A stretch of 5,677 bases of DNA from positions 1 to 5,677 of IMG/VR virus record IMGVR_UViG_2778260996_000009; one strand, given 5' to 3'. The stretch comes from a virus. Its lineage: Duplodnaviria > Heunggongvirae > Uroviricota > Caudoviricetes. Made by a program: the position numbers and the translations under genes. This document shows positions 1 through 5,677 of the stretch, one piece after another. Below the pieces are notes generated by a model. The model saw only the letters and a list, made by a program, of their open reading frames with translations, had not been told where the DNA came from and did no database searches. How positions within the stretch are numbered: the stretch's first letter is position 1; the number at the start of each line of letters is the position of its first letter.

Positions 1-375
1 GCACCACCCCGTCAGTAGCTGAACAGGAGGGACAGCTGATAGAAACAGAAGCCACTGGAGCACCTCAAAAACACCATCATACACTAAATCAGTAAGTTGG
101 CAGCATCACCTATCACCAGAGTTTAATGTGTGATTTTTTATTTATCGTCGAACCTGGATTGTTTATCATTGGCCTTAACAAAGTTAACGGCTAATAAGAT
201 TATTTCCATCACTTCGTGAGAGCTTCATGCCTTGAGAGGATCTCAATTTTCTTTTGCAATGAGACAGGCGCTTCCTGTTGTTATGGTATAGTACCCCGCT
301 ATTGAGCCTCCTGAATAGTGATGCTGAATAACATAACCCCATGATATATCGATAAAATAATCTCTACATTTGAAA

Positions 376-498
376 ATGCACGGTAATTCTGAAATGCAAA
401 AAATCAACCAAACCAGCGCAATGCCTGAAAAAACTGACGTTCACTGGAGTGGTCGGTTTAGCGTTGCACCAATGCTCGATAGGATGTACCGTTTTTGA
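376..498 (+). pseudogene. dusA: Truncated 5' fragment of tRNA-dihydrouridine synthase A, interrupted by element insertion; first ~35 codons DusA-like, then divergent tail and TGA stop
   Basis: Translation from ATG 376 (in frame with ATG 421) gives MHGNSEMQKINQTSAMPEKTDVHWSGRFSVAPMLD followed by RMYRF and a stop. The RFSVAPMLD segment matches the conserved N-terminal motif of DusA-type enzymes, which normally continue with WTDRH.RYF. The frame instead diverges after codon D at ~480 and stops at 496-498. No convincing Shine-Dalgarno lies upstream of 376, so the true start could be 376 or a later in-frame ATG. Identity rests on my recall of the DusA N-terminus, not on a search. Confidence 0.55.
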
Positions 499-500
499 AA
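470..500. other. Inferred host/element junction (att core region) inside the dusA 5' end
   Basis: This is where the DusA-like reading frame stops resembling DusA (after ...APMLD, ~480). Elements carrying dusA-specific integrases are known to insert in the 5' end of dusA. The exact core boundaries cannot be set without the other junction or an uninterrupted dusA. Confidence 0.35.
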
Positions 501-555
501 AACAACTAGTTATACACTTTGTGGGAGCCTATTGGGAACCTGAAGTTTTGCTCTT

Positions 556-575
556 TCTATTCATATCTATTCATA
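556..575. repeat. Perfect tandem direct repeat tctattcata x2
   Basis: Read directly: tctattcata at 556-565 and again at 566-575, in the non-coding region between the inferred att junction and the first element gene. Possible protein-binding site (arm-type, IHF or operator); function unknown. Confidence 0.5.
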
Positions 576-600
576 AAGCACCATTTGCTGCCTTATCTGA

Positions 601-629
601 TTGACCAAAAACAACCGCGGTTATAGACT
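601..629 (+). promoter_or_regulatory. Candidate sigma70 promoter for the 683..1673 operon
   Basis: TTGACC at 601-606 (5/6 match to the -35 consensus), a 17-bp spacer, then TAGACT at 624-629 (4/6 match to the -10 consensus), about 55 bp upstream of the ATG at 683. A short inverted repeat ctaag-N7-cttag (643-659) follows. Sequence-only prediction. Confidence 0.3.
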
Positions 630-682
630 TTGCTCCAAATAGCTAAGGCTATTGCTTAGTAAGTAAAACAGTTGAGGTTGCC

Positions 683-1222
683 ATGAATCCGTTTAACGCC
701 ATTACTTTTGCTGCATTGTGCGGGCCTCTGGCTTGTCCTGCTGCTATGGCGCAGGAGTTCATCATCCAGCCAGCCCCTGTGATTGCTAAACCTTTTGAGT
801 ACTCTCCTTCTGTTGAGGAATTCTCACGCAAAATGGAAGAGGGTAAGGAGATCTTGCAAAAGTTAACAATTGCAGCAGATGACTACTATATCTGTTTGAT
901 TGATCTTAATAGCCAAGATGCTCGCGAGTTTGTTTCCAAAAACGGGACAGATACGACAGAGGCATGCGAAATGTTCCTGCGTGCTTTTGAAGAAGAAGTG
1001 AAGCGTACAATTGAATCGCCTCTGCCTGAATTTATCAGGTCAGAACTGAAGGTTTACTGGCGTCATATTGCTAAAGCTCGCTCATCTGTCACTCGCCTTA
1101 ACAATTACATAAAGAGCATATTTAAAGAAACTGTTACTTTTAGCGGGCGCGCGGATCTTGCTGAAATTGCAGCACTAGCTAGTCACACATCAAATAAGCT
1201 AAAATCGATGCAATTTCACTAA
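683..1222 (+). CDS. Hypothetical protein, 179 aa, with hydrophobic N-terminal segment (possible signal peptide); candidate partner of the downstream YafO-like toxin
   Basis: ORF with a Shine-Dalgarno GAGGT at 673-677, 5 nt before the ATG at 683. The N-terminus MNPFNAITFAALCGPLACPAAMA-QEF is hydrophobic with an AxA-like cleavage motif but has no basic n-region, so export is uncertain. I recognise no family in it. It lies 16 nt upstream of the YafO-like gene on the same strand. Confidence 0.65.
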   Translation: MNPFNAITFAALCGPLACPAAMAQEFIIQPAPVIAKPFEYSPSVEEFSRKMEEGKEILQKLTIAADDYYICLIDLNSQDAREFVSKNGTDTTEACEMFLRAFEEEVKRTIESPLPEFIRSELKVYWRHIAKARSSVTRLNNYIKSIFKETVTFSGRADLAEIAALASHTSNKLKSMQFH

Positions 1223-1238
1223 CCGATAGCGGACGACC

Positions 1239-1673
1239 ATGCATCTAGAAGTCTCTATTAATCCAGAAACTAGAGCTGAATTTTTTGATGAAGTTTTTCT
1301 CAAATTCCCGGAGCTAGAGTCTTCTATCATTGATGATTTCAAGAGATACAAAGCAACCGGTGAGCTTCCGCATTATTTCGGTAGGGACGTTGCGTATACT
1401 CAGCCTTATGGTGCTTTTCGGGCTGGGTTGATGCATATCCATCTTTGTCTACCGCCAAACAAGTTTCCCGAGAAACTTCCACAACCGGATAGGGTCTGCA
1501 AGAAAGGTGATCCTGATAATGATGCTTGTCTTGTGTATGTCCAAGGTGAGCTTTATGAGAATAAATATTCACTCATTGCTATTATGTATCCCGATGCACA
1601 TGAAAAAGCAAGAAAACATGATGTGATGAGCTATCTGGCGCGAATTGCCCAGAATTATAAAGATGAAAACTAA
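1239..1673 (+). CDS. YafO-family toxin-like protein (ribosome-dependent mRNA interferase family), 144 aa
   Basis: The translation contains FGRDVAYT, MHIHLCLPPNKFP, CLVYVQGELYE, LIAIMYPDAHEKARKHD and YLARIA. These align with the E. coli YafO segments FGRDALYD, AHIHLANENNPFP, HLVYCQGAFDE, LIAILKPEPHKLARDN and KMAEA as I recall them. Weak SD (GGA) upstream of the ATG at 1239. The TAA stop at 1671-1673 is followed directly by a terminator hairpin. Confidence 0.65.
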   Translation: MHLEVSINPETRAEFFDEVFLKFPELESSIIDDFKRYKATGELPHYFGRDVAYTQPYGAFRAGLMHIHLCLPPNKFPEKLPQPDRVCKKGDPDNDACLVYVQGELYENKYSLIAIMYPDAHEKARKHDVMSYLARIAQNYKDEN

Positions 1674-1693
1674 CCCGCCGAAGCGGGTTTTTT
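1673..1693. terminator. Rho-independent terminator hairpin shared by convergent transcription units
   Basis: Stem ACCCGC (1673-1678), loop CGAA (1679-1682), stem GCGGGT (1683-1688), followed by a run of six T (1688-1693) on the plus strand. It sits between the plus-strand stop (1671-1673) and the minus-strand stop (1700-1702). The minus-strand side has a weaker U-tract. Confidence 0.7.
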
Positions 1694-1699
1694 GTGAGA

Positions 1700-1972
1700 T
1701 TAGTTATTTATTTTCCTATTTGTTCTTACCCTCTCCCATTCAATTCTGCCTTCTTCACGCCGTTTATCTATATATTCAGCAAGATCCTGAATGTTGATGC
1801 AGCGCTTTGCTTTCTGTGATGTACCAACACGATAAGTCGGGATCGGCAACTGGCATGCATTTGCTTTCGCTTCTGCTGTGTTAGGGCTCATACCGAAATA
1901 CTTTTGGCATACAGCTGACAGCTCAATGTTTGGGGTATTGAATTCAGCCATCAGTAAAAACAAGGTGTTCAT
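1700..1972 (-). CDS. PrtN-family DNA-binding protein (excisionase-like / pyocin-activator-like), ~90 aa
   Basis: From ATG 1972 the protein reads MNTLFLLMAEFNTP...LPIPTYRVGTSQKAKRCINIQDLAEYIDKRREEG, which resembles the N-terminus and core of PrtN-family proteins (MNT.FLLMA ... DLA.Y.D.RR). The ATG at 1972 has GGAG 6 nt upstream. The ORF track begins at GTG 1999 without an SD, so 1972 is preferred. Confidence 0.7.
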   Translation of the reverse strand: MNTLFLLMAEFNTPNIELSAVCQKYFGMSPNTAEAKANACQLPIPTYRVGTSQKAKRCINIQDLAEYIDKRREEGRIEWERVRTNRKINN

Positions 1973-2008
1973 AATTTTCTCCATCAAAACCGGCTGCACC
2001 CGGGAAAA

Positions 2009-2581
2009 TCATAATTCTGTGCTGGTGGCAGGAATTAATTTCTGCCAGATAGCGGAAACATATTTTGCCTGATGACGGGCATCAGCCAGGGCGTTGTGCC
2101 GTTCGCCATCGAAAGGCATGTCCATTTTGGGGTCGAATCCGATGGAACGCCCAAGCGTAACGATCGTGCGTACATCGTGGTCATTCCAGTACGCCCACGG
2201 GCAGATTTGTCCTGCTCGCTCATAAGCTCCACGTAAAATTACGTTGTCGAAGGTGGCCCCGTTACCCCAGACTTTTAAATATTTCGTATTGTCTGCGTGC
2301 CGGTTAATGAAATGGTTTAGTTCTGAGAGAGCATCGCTGATCGACAAAGTATCATCAATACAGATTGCAGCTCGCGCTTCAGGGCTTTGTTTCAACCACC
2401 ACAGGATGGTATCGCCGTCAGGTGTAGCTCCTTGCTTCATAGCACTGTCCAGGCTGACAACCGCATAGAATTCTTGTCCGATGTCTCCGGTTTCTGGAGT
2501 GAAGAACACCGCGCCAATAGAAACGATCGGCGCATCCTTATTTTTCCCCATCGTCTCAAGGTCGATCATTAAGTTGTTCAT
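2009..2581 (-). CDS. DEDDh-type 3'-5' exonuclease (DnaQ-like), ~190 aa
   Basis: The three exonuclease motifs are visible: MIDLETMG (Exo I, D-x-E), VWGNGATFDNVIL (Exo II) and ERHNALADARHQAKY (Exo III with His). An SD AGGAGGTG lies 5 nt upstream of the ATG at 2581. The GTG at 2584 used by the ORF track is too close to the SD. The ATG overlaps the stop of the upstream DUF551 gene (TGATG). Confidence 0.8.
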   Translation of the reverse strand: MNNLMIDLETMGKNKDAPIVSIGAVFFTPETGDIGQEFYAVVSLDSAMKQGATPDGDTILWWLKQSPEARAAICIDDTLSISDALSELNHFINRHADNTKYLKVWGNGATFDNVILRGAYERAGQICPWAYWNDHDVRTIVTLGRSIGFDPKMDMPFDGERHNALADARHQAKYVSAIWQKLIPATSTEL

Positions 2582-3159
2582 CACTTCACCTCCTGCGGCG
2601 GTTCCGGTAGCGGCATCCAGTGAGTTGCTTGCTCAATACCATTACCCGACTTAATCGTTGCATCTCCGCGCCGAAAAGTGCTTCCGGTATAGCGTGCGGA
2701 GCATATTAGCGGTTCAACCAGAGAGCTATCGAAATTCACCGAAATGAGCACGTTCTGATTCTTCTCAGGCATTCGCTCACTACAGCTTATCCAACTATCC
2801 GGAGTTACCGGAGAGTTGGTTGACGTTTCCGAGGTTTCCCGAAAATTATTGGTTGACGAATCCTTATTTTCCCGAAAGTTTCCAGCCTGAAGCATGGCGG
2901 CGCGGTGACACCAGATAATCCAGCCAAGCGCCATATCCCATGCCATGTATTCTCTATCGCCATTTTTCGCCCTGCGGCGATCTACAGATTCCCCGAAACG
3001 CTTCTCCATAAATAATTCATAGGCTGCTCGTTCATCCGATACTGCTGCCAGTGATGCCAGTGCAATTCGTGCCAGTTCCATTTGTTCGCCACGGGTAAGT
3101 CCGTTTCCAAGCGGATTTTTAATGAACAATTCAATACGTTCTTTGGTAATAGTGGTCAT
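2581..3159 (-). CDS. Phage protein with C-terminal DUF551-like domain, 192 aa, with internal 11-aa tandem repeat linker
   Basis: The C-terminus ...NVLISVNF...CSARYTGSTF...EQATHWMPLPEPP matches the DUF551 signature (W.PLPEPP) common in enterobacterial prophage early regions. An SD AAGGAG lies 6 nt upstream of the ATG at 3159. The N-terminal ~110 aa are unassigned. Confidence 0.7.
   Translation of the reverse strand: MTTITKERIELFIKNPLGNGLTRGEQMELARIALASLAAVSDERAAYELFMEKRFGESVDRRRAKNGDREYMAWDMALGWIIWCHRAAMLQAGNFRENKDSSTNNFRETSETSTNSPVTPDSWISCSERMPEKNQNVLISVNFDSSLVEPLICSARYTGSTFRRGDATIKSGNGIEQATHWMPLPEPPQEVK
2816..2881. repeat. Imperfect 33-bp tandem repeat (2 units, ~25/33 identical) inside the DUF551 CDS
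   Basis: Unit 1 (2816-2848) ttggttgacgtttccgaggtttcccgaaaatta and unit 2 (2849-2881) ttggttgacgaatccttattttcccgaaagttt. On the coding (minus) strand they encode NFRENKDSSTN / NFRETSETSTN. Confidence 0.6.
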
Positions 3160-3169
3160 GTGTTACTCC

Positions 3170-3433
3170 TTAACCCGCAGTGCTTTCAACTGACGAGGGG
3201 AACAAAATCTTTTCTTTAAATCCGGCATTCATATCATGGACAGCAACACACCAATCCATTGACGAACGATCATCAAGAGCCTCCATGATTTCATCCATGC
3301 GGCGTAGGTCATACAGGTAAATGCTTTTATCGCCAATGGTGTAAAAACCAATTTTTTTCGGTGACGGGCAGCGATCAAGAACGTTCTGTAATTCGCTCAA
3401 CCATGCCTGTTCCTTTTTTGTCAAAGTTGCCAT
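3170..3433 (-). CDS. Hypothetical phage early protein, 87 aa
   Basis: ORF with a strong SD AAGGAG 6 nt upstream of the ATG at 3433. It starts 1 nt after the stop of the upstream Ead-like gene. No recognisable motif. Confidence 0.6.
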   Translation of the reverse strand: MATLTKKEQAWLSELQNVLDRCPSPKKIGFYTIGDKSIYLYDLRRMDEIMEALDDRSSMDWCVAVHDMNAGFKEKILFPSSVESTAG

Positions 3434-3434
3434 A

Positions 3435-3833
3435 TCACTCTCCTTTGATGCGAATGCCAGCGACGCGTAGTGCGTGTTCTAAGTCAATCAGGCAAAGCCA
3501 ACTGCCATTTTCTTTAGGTATCATGACATGTCGCTTATCAGCATTTATTGGGTGCCCATATCGAAGGTCGTAGCGAGTCGGTAATTGAACTTCCCTCGCT
3601 TCCAGTTCTGTAATGCGTTTGTTTTTAGCTTCTAGTTCATCCAGCAGCGCCAGCACGGTTTCTGGTCCGGTCAGAAATTTGAAGGCGTTGAGCACATCAA
3701 TATCCACACCGTAATCTTTAAGTTCCTGTTCACTTAACAAATCATCAGCAGCTGGCAACATTAACAGGCGTTCCATTGCTTGAATTGCACGTTCCGCCGC
3801 CTCACGCAGTGCCTGATAGTCAATCTTGCTCAC
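3435..3833 (-). CDS. Ead/Ea22-like family protein, 132 aa, GTG start
   Basis: The N-terminus MSKIDYQALREAAERAIQ resembles the conserved N-terminal segment (..QALREAAEKA..) of Ead/Ea22-like proteins from lambdoid prophage early-left regions. The start codon is GTG (rc of cac 3831-3833), preceded by a strong SD AAGGAGG with a 6-nt spacer, and overlaps the upstream stop (GTGA). Confidence 0.65.
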   Translation of the reverse strand: MSKIDYQALREAAERAIQAMERLLMLPAADDLLSEQELKDYGVDIDVLNAFKFLTGPETVLALLDELEAKNKRITELEAREVQLPTRYDLRYGHPINADKRHVMIPKENGSWLCLIDLEHALRVAGIRIKGE

Positions 3834-4069
3834 TGGTTGCCTCCTTTACGGATCTGCGCAGCGATGCACGAAAAAAAAGACTCTCGCGTATGACTGTTAA
3901 GAGCTGGCGCGAACGCCGCGTTAAGAACGGCAGCATCACAGCCGTCATCGATATAGAGCGCAATTTTTTTCTCCAGGCGTGCTTTGGCTTCCTGCAACTG
4001 CATACCCCGGCACGCACGCGGGATATACTCAGCAATTTGAGCGATAGATTTTTCGTTCTGTTTAAACAT
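3830..4069 (-). CDS. Hypothetical small phage protein, 79 aa
   Basis: ORF with an SD GAGGTG 4 nt upstream of the ATG at 4069. It overlaps the upstream gene by 8 nt and the downstream GTG start by 4 nt (translational coupling). No recognised family. Confidence 0.55.
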   Translation of the reverse strand: MFKQNEKSIAQIAEYIPRACRGMQLQEAKARLEKKIALYIDDGCDAAVLNAAFAPALNSHTRESFFSCIAAQIRKGGNQ

Positions 4070-4265
4070 GCTTCACCTCGATAGGCTTGATGGTGTCGAT
4101 CAGTAGTCGGCGGCGCGTATTTTCTGCAAAGTGGCGGCGTCCGGTTTCTTTGTGGTAAAACTCGTTTTTGCCGACGACCCACATCCGCTCTGTCTGGTGA
4201 AGTTTTTTTACCTGCGGGCCGTCTTTGGTGATCACAATGCCGGTATGGGTTTTTACGATTGTCAT
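4062..4265 (-). CDS. Hypothetical small basic phage protein, 67 aa
   Basis: ORF with an SD AGAGGTGG immediately upstream of the ATG at 4265. Its start overlaps the stop of the PAPS-reductase-like gene (ATGA). No recognised family. Confidence 0.55.
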   Translation of the reverse strand: MTIVKTHTGIVITKDGPQVKKLHQTERMWVVGKNEFYHKETGRRHFAENTRRRLLIDTIKPIEVKHV

Positions 4266-5140
4266 GCCACCACCTCTTCGAATTTCAATTCCAATTGATC
4301 ACCCCAGATTTCACATGACTCTGAACACGAGCCGGTATCGAATCGCCTGGCTTGCACCATCGCCTGATACAAATTTCTGTAGTCGCTGTCGGCATACATT
4401 CTGGCAATCCCGTCAAGGCTCAGATGACCACGGTACATAACGTCTTTATTTGTCTTTCGGTGACCATCCCGGACGTGTTTACCTGTAACCAGCTCATTAA
4501 AAACTCGCATCAGACCAGGTTCGTCTTTACATGCAAGCCCCAGCTTTTGCGTGGACTTTTTGATGCAGAAAACACAGTTCCCGAGGTGCTCCGGGATTTG
4601 CAAATCAAAAGGTTGTTTATGCCACCACCGGATAACATCCGACTTATCAAAATCAGATAGCTCGGCAAGATACCGGACGCCCGATTTCGGTTTCAGCCTA
4701 CGAGGTTCGTCTGCACGAATACCCAGCCATGTGATGTAATTCCCTCGTCCGAAATGGTCATCGCAGTATTTTGTGAAGGGGGTGAGTTTTAATCTGTCAG
4801 TGCAGAACGCGCCGCCGATGTATGGCGTGCCATATTTTTTTACCATGTCCATAAACGGTTTAAGCACCGGCATTCGTGTCTGAATATCCTTTGGTTCCCA
4901 TTCCGTATAACCATTTGGCTGCCCAAGCTCTGGATTTATATCGACCTGCAACACAGTTAGCGGTATGCCCCAGAACTTCACAACCTCCCGAATAAAGCGG
5001 TATGTCAGCGGATGTTCGCAACCGGTATCCATAAAGATGTAGCAGACGTTATTTCCAGTCTTTCTTTGTTCTTCCATCAGGTGAACAAGATATGCAGATG
5101 TTCTCCCGCCAGAAAAACTAACTACATGAGTTATGCACAT
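4262..5140 (-). CDS. Phosphoadenosine-phosphosulfate (PAPS) reductase-like PP-loop family protein, 292 aa
   Basis: The N-terminal VVSFSGGRTS is the PP-loop motif (SGGxDS-type) of the PAPS reductase / ATP-sulfurylase-like superfamily. The length is typical of phage-encoded PAPS-reductase-like proteins. The start overlaps the end of the HD gene by 10 nt. A Cys-rich C-terminus (CSESCEIWG) is present. Confidence 0.8.
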   Translation of the reverse strand: MCITHVVSFSGGRTSAYLVHLMEEQRKTGNNVCYIFMDTGCEHPLTYRFIREVVKFWGIPLTVLQVDINPELGQPNGYTEWEPKDIQTRMPVLKPFMDMVKKYGTPYIGGAFCTDRLKLTPFTKYCDDHFGRGNYITWLGIRADEPRRLKPKSGVRYLAELSDFDKSDVIRWWHKQPFDLQIPEHLGNCVFCIKKSTQKLGLACKDEPGLMRVFNELVTGKHVRDGHRKTNKDVMYRGHLSLDGIARMYADSDYRNLYQAMVQARRFDTGSCSESCEIWGDQLELKFEEVVA

Positions 5141-5667
5141 TTGCGTAATTCCGATAACTCGTTAAAACGTTCCATAAACATCCCGTAGGCATGGCCTGGT
5201 GACAGTGGAATAACTTTGAACATCTCTGTTGCCGGGATGCCTTCCAGTACAGGCCAGAAAGAGCCATCATCAAGCCCGAGATCGCGGCGTTCGGTTGCCA
5301 GCATAATGAGATCGGCATATTTCACTGGCGTGCTCATAACAGGAGGTAACCCGTATTTCTCACGGATTACGGCGTCTATTTTTTCTTCCATCCGTTTATA
5401 GTCAGGAAGAAGTCGTTTCAGTGGCGCGGGGATGTCCTGGCAATATGCTTCTGTTGCATCATGCATTAACGCTTCGAAAGCAAACTCCTGCGGTACCAGC
5501 TGGCTGCAAAGCACCGCATGTTGGGCGACGCTGTAGAAGTGTGAAAGATGCCCTGCAAAGCGACAGATATTTGAGAGGGAAACTGCGATATCGTTAATCA
5601 CGATGTCGTCTTTATTTATCTTGTCATAATAAAAATGCTTCCCGGAAAAAGTTTTAATAAATGACAT
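5131..5667 (-). CDS. HD-domain phosphohydrolase (YfbR/YfdR-like 5'-deoxynucleotidase family), 178 aa
   Basis: Contains the H...HD...D metal-binding pattern (VAQHAV ... EALMHDATEAY ... D). An SD GGAG lies 6 nt upstream of the ATG at 5667. The size and sequence resemble the prophage HD proteins of E. coli (YfdR-like), from memory. Confidence 0.8.
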   Translation of the reverse strand: MSFIKTFSGKHFYYDKINKDDIVINDIAVSLSNICRFAGHLSHFYSVAQHAVLCSQLVPQEFAFEALMHDATEAYCQDIPAPLKRLLPDYKRMEEKIDAVIREKYGLPPVMSTPVKYADLIMLATERRDLGLDDGSFWPVLEGIPATEMFKVIPLSPGHAYGMFMERFNELSELRKCA

Positions 5668-5677
5668 TTTGTTCTCC

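Follow-up and report, generated by a model that had tools for sequence, protein, structure and literature searches.

An integrase-distal att junction of an mEp460-like lambdoid prophage in the 5' end of Escherichia coli dusA

Overview

The DNA considered here, called the window, is a stretch of 5,677 nucleotides at the start of a tailed-phage record (IMGVR_UViG_2778260996_000009). From position 111 to position 5677 it is almost certainly the integrase-distal junction, plus the first 5.2 kb, of a lambdoid prophage of the mEp460/phi1720a-02 type lodged in the 5' end of the Escherichia coli dusA gene. The phenomenon is already known and well documented; close relatives have been characterized by experiment, and among E. 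coli genomes it is very common. Below, we describe the anatomy of the junction, its distribution, the architecture of related elements, and two neighbors of the att site: the end of an IS1 element on the host side and a pair of cargo genes on the phage side.

The displaced dusA fragment and the att core

A short open reading frame on the plus strand, at 376 to 498, starts with ATG and runs for 40 codons to a TGA at 496 to 498. Codons 1 to 35 are native to dusA, and the last 5 are derived from the phage. The first 35 residues, MHGNSEMQKINQTSAMPEKTDVHWSGRFSVAPMLD, are identical at 35 of 35 positions to the N terminus of the intact, 345-amino-acid E. coli DusA (E = 3e-24). Residues 36 to 40 are RMYRF, unrelated to DusA, and the recombinant frame thereby reads ...APMLD, RMYRF, stop. 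The DNA upstream of this stub is that of the host: 265 bp of native, plus-strand intergenic sequence (111 to 375) are 100% identical to uninterrupted loci, such as that of E. coli EC-129 (positions 1501 to 1765 of locus L004), and presumably contain the native dusA promoter. The whole of 111 to 479 matches uninterrupted dusA loci at 100% identity, far beyond chance, and the match ends exactly at 479. In these loci a DUF2713 gene lies farther upstream; its end is about 98 bp short of the equivalent of position 111, so the gene is outside the window.

Where exactly does host sequence give way to phage? A four-way alignment was made of the window, the empty site of EC-129 (L004), the far junction of the lysogen EC332 (L003), and the attP region of mEp460 (L002). 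On the left arm (376 to 479), the window is identical to attB at 104 of 104 positions, versus 87 of 104 for attP. On the right arm the preference reverses, with 56 of the first 58 aligned positions from 480 agreeing with mEp460 attP versus 22 of 58 with attB. On the left, attB and attP last differ at 471, and on the right they begin to differ again at 480, so strand exchange must fall within the 8 bp ATGCTCGA at 472 to 479, a core that is identical in attB, attP, attL, and attR and that encodes Met33-Leu34-Asp35(GA) of DusA. The junction is a clean site-specific recombinant, host type up to 479 and phage type from 480. [quoted passage not shown] Read from this far end of the prophage, the insertion point is 104 bases into dusA, and the native stub that is left amounts to 35 codons. 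Beyond the core, a noncoding prophage arm (480 to 682) matches the phages PhiR40_1, PhiR55_1, mEp460, and 1720a-02.

The initial annotation had read the frame at 376 to 498 as a DusA-like N terminus that diverges and then stops, and had proposed an integration junction with a displaced native fragment. Both proposals are borne out, by the residue identities and by the four-way alignment, respectively, and aligning the window to uninterrupted dusA, as had been suggested, gives the breakpoint and the core. The duplicated core expected at the other end is another matter, as a search of the window found no second copy of it and no long repeat of any kind. This is what would be expected if the other junction is about 40 kb away. 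As the second junction is outside the window, the repeat was compared with attR in EC332, a related lysogen; 86 of 104 positions are identical and the 8-bp core is perfect. No known RNA was found in the window with Rfam, and a promoter scan performed at chance level (4 sites versus 4.1 expected), so no promoter is assigned.

A word on nomenclature is needed. If the map is drawn along the direction of dusA transcription, the present junction is the left one; a junction of the same type was termed attR by Balasubramanian et al. 2019 (PMC6328086).

Distribution of the junction

A 121-bp probe spanning the junction has a full match in 663 of 5426 complete E. coli genomes, including those of serotypes O157:H7, O121:H19, and O91:H21. 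At unoccupied sites in sampled genomes, the match ends at probe base 60, which corresponds to window position 479. An index of public assemblies contains the exact 40-amino-acid stub product in about 10,000 blocks, and all 8 of the 8 further loci retrieved with this peptide carry the same junction sequence. Among GTDB species representatives, the phage side of the junction is found in a single Escherichia sp. contig. The closest locus is that of E. coli CP042947.1, which is 99.98% identical over window positions 111 to 5677, with one mismatch.

Some of these loci have been remodeled. In E. coli R11 (NZ_CP107155.1; L027, 3300 to 3720), the match to the window begins only at base 464 and the prophage directly follows zur; a deletion has apparently removed the host flank, comprising most of the stub, the region upstream of dusA, and the DUF2713 gene. 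In three loci of the O157:H7 type (L006, L008, and L011), the same junction is followed by a remnant of only about 10 kb, with three NleG-family type III effector genes beside DinI and the integrase, and with fragments of tail fibers.

Architecture in relatives and proposed mechanism

How does a phage integrate within a protein-coding gene that it also repairs? The dusA-specific integrases were defined by Farrugia 2015 (PMC4482086), who also showed excision of their elements as circles; upon integration the native 5' end of dusA is displaced and the element supplies a new one. The integrase of mEp460 was counted among the DAI homologues in that work, along with many Escherichia examples. The Stx2d phage phi1720a-02 (KF030445; Citrobacter rodentium) has been studied most directly. 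It integrates 100 bp into dusA, both of its junctions have been sequenced, and its phage-encoded dusA' ORF restores the reading frame; a 7-base core lies within a 21-bp motif, and Int is required for excision and the formation of attP (Balasubramanian 2019, PMC6328086).

The lysogen EC332 displays the complete arrangement. The same left junction is followed by a lambdoid prophage of about 44.7 kb that ends with DinI, a 365-amino-acid integrase, and an intact dusA of 345 codons. This integrase is 99% identical to mEp460 gp22, and a tyrosine-recombinase C-terminal domain is detected in it. The rebuilt DusA (345 amino acids) has nine differences from the native protein, all of them in residues 1 to 35; the mimic carried by the phage stands in for the native 5' end. 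mEp460 itself has tail fiber and DinI genes ahead of int, which is on the minus strand; next comes attP, with its dusA-like 5' ORF, and then two cargo genes, the gene for a PrtN-type excisionase, and those for exonuclease, DUF551, and Ea22. With attP located between them, int and xis are parted by integration and come to lie at the two extremes of the prophage.

From these relatives a course of events can be proposed. A dusA-specific tyrosine integrase, whose gene lies outside the window at the far end of the prophage, would have recombined attP with attB within dusA codons 33 to 35. The phage attP has about 105 bp imitating the 5' end of dusA at approximately 84% identity and closing in the core ATGCTCGA; the long, imperfect similarity of attB and attP is found only on the dusA 5' side of the core. 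At the integrase end, a phage-borne promoter and 35 mimic codons would be joined in frame to host codon 36 and those following, so that full-length DusA is kept. What remains at the end seen in the window is the host promoter with native codons 1 to 35, which now run into five codons of the phage and a stop. Excision would need the integrase plus the PrtN-type Xis, encoded at 1700 to 1972. The suggestion that a dusA-associated integrase family was responsible thus holds up, the element belonging with the mEp460 relatives in the DAI-mobilized group (PMC4482086). The integrase, the second junction, and the rebuilt dusA are all absent from the window; that integrase and rebuilt gene persist in the present genome is what we infer from relatives, CP042947.1 included, and the prophage would presumably still be excisable.

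As in other DAI elements (PMC4482086), the insertion point is roughly 100 bp from the dusA start, the integrase-distal junction retains the displaced native 5' end, and a replacement would be supplied by the element; in such elements the two junctions form imperfect direct repeats that surround a short, conserved core with a semiconserved 21-bp motif. The only extras in the present case are the IS1 element in the host flank and the location of the integrase end outside the window, and nothing essential differs. The genomes of mEp460 (NC_019716) and the induced phages PhiR40_1 and PhiR55_1 share the same att arm and the same layout of int, attP, cargo, xis, exonuclease, DUF551, Ea22, and YfdR. 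Together with 1720a-02, they are 94.7 to 98.8% identical over 40 to 47% of the window, starting at the att region. mEp460 differs in its cargo pair, of 177 and 57 amino acids, which is unrelated to the 179-amino-acid protein of the window. phi1720a-02 shares DNA with positions 472 to 5677 (95% identity over 42% of the window) and carries stx2; no stx gene is present in the window, whose span excludes the late region. The core is 7 bases as reported for phi1720a-02, versus the 8 identical bases in the E. coli comparison.

The element is like lambda in using a tyrosine integrase and a small excisionase, with xis at the end of the leftward early operon. Lambda has int and xis side by side, both to one side of attP, whereas in the present type attP and a cargo slot lie between the two genes: in the window, xis is 1.2 kb from the junction with no int between, and relatives have int at the far end of the prophage. 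A further difference from lambda is that the phage inserts within a protein-coding gene and repairs it.

Could the junction have another origin or status? Phage genomes of this group carry a dusA-like 5' ORF at attP, and mEp460 matches the window from 373 on, so one might take the dusA-like segment for the phage's own mimic and the window for the attP of a free or circular phage, or for the integrase-proximal junction. The four-way alignment refutes this reading, which we regard as having virtually no chance of being correct: 376 to 479 is of the host type at 104 of 104 positions, 17 of which differ from the phage mimic, and 111 to 375 is host intergenic DNA, while the phage has different DNA there, about 85 bp of noncoding sequence and then int. 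It is also very improbable, if marginally less so, that RecA-dependent homologous recombination between host dusA and the 84%-identical mimic made the joint in place of an integrase. About 105 bp of 84% similarity would be available on one side of the core, but such homology is one-sided relative to the core, the same 8-bp breakpoint window recurs in 663 genomes and in all the loci inspected, and Int is required in the close relative phi1720a-02 (PMC6328086).

A more serious contender, still unlikely but deserving some weight, is that the junction is a fossil and the prophage a degraded remnant that cannot excise, having lost int or been truncated. The O157:H7-type loci mentioned above keep no more than about 10 kb from this junction to int, and insertion sequences have been active nearby, with IS1 at 1 to 110 and an IS5-like insertion in the prophage of the near-identical CP042947.1 (L022). 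Yet all the ORFs in the visible 5.2 kb are intact, and they match those of the full-length prophage of EC332 and of the induced phages PhiR40_1, PhiR55_1, and mEp460.

An IS1 end at the left edge of the window

What of the first 110 bases? The initial annotation took all of 1 to 375 for native host DNA. This is correct for 111 to 375, as described above, but positions 1 to 110 are the left end of an IS1 element on the minus strand, 100% identical to the ends of hundreds of IS1A and IS1B copies on chromosomes and plasmids of E. coli. Only these terminal 110 bases of IS1 fall in the window. Alignment with an annotated IS1A copy and with the uninterrupted locus shows the IS1 terminal inverted repeat ending exactly at 110 and the native sequence beginning at 111. 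The insA gene starts (GTG) at 55 to 53 and runs off the left edge of the window; the minus strand from 55 to 2 encodes the 18 N-terminal residues of InsA, VASVSISCPSCSATDGVV. A frame at 3 to 95 had been put forward as the 3' end of an upstream host gene. It is indeed open (3 to 92, with a stop at 93 to 95), but it is antisense to insA, and the proposal fails.

Between the IS1 end and the old dusA start are 265 bp, and the insertion of IS1 at this place would be an event independent of the integration of the prophage. No complete E. coli genome covers window positions 1 to 700 in a single piece, and the joint at 110/111 is absent from complete E. coli genomes and from the GTDB species representatives. 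CP042947.1 and related genomes have native sequence at this position and no IS1. The joint is thus either strain specific or an effect of the contig edge. That it is an assembly artifact, with the repeat edge of a short contig mistaken for a true insertion, is a suspicion encouraged by the same absence from those genome sets, by the native sequence at the site in the near-identical CP042947.1, and by the fact that the window begins 110 bases inside a multicopy repeat. We nevertheless consider an artifact improbable; the joint is placed exactly at the IS1 terminal inverted repeat, as it would be for a real insertion, and assemblers usually enter repeats only along real read paths. If the insertion is a true one, a 768-bp insert flanked by a 9-bp duplication of TATCACCAG is expected.

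A cargo pair beside the junction

On the phage side, two plus-strand genes separate the att arm from xis. The first (683 to 1222) encodes a protein of 179 amino acids that has an N-terminal hydrophobic helix, its best-conserved part, followed by a helical bundle, and that matches phrog_8416. It has no match in Pfam, NCBIfam, or PADLOC. An AlphaFold2 model (pLDDT 78.8) is an all-helical bundle, and a PDB sequence search and a Foldseek search with the model returned only generic helical-bundle matches, none with E <= 0.001 (best E = 0.15). A relationship to mEp460 gp23, the occupant of the same slot in that phage, was considered and rejected (E = 0.2).

The second gene (1239 to 1673), 16 nt downstream, encodes a 144-amino-acid, YafO-family toxin-like protein (PF13957, E = 1.9e-21; 76.5 bits versus a cutoff of 25). 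Against the NCBIfam equivalog model for E. coli YafO it scores 75.8 bits, under the cutoff of 153. No YafN (Phd/YefM-type) antitoxin gene is found directly upstream; the gene for the 179-amino-acid helical protein is there instead. The PADLOC defense-system models match neither cargo gene, and a literature search of titles and abstracts for a YafO partner other than YafN returned nothing specific. The pairing is kept even outside dusA prophages: homologues of the 179-amino-acid protein in an ENNIH3-type Enterobacteriaceae genome, Pantoea, and Serratia each have a YafO_toxin gene 12 to 17 nt downstream. The pair is probably a toxin-partner cassette.

The interval between the core and xis (480 to 1700; seen in L006 to L013 and L021) is a site of cargo swapping among otherwise similar prophages. 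The variants found in it are the mEp460 type (177 plus 57 amino acids), the 179-amino-acid and YafO-like pair of the window, and a SocA/Panacea-domain protein with a second gene. In every case, the cargo genes follow the displaced host dusA promoter and share its strand. As the cargo genes lie just beyond that promoter and the stub, with no terminator predicted in 499 to 682, they could possibly be driven by the host promoter. One speculation, to which we give rather little credence, is that the pair is an undescribed toxin-partner module, involving a non-YafN antitoxin family or forming a phage defense pair, that travels as a cassette and might be transcribed from the displaced dusA promoter only after integration.

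Between the convergent cargo genes (the YafO-like gene being the last) and xis is a hairpin at 1672 to 1689 resembling a bidirectional terminator. It has a 7-bp stem with 5 GC pairs and a T-run on both strands, TTTTGTGAGA after the plus-strand hairpin and AGTTTTCATC after the minus-strand one.

Excisionase and early-left genes

The remaining genes of the window are all on the minus strand. The PrtN-type excisionase (Xis) at 1700 to 1972 is recognized by PF11112 (E = 4.4e-24) and by phrog_1300, "excisionase" (E = 2.5e-40). Its ORF could extend to a GTG at 1999, and its counterpart in mEp460 is annotated as an excisionase. The early-left (nonessential) prophage genes, assigned by Pfam and PHROG matches, occupy 2009 to 5667 and comprise a 3'-5' exonuclease (2009 to 2584), DUF551 (2581 to 3159), an ORF at 3170 to 3433, Ead/Ea22 (3435 to 3833), two more ORFs (3830 to 4069 and 4062 to 4265), a PAPS-reductase-like protein (4262 to 5140), and the HD-domain 5'-deoxynucleotidase YfdR (5131 to 5667). 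Within the DUF551 gene, an imperfect, 33-nt tandem duplication (2816 to 2880; 78% identity) makes a ...FRE(N/T)... segment occur twice in the peptide. Mosaicism is strong in the early-left region, with at most 47% of the window in any phage record and at most 76% in any complete RefSeq E. coli genome; the mosaic matches are to mEp460-like and Stx phages.

Implications

Overall, the window is one further instance of a described mechanism, found in about 12% of complete E. coli genomes, and raises no new question; the one point left mildly open is what function the exchangeable cargo next to att serves. There are practical consequences for annotation. The junction gives the exact boundary of the prophage, at the core at 472 to 479, and a short pseudogene labeled "tRNA-dihydrouridine synthase, partial" beside such prophages represents the native 5' end of dusA, displaced by the integration. 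The gene itself is not lost in such lysogens, because the phage rebuilds it.

Follow-up and report, generated by a model that had tools for sequence, protein, structure and literature searches.

The window analysed here, a 5,677-nt stretch of viral DNA taken as a whole, very probably contains one end of a lambdoid prophage that integrated into the 5' end of dusA by means of a recombination module of the dusA-specific type; this end would be the int-distal junction, with the integrase gene (int) located elsewhere in the prophage. The layout in which no integrase is found beside the excisionase-like gene is ordinary and has already been described in the literature. The part of the window from 464 to 2100 was 99.94% identical to phage PhiR40_1, with one mismatch in 1637 bases, and the change at this base (1164) results in G161E in a 179-aa protein. 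Three phages, PhiR40_1 (PV340560.1), mEp460 (NC_019716.1) and 1720a-02 (KF030445.1), have the same attachment-site arm, the same kind of RdfN-like protein (100%, 92% and 87% identical to that of the window, respectively) and the same early-left genes as the window. PhiR40_1 alone of these three carries the identical YafO-like cassette, whereas mEp460 and 1720a-02 hold other cassettes in this slot. The window has an IS1 in its host flank, and the single base change at 1164 sets it apart from PhiR40_1. Phage mEp460 is presumably an isolated phage. PhiR40.1 and its relatives have been employed as plaque-forming temperate phages (PMC13190303), and 1720a-02 lysogenises Citrobacter rodentium at dusA, for which the excised attP circles have been sequenced (Balasubramanian 2019, PMC6328086). 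The features of the window are listed in Table 1.

Table 1. Features identified in the 5,677-nt window, with positions counted from its first base.
Feature	Position	Strand	Remarks
IS1 left end	1..110	-	Terminal inverted repeat at about 88-110, abutting base 111; insA begins here and is read leftward, past the window edge
yjbM (DUF2713)-dusA chromosomal intergenic DNA	111..375		Collinear with EC332, SM107, 12A (downstream of the DUF2713 gene) and CP042947.1
Displaced native dusA 5' end, first ~35 codons	376..480	+	Outer prophage boundary; the frame continues to a stop at 498
Crossover core ATGCTCGA	472..479		Common to host dusA, the phage dusA mimic and attP
Attachment-site phage arm	480..541		Conserved among relatives; two GGGARCC(T) motifs in direct repeat (523-530, 534-541)
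Exchangeable cargo cassette	542..1696	+	179-aa gene at 683-1222, YafO-like gene at 1239-1673, terminator hairpin at 1672-1689
rdfN-like gene, predicted PrtN-family recombination directionality factor (excisionase)	1700..1972	-	Final gene in the leftward early operon; 99 aa if translation starts at an upstream GTG at 1999
Leftward early genes: 3'-5' exonuclease, DUF551, Ead/Ea22-like, PAPS-reductase-like, YfdR-like 5'-deoxynucleotidase	2009..5667	-	Assigned by Pfam; context, outside the recombination module

Host flank and attachment site

The preliminary description did not mention that the first 110 bases of the window, instead of being host flank, form the left end of an IS1; the left edge of the window showed 98.2% identity over 111 nt to the annotated IS1A end in L002. 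The element sits in the intergenic region between yjbM and dusA, and every E. coli match to the host flank starts at base 111 of the window. The junction between IS1 and host DNA was found neither in 5426 complete E. coli genomes nor in the GTDB representatives or the JGI metagenome contigs, so the IS1 insertion is lineage-specific. An IS1-mediated inversion or deletion could separate the two junctions of a prophage, and the presence of an IS1 end with a lineage-specific junction agrees with the idea that the prophage of this particular genome, whatever the norm of its family, was disabled or split by IS1 activity. We regard this as unlikely, because the IS1 is 362 bp away from the att core, in host DNA, where a simple insertion would leave the core and the phage arm untouched and should have no effect on recombination, and because the 5567 bases to the right of it (111-5677) contain only one mismatch, again at 1164, to the chromosome CP042947.1, which runs uninterrupted across base 111 and has no IS1 there.

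The att junction proposed earlier proved to be real, in that the native dusA 5' end is directly followed by phage DNA, and its core could be defined by alignments. When the window junction, the int-side junction of E. coli EC332 and the attP of mEp460 were compared, no block other than ATGCTCGA was identical between the host and phage versions, and the 7-base core reported for phage 1720a-02 falls inside this block (PMC6328086). A short identical core is thus present at all three sites, and dusA is interrupted within its 5' end, the displaced native portion lying outermost, as in dusA elements in general. The equivalent of 376-480 in EC332, SM107 and 12A carries the RefSeq label of a truncated tRNA-dihydrouridine synthase pseudogene. 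Farrugia et al. (2015, PMC4482086) described, for more than 200 bacteria, integrases adjoining the 5' end of dusA; there, the element supplies a new 5' end to the gene and the original 5' end becomes the outer boundary of the element.

The region from 464 to 541/549 was 86-96% identical to mEp460, 1720a-02, SM107 and L005, and the homology ends beyond it. Two copies of the GGGARCC(T) motif are found in the phage arm (480-541), as compared to 0.18 expected, and three further copies of GGGARCC are present in the int-proximal arm. Five of the nine copies in the 42 kb genome of PhiR40_1 cluster in attP. These motifs are candidate arm-type sites of the integrase, with a putative role in its binding.

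The PrtN-family gene and the proposed control of excision

The 90-aa protein encoded by the gene next to the cassette belongs to the PrtN family (PF11112, E=4.4e-24, 84.8 bits against a cutoff of 24.2), and it is predicted to be the recombination directionality factor (RDF). The gene and the YafO-like pair face each other and end at a single hairpin (1672-1689), which scores as a terminator on both strands. The early genes of the relatives are arranged in the same order, with the repressor and cro-like genes located further to the right. Rivard et al. (2021, PMC8409611) reported that dusA-specific elements have no xis beside int, that all of them carry a PrtN-family gene named rdfN, and that RdfN is necessary and, together with Int, sufficient for excision. 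By analogy with RdfN, the PrtN-family protein of the window is probably the factor required for excision of this prophage.

The similarity of the window to the dusA-specific elements (PMC4482086, PMC8409611) includes the insertion in the dusA 5' end, the outermost position of the original 5' end and a small PF11112 protein encoded away from int; in the relatives of the window it extends to the replacement 5' end carried by the element, to the integrase beside the rebuilt dusA and to the lack of a xis gene beside int. There are also differences. The element described here is a lambdoid E. coli phage and not a mobilizable island, and its rdfN lies at the end of the early-left operon, whereas in the mobilizable islands it is driven by an AcaCD-dependent promoter; there, Pint is active regardless of the activator AcaCD, and PrdfN is strongly induced by it (PMC8409611). 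The RdfN-like protein of the window (90 aa) and the Vibrio RdfN (76 aa) are presumably very divergent.

The preliminary description had offered that the PrtN-like protein is a regulator and not an excisionase. A purely transcriptional activator, acting like the Pseudomonas PrtN on pyocin genes and leaving excision to another factor or to none, would agree with the name of the Pfam family, which refers to the pyocin activator. A search of PDB sequences with the PrtN-like, 179-aa and YafO-like proteins gave nothing useful, and the nearest structural match of the PrtN-like protein was the Cox protein of phage P2 (PDB 4LHF), with 8% sequence identity and no relationship at the sequence level. Cox is a transcriptional regulator that also serves as the lytic repressor of P2, which is again in keeping with an activator. 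However, the requirement of RdfN, a member of the same Pfam family, for excision, the match to the 'excisionase' family PHROG 1300 (E=3e-40), and the position of the gene next to att at the end of the early-left operon, which is the position of an RDF, all argue against an activator without a role in excision, and no other xis-like gene was annotated near either junction in the relatives. We therefore hold a purely regulatory function to be quite improbable, and the protein may have a dual role as RDF and regulator.

Under the preferred reading, i.e. a dusA prophage whose integrase lies at the other end, the order in the circular phage genome would be int (leftward), attP within the phage copy of the dusA 5' end, the variable plus-strand cassette, rdfN (leftward) and the rest of the early-left operon. 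Integration would move int to the far end, where it and the rebuilt dusA diverge, and the end seen in the window would retain the displaced native 5' end of dusA together with the cassette and rdfN. Upon loss of the repressor, the leftward early operon ending with rdfN would be transcribed, and RdfN would direct Int, whose separate promoter would lie in the int-proximal att arm, to recombine both junctions. Scans of the window and of the mEp460 attP revealed no promoter for int or rdfN above chance. Panis et al. (2010, PMC2951348) showed for KplE1, HK620 and Sf6 that transcription of int and of the RDF gene is uncoupled and that the int promoter lies inside an att arm. The module of these elements (IntS, TorI) resembles the present one in that the expression of the RDF governs excision, but its integrase and RDF belong to other families and its target is the argW tRNA gene, so that any autoregulation of the dusA-type integrase would be an analogy with the KplE1-type module.

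The position of the integrase in related prophages

The preliminary description noted the lack of an integrase-sized ORF in 1-1700, and this was confirmed by ORF listing, Pfam and tblastn. The biggest ORFs within 1-1700 encode the 179-aa protein (683-1222) and a 144-aa protein (1239-1673), both on the plus strand, and this two-gene YafO-like cassette fills the space between the att core and the PrtN-like gene. In the whole window, no integrase, intact or decayed, was detected in any frame by tblastn with the integrases of three relatives (best E=0.67). The expectation of an integrase at this place presumes the layout of phage lambda, which does not apply to this phage family. Both systems use a tyrosine integrase and a small RDF of winged-helix type, the gene of which is expressed as part of the leftward early operon. 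In lambda, int and xis are neighbours that are transcribed together, with attP beyond int, so that both genes are found at one end of the prophage. Here, in contrast, attP lies between the two, as seen in mEp460, and the window has no int adjoining the RDF gene.

All six relatives examined, among which are E. coli EC332 and O111:H2 12A and the phages PhiR40_1, mEp460 and 1720a-02, have a 366-aa tyrosine integrase at the other end of the prophage, encoded divergently from the rebuilt dusA. The junction of EC332 has the same order as the window (yjbM, dusA remnant, 179-aa gene, YafO, PrtN, exonuclease), and about 44 kb past this junction DinI and the integrase gene are followed by the divergent intact dusA. 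O111:H2 12A, PhiR40_1 and 1720a-02 likewise have int at the far end next to dusA, and the integrase gene of 1720a-02 is 1,098 nt long. Virion DNA of mEp460 carries, in this order, DinI, int, attP, a pair of small genes on the plus strand, the PrtN-family gene annotated as 'excisionase' and the exonuclease gene; with attP situated between int and the gene for excision, integration must place these two genes at opposite ends of the prophage. The integrases of EC332, mEp460 and PhiR40_1 match PF00589 and are 98.6-99.5% identical to each other. Among 24 contigs with the exact 179-aa protein that were read, all of the 10 shown have host genes on one side, followed by the cassette, the PrtN-like gene and the exonuclease gene, and contain no integrase. 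Out of 5426 complete genomes of E. coli, 663 have a junction of the window type and 740 the int-dusA junction, so that dusA prophage junctions occur in about 12-14% of them.

Our results thus favour the first alternative of the preliminary description, an integrase at the other end beside the reconstituted dusA, as seen in the six relatives and described for dusA elements (PMC4482086, PMC8409611), and the far end of this particular genome presumably still carries its integrase. The comparison with intact relatives that had been asked for yielded the same int-less end together with proven excision, and because intact related phages share this arrangement and are able to excise, the layout is not an anomaly. 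Neither the proposed replacement of int by cargo nor the proposed excision defect was borne out, as the window holds no integrase remnant, the cargo sits in a discrete exchangeable slot, and the same arrangement is found in the plaque-forming PhiR40_1 and in 1720a-02 with its sequenced attP circles. That the prophage lost int at this place, that the YafO-like cargo took its position and that the element is now locked in the chromosome is highly improbable: the int-less stretch 1-1700, the help that a toxin-type cassette could give in retaining a defective element and the existence of shortened remnants of this prophage family (e.g., junctions about 13 kb apart in NZ_AP025220.2) would fit such a loss, but PhiR40_1 forms plaques with the same cassette, one base off, and with int at its far end, relatives with other cassettes keep sharp boundaries at 541/549 and 1697/1721, and in free mEp460 int is on the other side of attP.

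The absence of an integrase beside an excisionase-like gene at a dusA junction should accordingly not be read as a sign of a defective prophage. Prophage callers and manual readers should seek int at the far end, next to the rebuilt dusA, and annotate the PrtN-family gene as RDF. Such a rule is of practical use because roughly one complete E. coli genome in eight has a member of this common family, to which Shiga-toxin phages also belong. Beyond correct annotation, its significance is small.

The exchangeable YafO-like cassette

The homology to mEp460, 1720a-02, SM107 and L005 that breaks at 541/549 returns at 1697/1721, and the relatives carry different cassettes between these same boundaries; the YafO-like pair therefore fills an exchangeable slot and has displaced no integrase. 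Three types of cassette were seen in the slot, i.e., the YafO-like pair, a Panacea-domain gene with a 182-aa partner, and a pair of 177-aa and 57-aa genes, all on the plus strand and thus oriented as the displaced dusA 5' end; a 182-aa gene is annotated in the slot of 1720a-02. The 144-aa protein matched the YafO toxin family (YafO_toxin, PF13957, E=1.9e-21, 76.5 bits against a cutoff of 25). Its score was below the NCBIfam equivalog cutoff (75.8 against 153), and the protein is for this reason a member of the family and not the K-12 YafO. The position just upstream of the YafO-like gene is occupied by the 179-aa gene and not by a YafN-type (RelB/DinJ-like) antitoxin gene. The 179-aa protein belongs to no Pfam, NCBIfam or PADLOC family, and its sole match was phrog_8416; the cassette proteins match phrog_8416 and phrog_1651, both of unknown function, and PADLOC has no model for them. 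A signal peptide was considered for the 179-aa protein, the N-terminus of which is of only moderate hydropathy. A promoter-like site was seen at 601-629, and since the promoter scans of the window were at chance level, no promoter is claimed.

No terminator was detected between 498 and 683, and because of this and of the shared orientation with dusA, the cassette may come under the host dusA promoter. It is possible, though doubtful, that the slot is a site at which toxin or defence cassettes are swapped, where the orphaned dusA promoter of the host may drive the cassette after integration and so allow lysogen-specific expression, and that the 179-aa protein represents a novel type of partner to a YafO-like toxin.

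Module exchange among dusA prophages

The recombination module of dusA prophages moves between phage types. E. coli EC332 and E. coli O111:H2 12A share the prophage ends with int, rdfN and the YafO cassette, and these ends surround differing virion modules. In EC332 the virion module has tail genes of the lambda type (gpJ, tail assembly G/T). The virion module of O111:H2 12A specifies a contractile tail and includes genes for the sheath, the tube and baseplate J/gp47. At the level of single genes, mosaicism is exemplified by the occurrence of the window's DUF551 protein (192 aa, encoded at 2581-3159) in unrelated prophages. An exact copy of this protein was also found in L004, L007-L009, L012 and L013, six prophage loci that carry RecT and a different integrase of the Arm-DNA-bind_3 type, and there it is encoded upstream of the terminase genes. 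In NZ_AP025220.2 (4339431-4352868), only about 13 kb separate the int-dusA junction from the rdfN-side region, and this locus appears to be a shortened prophage remnant that retains both ends.

A slot for variable cassettes next to rdfN

The att arm and rdfN enclose a slot whose cassettes are of at least three types: the YafO-like pair, a Panacea-domain gene with a 182-aa gene, or a 177-aa gene with a 57-aa gene. The displaced dusA 5' end and all of the slot cassettes share one orientation, and no terminator was detected between positions 498 and 683 of the window; read-through from the host dusA promoter into the slot cassette is possible in lysogens. About 25 bp separate the tandem repeat inside the cassette of the window from a promoter-like site downstream of it (601-629), and the repeat could be an operator of the cassette.

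Coordinates of features in the window and in three related loci (L005, L014 and L026)
Feature	Position	Remarks
YafO-like toxin and upstream 179-aa protein	window 683-1673	
Variable cassette slot, att arm to rdfN	window 542-1696; L014 5087-6144; L005 11464-12781; L026 167-1484	
Perfect tandem repeat, TCTATTCATA x2	window 556-575	inside cassette
IS1 end	window 1-110	left inverted repeat ends at 110; insA reads leftward; window begins within IS1

The 179-aa partner of the YafO-like toxin

The YafO-like toxin of the window lacks a YafN-type antitoxin. The 179-aa protein, mildly hydrophobic at its N-terminus, had no match in Pfam, NCBIfam or PADLOC and corresponds to phrog_8416 (function unknown); it is annotated as 'YafM antitoxin' in phage PhiR40_1 (PV340560.1), where the basis for the label is not visible. 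Position 1164 is the sole difference between the window and the E. coli chromosome CP042947.1 across 5567 bases, and likewise between the window and PhiR40_1 across 1637 bases. The window has A in place of G, which changes Gly161 of the 179-aa protein to Glu, and both variants are present in databases (WP_001067896.1 and WP_001067897.1).

Host flank

In the left flank of the window, IS1 is inserted directly past the yjbM terminator, and this IS1/host junction was absent from 5426 complete E. coli genomes, GTDB representative genomes and JGI metagenomes. In some strains (L016, L020, L022 and L025), the distance from zur to the 179-aa gene is only about 420 bp, and therefore yjbM (DUF2713) is missing from the host flank of these prophages.

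Follow-up and report, generated by a model that had tools for sequence, protein, structure and literature searches.

Organization of the locus

The window analyzed here is the whole stretch of 5,677 nucleotides. On its plus strand, a 5' fragment of the host gene dusA (370..479, translated as MKMHGNSEMQKINQTSAMPEKTDVHWSGRFSVAPMLD) stops at the prophage junction at about 479/480, and comparison with thousands of E. coli genomes places the end of the uninterrupted dusA match at position 479. Directly after this fragment there are two plus-strand genes separated by 16 nt. The first (683..1222) encodes a candidate antitoxin of 179 amino acids, hereafter called the partner, which belongs to phrog_8416, a family of unknown function, and the second (1239..1673; phrog_1651) encodes a 144-aa toxin of the YafO family. 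At other loci, the gap between the two genes varies from -4 to +35 nt. Both ORFs are present with exactly the coordinates and strand proposed in an earlier sequence-only reading of this DNA, whose view of their surroundings also holds: as the dusA fragment ends at the junction beside it, the cassette is att-proximal, and the pair lies between the att junction and the first prophage gene, on the strand opposite to the prophage early genes (encoding a PrtN-like excisionase, a 3'-5' exonuclease, and others). The pair had also been judged by eye to be AT-rich. This is confirmed, but the difference is modest, the GC content being 42.5% in 683-1673 versus 47.3% in 1700-5667; GC3 is 34-40% in the pair versus roughly 43-62% in the adjacent phage genes. 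Positions 1-110 resemble the cloning vector pACYC184, but they are the end of an IS1 element.

A consensus scan identified a sigma-70 promoter-like site on the plus strand (601..629; TTGACC, a 17-nt spacer, and TAGACT). Its -35 and -10 blocks are kept in the cassettes of Phytobacter, Enterobacter, Pantoea, and Rouxiella, which occupy differing genomic positions. The partner gene is preceded by a candidate Shine-Dalgarno sequence GAGG (674..677, plus strand), situated 5 nt ahead of the ATG, and the hexamer GAGGTT is invariant among six aligned homologous upstream regions. At the other end, a predicted bidirectional intrinsic terminator (1672..1697; stem-loop 1672-1689 followed by a T tract), called by the scan on both strands, is common to the cassette and the convergent PrtN-like gene. 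The conservation of the 601-629 site across genera and the terminator at 1672-1689 support the suggestion that the operon has transcription signals of its own. As judged from these predicted signals, the ORFs 683-1222 and 1239-1673 make up a compact operon in an E. coli prophage, with a terminator and a promoter that is conserved among homologous cassettes.

A short palindrome, AATAGC-TAAG-GCTATT (638..653, plus strand), was read from the sequence between the -10 block and the Shine-Dalgarno site. Its Pantoea counterpart carries paired changes (GATAAC-ACAA-GTTATC), and the palindrome is a possible operator. An RNA hairpin in the 5'-UTR at the same position was rejected, its stability being that of shuffled sequence (z = 0.07). 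SOS control was rejected as well: no LexA-box-like site was found near the promoter in the scanned region 560-690.

The YafO-family toxin

The 144-aa protein matches the Pfam family YafO_toxin (PF13957) with E = 1.9e-21 and 76.5 bits versus a cut-off of 25, the match spanning profile positions 1-100 of 101. It is 36% identical to YafO of E. coli K-12 over 117 aa (BLASTP, E = 2e-19). The motifs common to both proteins are FGRD (residues 47-50, nt 1377-1388), HIHL (residues 66-69, nt 1434-1445), LVY, and P..H, and the alignment of the toxin clade (31 sequences) contains 21 invariant columns, including positions in common with K-12 YafO. Since the protein scores below the threshold of the NCBIfam YafO equivalog NF007377 (75.8 bits versus a cut-off of 153), we consider it a member of the YafO family, not an orthologue of K-12 YafO.

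The AF2 model of the toxin has a pLDDT of 95.7. Its best structural matches are HigB2, HigB1, RelE, YafQ, and YoeB, and the sequence identity to these RelE/ParE structures is only 7-17%. The toxin is confidently predicted to adopt a RelE/HigB-type alpha/beta fold. The predicted fold and the PF13957 match bear out the assignment to the YafO family, which had been proposed from the FGRD and HIHL motifs. A sequence search found no solved YafO structure, and none of the PADLOC-DB v2 defense models matches the toxin. The toxin is acidic (pI 5.7), in which many RelE-type toxins differ.

The partner protein

The partner matches phrog_8416 at E = 1.2e-84; in a set of 1.84 billion proteins, its family amounts to 81 clusters when grouped at 50% identity. 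It has no significant match to Pfam, NCBIfam, or PADLOC families and no relative in the PDB. Matches to DUF5076 (E 0.11), EndoDuHalo (E 0.11), PDB entry 2jpu (E 0.029), and the SH3BP5 coiled coil (E 0.024), as well as a weak one to the PADLOC-DB v2 model of unknown function 'CRISPR-T' (E = 0.017), were discarded as chance. Pfam and fold searches gave no sign of an HTH, RHH, AbrB, or Phd domain in it, and no similarity or alignment was obtained with the 97-aa YafN of K-12, which itself matches PF02604 (Phd/YefM). The profile, fold, and YafN comparisons agree with the initial impression that the upstream protein falls outside YafN/Phd and the other catalogued antitoxin families. In RefSeq the partner is named a hypothetical protein only, and phage records call it 'YafM antitoxin', seemingly a wrong name given by automated annotation.

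Modeling suggests that the partner, all of it encoded on the plus strand, has three parts: a hydrophobic helix at the N-terminus is followed by a disordered linker and then by a helical bundle spanning about 135 aa. Residues 1-24 (683..754; MNPFNAITFAALCGPLACPAAMA, with the boundary before Q) form a signal-peptide-like segment according to hydrophobicity and A-x-A heuristics. In the AF2 model, the helix of residues 6-24 (pLDDT 62-70) is detached from the remainder and not packed on the bundle. The linker of residues 25-43 (755..811; pLDDT <50 at residues 30-37) is variable and corresponds to the least conserved alignment columns. The predicted helical-bundle domain (residues 44-179; 812..1219) carries the family motifs LRxxE, RRxxAKARS, and LxxLAxxTT; the motifs kept across all partner clades lie in the C-terminal helices, not in the N-terminus.

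A home-made signal-peptide heuristic, combining N-terminal hydrophobicity with an A-x-A-type end, is passed by 74 of 86 partners, by 26 of 176 background ORFs, and by none of the 38 toxins. A hydrophobic N-terminal window was observed in 58 of 66 full-length family representatives. Throughout the family, the N-terminal sequence varies, while its n-h-c character is kept: many members begin with basic residues, the uncharged core of 10-20 residues is rich in A/L/G/S/T, and the end of the segment resembles A-x-A. By these sequence measures, a signal-peptide-like N-terminus is a family-wide trait of the partners, and what the sequence-only reading had remarked for the 179-aa protein proves to hold far beyond it. 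The partner from the window passes the heuristic, yet it has no basic residue ahead of the hydrophobic stretch, and the n-region is net positive in only 34 of the 74 heuristic-positive partners. The Halomonas-type partners have an amphipathic, not hydrophobic, N-terminus, unlike a signal peptide. The cytoplasmic N-terminal tails of the partners are short and not conserved.

In the comparison of the E. coli and Pantoea partners, 29 of the 33 N-terminal residues are identical versus 70 of 129 in the remainder. Fourteen synonymous codon changes fall in these 33 residues, and since synonymous changes are so frequent, a constraint at the DNA level (an att arm or an antisense feature) was rejected. 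In the enterobacteria, the N-terminal 33 residues are more conserved than the mature domain. A segment serving for export alone would not normally behave in this way, and a different, sequence-specific role is hinted at.

Pairing and distribution

In all 31 genome loci, the toxin gene is directly preceded by an ORF of 176-216 aa on the same strand; 29 of these partners were identified with the enterobacterial HMM, and for the remaining two the alignment relied on size and C-terminal motifs. The partner is also immediately upstream of the toxin in 51 of 51 viral loci. Conversely, the toxin follows the partner in each of the 34 partner-anchored loci, which come from a scan built on the enterobacterial alignment. 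Thus the co-occurrence check, proposed together with the initial reading, gave no exceptions in either direction: the partner and the toxin are an obligate pair. Pairwise identities of partners and toxins are correlated (r = 0.906, Mantel p = 0.001; 62 unique pairs), with the partner diverging faster (mean identity 27% versus 57% for the toxin). Since homologues of both ORFs show purifying selection, for instance at the partner N-terminus in the comparison with Pantoea, the ORFs are not chance. A conserved third gene, such as a regulator or a chaperone, was rejected, the small flanking ORFs being different at each locus and mutually unrelated.

The carriers of the cassette are almost all Gammaproteobacteria, and the partner family is almost confined to diderm Gammaproteobacteria. 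Near-identical copies are present in 48 complete E. coli genomes and two isolated phages. The temperate phages that carry this cassette of about 1.1 kb have E. coli, Pantoea, Photorhabdus, Pseudomonas, and Halomonas as hosts. Sites of the cassette include the space separating tape-measure genes from tail-tube or chaperone genes, that separating homologues of gpV and gpJ, a position beside a CI-like repressor, and the plain chromosome. The att-proximal site is particular to this E. coli phage; elsewhere the cassette resides within tail-gene modules. In an O157:H7 prophage, the same dusA-proximal slot is filled by unrelated genes, and this variability of the att-adjacent slot upholds the view of the position as a cargo slot. 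Judged by its genomic contexts, the cassette is mobile prophage cargo, often adjoining tape-measure genes.

Proposed mechanism and alternatives

We suggest that the segment 601-1697 of the window is probably an autonomous, horizontally mobile two-gene cassette of the toxin-antitoxin type, carried as prophage cargo (moron), and that overall it would be a variant of the type II toxin-antitoxin module in which the candidate antitoxin bears an export or membrane-targeting signal. We consider this explanation, together with the scheme set out below, slightly more likely than not.

For the toxicity, direct neutralization, export, and biological role of the pair, we infer the following scheme. The product of the downstream gene would be a cytoplasmic YafO-family mRNA endonuclease with the RelE/ParE fold, whose free form arrests translation. 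The order of genes, antitoxin and then toxin, is typical of YafO modules, and the partner, when freshly synthesized, would bind and neutralize the toxin through its helical domain. The unbound partner could be removed or destabilized via its N-terminal targeting segment, by export, membrane insertion, or quality-control proteolysis; such removal would keep its lifetime in the cytoplasm short, as is required of a type II antitoxin. Once the cassette ceases to be expressed or its expression is overtaken, upon prophage loss or shut-off by an infecting phage, the toxin would be freed, and the outcome might be prophage maintenance or abortive infection. If the partner does neutralize the toxin, a new antitoxin fold would be added, and the question would arise of how a cytoplasmic RNase comes under the control of a protein that is directed to leave the cytoplasm. 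A role in defense, if there is one, would make this compact unit of about 1.1 kb on temperate phages a new candidate.

Several observations count against this best explanation. The partner has no recognizable DNA-binding domain for autoregulation, the toxin is acidic, the n-region in E. coli is non-basic, and the Halomonas-type N-termini deviate from the rest. Moreover, a conventional signal peptide would place the partner domain in the periplasm, away from the cytoplasmic toxin, so that simple neutralization is hard to reconcile with it.

Alternatively, the pair may be a classical cytoplasmic type II system, where the partner would share the compartment of the toxin and its hydrophobic N-terminus would be a sequence-specific element other than an export signal, for instance a toxin-binding or dimerization helix, a protease degron, or a TAC-like chaperone-recognition segment. 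No part of the enterobacterial partners is better conserved than the first 33 residues, whereas ordinary signal peptides behave otherwise, and both the E. coli n-region lacking basic residues and the amphipathic Halomonas-type N-terminus would be natural for such an element. However, what is kept family-wide is the n-h-c character and not the sequence; the motifs common to all clades sit in the C-terminal helices; and the AF2 helix is unpacked from the bundle, to which it is joined by a linker of pLDDT <50. We find a purely cytoplasmic system possible, though somewhat unlikely.

Returning to the variant with a targeting signal, its strongest form would make the partner a true Sec substrate and export the control point, with translocation, instead of proteolysis by Lon/Clp, shortening the life of the antitoxin. 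Alternatively, perturbation of the translocon or the inner membrane by phage infection might shift the localization of the partner and so switch on the YafO RNase. If this form were true, a functional signal peptide would be known in an antitoxin for the first time, and the secretion or envelope status would be linked directly to translation arrest; we regard it as unlikely.

A further departure would be to take the partner as an exported or inner-membrane-anchored envelope protein and not a stoichiometric cytoplasmic antitoxin, the pair then being a sensor-effector or an exclusion-plus-backup system. In such a system, the partner would monitor or block membrane events, such as phage DNA entry or stress of the secretion machinery, and control of the YafO-like RNase would be indirect or left to the precursor form of the partner alone. 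The family-wide signal-like N-terminus and the near restriction of the family to diderm Gammaproteobacteria would be expected of an envelope protein. The cassette also often occupies moron sites adjoining tape-measure genes, and in other phages membrane-located superinfection-exclusion genes, such as HK97 gp15, sit beside tape-measure genes. Membrane-associated BECR toxins sensing DNA passage have been proposed by Gerdes (PMC11980606). But in gene order, spacing, and perfect co-inheritance the pair matches a toxin with its neutralizing antitoxin, and a free toxin of the RelE fold is expected to be lethal if there is no cytoplasmic inhibitor. No third gene able to act as the antitoxin was found at the loci, and the short, unconserved cytoplasmic tails of the partners also argue against control from the membrane. 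On balance, a partner acting only in the envelope seems quite improbable.

Finally, the idea of an annotation artifact, or of a remnant that has decayed or lost its function, with an inactive YafO-like protein and a functionally unrelated upstream ORF, for which the merely hypothetical RefSeq annotation and the dubious phage label of the partner could be quoted, is extremely improbable given two full-length proteins conserved over about 60 distinct pairs, the 21 invariant positions and well-modeled fold (pLDDT 95.7) of the toxin, purifying selection on the partner at the amino-acid level, and the near-identical copies in E. coli genomes and isolated phages.

Comparison with known systems

YafO is among the least understood toxins of the RelE superfamily. 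The YafO genes of prophages were counted as lone toxins in one survey (PMC12066637), and the partners of E. coli YafO form 13 clusters, of which only 8% are known (PMC10790755). One YafO partner family is now defined; in Gammaproteobacteria and the prophages they carry, it occurs obligately with a distinct clade of YafO toxins. The family is marked by its export-signal-like N-terminus, a feature not known from any described antitoxin. Literature searches gave nothing specific on antitoxins that are periplasmic or bear a signal peptide, nor on YafO as a defense system.

Like the K-12 YafN-YafO module, the cassette combines a PF13957 toxin with a preceding, tightly spaced gene in the antitoxin position. 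However, the helical 179-aa partner with its signal-like N-terminus differs from the 97-aa YafN of the Phd/YefM type, and the K-12 genes belong to an SOS operon (dinB-yafN-yafO-yafP), whereas here the pair is prophage cargo at dusA with its own predicted promoter. The structural neighbors HigB2, M. tuberculosis HigB1, RelE, YafQ, and YoeB have DNA-binding antitoxins of the HTH, RHH, or Phd/YefM type, domains that the fold and Pfam searches did not recover in the partner.

In the TAC systems, for instance HigBA with a SecB-like chaperone, a toxin of the RelE superfamily is likewise linked to the world of protein export and chaperones. The TAC antitoxin has an aggregation-prone segment that requires the SecB-like chaperone, and HigB1, a structural neighbor of the 144-aa toxin, is itself a TAC toxin. 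Unlike in TAC, no gene for a SecB-like chaperone is conserved beside the pair, the flanking ORFs varying from locus to locus, and TAC has its chaperone-addiction region at the C-terminus, whereas the signal-like hydrophobic element of the partner is N-terminal.

ToxM, a BECR-fold toxin fused to a transmembrane domain, was proposed to form a membrane-associated type II system (Gerdes 2025, PMC11980606) and was called there the first possible example of its kind. The two proposals are alike in that a membrane-associated system is centered on a toxin of the RelE superfamily, but in ToxM the membrane segment is on the toxin itself, and here it would be on the partner, the toxins having no hydrophobic segment (0 of 38). 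Prophage morons that are expressed in the lysogen, such as HK97 gp15, resemble the cassette in being promoter-to-terminator units at variable slots, and the cassette has one product that is predicted to be envelope-targeted. They differ from the cassette of the window, which is a strict two-gene unit with a predicted RNase toxin.

The prophage end and the cassette

In the window, a lambdoid prophage inserted in the 5' end of Escherichia coli dusA is represented by its left end, where no integrase is located. Upstream of dusA lies the end portion of an IS1 element (1 to about 110), which matches thousands of E. coli genome places annotated under IS1-family transposase features and is followed by the dusA upstream region and first codons (111-479), whose identity to the uninterrupted dusA of thousands of genomes ends at 479. 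The host reading frame (370-498; in RefSeq, a partial tRNA-dihydrouridine synthase) is cut at the junction, at about 479/480; the truncated frame continues for a few codons into phage DNA, ending in …APMLDRMYRF and a stop. The first prophage gene, on the minus strand (1700-1999), encodes a PrtN-family, excisionase-like protein (PF11112; also phrog_1300 'excisionase'). The further prophage genes, on the same strand from 1700 on, encode an Rv2179c-like 3'-5' exonuclease and DUF551, Ead/Ea22, PAPS-reductase-like, and YfbR/YfdR-like HD-domain proteins. Between the junction and the PrtN-like gene lie two plus-strand genes, encoding a 179-aa protein (the partner, 683-1222) and a 144-aa protein (the toxin, 1239-1673), in the att-proximal moron position proposed for them in the sequence-only reading.

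The two genes, separated by 16 nt, are preceded by a sigma-70-like promoter (TTGACC, 17 nt, TAGACT; 601-629) and a Shine-Dalgarno sequence GAGG (674-677). A GC-rich stem-loop with a T tract on each strand (1672-1689) is predicted to serve as a common bidirectional terminator for the operon and for the PrtN-like gene that converges on it. The promoter and terminator that had been assigned to the pair are retained. Because the -35, -10, and Shine-Dalgarno blocks are kept in the Phytobacter, Enterobacter, Pantoea, and Rouxiella cassettes, whose genomic positions differ, the cassette is predicted to bring its own expression signals with it. A palindrome with 6-bp arms, AATAGC-TAAG-GCTATT (638-653), located after the -10 element and ahead of the Shine-Dalgarno sequence, recurs in Pantoea as a palindrome with paired substitutions; the stability of its RNA hairpin is not significant, and it may be an operator. 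No LexA-box-like site was found near the cassette promoter. The AT-richness noted by eye has the right direction, but the difference is modest (42.5% GC in the cassette versus 47.3% in the adjacent phage genes).

Toxin and its pairing with the partner

The 144-aa product scores 76.5 bits against Pfam YafO_toxin (cut-off 25) and 75.8 bits against the NCBIfam equivalog for K-12 YafO, under the 153-bit cut-off. At 36% identity to K-12 YafO, it has the FGRD, HIHL, LVY, and P..H motifs in common with that protein. The clade around it holds 43 clusters (90% identity), the most distant about 50% identical to the query, and has 21 invariant positions. The AlphaFold2 model has a pLDDT of 95.7; no solved structure is detectable by sequence. 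Taken together, these results identify it as a bona fide YafO-family protein, as first read, with the RelE/ParE fold, though not the K-12 orthologue, and its toxicity is probable from family membership. Its pI of about 5.7 makes the protein acidic (the median in the family is about 6.0), whereas most RelE-type toxins are basic.

A genome scan with the toxin alignment as query, at one genome per species, yielded 31 loci from Pantoea, Phytobacter, Enterobacter, Rouxiella, Photorhabdus, Xenorhabdus, Pseudomonas, Halomonas/Vreelandella, Carnimonas, Orbaceae, and one Phycisphaerae MAG. At every one of the 31, the toxin gene is closely preceded by a same-strand ORF of 176-216 aa; 29 of these ORFs match the enterobacterial partner HMM, and the other two align by size and C-terminal motifs. 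The partner is likewise present at 51/51 viral-contig toxin loci having enough upstream DNA (gaps -4 to +35 nt), and, with the partner as anchor, the toxin is found downstream in 34/34 loci. The co-occurrence expected of a genuine pair is therefore borne out. Partner and toxin identities are correlated (r = 0.906, Mantel p = 0.001, 62 non-identical pairs), with the partner diverging about twice as fast (mean identity 27% versus 57%), and no conserved third gene adjoins the pair. These counts, the correlation, and the lack of a third gene mark the two genes as an obligate module of the antitoxin-toxin type, and the evidence for pairing is very strong. All loci with the pair are gammaproteobacterial except the Phycisphaerae one (L024, MAG contig PAQL01000031.1), which adjoins a CI/LexA-like repressor; this contig may be mis-binned, or the cassette may truly have been transferred beyond the Gammaproteobacteria.

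Distribution of the cassette

A 1.3-kb stretch with the cassette occurs, at 99.8-99.9% identity, in 48 of 5,426 complete E. coli genomes, and the isolated temperate phages PhiR40_1 and PhiR55_1 carry it as well. RefSeq lists the first gene as hypothetical and the second as a 'YafO family toxin', while the phage records name the genes 'YafM antitoxin' and 'YafO toxin', the former being the GenBank name of the partner at 222-761 of the PhiR40_1 record (L001, PV340560.1). Since K-12 YafM is an unrelated, transposase-like protein, this name was apparently given automatically, and wrongly, to a gene in the YafN position.

Elsewhere the cassette may have a tape-measure gene on one side and, on the other, either minor-tail genes or tail-tube, DUF6246, or ORF6N genes; it also occurs between the gpV-like and baseplate-J genes of P2-like tails, beside a CI/LexA-like repressor or a VgrG gene, and at ordinary chromosomal sites. 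In siphovirus-like prophages of other genera (loci L003, L006, L026, L065, L077, and L080, about 3-4 kb around the pair) it repeatedly adjoins the tape-measure gene, either preceded by tail-tube, chaperone, DUF6246, or ORF6N genes and followed by the tape-measure gene, or just after the latter. This points to the tape-measure vicinity as a preferred moron insertion site. In a related dusA prophage of E. coli O157:H7, the att-proximal slot is taken up by two hypothetical genes (L149:1748-2651; 177 and 57 aa) that have no Pfam match and no relation to the partner, and are a candidate alternative cargo for the slot. Given these varied positions and the different genes in the O157:H7 slot, the cassette is interchangeable prophage cargo, that is, a moron.

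The partner and its N-terminus

The sole match of the partner is phrog_8416, which has no assigned function; nothing significant was found in Pfam, NCBIfam, PADLOC, or PDB sequences, none of 22 divergent family members has a Pfam hit, and the partner does not align with YafN, a Phd/YefM protein. It is thus as non-canonical as it had been described. It belongs to a small family, with 81 clusters at 50% identity in a set of 1.84 billion proteins. In the AlphaFold2 model (pLDDT 79.7), a helix of moderate confidence (residues 6-24) and a disordered segment (25-43) precede a confident five-helix bundle (44-175), which carries the motifs kept family-wide, LRxxE, RRxxAKARS, and the C-terminal LxxLAxxTT helix.

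The hydrophobic N-terminal segment, earlier likened to a signal peptide, characterises the family as a whole: in 58 of 66 full-length representatives, a strongly hydrophobic window falls within the first 60 residues. A composite heuristic (uncharged stretch of at least 10 residues ending at residue 12-45, peak hydrophobicity of at least 2.0, A-x-A-like end) is met by 74/86 partners, 0/38 toxins, and 26/176 neighbouring ORFs. Many partners have textbook signal features, for example MKTTLSICAAALSMALSSPNVLA|RE, and Pseudomonas members have a basic n-region. Judged by these heuristics, the antitoxin candidate apparently bears an export signal. The E. coli partner has no basic residue ahead of the hydrophobic core, the n-region is net-positive in only 34 of the 74 heuristic-positive partners, and Halomonas-type partners have an amphipathic-looking N-terminus; it is conceivable, if rather unlikely, that the segment is instead a cytoplasmic functional helix or degron.

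No part of the protein is better conserved in the enterobacterial clade than residues 1-33, MNPFNAITFAALCGPLAQPAAMAQEFIxQPAPV (683-781). The E. coli and Pantoea partners are identical at 29/33 positions here, despite 14 synonymous codon differences, versus 70/129 over the remainder, which implies a sequence-specific role probably going beyond generic targeting. Constraint at the DNA level is ruled out as the cause by the synonymous differences. Such conservation in Enterobacterales is not expected of a plain signal peptide.

Possible mechanism and relation to known systems

The comparisons establish a YafO-family protein of RelE fold. Its upstream partner, which is obligate and diverges along with it, has a novel fold and an export-signal-like N-terminus, and the two are carried on an autonomous promoter-to-terminator cassette that is mobile among prophages. 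The original observation is confirmed and its interpretation supported. With a probability of about 0.55, the helical domain of the partner neutralises the toxin, and the N-terminal targeting segment shortens the life of the free partner in the cytoplasm. If cassette expression ceased, the toxin would be released, resulting in prophage addiction or abortive infection. That the partner is instead a true envelope protein, forming a sensor-effector system with the toxin, is improbable. A non-functional cassette is highly improbable.

TAC systems tie RelE-type toxins to SecB-like chaperones, whereas the cassette has no chaperone gene. It also lacks the Phd/YefM antitoxin that defines YafNO, and is a toxin-antitoxin-type unit of the YafO clade with a novel, apparently exported partner. 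The surprising element is this predicted, heuristic-based export signal on an antitoxin candidate, and the question it raises is sharply testable. In our literature search, neither this partner family nor any antitoxin bearing a signal peptide came up. The module resembles type II systems and has the antitoxin-toxin gene order listed for PF_YafO (Gerdes, PMC11980606). In ToxM, called the first possible membrane-associated type II system, a transmembrane segment is fused to the toxin (PMC11980606), whereas here the predicted targeting signal is on the partner. Pseudomonas prophage YafO genes were noted as lone toxins in one survey (PMC12066637), and many YafO partners of no known kind were found in a survey of E. 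coli (PMC10790755).

Follow-up and report, generated by a model that had tools for sequence, protein, structure and literature searches.

Gene organization of the locus

The window analyzed here, the whole 5,677-nt stretch of a Caudoviricetes record in IMG/VR (IMGVR_UViG_2778260996_000009), carries on its minus strand two overlapping genes that encode an HD-domain phosphohydrolase, YfdR, and a PP-loop protein akin to the NinC protein of phage lambda (Table 1). An earlier, sequence-only reading of the window had recognized the 10-nt overlap, leaving the strand unstated, and had made both domain assignments. All of these points are borne out: the ORFs lie where they had been placed, the HD signature is kept and the AF2 model of the protein shows an HD fold, and the second protein has an invariant PP-loop and a 37-bit match to Pfam PAPS_reduct, confined to residues 5-72. 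Both ORFs are real genes rather than chance ORFs, since they match PHROG families, have thousands of homologs each and evolve under purifying selection, with dN/dS values of 0.03-0.14 against diverged alleles. The locus is best explained as the leftward early region of a dusA-integrated lambdoid (lambda-like) E. coli prophage. In a reference prophage (L001), the first ORF that follows a cI-like repressor gene, in the same orientation, is yfdR, a position from which the proposed placement of the pair in an early operon can be judged plausible. Rfam and tRNA scans of the whole window returned no matches.

Table 1. Positions in the window of the two genes, their overlap and the conserved residues of their products.
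Feature	Position	Strand	Description
yfdR	5131-5667	minus	ORF; 178-aa HD-domain metal-dependent phosphohydrolase
ninC-like gene	4262-5140	minus	292-aa PP-loop ATP-pyrophosphatase-fold protein, PAPS-reductase superfamily
yfdR/ninC-like overlap	5131-5140	minus	10 nt, coding strand ATGTGCATAA
YfdR H50	5518-5520	minus	HD signature residue
YfdR H69-D70	5458-5463	minus	HD signature; conservation in family alignment
YfdR D78	5434-5436	minus	HD signature residue
YfdR D119	5311-5313	minus	HD signature residue
NinC-like PP-loop SFSGGRTS (residues 8-15)	5096-5119	minus	invariant motif positions
NinC-like DTG motif (residues 38-40)	5021-5029	minus	invariant
NinC-like C113	4802-4804	minus	invariant cysteine
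NinC-like C126	4763-4765	minus	invariant cysteine
NinC-like CxxC (C189, C192) within GNCxFCxKK	4565-4576	minus	invariant
NinC-like C-terminal CSESC (C272, C276)	4313-4327	minus	invariant; predicted flexible tail

The ATG of the ninC-like gene sits inside the last codons of yfdR and lacks a Shine-Dalgarno sequence, which most other genes of the same operon do have. This embedded start makes it plausible that translation of the ninC-like gene is coupled to that of yfdR, as had been proposed, but such an overlap is not peculiar to these two genes, since the K-12 yfdR is joined to the unrelated yfdS by the same 10-nt overlap (positions 2999-3008 of locus L142) and other junctions in the operon overlap by 4, 8, 4, and 4 nt. 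Homology to other prophages stops at approximately position 5133 of the window, right after the yfdR stop codon, and the 10-nt overlap is, on sequence comparison, a mosaic recombination boundary. In phage PA2, a ninC-like gene occurs alone and without overlap, following an intergenic region of approximately 170 nt.

The HD-domain protein is a close relative of K-12 YfdR

The HD protein is identical to YfdR of E. coli K-12 (CPS-53/KpLE1 cryptic prophage) at 175 of 178 residues (98%), the two proteins being of equal length and differing by three substitutions (K151N, S156A, and E170D), and it matches PHROG family phrog_318 at 4e-110. This gene is hence not an uncharacterized one. The HD signature (H50, H69-D70, and D119, together with D78) is at least 97% conserved among 97 YfdR-family sequences, and the AF2 model (pLDDT 89) adopts an all-helical HD fold whose top Foldseek match is the HD protein Atu1052 (2gz4; TM 0.74, E 5e-10), followed by OxsA, HDDC2, and YfbR at TM values of approximately 0.45. 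RefSeq genomes label the gene "yfdR: 5'-deoxynucleotidase", a designation also given to YfbR, which is likewise a small all-helical HD phosphohydrolase; the relationship between the two is distant. Orthology with YfbR was ruled out by a Pfam YfbR-like (PF12917) score of 24.3 bits, just under the 25.9 threshold, by an NCBIfam YfbR equivalog score of 19.9 against a cutoff of 122, and by a poor Foldseek match to the YfbR structure 2par (E 1.2, TM approximately 0.44), and assignment to an Atu1052-like HD subfamily is preferred.

The K-12 protein is described as a weak dNMP phosphatase (activity as cited in PMC4776307), with a much lower affinity for nucleotides than YfbR, and has been reported to bind domain I of DnaA and to damp initiation at oriC when overexpressed with YfdQ and YfdS or YfdT (PMC4776307). 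In K-12, yfdQ precedes yfdR and yfdS-yfdT follow it, and the DnaA-related phenotype requires these partner genes in combination with yfdR (PMC4776307). The two yfdR genes have in common the HD signature of their products and a 3' end within which the next gene starts. Unlike K-12, however, the reference prophage has no yfdQ adjoining yfdR, and its downstream gene is the ninC-like one.

The PP-loop protein belongs to the lambda NinC family

Over its full length, the PP-loop protein shares 78% identity with lambda NinC (Nin 290), and it matches phrog_424, which together with phrog_33262 represents the lambda NinC family, at 1.2e-93 over residues 5-291. It has in common with lambda NinC the PP-loop, all six conserved cysteines and the C-terminal CSESCE motif, but the genes differ in their setting: lambda ninC belongs to the rightward nin region, where it follows ninB with a 4-nt overlap, whereas the window gene follows yfdR in the leftward early region. 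Lambda ninC is a nonessential gene (PMC10695390), and a literature search found no direct characterization of NinC. Among 30-31 NinC-family sequences sharing 52-80% identity, residues S10, G11, G12, R13, S15, D38, T39, and G40 are invariant, as are cysteines C113, C126, C189, C192, C272, and C276. The PP-loop is of the SGGxDS type, with a threonine in place of the canonical aspartate, and the six cysteines are compatible with a [4Fe-4S] cluster. The Rossmann-like alpha/beta core matches solved members of the PP-loop ATP pyrophosphatases, and residues 267-292 have a pLDDT below 50 in the predicted model. Profile and structure comparison lent no support to a QueC-like 7-deazaguanine pathway, and a weak match to the "PptA" PDB chain 21fy_C (E 0.76) was gone in the profile search.

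Linkage of the two genes

Of 5,426 complete E. coli genomes, 2,971 contain yfdR, 549 the ninC-like gene, and 283 the joined pair. Only approximately 7% of the yfdR copies and 48% of the ninC-like copies in E. coli are paired. None of 50,697 GenBank phage records contains the pair; the 49 records with yfdR and the 61 with NinC form disjoint sets (joined in 0 of 110). In IMG/VR, the two genes are paired at 63 of 80 loci and overlap identically at each of these, and all 17 unpaired loci carry NinC alleles of approximately 93-94% identity, against approximately 94-100% for the alleles of paired loci. Pairing in IMG/VR follows one allele lineage, in a manner consistent with shared descent, and is therefore counted as one evolutionary event only.

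Scanning viral contigs by alignment yielded near-identical alleles only, and divergent gene neighborhoods were obtained from an encoding-contig search and a genome collection. An adjacent HD gene was found at none of 35 diverse, species-level NinC loci, and an HD gene within 4 kb, not adjacent, at one of 59 genome-collection loci. Furthermore, the recurrent nearest neighbors of distant NinC relatives include no HD family, and no HD fusions were seen among the NinC-family proteins examined. Co-occurrence of the two genes across independent lineages was not observed, and across phages they largely lack linkage, an outcome that the sequence-only reading had listed as counting against its proposal. 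A functional module of HD and PP-loop enzymes is not supported. That 283 genomes and every close allele stably retain the joined pair with its overlap is compatible with a joint benefit and does not require one.

Methyltransferase fusions and defense-related relatives of NinC

NinC-family genes neighbor phage replication, recombination, and nin genes, and recurrently associate with DNA methyltransferases. One locus encodes a fusion of a C5-methyltransferase, NinC, and a D12-methyltransferase (L116), and three encode NinC fused to Dam (L118, L122, and L124); among the eight long cluster representatives, six have Dam-NinC, NinC-Dam, or NinC-D12 fusions. At two further loci (L219 and L220), an MT-A70 methylase gene overlaps the NinC-family gene by 4 nt, and at another two (L221 and L222) a C5 methylase lies near it. 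Fusion or adjacency to a methyltransferase is recurrent but involves a minority of the family, being seen at 6 of the 35 diverse loci and in 6 of the 150 best representatives. At an E-value of 1e-10 or lower, the family comprises 1,355 representatives.

The best PADLOC match of the NinC-like protein is SspD (1.4e-15), followed by BrxP (1e-4) and DndC (8e-4), with residues 5-150 aligning to positions 2-123 only of the 277 in the SspD profile. All of these proteins are cysteine-rich and have the PP-loop ATP pyrophosphatase fold in common with the NinC-like protein, yet SspD, DndC, and BrxP are PP-loop components of DNA phosphorothioation systems encoded in host defense islands, whereas NinC is a phage gene product in which only the N-terminal half matches. 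The families against which the sequence-only reading had proposed to compare the two proteins yielded a partial match to DndC, alongside that to SspD, and membership in none of CysH, QueC, or YfbR. No cysteine desulfurase, DndD/SspC ATPase, or DndE/SspB was found near the window gene or the relatives examined. Known phosphorothioation depends on DndD/DndE or SspB/SspC, partners that NinC lacks, and lambda DNA is not known to contain phosphorothioates; both points count against the explanation favored below.

Residues 3-282 of the window protein are 55% identical to the PAPS domain of the PAPS-Dam protein p0018 of Vibrio phage 44E38.1. Both proteins contain GNCVFCIKK and DTGSCSESCE and are encoded by early-region phage genes beside recombination genes; p0018 has a C-terminal Dam domain, whereas the window protein is stand-alone. 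Moving p0018 and p0019 into a sister phage led to escape from Dnd (preprint 10.1101/2021.05.05.442762; Piel et al., 2022), and the same swap also lost two methylase genes (10.1101/2021.05.05.442762). Since two genes were gained and two methylase genes lost, the anti-Dnd effect of the 44E38.1 locus cannot be ascribed to the PAPS domain by itself, and it pertains to a two-gene swap made in Vibrio only, not in E. coli. Together with the SspD match and the methyltransferase fusions, this relative indicates that the anti-defense or DNA-modification role suggested earlier fits the NinC-like gene.

Discussion

The direct observations on this locus, from gene identities, conserved motifs, and fold class to linkage statistics and methyltransferase fusions, are best accommodated, with a probability of roughly 0.7, by two independent accessory genes, the NinC-like one encoding a predicted DNA-directed anti-restriction enzyme that uses sulfur chemistry. 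In this model, mosaic recombination at a gene boundary would have brought yfdR and the ninC-like gene together. The overlap would be intrinsic to the 3' end of yfdR, which carries an ATG that is open to whichever gene recombines in downstream. It probably makes translation of the NinC-like protein depend on that of yfdR but is no indication of a shared pathway, and both genes would be transcribed early. The ninC-like gene is regarded as an ortholog of lambda ninC, and its product most likely adenylates its substrate using ATP and transfers sulfur via cysteine or Fe-S chemistry. DNA is its most likely substrate and anti-restriction its presumable function, which in E. coli might rest on a mark placed on phage DNA or on disruption of phosphorothioate-based (Dnd/Ssp-type) immunity.

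As a new coupled enzyme module, the locus does not hold up. Both genes belong to families that are already catalogued, and hundreds of RefSeq genomes already have their arrangement annotated. The interest that is left resides in the ninC-like gene only, as a probable DNA-directed counter-defense enzyme. For the role of ninC, a long-standing loose end in lambda biology, a sharpened hypothesis results, with lambda NinC and its prophage relatives falling in the same family as the Vibrio PAPS-reductase domain implicated in escape from Dnd. The start codon embedded in the 3' end of yfdR illustrates that mosaic joints in lambdoid phages can create translational coupling without functional partnership.

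A more far-reaching proposal, which we consider doubtful, is that NinC-family proteins, among them lambda NinC and the window protein, are autonomous, single-polypeptide DNA modifiers. Using ATP and sulfur from the host IscS, and dispensing with DndD/E or SspB/C partners, such an enzyme would place on phage DNA either a phosphorothioate or some thio-modification not yet described. The mark would blind restriction systems such as Dnd, Ssp, BREX type 4, or others, and the fused or adjacent methyltransferase would often target or cooperate with this mark. In the present lineage, coupling to yfdR would additionally tie synthesis of the modifier to a protein acting on nucleotides and DnaA.

The NinC-like enzyme might instead act on RNA, through tRNA thiolation of the kind performed by TtuA, NcsA, TtcA, or ThiI, or on a small-molecule cofactor, and would then tune translation or metabolism during infection. 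The invariant cysteines agree with this possibility in that they comprise a CxxC of the kind present in TtuA/TtcA-type enzymes. It is nonetheless improbable: all fusion partners found are DNA methyltransferases, no RNA-binding domain (THUMP or PUA) was detected, the closest defense-system profile is SspD, Dnd evasion sets a genetic precedent, and the adjoining genes serve DNA replication and recombination.

Slightly less probable still is the proposal of the sequence-only reading that YfdR and the NinC-like enzyme form a dedicated, stoichiometrically co-expressed module that jointly modifies nucleotides or DNA, in which, for instance, the PP-loop enzyme would build or activate a modified nucleotide and the HD enzyme would trim or clear (d)NMP by-products or competing canonical nucleotides. 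The missing Shine-Dalgarno sequence and the overlap imply coupling, the junction is conserved in the 283 E. coli genomes and the 63 IMG/VR loci, and selection is purifying on both genes. These features are outweighed by the identical yfdR-yfdS overlap in K-12, by the approximately 93% of yfdR and 52% of ninC-like copies that are unpaired in E. coli, by the empty GenBank phage survey, and by the lack of HD adjacency in distant NinC relatives and of HD fusions. Functional-looking NinC proteins stand alone in the PA2, lambda, and Vibrio phage contexts, and pairing amounts to a single event in one allele lineage.

Lastly, a true CysH-like PAPS/APS reductase, acting as an auxiliary metabolic gene that boosts host sulfate reduction, is the least credible alternative, suggested by the PAPS_reduct match, by the PHROG label of phrog_424 ("phosphoadenosine phosphosulfate reductase", category "moron, auxiliary metabolic gene") and by CysH and APS reductases being the best PDB matches in sequence and fold (among structures that included no solved DndC or SspD), and rejected on its equivalog score, its partial alignments, its PP-loop, and the methyltransferase fusions. 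The structural matches are limited to the N-terminal nucleotide-binding part (TM 0.38-0.48, approximately 20% identity), and the CysH equivalog model (NCBIfam PRK02090) scores 20.2 bits against a cutoff of 154; alignments to CysH cover residues 5-100 only. Repeated fusion to DNA methyltransferases would make no sense for sulfate assimilation, and E. coli already has its own cysH. The NinC family is often counted as a "cysH/PAPS reductase" gene of sulfur metabolism, which calls for caution in viromics; a literature search did not find phage PAPS-reductase genes described as mis-assigned auxiliary metabolic genes. At the position of the canonical SGGRTS PP-loop of NinC, CysH has SSSFGIQ, and the former speaks for an ATP pyrophosphatase chemistry like that of DndC and SspD. 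The C-terminal motif of the NinC-like protein, CSESCE, likewise differs from the catalytic ECGLH of CysH.

Two overlapping genes in the left arm of a dusA-integrated prophage

The sequence-only reading had proposed that an HD phosphohydrolase gene and a PAPS reductase-like PP-loop gene form a translationally coupled functional module in an early operon, perhaps for anti-defense or DNA modification. The two ORFs and their overlap were confirmed on the minus strand (table below), and both family calls proved right. Matches to PHROG families phrog_318 (HD protein, 4e-110) and phrog_424 (PP-loop protein, 1e-93), approximately 5,000 database homologs for each product, and dN/dS values of 0.03–0.14 for the two genes (vs. 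diverged alleles) indicate that both are genuine genes. The DNA around them belongs to the left arm of a dusA-integrated lambdoid prophage. In L001, the annotated prophage that matches best, no ORF separates yfdR from the cI-like repressor gene upstream, and the two share an orientation, making an early leftward operon, by analogy with lambda pL, a reasonable inference for this region.

Features of the prophage left arm
Feature	Position	Strand	Remarks
yfdR (HD)	5131–5667	-	178 aa
yfdR/ninC-like overlap	5131–5140	-	10 nt, ATGTGCATAA on the coding strand
ninC-like (PP-loop)	4262–5140	-	292 aa
DUF551 gene	2581–3159	-	192 aa; DUF551 (YfdS-like) domain C-terminal; yfdR operon
Rv2179c-like 3'-5' exoribonuclease-family (exonuclease) gene	2009–2584	-	match 1.3e-75; yfdR operon
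Ead/Ea22 gene		-	among remaining window genes
PrtN/Xis-like gene		-	among remaining window genes
YafO-family type II toxin gene	1239–1673	+	Pfam 1.9e-21
179-aa protein gene	683–1222	+	signal-peptide-like N-terminus; precedes YafO-family gene
DusA (tRNA-dihydrouridine synthase) N-terminus	~370–498	+	short ORF, MHGNSEMQKINQTSAMPEKTDVHWSGRFSVAPMLD…

The HD product matches YfdR of CPS-53, a cryptic prophage of E. coli K-12, at 175 of 178 positions (substitutions K151N, S156A, and E170D), with its HD signature (H50, H69-D70, D119) showing at least 97% conservation in 97 YfdR relatives. Its relationship to YfbR is only distant: the confident AF2 model (pLDDT 89) best matches Atu1052, an uncharacterized HD protein (2gz4, TM 0.74), followed by OxsA, HDDC2, and YfbR with non-significant E-values, and YfdR scores below threshold with the YfbR-like model of Pfam as well as the YfbR model of NCBIfam. 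These results rule out a YfbR ortholog and place YfdR in a separate subfamily of HD phosphohydrolases. YfdR has been purified and shown to bind DnaA via Phe46 of domain I, and multicopy yfdQ and yfdR together with yfdS or yfdT inhibit initiation at oriC, while deletion of these yfd genes has no phenotype (PMC4776307). Most likely, YfdR acts separately from the NinC-like protein, hydrolyzing nucleotides with low affinity and binding DnaA. Since no yfdQ is annotated in the prophage region shown for L001, even the effect of overexpression seen in K-12 may not carry over.

Origin of the yfdR-ninC junction

The ninC-like ATG lies seven bases ahead of the yfdR TAA. In K-12, yfdR has an overlap of identical length with the unrelated yfdS; the two junctions are near-identical through CGCAAATG(T/C)GCAT(A/G)A and unrelated directly beyond, and homology to the window in other prophages stops at ~5133. 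Together, these observations argue that the embedded ATG is part of the yfdR module boundary, used by whichever gene recombines in downstream. Other junctions of the yfdR operon overlap by 4, 8, 4, and 4 nt. No Shine-Dalgarno sequence precedes the ninC-like ATG, and GGAG-type sites are found at most other genes of the operon. The proposed coupling is therefore possible, and ninC-like translation here probably depends on yfdR as a by-product of the joint, but the overlap is not evidence for a functional module.

Linkage across genomes also speaks against a functional pair. Among 5,426 complete E. coli genomes, 2,971 carry yfdR (3,885 copies), 549 carry the ninC-like gene (592 copies), and 283 carry the junction. 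Of 50,697 GenBank phage records, 49 contain yfdR and 61 contain either lambda ninC or the ninC-like gene; no record belongs to both sets, and the junction appears in none. In IMG/VR, 63 of 80 loci among close relatives are paired, and NinC alleles are of ~93–94% identity at all 17 unpaired loci, as against ~94–100% at the paired ones; since pairing follows allele lineage, it points to one lineage and one evolutionary event. Among divergent NinC relatives (species-level genomes, 32–75% identity), a YfdR-family gene lies within 4 kb at a single locus, 1.5 kb away. A nearest-neighbor Pfam scan of 132 ORFs from 35 such loci recovered SSB, NinG, YqaJ, RecT, Q, integrase, DUF3268, and Dam, and no recurrent HD family. 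The yfdR-yfdS overlap, the linkage counts, and the absence from phage records speak against the HD and PP-loop module. Novelty is low: neither gene is new, annotation exists for both, and those 283 RefSeq genomes contain the pair.

The zinc-finger-containing DUF3268 is the commonest immediate neighbor of NinC-family genes across diverse genomes (8 of the 132 ORFs; loci L094–L141), and one protein (P0023) is a NinC-DUF551 fusion. The ninC gene of lambda comes after ninB, and in the Stx phage PA2 a different gene and an intergenic stretch of ~170 nt precede the full-length ninC-like ORF. RefSeq starts this PA2 PAPS reductase gene (gp24; L223, NC_028449.1, 3501–4379) at an internal Met, yielding 271 aa and removing the invariant PP-loop; the full ORF encodes 292 aa beginning MSTHHVVSFSGGRTS, and the start site is likely misannotated. 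Of these 592 E. coli copies of the ninC-like gene, 74 come from plasmid records; the examples listed (e.g., NZ_CP031917.1, NZ_CP098912.1) measure ~95–110 kb and may be phage-plasmids.

Methyltransferase association and probable role of the NinC family

The remaining interest lies in NinC, a family joined repeatedly, if not universally, to DNA methyltransferases. Dam-NinC, NinC-Dam, or NinC-D12 fusions make up six of the eight representatives of at least 400 aa among the best 150 matches, with both domain orders present. In the neighborhood set, NinC-Dam fusions occur at loci L118, L122, and L124. A C5-MTase-NinC-D12-MTase triple fusion occurs at a Mixta tenebrionis locus (L116); this unusual arrangement occupies one 1,099-aa frame (2402–5698) combining C5 cytosine DNA methylase, NinC, and D12 N6-adenine methylase. 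Elsewhere, ninC shares 4 nt with an MT-A70 methylase gene (L219, L220) or has a C5 methylase gene in its vicinity (L221, L222).

A NinC homolog in Vibrio phage 44E38.1, labeled "Dam methyltransferase with PAPS reductase domain", is 55% identical to the window protein over the whole NinC domain, both Cys motifs included. Its gene is p0018, and moving it with its neighbor p0019 into a sister phage enabled infection of a Dnd-protected host (Piel et al. 2022 preprint, 10.1101/2021.05.05.442762); that preprint does not mention NinC. A 2026 survey reports PAPS reductases in Aca-regulated anti-defense loci, naming them DndC/SspD homologs and citing Piel et al.

Motifs, fold neighbors, fusion partners, and this one genetic precedent suggest a mechanism in which the NinC-like protein would probably bind ATP at its PP-loop and use it to adenylate its substrate, with sulfur then transferred through cysteine persulfide or Fe-S chemistry. 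The CxxC motif with C113/C126 could house the cluster, and the flexible CSESC tail could serve as a shuttle. The substrate is likely DNA, serving restriction evasion, for which evasion of phosphorothioate-based Dnd/Ssp immunity is the best precedent. Against this role, lambda ninC is dispensable (PMC10695390), and the joint swap of two genes in the Vibrio experiment weakens assignment to the NinC domain; no DndD/E- or SspB/C-like partners of NinC were found, and the methyltransferase association, though it recurs, does not extend to the whole family. A direct, inexpensive test for a lambda gene unassigned for decades follows from the link that joins lambda NinC with the anti-Dnd PAPS domain of the Vibrio phage and with methyltransferase fusions; the same link argues against reading the family as sulfur-metabolism auxiliary genes.

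Structure of the prophage end

The prophage end carries the YafO-family toxin gene, the dusA fragment, and an IS1-like terminus. Positions 1–110 resemble the IS1 terminal inverted repeat and first bases in reverse orientation (…CAGTAAGTTGGCAGCATCACC), a reading that fits the 86,298 places at which they match across 5,396 E. coli genomes. Every one of the best prophage matches begins at position 111, indicating that the source genome has an IS1 directly next to the prophage end. A truncated dusA is annotated at the equivalent place in L001, and the prophage is integrated in this gene. The 179-aa protein has no Pfam match, and a recognizable YafN antitoxin is absent; together, the YafO-family gene and the 179-aa protein look like cargo at the prophage end.
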